Shown here in pieces: positions 1 to 64,000 of a DNA stretch of 64,000 nucleotides (its first letter is position 1; each line of letters opens with the position of its first letter). The translations under genes were made by a program, and so were the position numbers. This DNA is from Eremomyces bilateralis CBS 781.70. Lineage: Eukaryota. The DNA is taken from assembly GCA_010015585.1 (NCBI GenBank), contig ML975155.1, one strand, 5' to 3'. Below the pieces are notes generated by a model, which was not told the DNA's origin, searched no databases, and saw only the letters and a list, made by a program, of their open reading frames with translations.

Positions 1-199
1 TGCGACCTTGGTTGGGAAGTAGAGGAGTAGCTCCAGGCGTTGGTCCACTTGGGGCAGCGCCATTCGGAAGGTAGCCATGGCCGTAAGGGCGGCCTTGGTT
101 TGCGGTTTGCTGTGTCGCAAACGGACGGTTAGTCAAGTCCCAATGATGATGGAAGGCCATAGGAACAAATCCTTGTGGAGGAGATCTTACCGAAGCCAT
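1..199 (-). CDS. 5' end of a conserved fungal protein, probably DUF2433/metallophosphoesterase-like; runs off the window
   Basis: ATG GCT TCG (199-191), intron GTAAGA..ACTAAC..CAG (190-110), then QTANQGRPYGHGYLPNGAAPSGPTPGATPLLPNQGR. The 'GATPLLPNQGR' motif is recalled from the N-terminus of fungal DUF2433 proteins. Confidence 0.55.
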   Translation of the reverse strand, partial: MASVRSPPQGFVPMAFHHHWDLTNRPFATQQTANQGRPYGHGYLPNGAAPSGPTPGATPLLPNQGR

Positions 200-824
200 T
201 TGAGTGCACGGAAGGAGATGATATCTGTCAAACTTGATCGAAAAGTGTGGTTGGGAATTTCGGAGTGGGACCGGGGAATGCGGAGATTTTGAGCTGATAT
301 GGCTGGTGTGTGGAATCACGAGAAGTGATAGCGAACCACGTGGGGGATTTGGGATAGTGAGGACTGATGAGAGGGTATCGTAAACAACAAGAAGCGAGAA
401 GTGAATTAATGGCGATGGGATGAGGGGGAATCGCGGTGTAAACGGATGGGAACAAGTCAAAAATGAAGAGCTTCTCTACGGTGAAAGAGTCGGACGTGAA
501 GTTGGGGATGCAAACTGGAGCAGCAGCCACCAAGGATGGCTCTTTCCCTTACAGGGGATGTGGCTTGGCATGTTCTGTGGCGTTAATATTGTGGCACAGT
601 AAAATGGAATTCAATCAAGGAAGGAATTGAGGAAGTGAATATATATATGCCTTGTGGCCTCAGGTACCTAATTTTATGTTGGTGGTGGCCTGGTGGGGCA
701 TCCCCAGCAATAATTTCGCGTTGCCAGGCATTAGAAAAACTGCTCTGTCCGCACCAGCATTTGTATTTTTCTTTTTCTTCCCACTTTCGCTTCCACCTGT
801 CTCTCTTCTTCAATTCTTCGAGAC

Positions 825-3800
825 ATGGACGAACAGGAATTTGTTCGGCTCCTTGAGAGTCTCCTTCTACGTACGTCTTTCCTTCAGATCTCAAGTATCA
901 TCATCTCGCTAACGTTTTCGGCTCATAGCGGACACGGAGAAGGTGAAGTCGGCCACCAAGGCCTTGAACAAAAATTACTATACCCATCCACAATCCGTTT
1001 TAGCGTTGCTTCACCTTCTTATATCCCATCCCAAAACAGAGGTGCGGCAACTGGCTGCCGTCGAGGCCCGTAAACTCGTCCCAAGGCACTGGTCGAAGAT
1101 CCCACAAGACCAGAAGCCGGAGATTCGGAACCAACTGTTGGCGAAGACATTGAATGAGGAAGCTAGGCTGGTCCGACATGCTTCGGCCCGTGTCGTCTGT
1201 GGCATCTACAAGCAAGACTATGAGACATGGACCGAGCTTCCAGGCCTTCTCCAGGCCGCTGCAGTGGAAAACGATGTCCGACACCGCGAAGTAGGCGTGT
1301 ATATCACGTACCTCCTGCTCGACGCAATGGGTGACATGTTCTCCGAGAACTTGGGCGGTGTGTTCGACTTGTTGCGCAAAACCATTCAAGATCCGGAGAG
1401 CATCGAAGTCCGTGTCAATACCATGCTGGCGCTGAGCCGTATTTCCATGTTGATTGACGCGGAGGAGGATGAAAAATCCGTGAAGGATTTCCAAAGCTGT
1501 GTGCCGGGGATGATGATCGCTTTGAAGGATGCTGTCCTTGCCCAAGCAGACCATGCTGCCCAAGCGTTCGAGGTGTTTCACACTTTCATCGCTGCCGATG
1601 GGGCGTTGCTCGACGCACACTTCAAGGACATTGTCAAGTTCATGATGGATCTTGCCTCTCAGCCCGACATGGATGAGGACTCCCGCTCACAAGCTCTGGG
1701 TTTCTTGATGCAAGCCGCACGATACAAGCGACTCAAGATCCAATCCCTCCGGATTGGAGAAGAGCTCACCCTCCGGTCTTTGCAGATCGTCAAAGAGCTC
1801 AACGACCTCGCTAGCGATGATGAAGACCTCTCACCTGCCCGTATGGCGCTCAGCCTCATCGACTACCTTGCCTCAAGTCTACCGCCCAGCCAGGTCGTCG
1901 TCCCGTTGTTGAGAGCTATTGGGCCCTATGTCACTTCGCAAGACCCTGGTGAGCGTCGTGCTGGGCTTATTGCCCTGGGTCAGTGCGTGGAAGGTGCACC
2001 GGATTTCATGAGCAGCCAGTTGAAAGAAATCATGCCCATGGTTTTGAGTCTTCTTGAGGACTCGAACGCCCAAGTCCGCGAAGCTGCTCTGAGCTGCATT
2101 GCTCGACTTGCGGACGACTTGGCGGAGGAACTCGGAAAGTACCATGAGCAGCTGATTCCCACCATGATCCGTGGCTTTGATGCCGCATACCAAGGGATTG
2201 GGAGCGGTAACGACGAGGAGGCCGCGCTCAGAATCATTCGCAGCACCTGCGACGCGATCGACTCTCTGATTGAAGGGTTGGAGAAAGAGGACGCCGCCAA
2301 GTACGCACCCGAGCTGGTTCAACGATTCAGCCGATTGCTGGAACACGATGATTACCGGACACGGTCAGCCGCTATTGGTGCGGTTGGGTCCATTGCCTCC
2401 GCCGCCGAAGAAGGGTTCATCCCATACTTCAAACAGACCATGCAGGCGCTTGGCAAATACGTGGAGCAGAAAGAGTCGCAAGAGGAGCTCGACCTCCGGT
2501 GCGTCGTTGTCGATTCAATGGGAAAGATCGCGATCGCGGTTGGCCCGGAAGAGTTCAAGCCGTTCGTGGTGCCTCTCATGCAGTCATCCGAGGAAGCATT
2601 GCATCTCGACCATCCCCATGTTCGCGAGACGAGCTACATCCTCTGGAGTACGATGGCCAAATTGTATGAAGAGGACTTTGCTCCGTATCTCGATGGCGTG
2701 GCGAAAGGGCTTCTAGACAGTCTCAATCAAGAAGAAGGCAACGACGACGTCGAGTTTGATGAAGACGCTGAAGATTTCGCCTCCACTCAGGTGACGATCG
2801 GTGGAAAGAAGTTCACCGTCGCTACCGCCAAGGATGAAGACGGCGAGGAGGAGATCATCGATCTGGATCCGTCCGGTGAAGACTGGGAAGATGAGGATTT
2901 TGAAGCCATCACCGCCATCGGCATGGAGAAGGAAATCGCGATCGAATGTATCGGTGACGTGCTGAGCTACACCAAAGCACGATACCTCCCACACTTCGAA
3001 AAGACGATCGAGTCCGTCCTCAAACTTGCCGAACATAGCTACGAAGGCATCCGGAAGGCGGCGATTGTCACGCTGTGGCGAGCATATGCTGTTGTTGCAG
3101 GCCTCGCCGAGCAGAATGGCGCTGAGAAATGGAAGCCTGGCTTCCCCCTGAAAGTCCAGCCATCGGACGACATTATGAAGCTGGGAGACATGATCATGAC
3201 GGCTACGTTGCCCAATTGGGAGGAGGAAGATGATCGGTGAGTTTTGTGTGCTGCATTTCAACCTGAACATCCATGCTTTTATGATGACAACTCCTTTGTT
3301 ACCCAGCTCACTCAGACGCCTAAGTGCGTATGAAGAGAACACAAAGATTAAACTAGTTCTGATCTTTCCATGATTCTTGTTACCTTATCTCGCTATTCCT
3401 CAGTTGAAGCTTGCTAACACGTTCGGATGAAGACCAACAGTCACCGACCTCAACCGCATCCTGGCCGCCACTTTGAAACAATGCGGACCCGCACCACTTG
3501 TGAAGAAAGACGGCACCGGCAATGTCGTCCACCAGCTTGTTGAAGGCATCGTCGCCATTCTCTCCAAGCAACATCGCTGCCAGCTCGATCTTGGTGATGA
3601 GAACGCCGACGAGGAGGACATTCCCCAGGAGTCATCCGAGTACGATTGGCTCATCATCGAAACCGCTCTCGATTTGATGGTCGCTCTCGCTGCCGTGATC
3701 GGTCCGGATTTCGTCGAGCTGTGGAAACGCCTGGAGAAGTACGTTTTGCGATGGGCCAGCGGCCAAGAAGGATACGAGCGCTCCGCAACGATCGGCTCGA

Positions 3801-4385
3801 TTGCCGAGTGCATCGCTCACATGGGTGAGGGCGTGACGCCGTACACCAGCTCGTTCATGAAGATCTTGTTGCATCGCGTCGGCGACGAGGACCCGGAGGT
3901 CAAGTCGAACGCCGTGTACGGAGTGGGGATGTTGTACGAGAAGTCGGGCGACGAGGCCGAGTTGTTGAAGAACCTAGGCTCCATCACGTCGAAGCTCGAG
4001 CCACTTCTGGATTCCGAGCAGCCGGCTCGGATCGCCGATAACTCGGCGGGATGTCTGAGCAGGATCATCTGCCGCTTCCCGAACCGGTTGCCGCTCAAGG
4101 ATGTGCTTCCGGTCCTCGTGGACCTGCTGCCGCTACGAGAAGACTATGAGGAGAATACACCGGTCTACAAGACCATTGTCGGACTTTGTAGGTCATCACG
4201 GATCTCTTATTCTATGCCATCTCATTAACCACTGAACAGACAAGACACAAAACGAGGCAATGCTCGCCCTCACCGAGCAGATGAAGCCGGCGTTGGAGAA
4301 GGTGCTGAGCCCACCAGAGGAGCAGCTCAACGATGAGACGCGCGGTCAGCTGAATGAGCTGGTCCAATTCCTGCAAAAGCAGTAA
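825..4385 (+). CDS. KAP123: Importin beta-4 / karyopherin Kap123
   Basis: Exons 825-870, 929-3236, 3433-4187, 4240-4385 join in frame. IBN_N-like 'EVRQLAAVEARKLV', many HEAT repeats and an acidic loop. Confidence 0.92.
3281..3362 (+). ncRNA. Intronic box C/D snoRNA, snR71/SNORD29-like (predicted guide for 25S Am2946, yeast numbering)
   Basis: Inside the 196-nt intron 3237-3432: box C ATGATGA 3281-3287, guide ACCCAGCTCAC 3301-3311 (antisense to the conserved LSU rRNA GUGAGCUGGGU), D' CAGA 3313-3316, C' ATGAAGA 3330-3336, D CTGA 3359-3362. Confidence 0.85.
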
Positions 4386-4623
4386 ATGATGGTGAACGGC
4401 CTTTAGGTTAGACTACGAAGTGCGATGACGATCACGCAACGATGGTAATAGAGGCGGTTTGGAAGCCAGCGTGGAGCGCCAAAGGGGCCATGGACGGATG
4501 ATTCCAAATGATATCCAGATTTTTTTTGTACTCCAGACGCCGTAGCTTTTCCAAGCCCATGCAATGCCTTGTATTAGATTCCATGTTGTTCCCACATAGA
4601 TGATGACACACGACCCGTTCCGT

Positions 4624-6222
4624 TCACCTTGCCGCCTCCAATCTCATCTTCCCTCTTGACCGCGCCTCATTCCGCTTGATCAACGCATACCACACCGAAC
4701 TCGCCCAGCACACCCCCACGCCCACCCACGCATGCGCCGGCATCTTCCCACTCAGCATCGCGAGCTGAAACGCGCCCCGCGGCACGCTCACGAAATTCGC
4801 CGACAGCGGACTCGTCGCCTTGACTAGTAGGAAGTAGAATAGAAACACCGCGAATGACGACAGCCCGCCGAGCAGGGTGAGGAACCAGAACCACGGCACG
4901 TCGAGGAAATAGCAGTTGCGCTGGATCTGGCCCAGCTCGCCCGACAGGATGACGAGCGGCGTGAGGACCGCGAGGGAGATCACCGAGACGTAATGCACGA
5001 CGCGCCAGTACGCGACGGCGGCGTGGCGGGTGGCGTTCGGGGTGCCCCGGCCGCTCGCCTCGTCGTAGGGATCGTCGATGTCGAGGAGGACTTCGGGAGG
5101 TTGGGATCCGCGCGGGACCGTGCGCATGTCGGCCAGCACGCGAACTGTACGCATGAGGATAATGGGATACACGCTGACGAAGACGGTCGACCACGTGCCG
5201 GCGAGGATGCTCTCCCAGGTCACGCGGGATCCTTTGCGGACGCTAGCGATCAGGAGGGTGAAGGTGGAGGTCAGGGCTGCGGATAGCACGGGGACCGAGT
5301 GGTTAGTACCGGTGAGAAAGGTGGTGAAGAGGAGGGTCGTGGGCGTGGTGCCGACTCTTGACAGCGTATAGACGGGAAGGACGGCGTAGCTGGGCGTGGT
5401 CAACGATACATCCACATTTTAGACCGTAATGCGACTCACGCGAACGAGATATTACTCAGGATGATTTTGCCGATAAACACCACGGCGAGCAAGAGGCATT
5501 GGCGCGCGATCTGCAAATCAAACTCGAAGATCCCCCCCCCGGCGATCCCACCAAACCTGTGGAGGAAGGGATAGAAGAGAATTCTCACCCACAGCGGCCG
5601 GTTGGCTTCCAATTGCAGGGCACCGGGCCGTTTCGATGGCGAACGAGACGGCGCGACCGCTGCCCCAAGGCCGGCCTTGACGAGCCATTTGCCTACTAGG
5701 CGGGTCAAGCCGGCGGCGAGCAGGAAGAATACGTGTGCAATGACAAGTTGAATCCATGTTGCCGTTAGGGGATATGGAAATCTTGAAAGAAATTTAGCGT
5801 CATGTCCTTGCTCCGGGTGGGCTAGACATACTTATACACTCCAGCTGCGAAATGTTAGAATCGATCCGCATGCATTACTTTTCGGGGTCGGACATACTCA
5901 ATAAAATCAATCTATTCAACACGACAAGAGCAAACTCGCATCCCGCCACCGCGAACACCAGAAACGCAACGTAAAATTGCAAGCCACCCCAAGTGCTCAA
6001 TAAAAACGCCCCGAACCCGCCATCGAGAAACACCCGCTTCCACGCGGAACGGTTGGAAAACTCCCCCTGTTCGTGCACCAGGGGTCTCAGACTCGGAGGG
6101 ACGGCGAAGTCGTCTTCATCGTCGGATTGTGTGGCACTTCCGGGCCGGCTCCGGGGATATGGCGATGGGGATCGGGAGACGTCAACCAAGGGGATAGCCG
6201 AGCTCATGGCCGTGGATGTCAT
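4624..6222 (-). CDS. Nucleotide-sugar / triose-phosphate transporter family (DMT) membrane protein
   Basis: Multi-exon gene including a 13-nt exon at 5832-5844 that gives ..LT-GVYK-FPYPLTATWIQL... Many hydrophobic helices and a 'KATSPLSANFVSVPR' motif typical of SLC35-type transporters. Confidence 0.75.
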
Positions 6223-7171
6223 ATATATTTCGGGTCCCGCTTCCTTCGCCTGTGCAACAAAGGTCAGACGGGAGACTGCTGACTGCTGGAAGAGTTCAAG
6301 GAATAATATTAAGAAAGTTGACCTTGAAAGGGGCGTAGAGCCGTAGACCGATTGGGCTTAGTCACTGCACAGCCAGATGGATAAACAGGTATGTGGCTGA
6401 AGGCTGTTGTTGGCTCCTGTGACGTCTTAAGGGTTTTGACTTTTGAGGCATTAATACCTTTCATTCTCGCCTTACGTACCTAACTCCAATCCAACAAGAT
6501 TCACTGAACAGGTATTCCCGTCTATTATGATGCCCTCTAAAGTTTGGGAATTTTCAACCCTTGACCTCATCCTTCGGCTGCAGAATTGCAGCACGTGATC
6601 GGTGATAAGATCTGATAATTGAGATGTTCGCCGAGTCGGGTGGATCGATCGAGATTGACCAGGGTCCGAGGTCTCATGCTGGCGGCACGTATCCAGGCGT
6701 GCCAGGAACCGCACTTCTCCGTCACGTCACTTCAATGTTGGCGTCCTCCCCCGATCTACGTCCTCCCCAATGTACGTCCATGTCCATCCGAGAACTCGAG
6801 GTCAAAACAATGCCAAAGAGTGCCCAAGTGGCTCCATGTCTCTCCTGGTATCCCACTGTTGATTACTCAACCGAATAACGTCGCATTGGTGCACTAGCAT
6901 CTGGACGAAGAAATTGTCGGTCCTGAAGGCTGAAGCATACCTTCAGGGCGTCAAGAACTCTTGGTCGTTTCCTGCTTTCGCCTCCTATTACCGTTCTTAA
7001 AGACGGAGAGCTCCCCATCTATATTAGGCTTGAGGTGCACGTCGAAGGCGAAGGGCAATTAATTTCTTCCATCCTGGATGTAGGGGAAGGTACTAGTTAC
7101 TCATCTGGAAATTGGAAGTCGATGTTCTAGACGTCGATGATGTAAAATTATTTGGAAACAACAGCTAGGGT

Positions 7172-7189
7172 CGGGCTTCCAGAACTCCG
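7172..7189. promoter_or_regulatory. Candidate AtrR response element (CGG-N12-CCG) upstream of the ABC transporter
   Basis: CGG gcttccagaact CCG, about 450 bp upstream of the ATG at 7634. Confidence 0.4.
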
Positions 7190-7633
7190 AACCACCGTGA
7201 TCGTCTGTTCTTTTTGCTTGTGTCGGGGTTCATGACGTGGAGCGACTAACGGTGGTCGACCAAATCTACCTCCGTAAGGGACCGATGACGCTCACCAGGC
7301 CGGAGTTAGGAATCAATATTGCTGATTGCTCACTTGATAACGCCGAAAGAAAATGATATTAACTGGATACTATCAAAATCGACTCGTCCTTCTTACTATT
7401 GTCAATTTTTCGATTATTAATGAGTCTTGCTTTACATTTTCATCCGCTTCGCGTTCTCGTTATATTCCCCTTCTTTTCTCTCTATCGTGTCACTTTGGCT
7501 CATGTAAAGGGTGTTTGCAGAAGCATGTCCTTAAGTTTTTGTGCGTCAACATAATTGAACTTTGTGGAGATACGACGCACGGCCATAGGCCAGCTTCAAT
7601 TGGTAGAAAGCAAACTTTTACACAGTTGGAAGC

Positions 7634-10600
7634 ATGGGGAGCGACAAGCCAACACCGATCAGGCAGAATGTACCTGGTGGATCGCCTAGCTATAGGCAAA
7701 GTTCGGGATTTGGGACGCAACCAACCCCTACTCCCGGCACTGGCAACGGATTCGACTCAACCAAAAGGTCGGGACCCCCAGCGGCGAGCACTTACCCTTC
7801 TAGTACCGATCAAGAAGCTTACCGGTCATCAACTTCTAGCGACGCAGACTCTTTCGACACCACAACAGTCGATTCACCGGAAGACAAGAATTCCATGCCC
7901 GTCGAGGAGGCTGAGACCCCAACCGAAGAGAAGGGAGAAGATGCCGCTTTTGCTCCCATAACCGCCCCCATCACGAAGCGGGAGGACCATCGGATGTCAG
8001 AGGGAGCAAAAATCTCGCGACAGCTTACCCAAGAACAGTTGTTTAAAACCCTTTCTCGAAGAAGGACCGGATCGGTTGCCACGCAAGATCCAGATGAGGA
8101 CGAAGCGCAAAAGGAGATTCGCCAGCTCCTTTCGCGAGTCTTTGGTCAATCACGTCAAGAGACATCCGAAGAAGAGAAGACACGGCATTTTGGCGTTGTC
8201 TTCAAACATCTCACGGTTATTGGTGCAGCCGCCGGGACGAGTCTTCAGCCTACCACTGGAGACGTATTCCTTGGGTTGGCACGTCAACTATGGACTCTAC
8301 TTAGCCGAGGTACCAGCTCCTTCAAAAAATCATCGAAAACCATCCTAGATGATTTCACCGGTTGCATCAAGCCTGGTGAATTAGTGTTGGTGCTCGGACA
8401 GCCTGGATCCGGTTGTTCTACCTTCCTGAAGGTGATCGGAAACCAGAGATCGGGATACCAAAAGATCGAAGGCGATGTGCGTTATGGTGGAACGAGCTCG
8501 GAAGAAATGGAAAAGAAGTTCCGAAGTGAAGTCATTTACGCCCCAGAGGATGATCTTCACTATGCGACTCTCAAAGTGAGGGATACGCTTAACTTTGCAT
8601 TGGAAACACGAACCCCGGGCAAGGAGTCAAGGAAAGAGGGCGAGAGCCGCAAATCCTACTCGAGAAATTTCCTCGAGGTCGTCACGAAGCTCTTCTGGAT
8701 CGAACACACTCTGGACACCAAAGTTGGCTCGGCATTCGTCCGTGGTGTTTCAGGCGGCGAGAAAAAGCGAGTCTCCATCGCTGAAGCCTTGGTTACGAAA
8801 GCCACAGTTCAATGCTGGGACAATAGCACGCGCGGCTTAGATGCGGCGACCGCCTTGGAGTATGTGCAAAGTTTACGGGCGCTTACGAACATGGCCTCCA
8901 CTTCCACTTGCGTTGCCCTTTACCAAGCTGGCCAGTCGATATATGAGCTGTTTGACAAAGTCCTACTCATCAACGAAGGCCAATGTTGCTATTTTGGGCC
9001 AACCGAGAAGGCGGGGCCGTACTTCAAGAGTCTGGGGTTTGCCCAACCGGAACGATGGACAACCTCCGACTTTTTGACCAGCGTGACTGATGATCATGAG
9101 CGTCAAATTCAGGATGGCTACGAGAATCGCATCCCTCGTAATGCAAGCGAGTTCGCGGCATCCTTCAAGAACAGTGACATCTACCGAAACAATCTGAACG
9201 AAGTCAATGAGTTCGAGATCGAGACTGAAGGCATCACAGCAGATCGAGAACGGGCGATGTCAAAAGCCACTCAAAAGAAGAACTACACTGTCTCGTTCCA
9301 AAAGCAGGTTATCGCTTGCACTAAACGCCAGGCTCTCGTCATGCTCGGTGACAAGGAGAGTCTTATTGGCAAGTGGTTCGGCATTGTCTTCCAGGCCCTG
9401 ATTACGGGCAGCTTGTTCTACAACCTCCCGAACACGGCCGCCGGCGTTTTTACCCGTGGTGGTGTCCTGTTCTTCATGCTTTTGTTCAACGCTCTCCTTG
9501 CCTTGGCGGAATTGACCGCTGCGTTCGAGTCTCGGCCGATTCTTATGAAACACAAAAGTTTTGCGTTCTACCGCCCAAGCGCGTACGCCATCGCGCAAAC
9601 CGTCATTGACGTGCCCCTGGTCTTCATTCAGATATCGATCTTCCAGCTGATTGTTTATTTTATGGCTAATCTGTCGCGCACTCCGAGCCAGTTCTTCATC
9701 GATTTTCTCTTACTATGGGTCGCAACCATGAGTATGTACGCATTCTTCCGAGCCGTTGGCTCTTTTGTTTCGTCCTTGGATATTGCGACGCGTATCACTG
9801 GGGTTGCCATTCAAATTTTTGTAGTCTATACCGGCTACCTAATTCCCAAAACCAAGATGCGACCTTGGTTCAAGTGGTTGATCTGGGTCAATCCTATCCA
9901 ATATGCTTATGAGGGTATGATCAGCAACGAGTTTCACGGCTTAGAAATTCAATGCACAACGCCTTATCTAGTGCCGCCGAATGCACCTCCAGCAAACCAA
10001 GGCTGTGCGCTTCAAGGCAGCAGGCCAGGCTCTACGACTGTGCTTGGCGACGATTACATCGAAACCGCATTCGGTTACTCTTATTCGCACCTATGGAGGA
10101 ACGTCGGCATCATCTTCGCATTTTTCTTCTTCTTCGTCTTCCTCACTGCGGTGGGTCTCGAGCGCCAGAAACCAAATACCAGCGGCGACTCGGTGACAGT
10201 CTACAAACGGGGCTACACTCCAGACCCCATGAAGCAAAAGAAATACGCATCTGATGAAGAGCACGGAATGGAAAAGAATTATCCTTCGCCAACCGAGTCT
10301 GGCAGTCAAGAACAAGATGTTACCACGGCGCTCAACGTCGATCATGCGGTACTCACATGGAGAGGAGTAACTTACACGATCCCCTACCAAGGCGGCCAAC
10401 GGACCCTCTTAAACGGCATCAGCGGCTACGTCAAACCCGGCAAACTGACCGCACTGATGGGCGCGTCCGGCGCCGGGAAAACCACCCTTCTCAATTCCCT
10501 CGCGCAGCGTCTCCGCATCGGCACCGTCACCGGTGACTTCCGCGTCGACGGCAAACCGTTGCCTCACAGCTTCGCACCCGCGTATGCTGAGCAGATGGAT

Positions 10601-12434
10601 ATCCACGAGCCGACGTCGACGGTCCGCGAAGCGCTCCGCTTCTCGGCTCAGCTGCGACAACCGTACGAAACGTCGACGAAAGAGAAGTACGACTACTGTG
10701 AGAAGGTGCTTGATTTGCTCGAGATGCGGGACATTGCTGGGGCGGTTATTGGCTCCGAGGGCAATGGACTGACACAGGAGCAACGGAAGCGTTTGACGAT
10801 TGGGGTGGAGTTGGCAAGTAAGCCAGACATGCTTGTGTTCCTTGATGAGCCGACGTCGGGGTTGGATAGTGGAGCCGCGTTCAATATCGTGCGGCTGCTT
10901 CGTAGGTTGGCGGATCAGGGGCAGACGATCCTTTGCACTATCCATCAACCTTCGAGTGTGTTGTTCCAGTACTTTGATAACCTGCTGTTGCTTAAAAGTG
11001 GTGGTAAGACGGCCTATTTCGGACCGATTGGCAACAACGGCCGTACACTTATCAACTACTTCGAGAGCAACGGTGGAAAGAGATGCCCACCTCAAACGAA
11101 TCCCGCAGAGTACATGCTCGACGTCATCGGAGCGGGTGATCCGACCTATCGAGGCCCTGACTATGGCGAGGTGTGGGATAATTCCAAAGAGAAGCGCGAG
11201 CTCGAGCAAGAGTTGGAAAAGCTGGACAACGAACGTCAAGGCACTCGAGTGAGTGAACGGAATACCAAGGCCGGCGGGTATGCAACGCCGTTCTGGACGC
11301 AGACATGGTTGGTCACCCATCGATCGTTTGTTTCGATGTGGCGAAGCCAGGACTACGTCGTTGGGATGATGATACTTCATATCTTCACTGGTAAGTCTGT
11401 TCGGGGGTGTTCTTCCCCCCCGAGAATGTACCTCCAGTATCTGACATATACCAGGTCTCTTCAATGCCTTCACCTTCTGGGACATTGGCAACAGCCAGAT
11501 CGACATGCAGAGTCGACTATTCTCGATCTTCATGGTTCTCACCATCTCCCCCCCGTTAATCCAGCAGCTTCAGCCTCGTTTTCTCGCGGCGAGGGCGCTG
11601 TTTGAGTCGCGCGAATCCAGCTCGAGGACCTACTCTTGGCCCGTATTTGTCATCTCCGTCATCGTGTCCGAGATCCCTTACCGCTTTGTTGCTGGAACGC
11701 TGTTCTTCGCGGCCTGGTATGTTGTGCTTTTGCATTCCCGTCTCTTGTCTCACTGACCCCTGTTCAGGTACTGGCCCCCTAGCCTGCCACGCGACGCCTA
11801 CACCTCCGGCATCGTCTGGTCCCTGGTGATGCTCTTCGAGCTCTACTACCTGGGCTACGGCCAAGCTATCGCCGCCATCTCGCCTAACGACCTGGTCGCG
11901 TCGCTCCTCGTCCCCGTCACCTTTATGTTCATCGTCGCCTTCTGCGGCATCGTCGTCCCGTACGCTGTGCTTCCCCACTTTTGGCAGTCCTGGATGTACC
12001 ACCTCACGCCCTTCCGCTACCTGCTCGAGATGTTCCTCACGCTCGTCACGCACGATGTGCCGCTGCGGTGCGAGCCGCAGGAGTTGGCTAGGTTTCCACC
12101 CCCGGCGGGCCAGTCATGCGAGAAGTTCACGGAGGCGTTCGTGCGACAGATGGGAGGGTATGTTGAAACGGTGGAGGGGGGGTTGTGCGGGTTCTGTCAG
12201 TATGCGAATGGCGATCAGTTCGCGGCGAGCTTCAACGCGTTCTACCGATTCCGATGGAGAGATTATGGGATCTTCTTGGGATATATCGCATTTAACTTCG
12301 CGATGGTGTTCGTCTTCACATGGATTTACCTGAGGGGTTCGCAGAAGATGAAAGGGGTGATCGGAAGGGCAAAGGCGAAGAGGGAAATGAAGAACCGCAA
12401 CCGTCAGACGGAGGAGGAGAAGGTGGAGGGTTGA
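7634..12434 (+). CDS. atrF: PDR-type (ABCG) multidrug ABC transporter, AtrF-like
   Basis: NBD1 GQPGSGCST/VSGGEKKRVS/CWDNSTRGLD and NBD2 GASGAGKT/LTQEQRKRLTIGVEL/FLDEPTSGLD, with two TMDs. Introns 11391-11454 and 11717-11767. The 'EEEKTRH..F.HLTV' and 'VTKLFWIEHTL' segments resemble Aspergillus AtrF. Confidence 0.9.
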
Positions 12435-14283
12435 ACTGGAGAAAGGAGAGAGATCCCTCTTCATCGACATTATTGCCGCAGTCTAGAAAAGTTTCCATGT
12501 AACATAATATCAAAGGGAATTGATATGATATTCATCTGTTCCGATCGTCGTCTGCCACGGATGCTTGTTCTCAATGAAGCAGCCTAAGCTTTCCGAACCC
12601 AAGCTCTCCGTGTCGCCTCTCACAGTCTCACTCAATATCTTGGTGTCCAGGAACCACCCCGATCCCCCTCGCGCCAGAGATTGTGTTAATCTGCAGTGGG
12701 TTAGACGGATGGCGTCCGGTCCGAAACGCACGCGGGGTGGCAATCTGCGTGGGTACTAAATCTGCAGCACACCGCGCGGGGAATAGGACAGGCTCGGAAG
12801 CGGTATTTCTCGGGAACGCTGGTGGTACCTGGTGGCGGTGAAGCAGGAGGGCTGACGGAGGCGACGCGTTCATTGTCATTGATGGACTTGATGGGCCGAG
12901 TCGATAAGAGCGGACGCGGATAAGGTTGCAGTTTCACGGCGCTGCGAACAAATGCCGCATTAATATAACTCGCGAACATGGGAATTACAAGCATTATAGA
13001 CAACGATTAACGACGGACTGGGAAACGCGCATAGCACATCCTTCTCTTTACAGAACCATTGTAGTGAATTTCGTGCATCACATTGAGGCCTTTGAAACAA
13101 GAAGAATTGATAAAAATAAGAAATCGCGTTGGCGCCTCGGAGTCAATAATCGATATTGGACCTAAATCGTCTCGTCTACGATCCAAACATCAGACGAATC
13201 ACCTGCAGTGGCAAAGTTCTCCAACTGACAACAAAGACCGGTCCAGCCCAACCGCCCGCACCTCAGCCACCGCCGGAGTCAGGACCCAGCTGTGGGCCCT
13301 GGAATAATTCTCCCCCAAGTTTTCCCCTTGCAAGCATCAGCATCGCGAAGGCTCCCGAAGCACGAAGCCGAGAGCAGGGATCGCGGCTCCCGGTGACGGT
13401 TCCGTCCGGACGAGTGGGAGGCGGAGCAGGCTGCGGACGGAAATTCTGGGCCTGGCTAGGCCTTTGTTCGGGAATGAGGGTGATGGAGCAATTGATGGAT
13501 GAGTTGACGATGGATCAAGTGGTGACTAGATCAACCGTGATATGGAAAAGAGAGGATGCGATCCACTCATCAACAGGATGTGATGAGTGATGTGACCGTG
13601 GAAAATTGTTTGTGGACTGGCAAGTGATCATAGCTTACCTAGTATGGTATCATAACTAGTTACCAGTACCTACCTAATCATCCTTTGTTTGTAAATAATC
13701 CAACGCCTACGATTGGTCCTTTATTTGGTATTGAGACGTTTCTAGGCTGTCTAGGCCGAAGAAACATCAAGGAAACAGGAAATTGCTGCAAAGAATGCAT
13801 CTGGCTCAGTTGTGACTTGATTGTTGACGTTTGACTGGTCCAAACCCCGCATTTCAAGGAGAGACTGGATCCATTTGGTAAGTTGGATTGCTTGGAATCT
13901 GGATGATGGATCAAAGCATTCCAGTGACGGCGACTTGTCGTCACACCCATTTCATCATCATCATTGTCCCATTCCTCACCCTCCCCACCCAATTCCTGCT
14001 ATCGTGATGTTCGTCGGAACCTTTCTGGATGTCCTTCACTCCTCTTAAAACCTTCACGGAACCCAACCTCGCACGTCTTATCCCGCATTCTCAGCCGCGC
14101 GTGTACTTGTCCCTCACACCCTCCCCACATATCACCGGAACCCGCAAAGACCCGAGCAGGCTTTGGCGGACGTCGGAACACGACCGGTTTCTTTTCGCAC
14201 CTCGGCCCAATCAGCTCGCGCCGCTGGGGTCCCTCCTGTTTGACGTTGCTGGACCATCAAGACCCGAGTCACGATCCCTCAGC

Positions 14284-17095
14284 ATGTCCAGAGGTATAAT
14301 TAGGACGGCTTCGCCCGCTCCTCTGGCCGATGACTTTGTACGGCAGCAAATTTCCAAGCAGCAACACACCAACTTCCATTCTACCTCTCTCCGTAACGTC
14401 AACATGGTCTCATCAGTCAACAAAACAGCCCTGCACCCGGGCGGTGTCATGTAAGTCCTACTTGATATCACTGGTGTTGGCAATTGGTCGTCTTACTGAT
14501 CCATCTCCAGTCCCCAAGCCGAGCACACCGAGATTGAGGAGGAACTTGTGAGTAGATCACCATGAACATGCTGATATCCGGCCAGACTGCCCTTGTCCTA
14601 ACATCCACGCAGCATCAACAAGCACACATTGACTACGACCGCGTAGCCATCGTCGCCAACCCCTCAGTACCTGCTCTCTACGAAGATGCCCTGGTCTACG
14701 AGACCGGTTCAGCCATTACCTCATCCGGTGCCTTGAGCGCCTACTCAGGAGCCAAGACCGGTCGGTCACCTAGCGACAAGCGGATTGTCGACAACGTCGA
14801 CCAAGTGTGGTGGGGACCAGTAAACAAACCCATGAGCCCAGATGTAAGTTCTTCCTAATGCTGGGGGAGAAATGACCTCAGCATGCTTTCCATTATTTCC
14901 ATTACTTCAGTATTTCCGTATTTCGGCATTTCAGCAGTTGTCCCATGCATGTTCTCTGGGGTGCGGATCCGGTCAGCCCGATATTGGGGCACGATGCCGG
15001 GTCATTCTCTTCGATCAAACGCGCATAGCCGCGGCCGACGTCATTTCAAGGACTGGGGAACGAGGGGCGTTGGTGGAGAAATCCGATTGCCTTGGCCTGA
15101 AGGCGGAATTGCGCATGTGCTCACTGCAGATCCTGCAAGGGCCAAGGAAGAGACAAGACTCGAGAGGATGGTGCCGAGCAAACGCTCGCCATTCGCTCCT
15201 TCCGTCACTCGCCTCTTGTCACTCGTTCTTTCTCGGTTGTTGCAGTGTTGCCTTGTTGCTCCTGCCCTTGTATGTGGGACATGTCGTGGTCTTGCTGCCC
15301 CGCTATTGGCCTAAGTGCCTGACGTCTTGGCCCGACCGCCGAAGCACGTGCCAATTGCCAACGTCAACCATCCGACAACAACCGATACTACGAGAACGGA
15401 GAACTGCATGAACCCCTTGCATATTGCGCTATTATTGTTGGCTCGATTTGTTTCAATGGCCCGAATTGTACTAATGGCGTTCGAAATAGGTCTGGAATAT
15501 CAACCGAGAACGTGCCATCGATTACCTCAACACCCGAAACCGAATCTACGTCGTCGATGGCTTCGCCGGCTGGGACGAGCGGTACCGCATCCGCGTCCGC
15601 GTCGTCTGCGCCCGCGCATACCATGCTCTGTTCATGAGGAACATGCTGATCCGACCGAGTCGTGAAGAGCTCGAAGGATTCCACCCCGACTATGTCATCT
15701 ACAATGCCGGTGCGTTCCCAGCCAACAAATACACCTCCGGCATGACCTCCGCCACCTCCGTCGCCATCAACTTTGCCGAGAAGGAGATGGTCATCCTCGG
15801 TACCGAATACGCCGGCGAGATGAAGAAGGGTATCTTCACTGTGCTCTTTTACGAGATGCCTGTCAAGCACAACGTCTTGACCCTGCACTCCTCCGCCAAC
15901 GAGGGCAAGGATGGCGACGTCACCGTCTTCTTCGGTCTGTCAGGGACTGGCAAGACCACCCTTTCCGCCGACCCCAAGCGTGCTTTGATTGGTGACGACG
16001 AGCACTGCTGGTCGGATACCGGGGTTTTCAACATTGAGGGTGGCTGCTACGCCAAGTGCATTGGCCTGTCAGCCGAGAAGGAACCCGATATCTTCAACGC
16101 CATCCGTTTCGGCTCCATCCTGGAGAACGTCGTCTTCGATCCCGTCACCCGTGTTGTCGACTATGAGGATTCCACTCTTACCGAGAACACTCGATGGTAT
16201 GGTTTCGCCTCTTCTCTTGTATTGAACTGCGGCTAACCAGAATTGCAGTGCCTACCCCATCGAATATATCGAGAACACCAAGATCCCCTGCATTAGCAAT
16301 AGCCACCCGCAAAACATCATCCTCCTCACCTGCGACGCCCGCGGCGTTCTCCCACCCATCTCCAAACTCACCACCGAACAAACCATGTTCCACTTCATCT
16401 CCGGCTACACTTCCAAGATGGCCGGCACCGAGCAAGGCGTCACCGAACCCCAAGCCACCTTCTCCTCCTGCTTCGCCCAACCCTTCCTCGCCCTGCACCC
16501 CATGCGCTACGCCAAGATGCTCGCCGAGAAGATCTCACAACACAACGCCAACGCATGGCTCCTTAACACTGGCTGGGTCGGCGCCGGCGCTATGACGGGT
16601 GGCAAGCGCTGCCCGCTCAAGTATACCCGCGCCATCCTCGACGCCATCCACTCCGGCGAGCTCGCCAAGTCCGAGTACGAGACCTACGAGGTCTTCAACC
16701 TCCACGTCCCCAAGTCGTGCCCCAACGTCCCCGACGAGCTGCTCAACCCTCGCAAGTCATGGACCGCCGACGCTAGCTTCTCCGAGGAGGTCAACAAGCT
16801 GGCCGTCCTCTTCAACGAGAACTTCACCAAGTACGCCGACCAGGCAACCGCCGAGGTCATCGCTGCTGGACCGCAGCCCACGGAGCCGGCGAAGCCGGAA
16901 GCTCCTGTTGAGGCCCCTGCGGCTGAGGTCCCTGCTCCTGAGGCTGCACCAGCTCAGCCTGCGCCTACAGAGGCTGCCCCTGCTGCCGCTGCACCTGCGG
17001 TCACTGAGGCTGTTCCCGCTGAAGCATCAAAAGAAAACAGCGCCGCCCCCGCCCCCGCCGCCACTGAGGCACCGAAGCCGGAGACGACGTCATAG
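14284..17095 (+). CDS. acuF: Phosphoenolpyruvate carboxykinase (ATP)
   Basis: Exons 14284-14450, 14511-14547, 14613-14843, 15491-16196, 16249-17095. Motifs [46 protein letters not shown] second in-frame ATG is at 14404. Confidence 0.95.
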
Positions 17096-17382
17096 GTGGA
17101 CGCTGCTTAGTGACGCATGATGCATTTGTAGCCCTGACACATTTTCCTCCATATCCATTTTGCGCTGCGCTGTAATTTGCTTCTGATGATTGATTTGCTT
17201 TGGGCTTGATCTGCGACGCACGCGGGATGGCCGGTGTTCACCATATGGCATGCATATTTATTTGAGAAACCTAGCCGGGTTTCTTTCGGGACGGCTCATA
17301 CGAGGAGGAGAGATCGAGAGGAGAGATGGGATTAGGTGGCGTGTTGTATTGAGTGGAGGGCAAAAGTGGTGGAAGAGGTAGG

Positions 17383-17587
17383 GATAGCCAAATTGAAGTG
17401 AAATGAAGATCACATCATGGACTCATTGACACTAGTGAACTGCTTCTTGTGTGCTTGATCTACAATGTATGTAAGATAGAGAAGAAACCGGTCGGGAAAG
17501 ATTATAGGCCGGATGTTGTATTGTAGTAGAGGATATGTGGGAAAGATAATAGTGATAACCAAATTGAAGTGAGATGAAAATCATATC
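17383..17587. repeat. Local 34-bp direct repeat (17383-17416 and 17554-17587)
   Basis: GATAGCCAAATTGAAGTGAAATGAAGATCACATC vs GATAACCAAATTGAAGTGAGATGAAAATCATATC: 4 mismatches, all transitions. Confidence 0.8.
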
Positions 17588-17736
17588 GCGGATCCAGATT
17601 TGACACCACTTACGCCATGCGCCCAATTCTGCAACATGATGGAATCAAATGGGCACGCGAGGTGCGGATAGTTAGCTATTCCTTGTGTAAACCATGTCAT
17701 AATTAGATGCATTAAGCCATACATCCAAGGCCTCTT

Positions 17737-17781
17737 TCGTCTGTCGTCTGTCGTCTGTCGTCTGTCGTCTGTCGTCTGTCG
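17737..17781. repeat. Heptanucleotide tandem repeat (TCGTCTG)x6.4
   Basis: Read directly from the sequence; perfect copies. Confidence 0.95.
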
Positions 17782-17971
17782 CCGGTACCGATGTATTCGG
17801 TATTCTCTCAATGGGCTACCATCCCCAATACCCTTTAGAAATCCGCGGGATCACATCAGCCTCATAGATATCGTAGGAGAACTCGATCGTCCAGAACAGG
17901 TTTCGGCAAATGCTTGTCATCTGTTTCCGTTGCCGTGAACGATACTAAAGCGTAGTTGTTGGTCCCGGGAA

Positions 17972-18127
17972 TCATTTCCGGTATCCCTTTCTTGTCTTGC
18001 AAGATGGATCGCTCATATCCTTGAACTCTTCTTCATCCCCCAAGGTGTGAGAAAGGATCGCATATCTAGGAATGTGCCTCCCAATATACTCCTCAAAATG
18101 GCCAGTGTTAGTATTAATTAGCCTCCT
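17972..18127 (-). pseudogene. Relic of a HET-domain (heterokaryon incompatibility, HET-E-like) gene, N-terminal fragment
   Basis: Translation RRLINTNTGHFEEYIGRHIPRYAILSHTLGDEEEFKDMSDPSCKTRKGYRK* matches the typical HET N-terminus MRLINT..L.EF....IP.YAILSHTWG.EEV.F.D.....K.GY.KI. The start codon reads AGG, the conserved W reads L, and a premature stop follows. Confidence 0.8.
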
Positions 18128-18889
18128 GGCCGTCGCCTGTTCATCATCCGCGGTCAGAAATATGTCAATATCAACACCGAAGTGGATTGAACAGCAGGCT
18201 GGTTGGACGGTTTAAAATCAGGAGAGACTGCAAATTATAGTAGTAGTAGATGATAACATGTATCAAATGAATAACTCTAAAAGGAAGCGAAAAGAACTAT
18301 AGGCACAATGTTAGTAACTAACTAACTAGTTAGAGTCTATGATGAAGGCAGAAGGCTGAGCTTCGTGTGAGTTAATCGGGCAAGTCATCTCCAGCCAAGT
18401 CGTCGGAGGGTTTGAGAGGTCGGGGTGATCTCGGGTAAATAATGCGGTCGTCCTGGTCAGGCACTCAGGCACCGTTTTCGCAACATGAATCATGAGGGGC
18501 TTCAGCAGCTGCCGCGATTCTGGTACGTACATCTCTGGATAATAATGCTTCTTCCTGTTAGTACATCATGACAGCATCAGACAACATGGGAATACCAGAG
18601 AGCTAACCATTCATGTCAAAGTGATAGCTTCAAGCTGTGGAGTGGAAGGTTCAGCCCGCTCTCCCGCCGAATCCCATATCACCCTCCACGAATATCAAGC
18701 CTCCTTCAACGGGTCTGTCCTACTTTCCATAGAGATATAGCAGGACAGAATCCTGCAAGTTATACTGGCCCACCCCACAGGTTCCACGCCGCCGGTTAAA
18801 GTCTGAGGATACCCTCTCTGGCTATAGGTATTCCAATCCTAAAGCACCATGCGATTGATACCATAACATCTCTATACTGTTCGGAGAAG

Positions 18890-21800
18890 ATGGAGGCCGA
18901 TGCGGATGAGGTAATGTTATTCTACCGGTCACCACACCATATCGAAGGCTTACCGTATAATAGGTTGCTCTTATAGCTCTTCCTTCCCCATCCAGACTCG
19001 GCAATGTTGCTTCACCTGTCAGCACTGTTACTTTCGACACATCGCAAGAGCTACTCTGGGCCGGAAACGAATTTGTATGCCTGAACAACATATCTGACAC
19101 CGCCGACGGTCGCACACTAATGGTAACAATATATAGGGCCGTGTAACATCCTTCTATGGCTCCGAACTCCAGCGATATACCTCTTTCAGAGCTCATGCGC
19201 CCCCCGAACCCGCTGTCAAGCAGATCCTCATAAACGACAAGGGAGTCCTATCGATATCGAAGAAGAGCATACACTTCTCGACCAGACGGGGGCTGACGCT
19301 ATGGCATTTGAAAGACGAGGCCTTCGTGGACCTCCGATGCATGAGCTTTACCACCAAAGGCACGAGCGAAGTGTTAGCCGGGGGGTGCCAAGACACCATG
19401 TTCAGGATAGATACTGAGAAGGGCACAATTACCCAGAAGATTTCCGCTGAAGGCCGTTATACGATCATGAAGCGCGGTGGCCAATATATCTGTGCTGCGA
19501 CCGAAAGCGGTACCGTTCATCTCCTCGATTCCACCCAGTTCCGAGTGGTCAAGACGTGGCAAGCCCATGTTGGTTGGATCAACGACATGGATGCGAAAGC
19601 AGATTTCCTCGTAACTTGTGGTTACTCGCCGAGACAGCAACATGGCTACCTTCTTGATCCTCTTGCGAATGTTTTCGATCTCAAGACGTTAATGCCACTA
19701 CCACCAATCCCATTCCAACCCGGAGCAGCCTTCGTGCGTATGCATCCGCGTATGTCCACGACTAGCATTGTAGCATCACAGAGTGGGCAATTGCAAGTTG
19801 TGGACATCATGAACCCGAATACTGTGAACCTTCGACAGGTCAACTTGTACGATTCCTATCTACTGGCATTGGAGATGGCACCGTCAGGCGAAGCGTTGGC
19901 ATTGATAGATTCCGCGAGCGCCATTCATTTATGGGGTTCGCCAGCCAAGATCCATTTCGCAGAACTGAGCAACCCCACCGAATTTGCGGACCAGAGTATG
20001 CCTCTCCCGCATCTGGATTGGTCTCCGGACAGGTGAGTTTCTCGTATATGCTGACCTGACGAATCACTAAGTATATGTCCAGTCCGTTGAACACGATAGG
20101 CATGCCTTATTACAGGGAGCCACTGTTGTCTTCGTGGCCATCCCACATGACCTTCGAAGTCGGCGCGCCGCCTCCTAAGCTTGACCCCGATGTCGTTGCA
20201 AATTTGAAACGTGCAGAACTTGGAGGTTACGCACCAAATCCAAGAAAGACGAGGCGAAATCAAGTCGAGAATACTCGGCTCGCGGAACAGACCACGACTT
20301 CTTTAGCGGCGCCAAAATTCCTGAGCGAGAAGGCACGGGAAGCAATCGCGTTGGGTGAGGATATCAAGAAGACCGAAGATGCACTGGAGTTGTTGCATGA
20401 TTTATCTTTTGACAAATCTGGGGGCACCGAGATTCCTGTGATATATAAGAGCGTGGAAATCAAGTACTCCAAGTTCGGCGTGGACGACTTTGATTTCGAG
20501 TATGGACCCCTTTCTTGAGGGACGCCGGGATATGCTAATCAAGTATAGATTCTTCAACAAGACCAAATACTCTGGTCTAGAGATCCACATTGCTAACTCG
20601 TACGCCAATGCTCTGTTGCAGCTATACAAGTTCACGCCTATCCTGCGAAACATGGCATTGCAGCATACTGCGACCTCCTGTCTCTACGAAAACTGCTTAT
20701 TGTGCGAGTTGGGCTTTCTGATCGACATGCTCGAAAAAGCAGCCGGACAGAACTGTCAAGCAACGAACTTTCTAAAAACCTTCAGTAGCTTATCCAGCGC
20801 GTCATCACTAAGTCTCCTCGAGGAGCAAAATAATGGCGCTACCACAGCGTCAATGGTTCAATCGCTGAACCGGTTTTTGCTGGATAAGCTTGCGTCGGAC
20901 TTCCGACAGCACTCCAACGCCCCTCACATGGACAGCGCGCTCGTCACCGCGGCAATGGCTCGGATCCGCTGCGCAGCTTGTAACAATGAGGTGACTCGAC
21001 CAGGGGCAACCTATGTGCATGAACTCATCTACCCAACCAAAGCAGCTCCGAAAGCCAATCCACGTGCTCCGGTTCCCAGGCCGACATTCTCACAGATCCT
21101 AAAAGCCAGTGTTGAGCGCCAAGACCACTCGCGGGGATGGTGCAACGAGTGCAAGAGATATCAGCAGTTGTCGACACGAAAAGCCATCCAAAGCGTGCCG
21201 GCGGTCATGATGATCAACACTGCTATTCGAAGCGCGGATGCAAAACAAATGTGGAGCACGCCGAATTGGCTGCCCCAAGAGATTGGAGTCATCGTGGATC
21301 AAGGGCAATTTTTCTGCTACGAGGGGGGAGATCTGAATTTCCATCTAGGCCGGAAGATGTTCAATATCACTGTGTATGAGCTAGTGGGTGTTGTGACGGA
21401 GATCAATACCGGAGAGCACCAGAAGCCGCATCTGGTCTCTTTGGTCAACGGTAAGTATTCCAAATCTCAGAGATTCCGCTGTGCTAATGGCGCTCGTAGT
21501 TGCTCCCTCATCAAGAGATGCAAACGAGCAATCGGAGTGGCATTTGTTCAATGACTTCCTAGTCAAAGGCATGCCGAGAGAAGAAGCGCTCCGGTTTGAC
21601 TCGAACTGGAAACTACCCTGCGTAGTGACATACCAGGTCAAGTCCGCCAGCCACAAGATCGATGACGCATGGAAACAGAAACTCGATTTGTCATTGCTTT
21701 TCAAGCGATGGTCACCACGCCAGGACGACGATCCGAACAAATTCCGGTTATTGTCACCGGAGTCCGAATCGCCCTTCCCAGGGATGCCCGTGGCCATAGA

Positions 21801-22530
21801 CGCCGAGTTCGTTCGTGTCCAGGACGAGGAGTTCTCGGTGAAAGCAGGCGGGATTCGTGAGACCATTCGCCCTGCGCGGCTCGCTTTGGGCCGAGTATCT
21901 GTCCTTCGAGGCTACGGCGAACATGAAGGACTACCCTTTGTGGATGATTACATTGCCGTGGCTGAACCGGTTACGGATTACCTTACCGCGTATTCAGGAC
22001 TCTCGCCAGAAGATCTGGATCCGAAGACCTCGCGACATGTGCTGGTTAGCCTCAAGGTGGCCTACAAGAAGATATGGCTCCTGCTCAACATGGGCTGCAT
22101 ATTTGTGGGGCACGGACTCCCCAAGGACTTCCGCACCATCAACATCCATGTCCCCAAAGCCCAAGTCGTTGACACGGTCGATATCTTCTTCCTGAAACAT
22201 TGGGGCGGGCGCAAGCTTGGGCTTCGATTCCTGGCCTGGCTGCTCCTGAAAGAAGACATCCAAACCGGCATGCATGACAGCGTGGAGGACTCCCTGACGG
22301 CGTTGAATCTGTGGAAGAAATATCAGGAGTATGTCGAAGCTGGCACGTGGGAGAATCGGCTGGAGTGGATCTACCAGCGAGGAAGAGAGCTGGGTTGGAA
22401 AGCGCCGGGGGTTTATTCGGGCAAAAGTCTGGGGGATACCCCCGGCCCCAGTGGTGGACAGACACCGGTGAAGAAGCCGACGCCGTTTGGGTTGAATGAC
22501 CTTGGGTTTGGAAGCCCGAAGAGAAGCTGA
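18890..22530 (+). CDS. PAN2: PAN2-PAN3 deadenylase catalytic subunit Pan2
   Basis: Multi-exon gene starting MEADADE. WD40 region, pseudo-UCH domain (IKYSKFGVDDFDF, NSYANALLQ) and DEDD nuclease (AIDAEFV, GHGLPKDF, HDSVEDS). Confidence 0.93.
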
Positions 22531-22726
22531 ATTATTTTATGTGCCTATGGGGTGGTGGACTTGTTGAATTAAAAGAATTGACGACTGAAGAGATAGTTCA
22601 TTAATTAATGGCTTTTGATATCATGAAACATCAGGAAATCGAGAGTATACGATCAAACGCCGACCCCCAGTGCCGTTTCCCGGGCATCTATTCCAAGGCC
22701 GTGATCAGTCATACATGAGGCATTGC

Positions 22727-23706
22727 TCAATTAGTTTCAGGCAAATCTCCAATTACCCCTTTCAGCAGCTCCGGTAGGTACTGCGCCGCATCCCCACAAA
22801 AGAACCAATCATCCTCCGTGATCCCACTGCCCGGCGCATCATTCGCATCCGTATTAAACACCGCCACCCTCGCTCCCTTCGTCCGCGCGATATCCACATA
22901 CGACGCCGCTGGGAACACCCGCGCCGACGTCCCCACCACCATAATCAAATCAATCGGCCTTGGGTCCGCGACGAACTGCTCGATCGACTGCAGCGCCTTC
23001 TCCGGCAGCCGCTCGCCAAACCACACAACACCCGGGCGCAACATGCCGTCCTTGCACTTGGGACAGTGGGGGAGGGCCTGCAGCGGCACTTCGGGGAGGG
23101 CGATGGCGGCGTCGGCGATATCGAGGTCGCGGGCGTGGAGGGCGGAGGTGGTAGTGGGGTCGTCGCCGGAGGTGGGGATGGCGAGGGCGGGCACGATGGG
23201 GTCGGTGGTGTCGTCGGCGGTGTAGCCGCAGTAGAAGGAGGTGCACTTGACGGTGAAGAGGTTGCCGTGGAGGAGATGGAGGGACTCGGAGGGGTGGCCG
23301 GCGCGTTGGGAGAGGCCTGGGGTGGTCAGTGGCGGGCATTGGAGTTGGGGTTCGCGGACGTACCGTCGACGTTCTGGCTGAGGGTGATGAACTCCGGATT
23401 CCGCTTCGCATACTCGGCCAGCGCGTAGTGCGCGCGATTCGGCCGGGCTCCGAGTGACATGTGTCGCCTGTACGAATAGAACTGCCACACCAGACCTGGA
23501 TCGGCCTCGAAGGCTTCGGGAGTAGCTAGCTGGGTGGCTTCATGGGTCCGCCATAGTCCACCCGCCCCTCGGAAGGTTGGGAGGCCAGAGGATGCCGAGA
23601 GACCAGCACCAAGCAATGCCAGAACCCGCTTCGATTGGGCTAGGTGCTGGGCAAACGACTCGATTTTCTGGGAGGCTTGGGAAGTGCTGCCTACGGCGTG
23701 AGGCAT
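22727..23706 (-). CDS. Sir2-family NAD-dependent deacylase, class III (SIRT5/CobB-like)
   Basis: GAGLSASSGLPTFRG, WQFYSYRR, SQNVDGLS (across intron 23317-23363), LHGNL, CTSFYC..CPKC zinc site, LRPGVVWFGE, VGTSARVFPAA. Confidence 0.88.
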
Positions 23707-24214
23707 CTTGACGTAGGCGTTCACGGCAGGAACTGGATATCGGACAGTTGAAATGAGACTTTAACATATAACTGAAGTGACGTCGAACTCTGACTCAAGC
23801 TTGGGGGAATATAAGATAGTGGATTCAGTAAAACGGACGGGATAGCAAGTTCCTTCTACATAACTCCAGCAGCTGAGAGCGTCCCTGCCAATGAGGCGTG
23901 GCTTCGTAGCACTAAATGTGCATGCAGGAAGTGTGGCAATCTGAAAGCAAAATACGGGAGTATAGTACAGTAGTTAGAAGCACTGCATATAGTGACAGTG
24001 TAGTTAACCAGGGAGATGCATCATGCATGTACATCAGGCGGGGAGGACGGAGGTGAGACCGGAATCTCCCTCCATAAAGCTAAACAGCTTATCGATAAGG
24101 GTATACCCGTAGTCTCCAGATCTGGTCTTCTTTTCTTGGTGCAACTGATGACCTTCTGGCTCTCATTATTGTTCTCGTCACTCATTCTATTGTTCCTAAA
24201 GCGAACCGTCGGCG

Positions 24215-26195
24215 ATGCATAGAATCCGTAGCTATGCTCGCACGGTATGTTTACCTCCCGTAATACGATGCGGCAATGCTGCAATCAGGAGGAGCGCCGT
24301 CAATCCTTTGAGGCGTCGTCCATACAGTTCCTACATCTCCGCTGCGGACCTTCAGTTTGGCCAGCCATTGCATGAGACCCATCCTCATCTTCTCCAACTG
24401 GGTGAACGTATGGACATGACCTATACTGTCAATTGTATTTGATCCCCCAGAACTGACCCTGACCCTGATCCAGTCACCCCCGGCATTTCCGCCCTCGAAT
24501 ATGCCCAACGTCGAGCGAAGCTTGCGGCTATCCTCCCAAAGGGCGCCGTCGCCATCATTCCCTCTGCCGACGTAAAATACCGTTCGGGGGCCGTCTTCTA
24601 CGAATTCCACCAAGATCCCGACTTTTACTATCTCACCGGTAGCGCATCCGATCGCACGTCACATGGGCAAGAACTGACGGTATTCAAGGGTTCAACGAGC
24701 CGGAGTCGCTGGCAATCATAGGTACTGCGCATCCTACACCTCGGGGAACGGATATGGACAGATTCTGAAACTGCGTAGAAAAGACCGGAGACGGCGCGGA
24801 ACATAACTTCCATCTCTATGTGAGGCCGAAGGACCCCCGATCCGAGTTGTGGGAAGGGGCGCGGTCGGGGATCGAAGCGGCGCAGGATGTGTTCAATGCG
24901 GACGAGGTACGAGCGGATATAAGTTCGAGCGAATGGATTTAACTAAACGATCAAAGAGCGGCGACATCGATGGGGTGGGCAAGTTCCTTCCTGCCATGAT
25001 CAAGTCGGCGACATGCGTCTATACGGACTTACCGAAGTCCATTGAGCCACGCACCCGATTCTCGAAGTATCTGAGCGGTTGGAAACGAAATCACGGTGCG
25101 GTATTTGATGGAGCGTTATCTCAAAATGCCTCGGGCGTTAGCCCATTACGACCGCACCTGAGCAAGCTGAGAGTATTTAAGAGTGAGGCGGAGATTGAAC
25201 TGATGAGAAAAGTTGGAAAGCAATCGGGGCGTGCCATCACCGAAGCGATGAGGCAGTCGTTCAGTGGCGAGAAATCCCTTTGGTCGTTTTTGGAGTATCA
25301 ATTCCAATCGAATGGTCTGGATGGGGCTGCTTATGTTCCTGTTGTTGCCGGCGGCCAGGTATAGTCCTCGAGCAAAGCATCAAATCTTTGACTGACCGGG
25401 TTCTAGAATGGGTTGAGTATACATTATGTTCGGAACGATGATGTTTTTAGCGGTGATGAACTTGTCCTCGTTGACGCTGGCGGTGTAAGTGCTGATAGAG
25501 AAATCTATATGGAGTCGATGGAACTGACGATTGCAGAAATACGGGAACTACATTACAGATATCACCCGCACCTGGCCGGTGAATGGGAAGTTCTCTGCAG
25601 CACAACGCGATCTGTACGAAGTGGTTCTTCGAACACAGCGGACATGCGTGTCCCTATGCCGTGCAAACGCAGAATTGTCATTGGATAGACTACATCGCAT
25701 CGCGGAGGAGTCGCTCATGGATGGTCTCCAGCAATTAGGCTTCAATCTCAAGGGCAACGTAAGTCTCACGTTCCCCTACCTCTTGTGAACATCGCTGAAT
25801 CTCCTTGAATCTAGGCCAAGGAAACCCTGTTTCCGCACCACCTTGGCCATTACATTGGGCTGGACGTTCATGACTCTCCCGGATACCTACGAAACGCTCC
25901 GCTCCAACCATCACAATGTGTAACCATCGAACCGTAAGTTGCAATCTATTGTGAGGCCATGACGAGATTCTTACCTGACGTGTAGGGGGATATATGTCCC
26001 CGACGACGAGCGATGGCCGGAGGCATTCCGGGGAATAGGCATCCGGATCGAGGACAGCATTTGTGTGCAGGAAGAGCATCCGTATGTATTGACAACGGAA
26101 GCCGTGAAGGAGGTAAGTTATTGCGAATTTCTAATGCTTTCTTTGAGCCTCTTGCTAACTGGTTGAAGGTGGTCGATATCGAGGCGTTGAGATGA
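24215..26195 (+). CDS. ICP55: Mitochondrial Xaa-Pro aminopeptidase / intermediate cleaving peptidase Icp55
   Basis: Arg-rich presequence, FGQPLHETHPHLL, M24 motifs (VDAGG, YITDITRTWP, HHLGHYIGLDVHD, TIEP, GIRIED); about 8 introns. Confidence 0.88.
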
Positions 26196-27048
26196 TGGAA
26201 ATGGGGGGTTATGGCGGACTGCCGTCGGCTGGGTTGTACTTGGATCTAATCTTGCATACTACAGGAGGGAGTCACCGCATGATGTTGAGCATATGTACAA
26301 TATTGTAGCCAATTCATCCCTGAGAATGATAATGCGATCAAACATGGTCATTCCGTTTGCTGTCAACCATTAGAACCACTTCCCCGCGTCGCCTTAGGAA
26401 GGATCAACAGCATAGGCCATGATAATCACCATTTATGTCAGTTTGTCAAGGTAGGATTCCCTCAAAAGGGGAAATTATCAGACTTCAAGGAAACGAGATG
26501 ATACTTCGGCCGAAATTCATCTTGACTGAACTGTTGAGCCGAGTTCACATGTTGTGAAGGGAATGGGCGTTTGTATGCGGTTTGGTGAATTGAAGCGGGC
26601 GGTGGTTGCTGAGGGTACGTACTGCAGCTTCGGCCAATCAGCGCCCAGGAGTTTTCCCAATGTTTGCCCGAGAGCCCCGACCAGCAACAACTGCAACATC
26701 AACCACCAACCTCCAACCTCCAACAAAACACGAGAATCTCTACACCAATTTCCAGCTCTCCTCCACCCTCCCCTTCAACGTCCATTCTAATTCAAGGTGG
26801 AGATCTCCATTCTGTGATATTCATTTACTTCGACCCAATGCAATCTCACTCCCCATCATGACTCCAGCCTCTCGCTGACCAGGTTTCTGCGCGACTTGAT
26901 TCCTCCCACACGTCGCGTGTGCCCGACCTAACCTGGTCCCTTGCACCTTCCCTGCCCCTCCAACCTTCCTCGACTTTGATATATTCCTCAACCACCACAC
27001 TTCCCGCACTTCCCCCTCTCTGCTCTTCATTCTGAGGGCCAGAGTCGG

Positions 27049-29236
27049 ATGGCTGCTATCGATTCCTTTCATTCATCACATCAACCGTCCATCACCATGG
27101 CAAATCGACGAGTGCCGCTCGCACAAGTCCCCAATGCTGTCAATTCACCGCTGAGGCACAACACTCTGTCAACCACTGCTCCCAAGCGATCTCGCTCGCA
27201 GGCTGTCGATGCCAAAGAGTCCTTCTTTGGCCAGCAGCCACCTGCAAAGAAGCAGATAATTGAGGTCACCGACCCGGAAGCACGTCGAGGAGCTCTGCCC
27301 CGACGGACCAACGCGAGCCAACCCACGGAGCTTCAACTCAAGTTCGAGGCGGTGCGAGATGCAAAGGCTTCCGCCCGGAATAAACCCACTCAACAACCCG
27401 TGGACAGCAATCTGGAGCATATCAGGACCTGGCAACGACATTACAAGCGGGCATTTCCCCAATATACATTCTATTTCGACAATGTCCCCGACGATGTGAA
27501 ACCCAAAATTTCCAAGCAACTACGCGTATTAGGGGCGGTATGAATGAGTTTCTATCAACGTATCTTCGCTCCTGCTAATGTAACATAGCGCGAAGAGAAG
27601 TTCTTCTCTAAGTCAATCACCCATGTCGTCACGACGCGTCCCATTCCCCCAGAGTACAAGTCATCGAGCTCCGCAAATGGACGACCTCCATCCTCGCATG
27701 GGAAAGACCAGAGTATGGCCAACGGCCAACCGCAAACTATCAATCCATCCTTACTGGAGCGTACCCAAGGCGAGAAGTCCCAGAAGGGCAAATTCAACTT
27801 CGACGCACCTATGACGCGGGCTGCTCATGCAACAGCGCAGAGGTACGTTCTATGATACTATCTATGGTGATCGTAGCTAAATTGCCTCAGCTTGTTCCAA
27901 GATGTCGAGACACGCAAGCAATACGGCCATTCAGCGGACATCCTCCACAAGGCCAGGGAGATGGGGATGAAGATCTGGGCTTTGGAGAAGTTGCAACGTA
28001 TGATGACGACCATGTTCGAGACCGACACTGGCGAACAACCCAATCTGCCGGTCCTCGACCGGGCTGGGAAAGATGCCAATCTGCAGCAATTGCTCCAGAA
28101 GGAGAAAATTACCGGACCAGCAAATGTGTCCCTAGCTTCGCAGGAAATGGTCACTTTCAGTGGATACTACATCTACGTACACGACCAGGACGAAAAGACC
28201 AAACCCATCATGATACGGGACTATCAAAAACCCGACGATGGTCCGGGGAATTGGCCCCAGCTTCATGCTTCCTCGGCAGGGCGATGTCCATTCATTGAAG
28301 ATCCTGACAGGCATGCTAGGAAGTACGCTCGTGAGAGGCAGGCTTCTCCTCGTCGAAAACCTGTGTCTTTCGCACCCACTGCCGCAAAGACTCGTTCTGC
28401 CATTCCACGGGCTAGAGATGATCGATCTCGATCTCGACTGGCGGACCCGGAACGTCGCCCGCTTGCTGAGAATAACAGCACTAATGTAGTACGCTATGAC
28501 AGCACCCTCGCCGGCCACACCGAGAAGTCTCCTGCCAAGCCATCAGATCCGTCGATGGCCCCACCCAAGAAAGGTACCGTGGATGGGATTGCACCTCTCT
28601 TCGGTAGTGCCCAACTCAAGATGCGTATGCCTCCTCGCGTCGTCGGTGGAGAGCCAGTCGCTTCTGGAATCCAGCCATCCCACATAACCTCGGCGATTCG
28701 CTCGCAGATGATCTCCTCCACCGCCGCTGGCACAGGCGTTCGCGCAGGAACCAGCCGGGAAGTCCACCAACTGCAGAGGAAAGTCCTCGAACGCAACAGC
28801 GTTGCTTCAGGGAGCGGCAGTGTGCCTTCGTCCTACCTCAACGACGTTCGCGCTGCCATCAACACGGGCCTCCGAGACGCTCCGCCTCGGGCAGCCAAGC
28901 TCAAAGCACAGGAGACTTTAGGCTACATCCATGAGGATATGACACCGTCCGAGGAGCGGACCCGGAAGTTGAAGAAGACGGTCATTCGAAAGAGGAAGGC
29001 GGAGAAGGAAGCGAAGCCTGGGTACTGTGAGAATTGTCGGGAGAAGTTCGCCGACTTTGATCAGGTATGGCAGCCAGAATTGTACTCGTATGTGTGCCTT
29101 GCTAACCTGTCCAAAGCATTGCCTTTCTCGCAAACACCGCAAATTCGCTTCCACTATCGAGAACTGGACGGAGCTGGACGATCTTTTGTCCCAACTAGAG
29201 CGTCCGGTTCGCGGAGAGATGATGGTCTGCGATTAG
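27049..29236 (+). CDS. DBF4: Cdc7 regulatory subunit Dbf4/NimO/Dfp1
   Basis: Motif N (WQRHYKRAFPQYTFYFD), motif M (YIYVHDQDEKTKPIMIRDY..WPQL..GRCPF) and motif C zinc finger (KPGYCENCREKF..H.LSRKHRKF). Start at 27049 or 27097. Confidence 0.9.
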
Positions 29237-30141
29237 TTCAGAGGCAACACGCAGCATGCATGGCTGCTCATTTCGATGATACATGGAGCGAACTGAAAAG
29301 CCTTTGATCACGATTACGGCGACCATCTTTGTCAGGTATTCACTTCCACTACACGAGTTTCTTCTTCGTCTATCGTCTTGTACGCATATGGAGGCCGTTC
29401 GACACGATGACCACGCTCATCCACTTGTCACGTATCTTTCTGCTGTTACGTTCCGGGGTCCGGGAGCATGGTTTGGTGATGTACTTTTTTACGGATACGG
29501 ATAGGACACGGTCAAATCCAGTGCAGCATTTCCATGGGGCTCTCATGCATGGTACCTTAGCTTGTCGGTCTCATTAGCATGGCGCAGCGCTTTTATGTAC
29601 GGTGTAGGTTTAGCGTTGCATAGCTTTTCTGGAAATAGGACAATGGAAATATTCTTTGGGTATGAATCATCTCGGAAAATTTAAAGTTGAAGTTGTTTTT
29701 GCTCGTGTATCAACATTGATGTCACTTCGTCTATTGGTCTCAAACGACTATAATGCCACGCTGCAGTTTGAAGTTGCCCCACCAAGATCTCTCAGCACGA
29801 GAGCACTCGTCCGCATCCAACATGTAATTATATCCATCTGTCGTTTGGACAACCTTTGGAATCATAAACGTACCAAATGCCCCGAAGGTCACAAGCAAGT
29901 CTTAAACTCCAGTCATCGACCATGCAAACGAATAAAGTGTCCCTAAAGAACCATCCTGCTCCTTTCCTCCCGCCCCTCCCCACTCCATTGTCTCCCTCCA
30001 TCTGAATCACCCATACCTATCCACCCACCAGGCCCCAACTTCGTCCCATCAGCCCTCTCAACCTCCCAGCCCCGACTCTCAAAAACCCACCTACCGCCCA
30101 AACCTCCCCTCATATCCTCACCCCCATTCCTTCCCCGCAAA

Positions 30142-30840
30142 ATGGCCACCCCCGCCCCGCCCGTCCCCCCGGGCTACGATCCATCCACGCCCCCCTCTGA
30201 CGAGGAGAAAGAGGCGGAGATGCCGCTCACCATGGCCGCGTCGGTCGTGCTAGACGCGCTACCGCGCGATGCGGCAGCGGCGCTGGAGGGAGCGGTGGAT
30301 ACGACGTTGGAGAAAGGTGCGTAGATTCTGTTTCTAGATGGGAGAGGTGGTGTGCTTGAACCCCCCTATCCACTGCCGATATATATATTGTCTTAACTTC
30401 CGGTTCACAAAACCGGGAATTGAACCCGTTCTTCAGCGGTCTCCCCTAATTCAGCCCCTCTGCATTCTATCTAACATCCCCGCCAATGCAGTCACCGTGC
30501 GCCTCCAACCCGTCGGCTCGGCGCCGATCCTCCGGCAGCGCGTGTTCAAGATCGCAGCGTCGAAGAAGTTCGAGACGGTGATCCGGTCGCTGCGGAAGAA
30601 GCTGTCGCTGAAGGAGTCGGAGAGCGTATTCTGCTACGTGAACTCGGTGTTCTCGCCCAGTCCGGAGGAGGGCGTGGGGAACTTGTGGAATGTACGCCTC
30701 TTCTTCGCTCTTGTCAATTGAGTTTGTTTATTCTTTCCTGCTTTTGCTGTTTTGGAAGGGTAAAGGTTGACGGAGCGCAGTGCTTTAAGGTGAAGGATGA
30801 GTTGGTGGTGTGCTATTCGGTGGCGCCGGCGTTTGGTTGA
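30142..30840 (+). CDS. ATG12: Ubiquitin-like autophagy protein Atg12
   Basis: Three exons. [32 protein letters not shown], and C-terminal YSVAPAFG*. Confidence 0.93.
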
Positions 30841-31169
30841 CGATTGGGAAGAGGGGATAGCATTGAGATGGCGTACGTTACGACGGGACGGGCACATGAA
30901 GGATTTTTTGGCGAACAAGGAGCATATGAACATTCAAAGCTAGCCTCATCGAATAGAGCAAGTCGTCAGAAACGCGATATAATATTGTGCCGCCAATATG
31001 GGCGCCAGCTAAAACTGTAGTTTGGTCCCTGCCATCTAAAAACACCCCGAGCAGTCACTTAGCATCACCCATCTCAATTCGCATTGGTGGAAATTGAGAA
31101 TTGCAAAGCTGGACACAGATACCGCACCTTGGAGACTCTCATCCAAGGCCACGAAGGCTCCCGTCCCCC

Positions 31170-32266
31170 TCACTCCTTCCCCACCCCCTCCGCCAACCGT
31201 TCAAACTCGGCAAAGTCCTCCTTCGCCATCGGATACTCATGCTCCGTTGCCGGATACGCCCGACTCTTCACCTCCTCCCGATACGACTCAATCGCCCTCG
31301 ATGCCTCCCCCCACAGATCCCCATACCGCTTCACAAACTTCGGCAAGTGTCTCCCCGGCGGAAAATTCCCCGTCATATCCACCTGCACCAGCACCTGCCC
31401 CGAACATCCGTTCCCCGCGCCGATTCCAATCGTCGGGATCCGCAGCGCCCGCGTCACGTACGCCGCCACCTCCGCAGGCACGGCCTCGAGCACGACGCCG
31501 AACGCGCCAGCGGCCTGCACGGTGCGGGCGTCGTGGAGGAGGCGCAGGGCGCTGGCGGCGGACTTGCCCTGCACGCGGAAGCCGCCGAGGGCATTTTGGC
31601 GCTGCGGAGTGAGGCCGATGTGGGCGAGGACGGGGATGCCGGCGCGGGTGATATGGGCGATGGCGTCGGACATGACGGCACCGCCTTCGAGCTTGACGGC
31701 GTGGATCCGGCCTTGTTTGATGAGGCGGATGGCGGAGGTGACGGCTTGGGTGGGGGAGATTTCGTAGCTGCCCATAGGCATGTCGCCGACCTGGGAGGGT
31801 TAGGGGGGTAGAGGAGTGGGATGGGGGGGAGACATACGATGAAGCAGGACTTGGAGGCACGAGCTACGGAGCGGCAGTGGAGGATCATCTCTTCGAGGAG
31901 GACTTCGCTGGTGTCCTCCATGCCTAGGGCAACCATGGCAAGGCTATCACCCACGAGGATCATGTCCATTCCCGCGTGGTCGGCGACATGTGCGCTTGGG
32001 AAGTCGTGTGCGGTGATCATGGTGATGGGTTCCCTCTTCTTATATAGGTTCTGGAGGGTGTTGAGAGTGACCTTCTTCCTCGAAATGGCCGGAGGTGAGC
32101 CCAATGGCGAATGTGAGCTCCATCGATTCTGGGCTGCAGGCGACGATGCGGCCAATGCTATGCGAGGTTGTAAGAACTGGGAGTTAAGGACGTTGTTATG
32201 TCCCTGAAGACCCCTGTTTAAGGCACGCGACAGTGAGGGTGCAGCCACACAAGTTCGTGTAGACAT
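31170..32266 (-). CDS. panB: 3-methyl-2-oxobutanoate hydroxymethyltransferase, mitochondrial (PanB/Ecm31)
   Basis: ITMITAHD, ILVGDSLAMV, GDMPMGSY, VKLEGG, HIGLTPQ, TIGIGAG. Intron 31791-31837. Confidence 0.95.
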
Positions 32267-33728
32267 GTTGAAATGGGTTTCGAGGGGTGGAGGGATGAAA
32301 AGGAGAGAAAATCGAATGGATCTATTAAATCCATTGTTGCGGGCGGCATTGCAGCGGCAGGCATTTTATGGAGGTGACCGTGATGGAATTTGCATTGTAC
32401 AAAAGAGAATGAAGGTTGAAAGACGGAGCTGGAGGGAGTCGCCTCGGCGACATCGGTTAAATCATCATGATTCGTCCAACGCCCATTTCACCGCTCGACT
32501 TGCTAGTAGAGGATCATACACATGATGATTATTGTTCAAGACTGGCTTTCGCTTTGGGTTCTCTAGGAACGGGCACTCCGAGGTTGAGATGGGAGATGTC
32601 GCCGTAAGAGGCCAGACTTGGTGTTAACAGCAAGGGGACAATGGACAGGGAACACCAGCGAGATCGCATTCCTCTTTTATAATTATGCGCCCTATTGTTC
32701 TTGTCCGGCGATCGCCACGGTTTTCCAAAGAGTTCACAACTAGGACAATAGTAATCAGGCCAATCTTTCTCGGATATGGGTTCTTGCCACGTCAATTCAC
32801 CGTGAAGTTGGTGACGATATCTGGGCATACCCCGCCGAGGAAAGTCGGCATCGGATGGATAACCATCAAGGTCTCCTGCGAAAATCCACGGCTTTGACTT
32901 AGTTAGTCTCTGGCGTGGTTTGTTGGGTAAGACAGTTCCGGAGCCAGGAGGGGTTCATCAAAGAAATTAAAAATCCTATGAAAAAGGAAATGTGCATAGA
33001 CAGAGAAACTTAGAAGACTTACCAGTCACCTACGTCCACCTGGCATCGCGGGAGTGAAGCCCGTGCAATTCCAGTGACTCCGTTGACACCATCCACGTAT
33101 TCTGGGAAGAATTCATTATTACCGTATCCGGTTGGCGTTGGCGGGGTTGACTAGTTACTGGCCATGAGGTCACGCAGTCACGCTGCACTTTTGGACCAAT
33201 ATCTTAGTTACTCGTCACTCAGACACTCCTTCAACCACCAATCGTACAAGGCATCTCGCTCGTGCTACTGGAGTCGGTACGTACCGTGATTGTACTATCC
33301 TTATCCCAAAGACTCCTCCTCTTCCACTTTTCTTTTCTTTCTTTACCTACCACCGCACCTTAAGTACATATCCATCGTTGCCCTGATCAACTCCCTAGGT
33401 ACTCACCTACTGTCCGTGTCAGCTTTGTTCCGTCACCACCAGATTCATCCTTCGCTTCACGGCCGCTTCCCCGGATCGCAACTCCCAAGGCAATCTCCAC
33501 CTCCGTCAGACCACCACCCCGCCGATATCGACCACCGCTGCCAACCGATCGCTTGTAAATACCAACATTCGCTCGGATTTCCATTCTGCAGAAGCTTGTT
33601 ACCCTCTGCACTGAAGCATTTGTTAAGAGAAAGGGGACCAGTCCCGTATTCTTGCTGCGTCCCCTCCGCAGTTCCACGGACCCCCGCCGCCACCCCGTAT
33701 ATCGGAGCGAAAGCAAACAACCTACAAG

Positions 33729-34829
33729 ATGAGCAGTCCAAAGAGGAGAATTGAGACAGATGTACGTAGTTTGGTGCGAGATATTTTCGTTCCATATGCA
33801 GAAAGCTGACAATCATGTCTTTGTTCTTATTCAGGTCATGAAGTACGTTTATACACCTAGAGAGTTGCCAGAGGTCCAAATTAACCCGGTCGCAGGATGT
33901 ACGCACAATTATAGCACCACAACACGCGCTAGGGTATATACTAGAGGCGCATGGTCTAACTTTCATGATGTTATAGGTTGATGAGCGATTATGAGGTGAC
34001 ACTGGTGAACGACAACAGTATGTCCCTTACTATTGTTCATGGCAAACCCCCAGCAGACTAACATGTCATAGTGTACGTGCGAGCAGTCGGTCGACCACAA
34101 TGTTTATAGGACTCACGGTGTGACAGGCAAGAATTCTATGTCCGGTTCAAGGGGCCAAAAGAGAGTATGTGGCAAGAAACCTCCCTTACCCCAACTCGAC
34201 ATGCTAATCTTCCCCCACAGCACCATTCGAAGGCGGCCTCTGGAAGATACATGTTGAACTACCGGATCAATACCCCTACAAGAGTCCAAGTATTGGATTC
34301 GTGAACCGGATATTCCATCCCAACATCGATGAGTTGTATGGTCATGCCCTCCCAGAGTATTCTTTGGGGAATCTGTCCTCAATCTTTGCGTTCTTCCTCC
34401 CCTGTGAGCACAAAACTAACGGCATGTTCTCCGCCCAGATCCGGCTCCGTCTGCCTGGACGTTATCAACCAGACATGGTCTCCCATGTACGACATGATCA
34501 ACATCTTCGAAGTCTTCCTCCCCCAGCTCCTTCGTTACCCGAACCCAACCGACCCCCTAAACGGAGAAGCCGCGGCGTTGATGATGCGGGAACCCAAATC
34601 ATACGAGGCGAAGGTGAAGGGTAAGTGGGATGCTGCCTCCCGGTGTTAGCCGTGTTGACGGATTTCGGATCGTCCTGCTGACATTCCTGCAGAATACGTC
34701 CTCAAATACGCCTCGAGGGAAGCCGCTGATGACGCGGGCGAGGACAGCGAGGAAGAGGAAGAGATGAGTTCGGTTGGTAGCTACGAGTCCGGAGACGACG
34801 AGGAACCGGCCGGCAACATGGAGGTGTAG
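33729..34829 (+). CDS. UBC8: Ubiquitin-conjugating enzyme Ubc8 (UBE2H), 9 exons including 8-, 3- and 1-nt microexons
   Basis: Exons 33729-33761, 33835-33842, 33896-33898, 33977-34017, 34072, 34127-34164, 34221-34335, 34439-34620, 34693-34829 give [56 protein letters not shown].. plus an acidic tail. Confidence 0.93.
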
Positions 34830-37800
34830 AACGCGGCCTCGAAATTACGATGCACATTTCACAACGGTCCCATCCTCATTTTTTCCTTCCATTCGGCCAC
34901 TGCGCGTTATTTCCTCGTCCTCGGTGCTTGTTGGCGTATTTGAACCGCCGTGGCGAGGGACTACGATATCATCACATCAGCGGCGTACATGGCACCTGGG
35001 ACAACTGCTTTCCGTGAAGGGGTTTTCTCAGCACGATCACGTTCCGTCCTTTTTCTCCTTATGTTATTCGGTGACCGTGCGAGGGGTGATATGCGAGGGT
35101 GAATAGAGGGTGAATTGAAGTTGTTGAGGCTGAGTGGCCCGGGTGAGGAGTGCTGACATAGTGATGGGAATACGGGCCAGGAAGACATGTAATTGATCGA
35201 CCCAGCAGTACGGACGGTACATAGATCTGACAGGAATCAATACCACTTCATCTTCAGATGGTCTTTCGCTTCGTATTCGGACCCCGTGAAACCAATAGCT
35301 CTGCAAACGGCCGTTACATCCCGACGCTCCTGAGTCGACCCCCTTTTCTCTGCTGGAAGCAGTCTCTCCTTTTGTCTCTCCTTTTGCAGGCTGCAGCAGC
35401 TGTTTGGATCAGGACTCCAGAATGGGTTCGGTGCCTGCGGAGTTCGGCCCAACCATGAAGATGCCAAGAAGGCATTGAAGCAGCAGCGCAAGGTTCCTCA
35501 TCGTTTGGGAAGTTCCGGTATTAGGCCACGCAATCCGCATGAACCAGGGCTCGAGAATAACGAGATGCATGCCTGATGCAACCCATCCATCTGCAGTTTT
35601 TATCAAAGGTCCTCGTACGCCGGAACCTACCGGTGCCTACGTAAAAGGAGCATCCGTTTCGAGGTCGCGTTCGCGGATACCATGGAGATGAAGAAGGGCC
35701 GATGGCTACTCTATATCTACATTTTTCTCGACTGCTTGGCGTCTTGGCCATGCTGAGGGTTGCTCCATCCAGCCCTCATGAAACAGCAAGGTCGCGTAGA
35801 TATTATTTCGTACATCGTGCAGGGTTGCCACGTTCACCCCTTGCTCCACGGCGGCCAGGAAGGTGAGGGTAGAGGACAATTCACTATTGCTTACGACGAA
35901 AGACGATAATATCGATCGCAGTTTCAGAGATTGGTGTTCGATCTTGGGTTCCTGCGGACGATGCTCAACGAATATTGCAGTGTGGAGTTGTCAATTCCCT
36001 TCAATTTCTTGTGATACAGGATACTATGAGCAACTCGGTGGTTCGCAATCTGCGACGTGAAAGACGAGCATGATCCACGATCGAGATCAGAGCTTCTTGC
36101 CCATGTATCCGGTACCGAGATTTGATATGCACTCGTGGGCGTTGATCGTTGGATCGACTTCAGGGTCGATCTGCACGCGAAGTTTCAAGAGGCGATATAT
36201 ATTGATTATTAGCACTCACGGCATCAACAATTCCAACCTCCAACGTCCAAGAGATCAAACGATTCCCTGCGAGTTGCGACGGAGTCCAGATTAGAACCAT
36301 GAGATCTTCGACTCTCGGTTGGAAGCGAGATGCATTTCGGTTGCCATGCTCAAGGCTGAGATTGTGAGACATATCCACTGTTCAGACAAGCGGCATTCAG
36401 GGGTCACACCCTCGTTCAGAATTCATTACTTCATTCGCGCTCCCTGGCCACTTTAAAACACGGGATGACGGGATGAACGGGTCGGCAAGGAGACACAGGC
36501 CGAATGCGGAATGAGGACTGACTGAACACTGGAGAACAGAAGAAAACATGAGGAAGCTCTGGAGACTTCGACGCTTTTTCTAGAAGTCCCCATGGCACAC
36601 ATGACACATGGGTCTAGCCATCCGTCCGACAGCCTAGGGTGCAACTTGACTCATATACAACGAGCCTATGTATTCCCCACGGCCACGAATTCACGATGGA
36701 AGAGAAGTTACTCCGTAGAGAACGCATGAAAATTGACAAGGCATGGCCAAACCATCGGAGTCGTATAAAAGTCTAAAACTGCAACGCACAATATCTTTAA
36801 TGCATGCAGGCTGAGCGAGCTTTCAATCGTCTACCAAGTCTAATCCAACCTCCTCAGTACGATATCCCAATACCGGGGTTCCTGGGTTTCTTCTAATCCA
36901 ACCCGGCAGCAATCCTCCTCTTGGGCCTTGGCTCATTGCCATAGAAATTCCTCTAATACGTAGCGGTCTAGCATTATCATCATCGTCAGGTATGAAACCA
37001 CGAATGTCCGCCGTAGCCGTTCGCCTGATGCGCACGATGCCTAGCATCGGCGTAGCATCCAAATCGGTGCAGTCGACCGCGGTAGGCGCGTCGGCAGGGA
37101 GATTCTCGACTCCATCTTCAGTCCGGAAAGGCTAGGGGTTCCGCACGTTCCAGGGGGATCGAGACAGGGTTGCCGGGGCCATTCGCCCTTATTCACCATC
37201 GGTCACCCTGAACTGCTGGAGGCTGAGGCCAGAAAGGGATGATACAGTTTGCTCGGCTTGTGATATCGGACCGACGAATATCAAATGGTGGCTTGAACAG
37301 GCAATGTCCTGTAACGGACGGAAGGAGAAGTACTCCATTGCTGCGTCCATGGAAGAAAGCTAAGAGAGAACGCCAGGTTCAGGTCCAGTGTCCACAGATC
37401 GGTAGTTACTCGGTTCAGTTTTAGCCTTCGCCTTGAATCCCGTATTATTCTTGCCCATTGGCGACAACGTGGAAAACGTGGGTGGTGCCGGGAAGGATTC
37501 GTTACATGCAGCAGGGCGAGCCAATACAGAGGACTTAGCATTGGCCTGACTACAAGGGCCACGCCGTAGCGTGACCGTATCCAATCCGGATCCTAATGTG
37601 AGAACGCGAGAAGCTGTGACTGACCTTGATCGACAGTAGCGGGCGTTTGATCACTTGGATGTTCTTGGATGCGTGTCCAATTGCCCATCTATCTGTGGCA
37701 TAAGAGGGTCATTTGCTGGGGCTCCTTCGGATTCTTGGACACTGGAATTGGTATCTCTATTGCATCTTACCAACTCTCCTAAAGAGTCGAGAAACCCGAC

Positions 37801-39060
37801 TCTCGAAACACGAAGAAATCAGCACGAGCTGGTCTTTACGATACTATTTCCCCTCCCTGTCGTACTGGTGGCCTGGTCTTAAACGCAAGTAGACTAGAAT
37901 ACGAATCATGGATGATAGCGGGATTGAAAGTAACCACATGTATTCCGTAGTGGCTTCTCCATCCTCTAGAGTGACGATCACATGAAGTATGTCGTAAAGT
38001 AGGCAGTAAGAACACTTAGAACTCCTGACTTTGTATTCCTTTCGCAACTATTCTCTCGCCCTGTCCTACGATCCATGATTTATTCCCACAGGTCGACATC
38101 GGAGCCAAGCATTGCAATATAGGTTCTGATCCTGATCGAAGCACGAGACCTTGTCCTCGCCAAGTGCCATACCCTGTTGGATTGCTTCAGCGCCCTGTGT
38201 GTCCAGACTCCAGTACGACTGTGAGGCCAGTCTTATCCACATCCTTTTCCTATTACGCTGTCTACCATTTACTCCTAACCACCATTCATCACCCCCTCGA
38301 CCGATCATACCCCACGAAGACCAGTCCGCGCATCTCACTCGTTGTCGAAGACAGGTTTCTTCTATTGCTAGACACCGATTGGAGCCCTATCCCGTACTGC
38401 CTAAGTGGCAATTGAATCCCGCTACTATCTCTTAGCTGTCTCACAATATTAAGGTGCTCCGCTGCCCCACAAACACACAAAGCTTCGCTCCCTTGGGATT
38501 GTGCCCGGTATCCGAACCAGCAATCCAGCACCAGTTCTCCATCTTCGCAGTGGTGTGCAAAGAAAAGAACGTCCAGCTGCCAGGAATACGTTCATTCGGG
38601 GAATTTCTCAAAAGTCGAACCAGACCCTCAACTACTTGCGGACCTTCCCCGTACCCCGCAGGGACAAAGTCGGTCTCCCAAAACACCCCATCTATCAAGC
38701 CCACCACCGAACCAACCCTTCACCATCATCCTCATTACGGACGTGAGACCTGGCTTTGGTCTTTCGGACTCAATTAGAGCTCTCTGTAGGCTGTTTCAAT
38801 CATACAGAAGACAGTTCAGTCAGCGGTGATTTAATCGCCTCACACTCCTTTGAATCGACAAACAAGGTCTCAGACACCACGTTCCACCTTCATCATCGTC
38901 TCACCAGCAGGACCGTAAGCGATCCTCTTAGCCCGCACACGACAGCACATCAATCAATTCGTCCGCTCCAATGCCGAAGCCTTTATAACCTAAATACCGA
39001 TCCCATCATTGCTTTTCCCCCAGCTGCCCGTCACCAGTATCTTTGATACGACCTGACCCA

Positions 39061-40979
39061 ATGGGCAACTCCAACGGCAAACCCGTCGTCTTCACCGACG
39101 AAGTCAACCTCAACCACTTCCGCCTCCTCCGTGTCGTTGGCAAAGGCGCCTTCGGAAAAGTGCGCATCGTCGAGCGCAAGGATACTGGGTTGACATTCGC
39201 TCTCAAATACATCCGCAAAGATGAAGTGGTGCGCAGTGAAAGCGTGCGAAACATCATTCGCGAGCGACGCATGCTGGAACATTTGAATCACCCCTTCCTA
39301 TGCAACCTGCGGTATTCTTTCCAGGACATTGAGTATCTCTATATCGTGGTCGACCTCATGAACGGCGGAGATCTGCGGTTCCACATCTCAAGGAAAGCGT
39401 TTACGGAAGAGGCGGTCCGTTTTTGGATTGCGCAGCTCGGTTGCGCCCTAAAATACATTCACGGGCAAGGAATCGTACATCGGGACGTGAAGCCAGATAA
39501 CGTCTTGCTGGATTCGGAGGGCCATGTCCATTTGGCAGACTTTGTGAGTGCATTCCTGAATAGAAGAGTCGATCGGTATTGACTGTGCTGAAGAACGTCG
39601 CCTCCGATTTCACGCCCCATAAACCATTGAACAGCAAATCCGGAACGCTGGCCTATCTTGCGCCAGAGGTATACCGAGCCAAGGGCTATTCATGCGAGGT
39701 GGACTGGTGGTCATTGGGCGTGCTCTTCTACGAATGCATATACAACCGAGTACGACGCACTAGTCCCAGTTACCGAACTACCAGCTAATTGAATCAACAG
39801 AGACCCTTCGACTCCAGCCCGGGCGAACCTCTTGCTCAGAAGATCATGAAGGGAGACGTGCACTATCCCGTCACAACTCCACCTGTCACAATGGTCTGCC
39901 TACACGCTATCAGCTCACTGCTTGAGAAGGATAGGAAACAACGTATCGGAGCCAAAAGCTTTGAATCCTTCATCGATAACCCTTTCTTCCGTCCGATCGA
40001 CTTCGCTGCACTAGAGCGAAAAGAGATTGAGCCGATCTTCGTCCCTTCAAGCGAAAAGACCAATTTCGATGCCACCTACGACCTAGAGGAGCTCCTGCTT
40101 GAAGAAGCACCCCTCGAGGCTCGAGCACGGAGACAGAAACCCCGAGAACAACTGAAGGACGACGCCACAGCGCAAGAAATCCGTGCCGAGGAACTACACA
40201 AGATGATTGAAAAGTTCTTCGAGCCCTTTAATTATACCAATGCAACTTACAGTCAACCCTCTCCGACCACCACCTCACCGCATCCCTCGTCGAGCGACTC
40301 ACCAAACGAATGGCCCTCTTCTTCCGCACCACGCCCTATCTCCCGTGACCCTTCCAGCACCGCGCTCGACGATCCGCACCTTCGCGCCGCCCCTGCCCCA
40401 CCTGCCACCCGCCGCGGCCGTTCCGCTACCACCTCACCCTCTGGATCTCCTCCCCTATTCAACCCACCCCTACCACATCCCCCGACATCCGACCCGCGAG
40501 GCGCTCTCCACCCGTCCTCCCCGCAGTCCGGTGGTTATTACGACCACGGCGGCGCCGACGCACCCTTCGATCCCAACGACCCCCACGGCCGATCGCACCA
40601 GCTCCGACACGGCTCGACCCGCTCGCATCATCACCACCACCGCGACCGCGACCCCGACGAGCAACTCGAGAGACCCGAGCGCAGCGGCCAGACGTCGCAC
40701 CCCCGGCGCGGCAACACGCGGAGCACGTCCGTCGGCGGCGGCGTGCAGATGGTGCTCGATCCGGGCGCCAGCTGGAGCGAGCTGGGCGTTCGCGAGTTGC
40801 CAGGCTCGACGGTGGTCTCCGGGAGCTCGGAACATCGGTTGGGAGGCGGCGGCGGGCCGAGGCAGCCGGGGTCGGTGCTGGGGTTCCTGTCGCGGAAGAA
40901 GGGGCGGGATCGAAGTCCCAAGGCGAAGGAGAGGGGCGTGTTGGGGAAGGAGGGGGCGAGGCAGATCGTTGGGGGGTGA
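39061..40979 (+). CDS. AGC-group Ser/Thr kinase, YANK/STK32-like
   Basis: MGNSNGK (possible myristoylation), [34 protein letters not shown]. Introns 39544-39593 and 39750-39800. Low-complexity C-tail. Confidence 0.88.
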
Positions 40980-41908
40980 GGGAGAGGTGGCGGTGGCTTG
41001 ATGCGTGGAAATCGATCCGAATCTCCGCTCTCTCTCTCGTTCTCCCTAGGTCTCACCATGCATCTTTCGGTATCATTATATCCACACGGGAATTCGGTCG
41101 GGATTCGGCCAGAGCACACCAGGCGTTGTTTTTTTCGCGTTCTTTCCATTTTCAATACTAGGAGCGCACGAGGCAAGAGCCGGTACTAATTTCACGGTCG
41201 TTCCTTCGGTTGGCATAGCGCGAGAGAGGCCGCCACACGCGTCGCGATTAACGGTTCTCACTGGAAACGGAAGCACCGGCGTCAGGACTGTTTGCTGCGG
41301 TTCACATTCATTCTCTTCATTGACGATGCAAGTACACGACGACCTTAGCATGTTTTCTTAATAAGCGAGCGGAGCGTGAGGTTTTCAGGAGGAGATCCGG
41401 CAGCAGGATTCACTTTGGGTGCTGCTTGCATCTTAGATGGGAGGGATGGGTCGGACGGGTGGGGTGGGATGGGTTAAGGGGCAGGCTTGTGTAAAAGTAA
41501 TAATGTAGATACCATACACAGTCTTAGTAATTGGAGAATACCTTATCATGCCTTTGGCTGCTTCAAATCCGTAGGCTGAGATAATGCCATAGCTGTCTCC
41601 GCTGATCGCGATAGGGAATCCGGCAGTGCGTATATCGACTTCCACAGTCCGCTCAAGTGGCGGATGGATATACTACCATAAGTGGAGTTTTATCCGAAAG
41701 CGCTCCAATTCTTGGACTATTATTCATCAACAAAGCATATTTAAAGTCTCAATACCAAATCAAAACATTTGAAATAGATCACTTAATTTTATTCTTGTCT
41801 TGTTGAACAGATCCTTTCAACGCTCTTCCAGTGGTCCGTCCCATTTGCCAGTTCAGCTCCGACATTGAACTTCCGGTTATCTTTCACTTGGATGAAATCG
41901 GCTTCGTC

Positions 41909-43131
41909 ATGGCAGTCAACCCGACCAATATACCAAATAACATAACGGCAGAGACCAATGCAGCTTCTACTGATGAGAGACGTTCGTTGGTGAACCGTCA
42001 GCTACCATCTATGGTGCTGTCGGATGGGGCAGAGAGCTCGATGACGGGACCGCCATTACCCTTTCCACACTACTTGAATAGCGAAGGGAAGGCGAGATAT
42101 CGCTTCACAGTGGAGGGAAGTGCTGTGAGTATGTGGCAGGTTTCATTATATTCTTAGGTTCAGTCAAAATGGATCCTTTTGTTGCATGTTTTCTCTCATC
42201 TTGAGACCAGTCCGTACACGTCGTATTCCAACTGCTTCTTATAATCAGTCTTGGTAGTGATGGGCAATAGTCCGTCGTCTATATCTGTATATTCCATGAA
42301 AAACGCTTCGCCCTGCTAACGGACGCCCTAGTCACTGGCGGCACTGGTACGCTCGCCCTGAACTGTGCCCGTGCTCTCCTTGAACACGGCTGTTCTGGAC
42401 TCGCTCTCCTAGACCGCCAGCCTCCATCCGACCCTACAATCCGAGCCGCGCTCTCCTCCCTTACTACAGACTTCCCTTCCTCCACAGTCCTGGTCCTCCA
42501 AGCCGACGTCACCGACGAAGCGAGCGTCCGCCGAGCCCTGGAAGAAGCAAAAGCGTCGCTGGATGATATCACCATCTGCTGCTGCTTTGCCGGGGTGGTG
42601 GACTGCCAACATGCAGTGGACCTGGACGTCGACCGATGGCGGCAGACCATCGACGTGAATCTGACCGGATCGTACGTCACGGCACGGGCAGTCGCGCGGG
42701 AGATGATGGCGGCGCAGACGGGTGGGTCGATTGTGTTCATTGCGTCGATTTCAGGGCATATCGTCAACTTTCCGCAGCCGCAGGCGAGCTATAATGTCTC
42801 GAAGGCGGGAGTGCTCCACTTGACCAAGTGTCTTGCAGCGGAGTGGGCGAGGTACGGTATCCGAGTGAACTCAATTTCGCCAGGGTATATGGATACGATC
42901 TTGAATGAAGGCCCGGGACTTGCGGCGGCGAGGGAGCAGTGGAATGCTAGGAATCCGATGGGAAGGATGGGGACGCCGGAAGAGTTGGCGGGGCCATTGA
43001 TTATGCTCTGCTCTTATGCAGGATCGTTCATCAATGGCGCAGACATTGTTGTCGATGGTGAGTTGAGGTGCTACCCACGTACTTTGGGATTTCTCACTGA
43101 CCGATTCCTAGGCGGAGCTTGCGTCTTCTGA
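41909..43131 (+). CDS. Short-chain dehydrogenase/reductase, D-arabinitol 2-dehydrogenase/sorbose reductase-like
   Basis: AV|ITGGTGTLA across intron 42129-42331, CFAG, SISG, YNVSK catalytic motif, IRVNSISPGYMDT. Confidence 0.85.
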
Positions 43132-43264
43132 GGATTGAAAAGCTATCCACGCTCTGAAATACTGACAATAGAGGTATGAAACGGAACGCTTGGGGAGGGG
43201 TTAGTGGATCCGATGTTTGTGAAATACACTTCACATAGGAACGTGGTCCAATCCAAAGTGTTAT

Positions 43265-46200
43265 TCATTCCTCCGCATCGCTCATAAGCCAATCTGGTTC
43301 AGCGTCTTCATCTTCCGGATCGTGTGACGCTAGCGAGCCTGCATCAATGTCCGATATTTTGGCGTCTTGATTCGAGACAGGATCAGATTCCTCTGGGATA
43401 AAGCCCCCTCCAAGACATCCATATTCTTCCAAGGGAGCTTCACTCTTCATGAGCACATCCGCAGTTCTTTGGCGCTCTCCAACCACGGCAAATGAGTCTT
43501 CAATGAGTCGGTTCTTTCCCTTCCCTTCAGTTGCAATCCCCTTTAAATCAAAACTTGGGCCGGGAGTGAGCATCGATGCTCGGTTTGAGCTGCTCGTCTG
43601 AGCATGTTTCGACCTGTCCACCTCCTCTTTCCTAGTTGATGGAGTTCTTGTCGCACCCAGGTCAAGGTCATCATACCAGTCAACGATGTTCTGCATTGGT
43701 CGTTCAATCCAGACTCGCCTTTTCTTATTGGGTGCATATGAACTTAGATCTGTGTTTTCAAATCCAACGAGATCCTCGTTGAGGGGCAACAGTCGAGTCG
43801 GCTGGTCCGTTTGATGTACCGCGCTTTCGTCATCATAAGGTTGGCGCCGTTGTTCCATCTCCTGAGCCGGATCATGAACGTCCGAAGCATCATCCATAAT
43901 CTGCTCCCCCCCTTCCACTTCACCGTGCTCTTCTTTAATTCTCTTTGCGATTTTCATACCCGTGATGAATCGCCTCCAGAGTGATAACAGCAGGAATGAC
44001 CTCTCTGTCTCCTTCGACTTGCTCTCGGCGTACTGGAGCCCCTCCACCACTGCCTCTACCGCCTCTTGATACTCTGCAGCGACAATCGCACCCTGCACAA
44101 CTGCCGATCCTGTGCGACCTTGGAATTGAAATCCCGTAACTGCATCGGCATAATCCACACCGACGAGTCTTGCGGCCCTAGCAGCAAGAGGAGCGCGAAT
44201 GTGCACGCCTCCAGCTGGAATCATGGATGGAACGTAGATGTCAAGGTTACGGTAGGCATTCTTCGGGACACGACCACCTACAACCGGTGGAGGGATGTAT
44301 AGTTCGGTCTGGAACAGTGCGTACAACGGCTTCCTTTCATCATCATCGTCTTCTTCATCAAGAGAAGCATCGGAATGCCCTCGTCTGGAACGCTGGGCGG
44401 CCCTCCTCCTAAACGCGTATTTCAGAGGCTGTTCGCCTTCCTATGAAGCTTCGTTAGGACACAGCATTTACTCTTCGAGAGACAGGTACTTGCCTTCACT
44501 TCTCTACCAAGACGAAACCACTTGTCTGCGCTTCGTACAATATGGACATCGCGTCGTCTATACACCGCTTCTTGTCTGCCTGATGCATTGCCGCCGGTAT
44601 TAACTCGACCCGCCTCTTGCTTCGGATACAAGATTTCACTCTGCTTCAAGTGCCGTTCGAGCACGTAGTAAGGATGATCCTTGAAATCTTGCACATTGCG
44701 TGGCATCGGCTCCTGGGCTTCCTTCGAAGCCAATTCTGCGACTTCAACTTGATCTCTCGCTTTCAAGGTCTGTCTTTTAAACATTTTCATCGCCCTTTTG
44801 AGCCACAATTCGCCACCCTCGATGCTCTCCACCCGAAGGCGTCTAGTCTTGCCAACGAATGCTTTGGCATATCTCCTAGTCACGTCTCTAGCAACGCCGT
44901 CTTTCTCGAACGCAATCACGTAGGCCATGACATTTTGCTTGTATGCCAGCGGCGGTTCGAGTTTCGATGGTTTACCAACAGTATAAGTCGCATGAGGATC
45001 CACGGGCACCCATTTCTGGATGTGTTTATTGAATGCCTCAACCCAAAAAACCGGAAAGCTCTCATGAATCGTCTTTTTTTGAACTTGTGAGGGAGCTTTT
45101 CCGAGGTCCATAGACGACGACTCCTCAAATATTCTGCGCCCGCTAGTACGTGAAATCCCCGAGGCGTTCATGAGTCCTGCCCTCGCCCGGGGTGGTGGTA
45201 TTGATATTGAAACCTTGGTCTCAGGCTGCTCTGCTGGACCTTTAGCATCGTCCTCCGAATCGTAGATATAAATGGTCTTCTTCGTATTCGAAGGTGTACG
45301 ACCGGTCGTTGTAGATGGGGCAGAAACGAGATTGAGCATCTGCAAAGAGCAAACGAGCCGAGTCTGGACGCCAATCGAACGCAAAAAGGCGCAGAGAAGT
45401 GCTGCGCCAGTATCCTGAGAGCCTTCAAGAGTTTCTGCAGCGCTGTAGAACCCACCACGGCTGATTCGTGGTTCTACATGCTCGGGAAGTTCGAATTCTC
45501 GGACCTCCTGGGTTGACCTTGCCCACCTAGGTGCTCGCTGGCCAACGGAAGTGATTCGATATTTCGTCCTCCACATCTGACATACCTGCGTCAGGCCGTC
45601 TGTGAAAGACGCTGTCTTAACTGCCTGGCTTCCCGATCTATCTGGAAACAGCAACCTCCGCATTTTCGGGTCCCCAAGGCCCCTTAATTTATCATGTACC
45701 TCTCCGAGGTTACACCAATGGTTGCGGAGGAACCCGTGGGCAAGAAGACAGAGAAAATGAAGCTTATGGACTTCGGTTCTGATCCGCTTGTCAAGCAAAG
45801 GTTGGGTGCGCGGTCTCACTAGCTTTTGCTGATGCTTTGCAGGCGTTTCCCCGAGGACGATGGAGAGATCTTCTTGGTCTTCTGATCCGTCATCTACAGC
45901 ATCTTCAAGCTCCGCAGACTCATCAAGGCCAACCTCCTCCCAGTCCATTTCACTCTCGTCCGACTCTGCTTCTTCTTGCTGCTCCTCGGCCCCGGGAACC
46001 CTGTCTCCGATGCCGCGCAAACGATAGGGATGGGGCTTATCAGGTTCAATATCAGATTCGTCATCCTTTTTGATATCTTTGCTTGCAGAGCCGATTGACG
46101 AATTCGCTGTCACAGCGCTCTTTGCAGTTTGCCTCCTCTTTCTCGGCCGTTCGGAGTCATCTGCCGAAGTTGGGTCTGATGCTGCATCAGCTAGCATCTC

Positions 46201-46293
46201 ACCGTAAATATCGGGCTTAGAGGTTGTTGCGGATTTGCCTTTCCTGCCACGAGGGGCCACGCCGCCACGAGTTCGTCCTGGTTTTCGCGGCAT
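43265..46293 (-). CDS. RAD4: DNA damage recognition protein Rad4/XPC
   Basis: HKLHFLCLL, RLVCSLQ, FWVEAFN..WVPVDP, DVTRRY, FKDHPYYVLERHL, VPKNAYRNLDIY. Single GC-AG intron 44441-44493. Confidence 0.9.
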
Positions 46294-46699
46294 CTTCAAG
46301 CGCACTGTTTCGAAGGAGTCCTGAAACGTCCGTGTATCGTCCCAAGGCTGTCACAGCCTATAAAAGCATTGGAAAGCCGCTCCGAATTTAATAAGAATAT
46401 AATATGACAGGAGTAGATACACCTGTGGTCACGAATAAACAATGATTGGCCGGCAAGGTGCATCATGACCTTGTCGTCCTTCAGTTTGGTGTGGAACCCG
46501 ATCCTGGAATGTTGAGTTTCCAATTATGCTAGCTAACACAATATCGAAACGGTCGTCGCGTAACGAAAACGCGAATGACACGCTTTTTGAGGGCGCTGCG
46601 ACCGTGATGCGCAAATATCAACTTGACTCTCATCATTTCGTGAGAACGGTGACGTTGAAATCGCGGAATCACATGATTAGTTATTGCCTGAGCACCTTA

Positions 46700-47413
46700 A
46701 TTGGAGGATTGCATAATTAGCTAAGTGGGCTTGGTCAAGGCTCAGATCTATCCATTAATTCATTTCCTAATACCACTCACGCCACTTACCAGAGCGAATT
46801 CGGCCTCTTTTTAGCTCGATGAGCTTTTTACAACGCTGAGACACTTCACTAATATATCCACGAATTGTTCGTTGACCAAATGAGACCCCATCTTCGTTTA
46901 TTCGCCGGGGAGATGGCTGTAATATAGGGCTTTCGAAATCGTTGATCTCCCGCCCATTTCTTTACATTTCGTTGTACTTTTTCCCTTTAACATTGAATTC
47001 GAGGGCTTGTTCATCGTACCATTGGTAACGGAGAGGATTTGATGGGTTTAATAAGCGATGGATATCTGAATCGCTTATTCTAGAGGGCTGTCCGAGACGT
47101 GTACTAAGCTTACGAGTCTTTCGATATGCGGCTCGACCATACTCTTTGCATTGTATATTAAGCCAAGTTCGACCTGTTGATGGAGGGATCTCTATTCCAT
47201 CTCTTTTACAAAAACTGTTGTTAAAAGAAGACCTTTTCGGAAGCGCGTTGTAGGCATCAAAGAATCGCGTTTTCCGTACAGTATTGTATTCAAATCGGTT
47301 AGGATTCTCTGTGGTAGGCATTGTTGTATAATTCGCGATAGAAAAACATAAGTGTGAGGCTGAAGTAATGTTGACGGGGACCTTGGGCGACGCCCCTACT
47401 GAGCCTTGCCCGA
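46700..47413 (-). mobile_element. Degenerate, internally deleted Tc1/mariner-type DNA transposon relic
   Basis: AT-rich island with transposase-like N-terminus (EYNTVRKTRFFDAY..PSTGRTWL..RKTRK), frameshifted 'QRFRKPYITAISPANKRR', and C-terminal 'QRTIRGYISEVSQRCKKLIELKRGRIRSGKW'. Partial inverted repeat TTGGTCAAGGCTCAG (46731-46745) / CTGAGCCTTGCCCGA (47399-47413). Confidence 0.7.
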
Positions 47414-47703
47414 TTGGGATTGAATACATCGACTCTGATCACCTCAGGGCTCCCTGATGTCATTGTTCAGTGTAGATTAGTTCAGAAACCGTATCTAATT
47501 TGGGCCTCCCGCATTTTAAACCCGTGGGTAGAAATACGTTGAAAAAATCCGCCATCGGATAGGCAGTCAAAGACCGACAAGAGCTAGGACATCCACACCC
47601 CTCATCATCACATCCACCGTGGCTGCATTGCCAGGAACTTTCCCTCATCTCATATCTGCATTCTGTTAAGAGCCACATAACGAACCCCACTGTGCCGCCC
47701 ACC

Positions 47704-48628
47704 ATGACCGAACCCACCCCCCTCCCCAACGCTGCCTCCCACCTCTCCGCCCCGGAAATCCGCGCCCTCTTTGCCAACCACTTCGGTGCCACCCACGGCG
47801 AGGAACGCGGCCGCAAATGGGACGAGCTCTGGCAGAACAACTTCACACCGTGGGATCAGGGCGAGCCCAACCCGGCTCTCGTCGACCTGGTTGACAGCTC
47901 CCATCCGAAGAATTCGTGCATTCCGGGGCCGGTCGTGCTGGATGGGCAGGGGAATGTTGTTAGGAGACGACGGGCGCTCGTGCCGGGGTGTGGGAAGGGT
48001 TACGATGTGCTTTTATTTGCGGCGAAGGGGTATGATGCGGTGGGGTTGGAGTATTCGGCGAAGGCGGTGGAGCAGTGTGAGGCGGAGAGGAGGCGATCGG
48101 AGGAGAATGGGTGGGAGGTCTACAAAGCGGGTCAGTACGGGAAGGGACGTGTGATGTTTTTGGAGGGAGACTTCTTTGCGAAGGAGTGGCAGAAAGACCA
48201 GCAGTGGGATTTAATTTACGATTACACTGTGAGCGCCGATTTGCTCCTCGACGATGATATGGCGGAATTGACGTGACTAGTTTCTCTGCGCGATGGAGCC
48301 GTCGATGAGACCCGCATGGGCGAGGCGAATGAGCGAACTGCTGACAAGGGACGGAAGGCTGGTGTGCTTGGAGTTTCCATTATACAAAGACACTACTTCT
48401 GGCGGTCCACCATGGGGACTCACTCCGGGAATATACGCCGCACATCTTGGGCATCCCGGGTTAGACATCCCATACGGTGAAGATAGAAAGCCGGATGAAG
48501 ACGAGGTGAAGAAGCTGGGATCAGGGGAAGTATCGCCGCTTGAGCGAACAGAGCACTGGCAACCGGATCGAACTTTCAAACTTGGTCAAGGAACGGATTA
48601 CTTGAGCATATGGAAGAAAGTGGATTGA
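47704..48628 (+). CDS. SAM-dependent thiol/halide methyltransferase (TPMT family)
   Basis: WDELW..PWD.G.PNPAL, ALVPGCGKGYDV, GDFF, YDYT|FLCA, LEFP, GPPWG. Intron 48229-48280. Confidence 0.88.
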
Positions 48629-48823
48629 GAAGCCCGATGGGGGATGGGAATCACGAGGAGCGGCAAGCGAGGTGTTTGCAAGTGTTTTTATTGGATTCTA
48701 AGCATATGGCTTGCACTCCTTCCCTGATGCTTTGCATCTTGTGCAGTCACCCTGTGAGTTCGAGAATGCCGAAAACGGCATTCCGAACATAATCGAGCTG
48801 CCCATTAACCTAGAACCGCCCCT

Positions 48824-51800
48824 TCAGGCCTTGGTATCTCGCAACTTCTCCAGCGCGGCCACTTTCCGTTCCAAGATCGTCCGTGCTCCGTTGGTGAGCA
48901 CGTCCAACGCCAACTTCGGGCTGCTCTCGGTGCTTCCATTGCTCAACGCTGCATTGGGCTCTGGCCCACAGTCTTTGAGCACACGTTTCGCGTCGTTAAT
49001 GGCGACGTCCAACAATCTCGGTGCCCCGTCCGTTCGGCTTAGATAGAGCCAGTGGATGATATCCCCGAACTCCCGCATGTCATACTCTAGCGCATACGAG
49101 ATGAAGTCCCGCGATCGGAAATATGTCCGCTCACTGTAATAGCGGCTCGGATGTACCGAGTCTTCCAAGTTGACACGCGCCTCGTAGCCAGCTTCGTTAA
49201 AGTACGGCTCGCGCACCAGAATCAGAGCTTGGATGCTCACGAGGAGCTGGAGGATGGTGCTCTTGGCCCCGTTCCAGGATTCGGTGTTCGAGCCGGAGGT
49301 CCAGGTACCGAGGAGACTCAGGCAAATGGTGCCGTCCTCGTAGAGATTCGGGTTGATTGCGCCTTCGCCTTTGGTATTCCAGGAGTGGAAAAATGCTTTG
49401 GGAGGGAGCGTGGGGAAGTCGGGTTGAAGGTATAGATCGACCATAAATGGTGCCTGCTCATACGGGGTTCCGGGTGGTCCGATGATTAGAGCGCGGTAGA
49501 AGTCGAGGCGGGATGACGAGGAGCGGATGTAGATACCAGGAGGAAGGGACTTTCGGAGGATGTCGTTCTCTTTTTTGACTCTGCGGAGGAACGTGCTGTT
49601 GATCGTGGGTGGCTCGGATTGAAAGGCATGATCTCTGAGAGGGCCGTCTATGATATCGAATTGAGGAATCGGAGAAGGCTGATCAGCACCTGGGAGTGGA
49701 GGAATGTCTGTTGTTGATGGAAGGTCCGCAGAGAGTGCCGGTTCGGTAGTCGCGTAATCAACAGCTGGTGTCTCAGGCAATTGACCATCGGCATCCGTCA
49801 TCGAGGTGTCAGGGTCTGGGTTGTCATCCGTGGATGATACGATTCCCTCATCGTCGTCTCCATCAAAAGATTCGTCCTCAGTCTCCCATCCATCCGAGTC
49901 CATGGAGTGGTCCAACTCCTCCAAAATTTCCCTTCTAGACCCAAGGAGCGAAGGCCACGCTAGCTCCGATTGATCGGACAGGTCGTCGCTAATAGGTTGG
50001 CTCATTAGGTCGTCATCATCACTTTCCTCGTCAAACTCGCTGAACCGGTCCTCAAGCCCGAAGACAATCGTGGTATCGTCCAGCGGGACCTTCACATCAA
50101 CCACCTCTTCCAAGGCACTCAGCCTAACACTCACTAGCCCATCTTCTAAGCCAAGGTTGACCACTTCTCCAAACCAGTCCTTCGGGTGCCGCTTCTGACC
50201 ACCACCTCCACCCATCCTCGACTCGATACAGACGAAGTCTCCGGGATGTCGCATCAGAGCATCCATGCCATCGATGTCGTAGATAGTGATCTCTTCCGCT
50301 TGAGGATTGAGCGGGCCGAGCTGCGGGTTCGGTAGCAGGGTCGATTGCTTTTCAGCGACGCCGTGCTCCTTGCTCTCATACTCCATGTATCGCACGTCCA
50401 CCTCGGAGAACCAACGGACCATGGCCGTTCGCTGCGCGGAGTTCACGGACTGGAGGAGACCCACCTTTGCTGGCTTTTTGATCCAGTCTTCCTCTCCACC
50501 GAGCAGTTCGCGGGTCATGACCACATCACCAGGTGCGTACACGGCCATGTCCAACAGATGTCGTTGGGGGATAAGCGATTTTGCTGGCTCCCGCGTTACC
50601 GTGTTGTCCTGCCAGAGAACCGTGCATTCCGTCTGAGTTTCGATGATCTCGAAACAGTTCAGATCGAACCCCTTTGCCGCTTCTCGGGATACTTTCTGCA
50701 ATACGCCTCTCTTTTTGCCCGGTGAGACGAGGTCATCCGGATCTGAATATTTTGCGGAAGCTGCTGGCAGGTCCCGGAATCTGACAAAGGTACCGTATGG
50801 AAGGTCATCTTTCTCGCTCCGAAATTCTGAGCCCGAAACCGACGATGGAAGACGTGAAGGATCGTAGATGATTGCGTCACCATTCACCACGAGCTCCGAA
50901 TCCAATTCCTCGGGAGGGGCTTGGACGCTTGATTGACTCATATCTTTGCTGCTGCGGTGCCAATCCACCAGGAGGGCCTTGGTTTGAACCTTGTACACGA
51001 ATCCTTTGGGCTCAATATTGGGATTGTATGCCCCGAAAACCCACGTTCCGAGACGGAGGTTGTGTTTTTTGGTCTGGACATGATCACCGACTTGAAAGAC
51101 CGTCGTTTCGTCGGAATGCAGCGCAGGATGTACGTGTTGGACACTGTCTAGATCCTTCGGCTCCACGACGCTTCCATCTGACAGGCCCACGTATACGGTT
51201 TCATACATGTCGACTATGCGTCCGACCCATCCCTTGTACAGGACGATATTCTTGGGCTTGTAATCTTCAGCGATGACAAGTTCCTCTGCCGGGATCCCAT
51301 GCAGTACGTTGGATTGTGTTAGGTCGATCGGGCCTTCCCGATGTTGGAGAAACTGGATCGTCCCGTTCACTTCGCTTGCGACAGGTGCAAGTGAGGCGGT
51401 ACTCCGCTTTCCAAGGATGACTCCGGCCATCTGGTCATTAACATCTCTTAGGACCGGATCGGTCAGCACATGTAATCGGTCGACAACTTCCAACCCCGGC
51501 TCCTTCATCAGCATGAAGCCGAGAGAAAGATCGTCTGATGAACATAAATGCCAGTGCACGAGAACCGTCTCGGGTGGGGGTATTCCGGATCGGAAGAACT
51601 CGTTGAGGTCATCGGAGGAGACTGAAGAGTGCCGTGTAATTTCCTCGCCATGTCGTAGGGGATGTGGTTGATGTGAATCGATTTCGGTATGGGTAGATTC
51701 GACTTGACCCAGCGAGCGCGGATCTGCTGGTATGCGGACCAAGTCCTCAACAAAGACCTTAATATGCATCAGCGCAACGTCCGGCTGAGTATGCTGCAAG

Positions 51801-51838
51801 TGACTTACCGTGGATTTGTACCTCGTATTGTGTGCCAT
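48824..51838 (-). CDS. Large E2/E3 hybrid ubiquitin-conjugating enzyme (UBE2O/E2-230K-like)
   Basis: C-terminal UBC domain (ALIIGPPGTPYE, INPNLYEDGTICLSLLGTW, EPYFNEAGY) after a long N-terminal region and an acidic stretch. Probable in-frame intron 51758-51808. Confidence 0.85.
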   Translation of the reverse strand: MAHNTRYKSTVSHLQHTQPDVALMHIKVFVEDLVRIPADPRSLGQVESTHTEIDSHQPHPLRHGEEITRHSSVSSDDLNEFFRSGIPPPETVLVHWHLCSSDDLSLGFMLMKEPGLEVVDRLHVLTDPVLRDVNDQMAGVILGKRSTASLAPVASEVNGTIQFLQHREGPIDLTQSNVLHGIPAEELVIAEDYKPKNIVLYKGWVGRIVDMYETVYVGLSDGSVVEPKDLDSVQHVHPALHSDETTVFQVGDHVQTKKHNLRLGTWVFGAYNPNIEPKGFVYKVQTKALLVDWHRSSKDMSQSSVQAPPEELDSELVVNGDAIIYDPSRLPSSVSGSEFRSEKDDLPYGTFVRFRDLPAASAKYSDPDDLVSPGKKRGVLQKVSREAAKGFDLNCFEIIETQTECTVLWQDNTVTREPAKSLIPQRHLLDMAVYAPGDVVMTRELLGGEEDWIKKPAKVGLLQSVNSAQRTAMVRWFSEVDVRYMEYESKEHGVAEKQSTLLPNPQLGPLNPQAEEITIYDIDGMDALMRHPGDFVCIESRMGGGGGQKRHPKDWFGEVVNLGLEDGLVSVRLSALEEVVDVKVPLDDTTIVFGLEDRFSEFDEESDDDDLMSQPISDDLSDQSELAWPSLLGSRREILEELDHSMDSDGWETEDESFDGDDDEGIVSSTDDNPDPDTSMTDADGQLPETPAVDYATTEPALSADLPSTTDIPPLPGADQPSPIPQFDIIDGPLRDHAFQSEPPTINSTFLRRVKKENDILRKSLPPGIYIRSSSSRLDFYRALIIGPPGTPYEQAPFMVDLYLQPDFPTLPPKAFFHSWNTKGEGAINPNLYEDGTICLSLLGTWTSGSNTESWNGAKSTILQLLVSIQALILVREPYFNEAGYEARVNLEDSVHPSRYYSERTYFRSRDFISYALEYDMREFGDIIHWLYLSRTDGAPRLLDVAINDAKRVLKDCGPEPNAALSNGSTESSPKLALDVLTNGARTILERKVAALEKLRDTKA

Positions 51839-52434
51839 TATGCCAACACCCAGCCAGATCTCTCTTGAAGGAAGGAGTGTGACCGATAAAGACGGTGCCA
51901 GAAGATTTGCACGGTTGGAGAACACGGAATATGGTGTGTTAGGAGGCCCCCGAACGGATATGGAGTGTCTTGGAGGGGTTGAAGTGGCGCCCTATATCAG
52001 CAGTCATGTCCAGAAGATGTGAGACGGCATTTTGCCACGATGGAAGCGTGATATGGATGTTGCAACAGCGAATGAGCGTCGGATGTGCTAGGCAGTGATC
52101 GGGTCAGGAATAGAATACGAATCACCAACGCATGAAGTTTGGCGTTTGTCGGTTATGGCATGGAATAATCCTGATATGATTTCAGCGCATTGCAGCTCTC
52201 GTCAAAATGGGCCCATCCGAACCAGTCTATCACAGGTTGATCAGTAAAGGCGTTACAGCCAATCAGGATGCTCTATGTACCGTACAAGGTTGTAGCTTCA
52301 ACTACGGAGTTCCAAGTCAACTACGGACATCACCTGGAACTTCCGTTCATTAACACCTTGACTCTCCAACTTCGCCGTTGACATATTCAACCTCATCCTC
52401 CGACCTTAAAGCTGTTCTTTGAACCGTCGCGAAG

Positions 52435-53685
52435 ATGGAGGGCATGTTCTACAACGTCGCCAATGGGTGAGGGTCCTATGACATCGTATATCGTGTGGAC
52501 ATGTATTGACAGCTGCCTAGCTACATGGAGGGCATTGTTCGAGGTTATAGAGACCAGCTGCTCACCAGTCAGAACTATAATAACCTAACACAATGCGAGA
52601 CCATCGATGGTAAGGCGTTGAACAATGATCCTCCATTGGAAACCCATCTAATTTCCCCCAGATGTCAAACTCCAGCTCTCCCCAGCCTATGGCGATTTCC
52701 TTTCCTCCCTGCCTCCGAATCCCTCAACATCAGCTTTGGCAGCCAAGACCACAGACAAGCTCGTCGCCGAATTCAGATACCTGCAAGCAAATGCCACAGG
52801 GTCGCTCGCAAAGTTTATGGAGTATTTGACCTATGGTTACATGATCGACAACGTTGCTCTTCTGATCACCGGAACCCTCCATGAACGCGACACAAGAGAG
52901 CTGTTGGAACGGTGCCATCCCCTTGGCTGGTTTGAGACGATGCCCGTCCTGTGCGTGGCGACCAATATCGAGGAGCTGTACAACTCTGTGCTCATCGAGA
53001 CCCCGCTTGCGGCGTATTTCAAAGGCTCGTTAAGCCACCAGGACCTGGACGAACTGAACATCGAGATCATCCGGAACACGCTGTATAAGAACTATCTCGA
53101 GGACTTCTACGCGTTCGTGAACACGCATCCCGACCTGTCCGGGACGCCGACGGCGGAAGTCATGTCCGAGATCCTCGAATTCGAAGCCGACCGACGAAGC
53201 ATCAACATCACGATCAACTCGTTTGGCACCGAGCTGTCCAAAGCCGAGAGGAGGAAGCTATACCCTGCAGTCGGACGGCTTTATCCGGAAGGCAGCTTAA
53301 TGCTCTCTCGAGCGGATGATCTCGAAGGGGTTCGCATCGCGGTGGATAGCATCTCGGACTACAAGACCATGTTCGACCAGACCGGACTGAATCAAACGGG
53401 GTCCAGTATTAGCAACATGGCTGGCGGTGCGGGAGCCGAGAAGAGTCTTGAGGATCATTTCTACCAGAAGGAAATGGAGATTTCCAAGCTTGCGTTCACC
53501 CGACAGTTCGCTCACGGCATTGTCTATGCATGGGTCAAGTTGAAGGAACAGGTATGTCGTGCTTCGGTCCGAAGCCCCTAGCATCTCTAACATTGTCACA
53601 GGAGATACGTAATATCACTTGGATTTCCGAGTGCATTGCACAGAACCAAAAAGAGCGGATTGGGAACTATATCAGTGTCTTCTAG
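52435..53685 (+). CDS. VMA6: V-type H+-ATPase V0 subunit d
   Basis: MEGMFYNVANG|YMEGIVRGYR, YMIDNVALLITGTLH, CHPLGWF, EFEADRR, KEQ|EIRNITWISECIAQNQK; three introns. Confidence 0.96.
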
Positions 53686-54492
53686 AGAGCGGGTTTGATC
53701 ATGCGCTTGGCGTTGGGCGAATCATCCGGACCGTTGGGTGCGAGGCTTGCGCGCATTTACGACTTATTGCTGAAGCTAATGTGTCAATAACAATTGTTTC
53801 CCTATTGCCTTACTCAAATCTAAAAGATTTTGCCAATCTGCTCGACTCAAGGGGGCTGGATTACATTGTCAGATATGGATCATCTCTCATCTGACCGAAT
53901 GCGTCAGACCAAGCATCTGCTTCCCATGCGTATTCACTCTTTTTCTAAGTTTCATTGTTTCTTGTATGCTCTGCAAATATCCTGACACATCGCCTGCGCT
54001 CAGACTCGTAAGGATCGTTCCAGTCTATGCCATCGAAGGTGGGTGTCCAGATCCTACGACCAGCAGTCGCAAATGTTGGCTGATAGAAATGGTAATAGTA
54101 TATTCCTTGCGCGTTTTACGCAAAATCTTTCCCGACGCGATCGAGTAGCCCTGATACGACTCGTACTTTCGGATCAAGGAAACTGGGGGAATTGACTGTT
54201 GATAAATCAATAAAAAAAATCCTACAGGCCGGTATTGTGGTAGAGTTCTTCAACTTGACCCGCTTCCTCTTCATCGGCTCCCCTCAATAACCAGGGGCAT
54301 GGTGTGCTCCGCCACAGAAAGGCAGACTCGATGCTTTAACTCAGTTAACGGTTGCCCAGAGGCTACAGCCAACGGCGGGGTATACATCGTATACTTCACG
54401 AATGTCCCAACTTCGGCACGTCGCAAACTCCACTTTTAGGTTCGCTGATCCCTATCTCGCCGTTCAATACTGTCAATGAATGAGACCTGAAT

Positions 54493-57400
54493 ATGGGCAA
54501 ACATTTCGACTGGCCCTGGAAGAAGGGAAAACGGCCTGTGTCCCCTCCTCCAACAGGACAAAATGGTCATGGTGGACCTTCCGCTCCGTAAGTCTCACCT
54601 CTGTTAAAATATGACGAAGGTCCTTACCGTCAGGCTAGGACCTCCTCAAAGCAAGCCGAAAAATCAGATACGACTTCTGCGAAATCCCCATCGCCTCTTA
54701 CCCAAGGCGAGATCTTTGGGGCACAGGGAGATAAGCTGTCCAATGAATGCAACTATAACGATGCTATAGCCATGTATACAGCAGCTCTAGGAAGCATGCC
54801 GACAAACACTCACCTGTTGATCAGTCGTTGCATTGCGTACCAGCTGTCCCAGCCGCCACGGATAGATCGTGCTATGCTGGATGCCAACACCGCTATCCGG
54901 GTCGACTCTAGCTGCTGGCAAGGCTGGTATCAGCGCGGAGAGCTGTTGCAAGACGCTGGATACTCGTCGTCGGCAATTGAGTCTCTACGACGTGCAGAAC
55001 AACTAGCCGGCGGCACAGACAAGTTAACTGTACGGAGAGCCATCGCTCAGGCGTCCGCACAAGACAAAGCTGCACAGGCAGCCCCAACTACCGGGTTTGC
55101 CGTTCCTCTGTCGCCGCACCCAACTGGTTCTCCAGCTGCTTCCCCCACTCAATCCACTGATTTTCCAGTCGGGAATGCCAGTACGTCTTCTCAGGCGGAA
55201 AAACCGCATGCCCCATCCCAGCCGCCTACAACTCCATCGGAACACCCCTTGCAGCAGACAGTACCCCAAGTATCAGCGTCAACCCTTCCAGTGCAGCCAC
55301 CGATTCATCCATCCCCTCAACCTATGGCTTCGCAATCTCAATCTCCAACGCCGCAGAGCCAGCCTTCCACGGGCAGCGCCATGCCTTTCAGGTCTGCGAC
55401 GGTGCATGGACCGCCTAGCTCGACCCCAGGTCAAGTGAGCAGTTCGACCGGTAGTCAGAATGCTCCACCAGGCAGGTTTTGTTTCACCAGAATACATATG
55501 TTGCTAACATCCTTCAGCAGCATCGGGCAGTAGCGCAGCTCCTGGTACGACAAGTATTAGCCGAGCTTACAACACGACTTCTGTTAGCGAAACTCCCGCG
55601 TCCAGCATCCCGATCACTTCAGACGACTTCATAGATATGTCGGATATGACACCCTCTGATCCACCCCCAGCTTATGCCCCAAGTCCAGGCTATCAGGCTT
55701 GGACAAGCGCGCCACTCTCCCCACAGACGCTATCTGCCCGTCTGGCTCAATTGCAGACTGCAATGACAACTCGAAACAGGGGCGGCCTTTCTCTCAGACC
55801 TTTTACGTCAGCAGTCGACATTGATGCCGTCTGCCTGCTCTATATCGGGTTGACTGAATCGGAGTTGACAGCACGCGAGTTGCCCATCCCAATATACATT
55901 CATCCAAGCTTCCGTATGTGGTACGTCGTAACCCTGGATGGGGCAACAACTGATGGAGAATAGGACTTAGCGCCGTCGATATGCTTAAATATCCTGCAAA
56001 TACCTTCCTGGATATGGATTGCACGAGTGTTAGTAACTACGATGGCAAATTGCCCGGCACTGTTACGGTATCTGGCTGGTCGGAGGAATATAGGGCGCAT
56101 CAATTGATAGCCAAACCGGTCGTGCAGCTATCTGTAGAAGGTCGAAGAACCATACCAGAATTGCCAATTGATCAGGTCGTGGAGCGCATGCGCAAGTTGC
56201 AAGTGTTTCGCACCCTTGAGGATAATGAAGGGTTGGTGAAGCTGCTAGGCATGTCTCAGTAAGTCTAGAAGGCAACCACGTTCGTTGTAAGTTTGGCTAA
56301 CCATGTAGACTGGAAGCTTTACAAGCAGGCCTCGTCGGCGGAACCAGACAGAAGCAAATCGAAGTCCTTTGTATGGCAGTCAGCAGAAGCGTGACCGATT
56401 GCCCGACTCGGTTTGTCGATTTCAGTAAGGATAGAATGTTCAGTGTGCATACGCTTGGGACAGCAGCACAAGGAAGCCGTGGCCTCGGGAACTTCCTTTT
56501 TCAGATCGTGTTGGGATTCGAAATACTGATTCGGCTTCGAAAGGAGTCGCTGTCGACCAAGTACGCGATGGTTGTTACCGACAACATCTCCGCCATGACG
56601 GTGCTCGCCGAGCTGTGGATGGACAATGTAACCGTCAGTGGCCCCAACCAAAACACCTCGGCCACCACGACCACCACTACAACCACGGCAGCCACGACGA
56701 CTACGACGGCCCCGCCTCGATACACGCTCTGTACGCACAGCTATAATACAAGAGTTCAGGGTCTGATCCAGTTTGCCGAGACCATATCCTGGCCATACAT
56801 GGACGAGGTGAGGCAATATATTGAGACTGCCTACCTCCACCTCTCATCGGGAACGGGGACCGTGAGCTTCGACATTTGCGATTGGTTGTTTGGATTAATC
56901 CTGCCGGGGAAGATCTTTCAACACCGCATCATGTGTTGCCTCGTCTACGCCTCTCCCACGATCCGCAGCATCGGCCCGGCTCCATTTTACGAGAACGGCA
57001 TCATCGTGGGGAATAAGAGCTACTGGCCCAAACGGACGGTTCTAGGACGCATCCTCGGAGGACTTAAAAACTCTAGATCTATGGGTGGCTGGATCGGACC
57101 CGTTCCGAAGCCGATCGGGAACCTTTCCGGTTGGGTCAGGCTCAGGGCGAGGCCTGTTGACGTTCCGATCCCTGTGAGCGCTCCGCCTGGCCAGAGTGCA
57201 CTGCACCATCTGGGAGTCGATCAGCCTGCAACGAACGAGGAGCTGGAGAGAAGCATCCAAGAGATAATGGACGAGAACGAGTGGATCAAGCCCGACCCTC
57301 CGACAAAACCATCGAATGACACGCGAAAATCGGTATTTAAGGGCATCCGACTCGAATTGCTCCCAATAGTCTCAAACACGCCATACCTGCTGACACCTGC

Positions 57401-57782
57401 ACACCCGAAGGAAGAATATCGAGCAATGCTCGACTTCGAAGTGAACGGCGTCGCAACGACATTTACGCTCTATTCGATCCCCGTCTTCGTCGCCGCTCCG
57501 CCGTGCATCGGCGTCCACGTCCTCCATCGACGGCGGGTACAGAACCAGCTACAGAACATCCTCAAGGTGTCCGAGCTCAAGGACGAGTCGCCCTTGAGTA
57601 GTGAGCTGGTCATCATCGACGCGCTCGGAGACGGTGAGGAGGTCGTGGCCCGCGCTTGGTGTGCTGAGAAGGGGCGACATGCGGTGGTGAGGCGAGGCAA
57701 TGACTGCTGCTTCTCGTGCGCGGTCACCGTGGCATCGCAGAGAACGGGGTTGAATATTAACGTTATTATCTGGAGCCAGTAA
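54493..57782 (+). CDS. Hypothetical protein: N-terminal TPR repeats, Pro/Ser/Gln linker, conserved-looking fungal domain of unknown function
   Basis: Five exons. TPR-like 'GDKLSNECNYNDAIAMYTAAL..AMLDANTAIRVDSSCWQGWYQRG'. The C-terminal domain has NFLFQI, GLIQFAE..WPY, WLFGLILPG, GWIGP, ARAWCAEKG..CCFSCA. Confidence 0.75.
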
Positions 57783-58356
57783 TTCCTTGGAGTTCGACTG
57801 CATCTTGTAGATATAAGCGAAGGGAAGTTCGGAGTTAGTGTGATAGGAGGTATGCAAAGGAATTATAGTAGTTATTCTGGTAGTTATCGACAATCTGAAT
57901 GAGGCCTCGAAAGGTCAGCAAGGAGTGCAAGGCCTTATATAATGCGTTGCGAGGCCGCTCTAGGAAATTGTGCCCTAGGCGTGCCTAGGTTAAATTGGGC
58001 GATTAATTTCCATTATTACTAGTGTTGGGGACAAATCTCAAAACCTTGGGGACGAATCTCACCAGGCACAGTTTGTGAAGTACTCAAGGAGTCAAGGCCC
58101 ATAAGGCTGCTTACGCCACGATATAAATTGCATCTTTGGTATGAACCGGCGGCCGAAGAGTCCACCACTCGGTGCTTCATCATCTTTGACCAAATGTCGC
58201 AACGTAAAGCATCAAGTAGAACTCAGGTCTTGGAGTGTCACGAACTTTCTTCAACCACATTTACCCTCTATCCAACGATTTGCTTATCCTCTGATTCCTC
58301 GCCATTGATCCTTCCACTTTCAGCTGTCCCGCATCCACCCCCAATTGACCACGGCT

Positions 58357-59165
58357 ATGCCCCCCGCTAAATCCAACCGCCTCCGCTACAAATCCACTAC
58401 CACCGCCCCCCCCAAATCCCGCTTCCGATCTCGCTCTGCCTCCCCCATCCGCGAGTCCCGACACCGCCGCGACCACGACCGTGACCGCCGCCGCGACCAC
58501 GAGCGCGAATGGGACCGCGCGCGACCGCTCCACGAAGAGCATCGGTACCGCGAGTCGCGCCGCGACCGGGACGGCGAGGGGGACGTCGAAAGGCAGCGGA
58601 CGGTAAGGCGGGAGTCGGATGATTTTAGGAATAGTCCGGATCCGCGGAGGCGGGATAGTGATAAGTGGACGGGGAGGGAGAGGGATCGGGGACTAGAGGG
58701 TGATCGAGAGGGCGGCGGTAGGTTGAGGAAGGCGGGGGGAATGGATTCACCGAATGCGGCAAGCGTAGATGCGAAATTTGGGGTGCCGGGAACGCCTGGA
58801 ACGCCGGGAACGCCAAAGGAGAAGGAAAAGAAGTTTGAGAAGCCGAAGGTGACGAGGAACGCGCCGCCGGTTACGTTTATCCTGGTTACGGTGAACGATC
58901 GGTTAGGGACAAAGGCTCAGGTCCCGTGTTTGGCTTCAGATACCGTCCGTATGTCGAGATCCTCTCTTTCTGTTAGGGTTTGGTGCTGATTTCCATCCTC
59001 ACAGGCGATTTCAAGCTGCTGGTGGCGGCAAAGATTGGTCGACAACCTCACGAGATCATGATCAAGCGGCAGGGACAGCGCCCGTTTAAGGATAACTTGA
59101 CGTTGGACGATTACGAGGTCAGCAATGGGGTTCAGCTTGACCTGGAGTTGAGCACCGGGGATTGA
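58357..59165 (+). CDS. Hub1/UBL5-like ubiquitin-fold protein with a long RS/RD-rich N-terminal extension
   Basis: C-terminal VNDRLGTK..PCLASDTVR|DFKLLVAAKIG..FKDNLTLDDYEV. Intron 58949-59004. Confidence 0.85.
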
Positions 59166-59669
59166 GCGAATATGAGCCACGCTTGGTCCGAAGGCATAAG
59201 ATGGATAGATGAATTGCAGGGGGGTATTATGATTACCCGCCCGGAAGACAGTTGGAGGTGCTGGAGGGAGTGTACCTGGTCGATTTGAGACCGGATCGAG
59301 ACCACGGACCGTTCGTACCAATATTGGCGACTTTCTTACGATTTCGGACTACCGAAAGCCGTTTGATTGCGGCATGTACAATTGGGCGAGCCACAGCCTG
59401 TGCTGATGGAACAGGGTCACGGATAAGAAAAGTTCAAGTGCCGGCGAAGCAAGAGCCTTGACTGCATCGCAATGGCGGGGAAGGAGTTCATTTGAGGATG
59501 TACTTGGGCCAGTTAGGCTTACGGTCGTTTCCAGATCACCCTTTGCCGTCTGAACACCTTCCATAGTGCGGCTAAATCCCCAGCCGCTCAATCCGCCTCT
59601 GTCAGAGCCTTGTTCATGATGCCATCATCGTTCCACCTCATCGTAGTGTCCTACATGTCATGCATCGTC

Positions 59670-60832
<1,163 letters not shown>

Positions 60833-61634
60833 TCAGGTTAGCACCTGTAGATTGTTGTTGGTTTGAGGTTCGAGGGATGGAGATACCTACAGGCGTTGAT
60901 GGAGGTTGAAATTGGGTGAAAGTCTAGAGCAAGGAGGATGGTCCTTATACCTGACTGACTCTCGAGTACTAATACGAAGGTCTGATGCAATGGGCCTTGA
61001 AACGGTTTCACGACGTCGTGTCACTTTGTGCAAGGTATGGTAGGTTGTTTGCAGCGGTGTGGGTGGAATGGAGGTGGCGGGATGCGGACGTCTGCCTTTG
61101 AACCTGGAGGCGTACAACTCACAATTCACGGTATACTGTAGGCAACAGTAAATAGGGATTGGACTTTGTCAACGAACTGTCAAGCGAGAAGATTACTAGT
61201 GCTTAGACATGTCGTTGAGGGGAATGAAGTGATATTAATATTACCGTCCTTGCCTCCACCCCCACCTTCTGCTGGTCTAGACGTCACTGGTTCGATTCTG
61301 CTACATGGTGTGTGGGGTAGCGTCTGAGAGTGTCAGAAATCGGTATTAAATATTTCAGGAACATCAAACCCCAGGCTTCTAGAACGATCTGGCATGAAAT
61401 CCAGCGGTTCTTCTCGCTGTTAAAAAACATCTCACATTTAAAGTAAATGGATACTATCCAGGCAGTCACGCCATTCCAGCGAACATCGATGGGGACGAGG
61501 AATCCTGGAACTGATGAGATGAAGCCTTATGAATGGCCAGAGTACAATTTGCCTGGCATCACTAATCGGTGATGTTCTTCCGTGGTGGTATCTACCACAT
61601 ACATATACAAGCACTGTAAACCTGGCGCCAGTCG

Positions 61635-64000
61635 TCAATGTCCTTCGCCGTCTCTCCCTCGTCGTCCGGCCTCATGCACCTCCTTTCGCAATTCGAATAA
61701 GAGATCGTCAACCTCTCTCTCCTCCTTTCCCACGAACGCCAGCTTCTTGCAATCCTCCAGTACCCCTCTTAATTTCTCCATCATGCTACGCGGAGTACGT
61801 ATGGTCCGCAAGGGCTGAGTCTCCGTAACATCCTCTTGGGTATTGTTCTCCCCCTCCTCATGCTCCATATCTTCTAGCTTCCGCTTTCCTTTCGACTCCC
61901 TCTGAGAAGGAGTCGTCGGCACAGATATGCTGTCGACTGGATCTTGAGAGTTCTGGGGGTCCTGGGAGTTCCTGAAACTGCGGAATGGACTGAGGCTGCT
62001 CAGGGCGTCGAAGCTGGCTCGCATTAGAGATCGCATCGGTTGACTTGGCGTCTCCGTCTGGGATGGCTTCGGGAATATTGGTGCCACATCTCCGTGAGAG
62101 GTAAGGCCCTTGATGCCAGAGTTCGGCTTCGACTTCGGCGGTGATAAGCGCTCTTTATCGCCTAAACCGTTCTTTGGAAGGGCACCAGTCTTCTTCTCCG
62201 GCGTCAGTGGGAAACGACGGAGGAAAAATGCATCGTCTTGCTTGAGTTGAACTCCATTATCGGGCGGAGGTTTCGAGATGGCATCTGTAAGAGAACGATC
62301 CACTCGTTGTCGCTTGTGTCGAGGCGCATTATGTTCTAGGTCATCAGGCTCTCCGGTCTCCGTTGGGACATTGACTGCCTTGGGACTGATCCTTGTGCGA
62401 TCAGGCCGATAGAAAGAGGTATCGATATCGAGTGGACCTGCGGATCGAGTTCGGCGTGCGCTGGATTCTTCCCCTCGACGTACTATCTCCTCGCTGTGGG
62501 CGCTGCCCCAATTCCTGACCTTGCCATTTGTTGCAAGTTGGCGAGTCGGGATATCCTGTGACTCAGATCTCGAGGATGGCAGTTTGGCGCTCGATCTATG
62601 AACCGGCTCCGCCGACAGATAGCCCGTTTCGGTTGACGGTATCACAACTTCGCTGCCTTCATCTGCGAGTTCTTTCTTTTCTGAAACGCCCTGCTCCTTA
62701 GCAAGCTGAAATCCCTTGGAAGCCAACCAGTGAAGTGTAGGCTTGCTGTGAGCCACAGTACTGATAAAGGTGTTGGGACGCTTTTGCATTGGATGGGCAG
62801 TGTGCTGATCCAAATGCTGTCGTTTGGCAGAGGGTTTATCAAAGACGTTGTCGTCCGGATTGCGCTTTCGTGACAAAACTTGGACAACCACCTCTGCCTG
62901 TCTTTTGAAGGTCTGACCATTCGACCCTTCATCGTTGGCAGCACCATCCGAACTTGGAAATGAGTTCTCAACACGGCTAACATCTGCTTCGTCGGACTGG
63001 ATGTTCCCGTGTACAGGCTGTGGGTGCGGACAACCATGCGTTGTATCATTCTTCTTCAAGTCTGTGCATGGTACTTGGACATGATTTGTGTCGGACAACT
63101 TTGGAACCTCGCTGGTGCCGTCATGCTGTGGAGTTTGCAACTGTCGCTCTTTCTGCCTTGTTGCCAACGTCTTGCCTTTTATGAAAGTCTCTGAAGGTCC
63201 ATTCCTGCTGTCTGCGCGTAGAGTCCTGGTATCCTCGTCGAGTTCCAGGGCACCACCGTCTAAGTTGGACCCATTGTCAGTGGGCGTAACCTTGGCATGG
63301 GTGCTGGCCATGAGATCAGCCGGTCGGCCGAGACCGAGAATGCTGGAGGAGAGACTCGTTTCCTCGACTTCGAGTTCTCGGCGCCAGCTTTCAGCAGCTT
63401 CCCAGGCTAGCTGCGACGCGGGAGATTCAAGATTAGTCGATGCGGGTCCAGGGGTATCGACATGGCTGGATTGTTTGGTAATAAGGGAAGGGTCGGATTC
63501 AGTCATCGATATCTCCGCAGTAGCACCCGATGCAAATGAGCATAAGACTGTTGACCCCTCAGCCTGGCATTCCACTACCTCTTGAGTGCCCGTTTCCTTG
63601 GCTTGTTCCATCCCCACTAGCGACACAGGGCGGGTGTTGCCCATGGTTTCTTTAGCTGCTTCTGCGGTCGGGTTGGGTTGCTCCAGACTATCGTGATGGT
63701 GGGTCATATGGGCAAGACCGAGAGCCAACTTCGAGACCTCACAGCCGTCACTTGTATCGGTAGTTTCTGTTGCCTTGCGATCCGTGGAATGGGCTTCAGG
63801 CTCTTGCGCCTCCTCTTCCAGATTGTTCCCATCCGTTTCTGCAGGGATAACTTCCATGATCCTCTCAAGTTCGGGATCCTCAACCTCTGGAGGGGAGGAT
63901 GGTATATCCTCATCAAAGTCCGGATCTTCATGCGATTGATGCCTCATTGCTTCTCTCCTCTTCATTGCAGAACCAGGTGTTGGAGATGAACTCAGATAAT
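61635..64000 (-). CDS. 3' part of a large protein with a long disordered region, probably Rif1; 5' end lies outside the window
   Basis: Open frame of at least 776 aa, mostly low-complexity. It ends in a helical motif MEKLRGVLEDCKK..EREVDDLLFELRKEVHEAGRR, recalled from the C-termini of filamentous-fungal Rif1. Confidence 0.6.
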   Translation of the reverse strand, partial: YLSSSPTPGSAMKRREAMRHQSHEDPDFDEDIPSSPPEVEDPELERIMEVIPAETDGNNLEEEAQEPEAHSTDRKATETTDTSDGCEVSKLALGLAHMTHHHDSLEQPNPTAEAAKETMGNTRPVSLVGMEQAKETGTQEVVECQAEGSTVLCSFASGATAEISMTESDPSLITKQSSHVDTPGPASTNLESPASQLAWEAAESWRRELEVEETSLSSSILGLGRPADLMASTHAKVTPTDNGSNLDGGALELDEDTRTLRADSRNGPSETFIKGKTLATRQKERQLQTPQHDGTSEVPKLSDTNHVQVPCTDLKKNDTTHGCPHPQPVHGNIQSDEADVSRVENSFPSSDGAANDEGSNGQTFKRQAEVVVQVLSRKRNPDDNVFDKPSAKRQHLDQHTAHPMQKRPNTFISTVAHSKPTLHWLASKGFQLAKEQGVSEKKELADEGSEVVIPSTETGYLSAEPVHRSSAKLPSSRSESQDIPTRQLATNGKVRNWGSAHSEEIVRRGEESSARRTRSAGPLDIDTSFYRPDRTRISPKAVNVPTETGEPDDLEHNAPRHKRQRVDRSLTDAISKPPPDNGVQLKQDDAFFLRRFPLTPEKKTGALPKNGLGDKERLSPPKSKPNSGIKGLTSHGDVAPIFPKPSQTETPSQPMRSLMRASFDALSSLSPFRSFRNSQDPQNSQDPVDSISVPTTPSQRESKGKRKLEDMEHEEGENNTQEDVTETQPLRTIRTPRSMMEKLRGVLEDCKKLAFVGKEEREVDDLLFELRKEVHEAGRRGRDGEGH

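Follow-up and report, generated by a model that had tools for sequence, protein, structure and literature searches.

Evidence for an exon of one nucleotide in the Ubc8/UBE2H gene of Eremomyces bilateralis

Results

The Ubc8/UBE2H locus

The window analysed here, a 64-kb stretch of DNA from Eremomyces bilateralis CBS 781.70 (contig ML975155.1), harbours a gene of nine exons (33, 8, 3, 41, 1, 38, 115, 182 and 137 nt) at positions 33729-34829 on the + strand. The gene product contains the UBC core, the HPN motif and the catalytic Cys of an E2. Yeast Ubc8 and human UBE2H are E2s working with the GID/CTLH ligase. Pfam UQ_con was matched by P0007 (E 9.6e-40), the deposited NCBI model of this gene, which is 99.4% identical to the nine-exon model, and also by single exons of the window. 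The best solved chains were human UBE2H (8pjn, 2z5d) and yeast Ubc8 (8pmq_E) with E about 1e-60 to 1e-72, and the next E2 subfamily, the Ubc13-like chains, followed at E about 1e-26. Judged by sequence similarity, the product is assigned to Ubc8/UBE2H rather than to other E2 subfamilies.

RNA evidence from the same organism came from one run, X1, kept as contigs and labelled 'RNA?'. The contig of 1637 nt (depth 1755.7) aligned to 33650-34900, running beyond the stop of exon 9, and was treated as transcript-derived because all eight introns were missing. It showed no differences from the genome except one letter in the piece 34123-34164. Contigs drop rare isoforms, and 'constitutive' refers below to the assembled form only. 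The features of the gene are as follows.

33729..33761, + strand: exon 1, 33 nt (gene model; RNA contig 33650-33763 without mismatch)
33762..33834, + strand: intron 1, 73 nt, GTACGT..CAG (gene model; skipped in RNA contig)
33835..33842, + strand: exon 2, 8-nt microexon GTCATGAA (RNA contig; conservation)
33843..33895, + strand: intron 2, 53 nt, GTACGT..CAG (gene model, RNA contig)
33896..33898, + strand: exon 3, 3-nt microexon GAT, gives the Met of ..VMKMLMSD.. (CATGAAGAT in RNA contig; conservation)
33899..33976, + strand: intron 3, 78 nt, GTACGC..TAG (gene model, RNA contig)
33977..34017, + strand: exon 4, 41 nt, ends with A, the first base of the Met codon (gene model, RNA contig)
34018..34071, + strand: intron 4 ('A'), 54 nt, phase 1, GTATGT..ACTAAC..TAG (signals; absent from RNA contig)
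34022..34027, + strand: weak alternative donor GTCCCT, adds Ser, used by P0007 (unused in RNA contig)
34072..34072, + strand: exon 5, single T, second base of the Met codon A-T-G (signals, RNA contig, conservation)
34073..34126, + strand: intron 5 ('B'), 54 nt, phase 2, GTACGT..ACTCAC..CAG (signals, RNA contig, orthologues)
34127..34164, + strand: exon 6, 38 nt, first base G, last base A (RNA contig piece ending at 34164)
34165..34220, + strand: intron 6, 56 nt, GTATGT..CAG (joint 34164>34221, GT..AG, in RNA contig)
34221..34335, + strand: exon 7, 115 nt, HPN motif region (gene model, RNA contig, Pfam UQ_con)
34336..34438, + strand: intron 7, 103 nt, GTATGG..CAG (joint 34335>34439, GT..AG, no letters between)
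34439..34620, + strand: exon 8, 182 nt, catalytic Cys in ..SGSVCLDV.. (gene model, RNA contig, Pfam)
34621..34692, + strand: intron 8, 72 nt, GTAAGT..CAG (joint 34619>34692, cut +1, in RNA contig)
34693..34829, + strand: coding part of exon 9, acidic tail, stop TAG 34827-34829 (gene model)

Between 33761 and 33977 the RNA contig read GT plus the nine letters CATGAAGAT, and the 8-nt exon 2 was conserved in 33 distinct sequences, window included. The preliminary gene model had no 3-nt exon at 33896-33898 upstream of T34072 and is corrected in this respect. Exon 4 was represented in the RNA contig by the piece 33977-34014 plus three letters fitting either side of the joint.

A single T between two complete introns

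Sequence inspection placed T34072 between two complete 54-nt introns on the + strand. The upstream one has the signals GTATGT (34018-34023), ACTAAC (34057-34062) and TAG (34069-34071), the downstream one GTACGT (34073-34078), ACTCAC (34111-34116) and CAG (34124-34126), and GCAAGAATTC starts at 34127, directly 3' of this last acceptor. Each intron thus possesses a donor, a branch-like motif and an acceptor at the usual length, and the base has AG and GT directly on either side (TAG/T/GTACGT, 34069-34078; slashes mark splice boundaries). With T34072 included the sequence reads ..AAC ATG CAA GAA TTC.., translated as N-M-Q-E-F, and when 34018-34126 was cut as one intron a 554-nt CDS resulted that was out of frame with early stops. 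The preliminary description had given the coordinates of both introns, their motifs and the T, the N-M-Q-E-F product and the frameshift; on re-reading of the sequence and on translation these were all found exact.

Within 34018-34126, position 34072 was the only AG-N-GY site. A composite pattern (donor, branch-like motif, YAG, one base, donor, branch-like motif, YAG) was scanned on both strands of the 64-kb window and matched once, at 34072, compared to a mean of 0.11 and a maximum of 1 when the window was simulated 100 times under a first-order Markov model.

A second in-frame solution exists at the locus: the acceptor at 34126 can be paired with the weak donor GTCCCT at 34022, which gives ..NDNSMQEF... 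If the deposited model P0007 were right, this single 105-nt intron, which is in frame and bounded by GT..AG, would be the true one, the product would read ..VNDNSMQEF.. and there would be no 1-nt exon. The extra Ser breaks the otherwise gap-free alignment to yeast Ubc8, whereas the spliced product ..VNDNMQEF.. aligns without gaps. Residues 1-178 of the transcript-type protein P0071 also align gap-free to yeast Ubc8 (8pmq_E), with LVNDNMQEF against LINDSMQEF; the yeast motif NDSMQEF, which the preliminary description had given, was in this way recovered from the PDB chain.

RNA of the same organism

Exactly 80 letters of the RNA contig (record positions 257-336) ran from 33977 to 34164. The T exon predicts 41+1+38 = 80 letters, the P0007 annotation 83 and a single intron 79, and the junction AACAGTATGCAAG needed for the 105-nt intron is therefore contradicted, which together with the evidence from protein models given below leaves the deposited reading very improbable. 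On ACAG (34123-34126) the aligner had placed ACA and one further letter ('both = 3', 1 other letter). Because of this count of three and the one mismatch on ACAG, the extra letter is not G, and we infer a T from the total length, the lone mismatch and the fact that AG/T/GT occurs only once in the interval. The mature mRNA of the window's organism includes T34072, with the identity of the letter drawn from these three observations. The transcript check for T inclusion that the preliminary description had proposed therefore came out in favour of the exon.

With the T retained, the mature junction reads ..AACATGCAAG.., i.e. ..GACAACATGCAAGAA... The junction readings competing with the T form are AACAGTATGCAAG, AACAGCAAG and AACAGGCAAG.

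The length of 80 letters would also be obtained by removal of one intron 34018-34125 with a non-canonical acceptor, G34126 being kept and the product reading ..N-R-Q.. (AAC AGG CAA). With G34126 kept (AACAGGCAAG), however, ACAG at 34123-34126 would match fully, with four letters fitting both sides, where three and one mismatch were observed, and orthologous cDNA-like contigs read ATG and not AGG. This reading is hardly credible. A stwintron, where one intron lies nested within a splice signal of another and both are excised without leaving a base, deserves mention since stwintrons are known in Pezizomycotina and likewise need two consecutive splicing reactions. Nested excision would leave 79 letters and a frameshift, but the RNA contig has 80, and neither G/GT..AG/T nor a frame-restoring interrupted acceptor fits the sequence, so that a stwintron is extremely unlikely here.

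Conservation across Pezizomycotina

Eighty metagenomic orthologous loci were fetched, and 75 could be scored. The arrangement A/GT..AG/T/GT..AG/G was kept in 58 of the 75, representing 47 distinct sequences with otherwise diverged intron bodies, while plain ATG was found in 16/75 and a single intron in 1/75. The introns of these metagenomic orthologues measured 46-87 nt (A) and 50-95 nt (B). All cDNA-like contigs read ATG (9/9). Seven genomic loci of the metagenomic set lacked both introns and one lacked the downstream intron alone. The alignment of genomic UBC8 loci that the preliminary description had called for thus revealed AG-T-GT to be widely kept.

The cDNA-like contig L019 reads ..GACAATATGCAGGAG.. 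at the Met codon, and the genomic locus L031, which is 97-100% identical to it, reads ..GACAATA/GTAAGT..TTCAG/T/GTATGT..AAATAG/GCAGGAG... Hence AATATGCAG in L019 stands opposite the A, intron, T, intron and G of L031. This cDNA/genomic pair demonstrates that the T is spliced into mRNA in another fungus.

Locus taxon labels were accepted only from matches of >= 97% over >= 90% of the query. C-terminal parts of double-intron loci matched, at 99-100% identity, named proteins from Fusarium oxysporum (L063), Thermoascus aurantiacus (L070), Cenococcum (L020), Alternaria (L041, L046) and a Mollisiaceae sp. (L031). Going by identity over about 105 residues in a conserved protein, such double-intron loci are assignable to Dothideomycetes, Eurotiomycetes, Sordariomycetes and Leotiomycetes. 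Best-hit labels from a first round had been too loose, many at 70-90% identity, and were dropped.

Might the T exon act as a regulated switch, as the preliminary description had suggested? Skipping of the T (34018 to 34126) would then give a frameshifted, NMD-sensitive mRNA that sets the level of the GID-ligase E2. For such skipping two good sites are at hand; the intron would measure 109 nt, in a gene that tolerates the 103-nt intron 7, and early stops would be created. The downstream donor is moreover weak in many cases: position +3 is a pyrimidine in 22/48 distinct sequences versus 6/48 for the upstream donor (Fisher p = 0.0006). Against a switch, the T was present in the organism's own contig and in 9/9 cDNA-like contigs, in which rare forms are hidden, and the loss of both introns in seven genomic loci and of the downstream one in another marks the arrangement as dispensable. 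No half-spliced or T-skipped forms were seen in the X1 contig or the cDNA-like contigs, sources in which rare forms remain concealed. A conserved structure was not predicted either; the RNA of 34000-34145 folded less well than its shuffles (z = +2.29), is no more stable than chance and offers no structural explanation. A role as regulated switch is accordingly regarded as unlikely.

Public gene models at the Met codon

Among 248 NCBI genome-derived models only 11 were correct at the Met codon and 237 were not, in agreement with the earlier expectation that gene predictors would miss the exon. The 105-nt solution of P0007 is not isolated, as the same S-x-QEF reading occurred in 18/248 models, with x the residue predicted from the donor hexamer. 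The residue x varied with this hexamer (M, T, K, E, R, G, Q, A), which marks S-x-QEF as a predictor workaround and not a conserved residue. Among the short-contig proteins (JGI, Logan, ENA) containing the upstream exon, 35/37 had M-QEF without the extra Ser. Ten further footprints were translations straight through both introns, such as ..LQCMQ.. in Aspergillus niger P0144 and ..HQCMP.. in Fusarium P0265, where Q-C is expected because of CAG/T/GT. Both intron boundaries are visible only in S-x-QEF (18 models) and in full read-throughs (10 models). Footprints of the types 'M + T-codon' (30 models) and 'S...V-QEF' are each compatible with a single intron and were not counted.

Discussion

The best explanation of the locus may be depicted as follows: T34072 is, with high confidence, a genuine and constitutively included 1-nt exon of the Ubc8/UBE2H gene. 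The claim of the preliminary description that this exon is needed to make Ubc8 was upheld by the organism's own RNA contig, the L019/L031 pair and the 58/75 loci. The phase-1 intron 34018-34071 and the phase-2 intron 34073-34126 are each removed, and the T between them stays in the mRNA, at the centre of the Met codon. Each intron is presumably recognised alone by intron definition, as is usual for fungal introns of about 55 nt. The downstream donor is no more than about 16 nt away from the branch-like motif (34057-34062) and the acceptor of the upstream intron; with this short spacing two spliceosomes at once are unlikely, and removal is therefore probably sequential. The simplest order would be removal of the upstream intron first, as the RNA is made, an order akin to that at a recursive splice site, except that one base is retained. 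The role of the T exon is frame keeping, and nothing further is demonstrated.

The double-intron arrangement is old. Loci assignable to four classes of Pezizomycotina still have it, and in some lineages it has been lost, with both introns gone or the downstream one alone. Combining the observations, one might picture an ancient splicing ratchet in which the weak downstream donor fixes the order of intron removal and skipping, through NMD, tunes the E2; this joint reading is speculative and probably does not hold. If true, the ancestor shared by Dothideo-, Eurotio-, Sordario- and Leotiomycetes already had the arrangement, and loss of one intron would lead to an apparent 1-nt 'sliding' without a stwintron intermediate. 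Lineages in which one or both introns are lost form a natural series for intron loss and apparent sliding.

The occurrence of a 1-nt exon beside 3-nt and 8-nt exons in one short gene shows that spliceosomes working by intron definition can do with essentially no exon sequence. The arrangement apparently occurs in genetically tractable fungi, making the removal order and the cost of skipping directly testable. UBC8 is a conserved housekeeping gene, and models of it err by adding residues, by leaving out an exon of 13 residues or by truncating the N-terminus. Faulty models occur in Aspergillus, Penicillium, Fusarium, Alternaria and others, and phylogeny, structure prediction and proteomics with deposited UBC8 proteins inherit these errors.

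Comparison with known systems

A recursive splice site is an acceptor followed at once by a donor: splicing takes out the upstream part first and then proceeds from the donor so regenerated. Such sites keep no base and serve very long introns, whereas UBC8 keeps one base between introns of 54 nt. T34072 is not classed as a recursive splice site, since one base lies between acceptor and donor and is retained. Nor is it placed in the stwintron class, since the base is kept and nested removal frameshifts. Stwintrons and the 1-nt intron shift were described by Fekete et al. 2017 (PMC5587772), and have in common with UBC8 that they occur in Pezizomycotina, involve consecutive splicing reactions and place introns at positions one base apart. 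The UBC8 introns are in contrast adjacent and not nested, no splice signal is interrupted, and both positions are occupied at once, a simultaneous occupancy kept in loci assignable to four classes. Loss of one intron, as in locus L035, would mimic a 1-nt shift without a stwintron.

The preliminary description had called 1-nt exons very rarely described, which is fair, although at least three reports exist (Arabidopsis, Fusarium, Coprinopsis). The 1-nt exon in APC11 of Arabidopsis (Guo and Liu 2015, PMC4674806) is, like that of UBC8, one base between AG and GT inside an annotated intron, the reading frame depends on it, and the APC11 cDNA in GenBank was mis-annotated. The base is A in a 422-nt annotated intron, compared to T between introns of about 54 nt in UBC8, and two rice paralogs are without an intron whereas the UBC8 arrangement is kept in loci assignable to four fungal classes. 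The exon of the Fusarium P450 CYP621A (Nelson and Syed 2026, PMC12940212) was claimed as the second 1-nt exon overall and the first fungal one. Like UBC8 it is fungal, has AG-N-GT between two short introns, was confirmed by public RNA reads and is wrong in nearly all deposited models. It is reported for 20-24 orthologs of one genus, with the base G (AGGGT), and is rarely expressed, whereas the UBC8 exon lies in a highly covered housekeeping gene and is far more widespread. The UBC8 double intron was also found in Fusarium (L063; P0265, P0272). The long-read annotation of the basidiomycete Coprinopsis cinerea (PMC12230235) lists 13 gene models with a 1-nt exon and, like the UBC8 case, indicates that fungal spliceosomes handle such exons; the sections consulted give counts without a conservation analysis. 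A search of the available text of PMC5639578 found no 1-nt exons, and a printed description of the UBC8 exon was not found in the open-access literature, a scope that is no proof of absence. Single-nucleotide exons were thus already known, and the UBC8 case is a new and unusually widespread instance.

Structure of the UBC8 gene and the exon at T34072

The UBC8 gene consists of nine exons (33, 8, 3, 41, 1, 38, 115, 182 and 137 nt) encoding a product of 185 aa in which the UBC core domain was found by Pfam. The closest solved relatives were human UBE2H (8pjn, 2z5d) and yeast Ubc8 (8pmq_E), with E-values of ~1e-60 to 1e-72, and the next E2 subfamily followed at E ~1e-26. The single-nucleotide exon, T34072, is real and lies in the following arrangement, read in the sequence.

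Splice site features around T34072
to 34017, + strand: end of the upstream exon, ..GTG AAC GAC AAC A
34018-34023, 34057-34062 and 34069-34071, + strand: signals of intron A (GTATGT, ACTAAC, TAG)
34072, + strand: one-nucleotide exon T, between two complete putative introns
34073-34078, 34111-34116 and 34124-34126, + strand: signals of intron B (GTACGT, ACTCAC, CAG)
from 34127, + strand: downstream exon, G CAA GAA TTC

The positions assigned in the preliminary description to donors, branch-like motifs, acceptors and the T were all exact on re-reading. Introns A and B are 54 nt each; the remaining short introns of the gene measure 53-78 nt, one of 103 nt excepted. Keeping T34072 restores the frame (..N-M-Q-E-F..), and splicing in silico bore out the earlier claim that removal of 34018-34126 as one intron loses it, giving a 554-nt CDS with early stops. 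Inside 34018-34126, AG-N-GY occurs at one site only, 34072. The composite pattern of donor, branch-like motif, YAG, one base, donor, branch-like motif and YAG occurred once in the 64-kb window with both strands scanned, the chance expectation being a mean of 0.11 per window and a maximum of 1 (100 first-order Markov simulations).

No RNA structure was predicted for 34000-34145 by folding against shuffles (z = +2.29); 199 of 200 shuffled sequences form a more stable fold than this segment does, of which open splice signals may be the simple cause. On the minus strand, opposite the 5′ part of UBC8, a 189-codon stop-to-stop open frame occupies 33457-34026.

RNA evidence from the same organism

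The locus was found in one public run, X1, which consists of assembled contigs whose RNA type is a tool's guess. A 1637-nt contig (depth 1755.7) covers 33650-34900 with a single differing letter and lacks every intron, and is therefore transcript-derived. Between 33977 and 34164 it holds 80 letters (record positions 257-336), as predicted with the 1-nt exon (41 + 1 + 38); the prediction is 79 for a single intron and 83 for the deposited model. In the spliced RNA introns A and B are gone, and the intervening T stays.

The aligner had placed ACA and one more letter on ACAG 34123-34126. It counted three letters that could belong to either side of the joint, and exactly one differing letter in that piece. 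Had the extra letter been G, four letters would fit both sides with zero mismatch; it is therefore not G, which excludes a non-canonical single intron leaving G34126. The letter itself is not printed, and we infer T because the AG/T/GT site is unique and the orthologues read T.

The deposited NCBI model P0007, named for Eremomyces bilateralis CBS 781.70 (a Dothideomycete by lineage lookup), offers another solution, absent from the preliminary description. It splices from GTCCCT at 34022, a weak donor, into the acceptor at 34126, stays in frame and gives ..NDNSMQEF.., and from the DNA alone neither model could be preferred; its 83 letters, however, disagree with the 80 of the RNA contig, and the Ser-containing product is not collinear with yeast Ubc8, whereas the product of the 1-nt exon is. 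The proposed likeness to the yeast motif held in the transcript-type orthologue P0071, gap-free against yeast Ubc8 over residues 1-178 (LVNDNMQEF against LINDSMQEF). P0007, set against 33977-34829, is marked partial (171 aa); it begins at exon 4, so that exons 1-3 are absent, and it also lacks the 1-nt exon. Its identity to our model is 99.4%, the extra Ser apart.

The same RNA contig contains the letters CATGAAGAT between 33763 and 33977, and two further microexons are therefore real.

Further microexons, proven by CATGAAGAT in the RNA contig
33835-33842, + strand: 8-nt exon GTCATGAA
33896-33898, + strand: 3-nt exon GAT

They are a 53-nt intron apart. The GAT exon, missing from the preliminary description, changes the protein from ..VMKLMSD.. 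to ..VMKMLMSD... Among the best 80 of 469 matches the pair is kept in 33 distinct sequences, window included, and is fused to one 11-nt exon in 6 further ones.

Orthologous loci and taxonomic spread

A scan of metagenome contigs with the 60-aa exon 8 gave 469 confirmed matches. The best 80 were taken as loci, and 75 of these were scorable, both flanking exons being found. The conserved AG-T-GT sought there was present, as A/GT..AG/T/GT..AG/G at the Met codon, in 58 of these 75 loci (47 distinct sequences); 16 had a plain ATG, and in one, L035, the phase-1 intron was the sole one left, with TG directly after it. Loss of one of two introns 1 nt apart would mimic a 1-nt intron shift between species. 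The intron bodies of the double-intron loci are otherwise diverged, with lengths, window counted, of 46-87 nt for intron A (median 56.5) and 50-95 nt for intron B (median 58); locus L007 allows two AG/T/GT parses.

Nine of the 16 ATG loci have an uninterrupted, cDNA-like CDS. The other seven (L025, L033, L036, L039, L055, L071, L075) retain later introns and are therefore genomic DNA, from lineages in which introns A and B have both been lost. The cDNA-like locus L019 is 97-100% identical, exon by exon, to the genomic loci L031 and L030; it reads ..GACAATATGCAGGAG.. where L031 has ..GACAATA/GTAAGT..TTCAG/T/GTATGT..AAATAG/GCAGGAG... This is an independent, letter-level confirmation of the T exon in another fungus.

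C-terminal parts (105-106 aa, variable acidic tail included) of loci with the double intron match named proteins closely, which gives approximate labels.

Named proteins matched by these loci, with identity
L063: Fusarium oxysporum, 100%
L070: Thermoascus aurantiacus, 100%
L020: Cenococcum geophilum, 100%
L041, L046: Alternaria alternata, 100%
L076: a Dothideomycetes sp., 100%
L019, L030, L031: a Mollisiaceae sp., 99.1%

By these approximate labels the double-intron arrangement appears to occur in Dothideomycetes, Eurotiomycetes, Sordariomycetes and Leotiomycetes; the lineages of Mollisiaceae and Thermoascus were checked, and L063 is placed by the class of Fusarium.

Misreadings in public gene models

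The claim that gene predictors miss the exon was examined in 248 NCBI genome-derived models from three protein searches, each representing a 90% cluster, and only 11 were correct at the Met codon.

Readings after ..VNDN in 248 models
M-QEF (correct): 11
upstream exon absent from the model: 77
S.., running into intron A: 43
M and a codon starting with T: 30
S-x-QEF: 18
KFYV, cryptic acceptor within the next exon: 18
TPF, T and 38-nt exon skipped: 11
straight translation through both introns: 10
other readings: 30

The Neurospora crassa model P0327 also scored M under a looser pattern. M-QEF was read in 35 of the 37 short-contig proteins (JGI, Logan or ENA) having the upstream exon.

In S-x-QEF, found in Aspergillus flavus, Talaromyces, Coccidioides, Claviceps, Epichloe, Drepanopeziza, Coniochaeta and Sodiomyces among others, x is M, T, K, E, R, G, Q or A, the exact outcome when a predictor takes the GT at the end of the hexamer GTnnGT as donor and joins it to the acceptor before G-CAA; each such gene therefore has a donor in phase 1 together with an acceptor in phase 2. 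Read-through models show Q-C, the expected translation of CAG/T/GT (Aspergillus niger P0144, ..LQCMQ..; Fusarium P0265, P0273 and P0311, ..QCM..; Parastagonospora P0116, ..LQCP..). The footprints 'M + T-codon' and 'S...V' were not counted as proof because each fits one intron.

T and the 38-nt exon make 39 nt, and their joint skipping, seen as ..VNDN-TPF.. in the 11 models, keeps the frame with 13 residues lost.

Splicing order and the proposed switch

Intron definition is usual for introns of ~55 nt, and introns A and B would each be recognised in this way. The branch-like motif at 34057-34062 and the acceptor of intron A lie within ~16 nt of donor B, whose U1-binding region overlaps the acceptor AG. 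Such crowding makes simultaneous assembly unlikely, so removal should be sequential. Upstream-first removal during RNA synthesis would be the simplest order and would also help to keep donor A from joining acceptor B. Among distinct sequences from the best 80 of 469 matches, window included, a pyrimidine at +3 was found in 22/48 for donor B and 6/48 for donor A (Fisher p = 0.0006); this weaker donor B may hint at the order, the window's own (GTACGT) being a good donor.

A possible NMD switch acting through the T exon, proposed earlier for this E2 of the GID ligase, finds no support: no T-less form occurred among the contigs examined, in which rare forms would be hidden, and one or both introns are lost in 8 loci (best 80 of 469 matches).

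Comparison with known systems

No published description of the UBC8 1-nt exon was found in the open-access literature. Such exons are already known: one in Arabidopsis APC11 (PMC4674806), one in Fusarium CYP621A, called by its authors the second overall and the first fungal (2026 paper, PMC12940212), and those of 13 Coprinopsis cinerea gene models (PMC12230235).

Fusarium, the genus of the CYP621A exon, has the UBC8 T exon as well; along 105 aa L063 is 100% identical to a protein of F. oxysporum, and translation through ..CAG/T/GT.. is found in several models from the genus (among P0265, P0272, P0273, P0280, P0311 and P0314).

A stwintron is ruled out: its introns are nested, whereas introns A and B are adjacent with one base kept between them. 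A recursive splice site is likewise ruled out by the retained base; the T exon probably works like one. Among 1-nt exons that of UBC8 is notable for its breadth, with loci assignable to four classes, for its place in a well-expressed housekeeping gene together with 3-nt and 8-nt exons, and for the near-universal misannotation that results from it.
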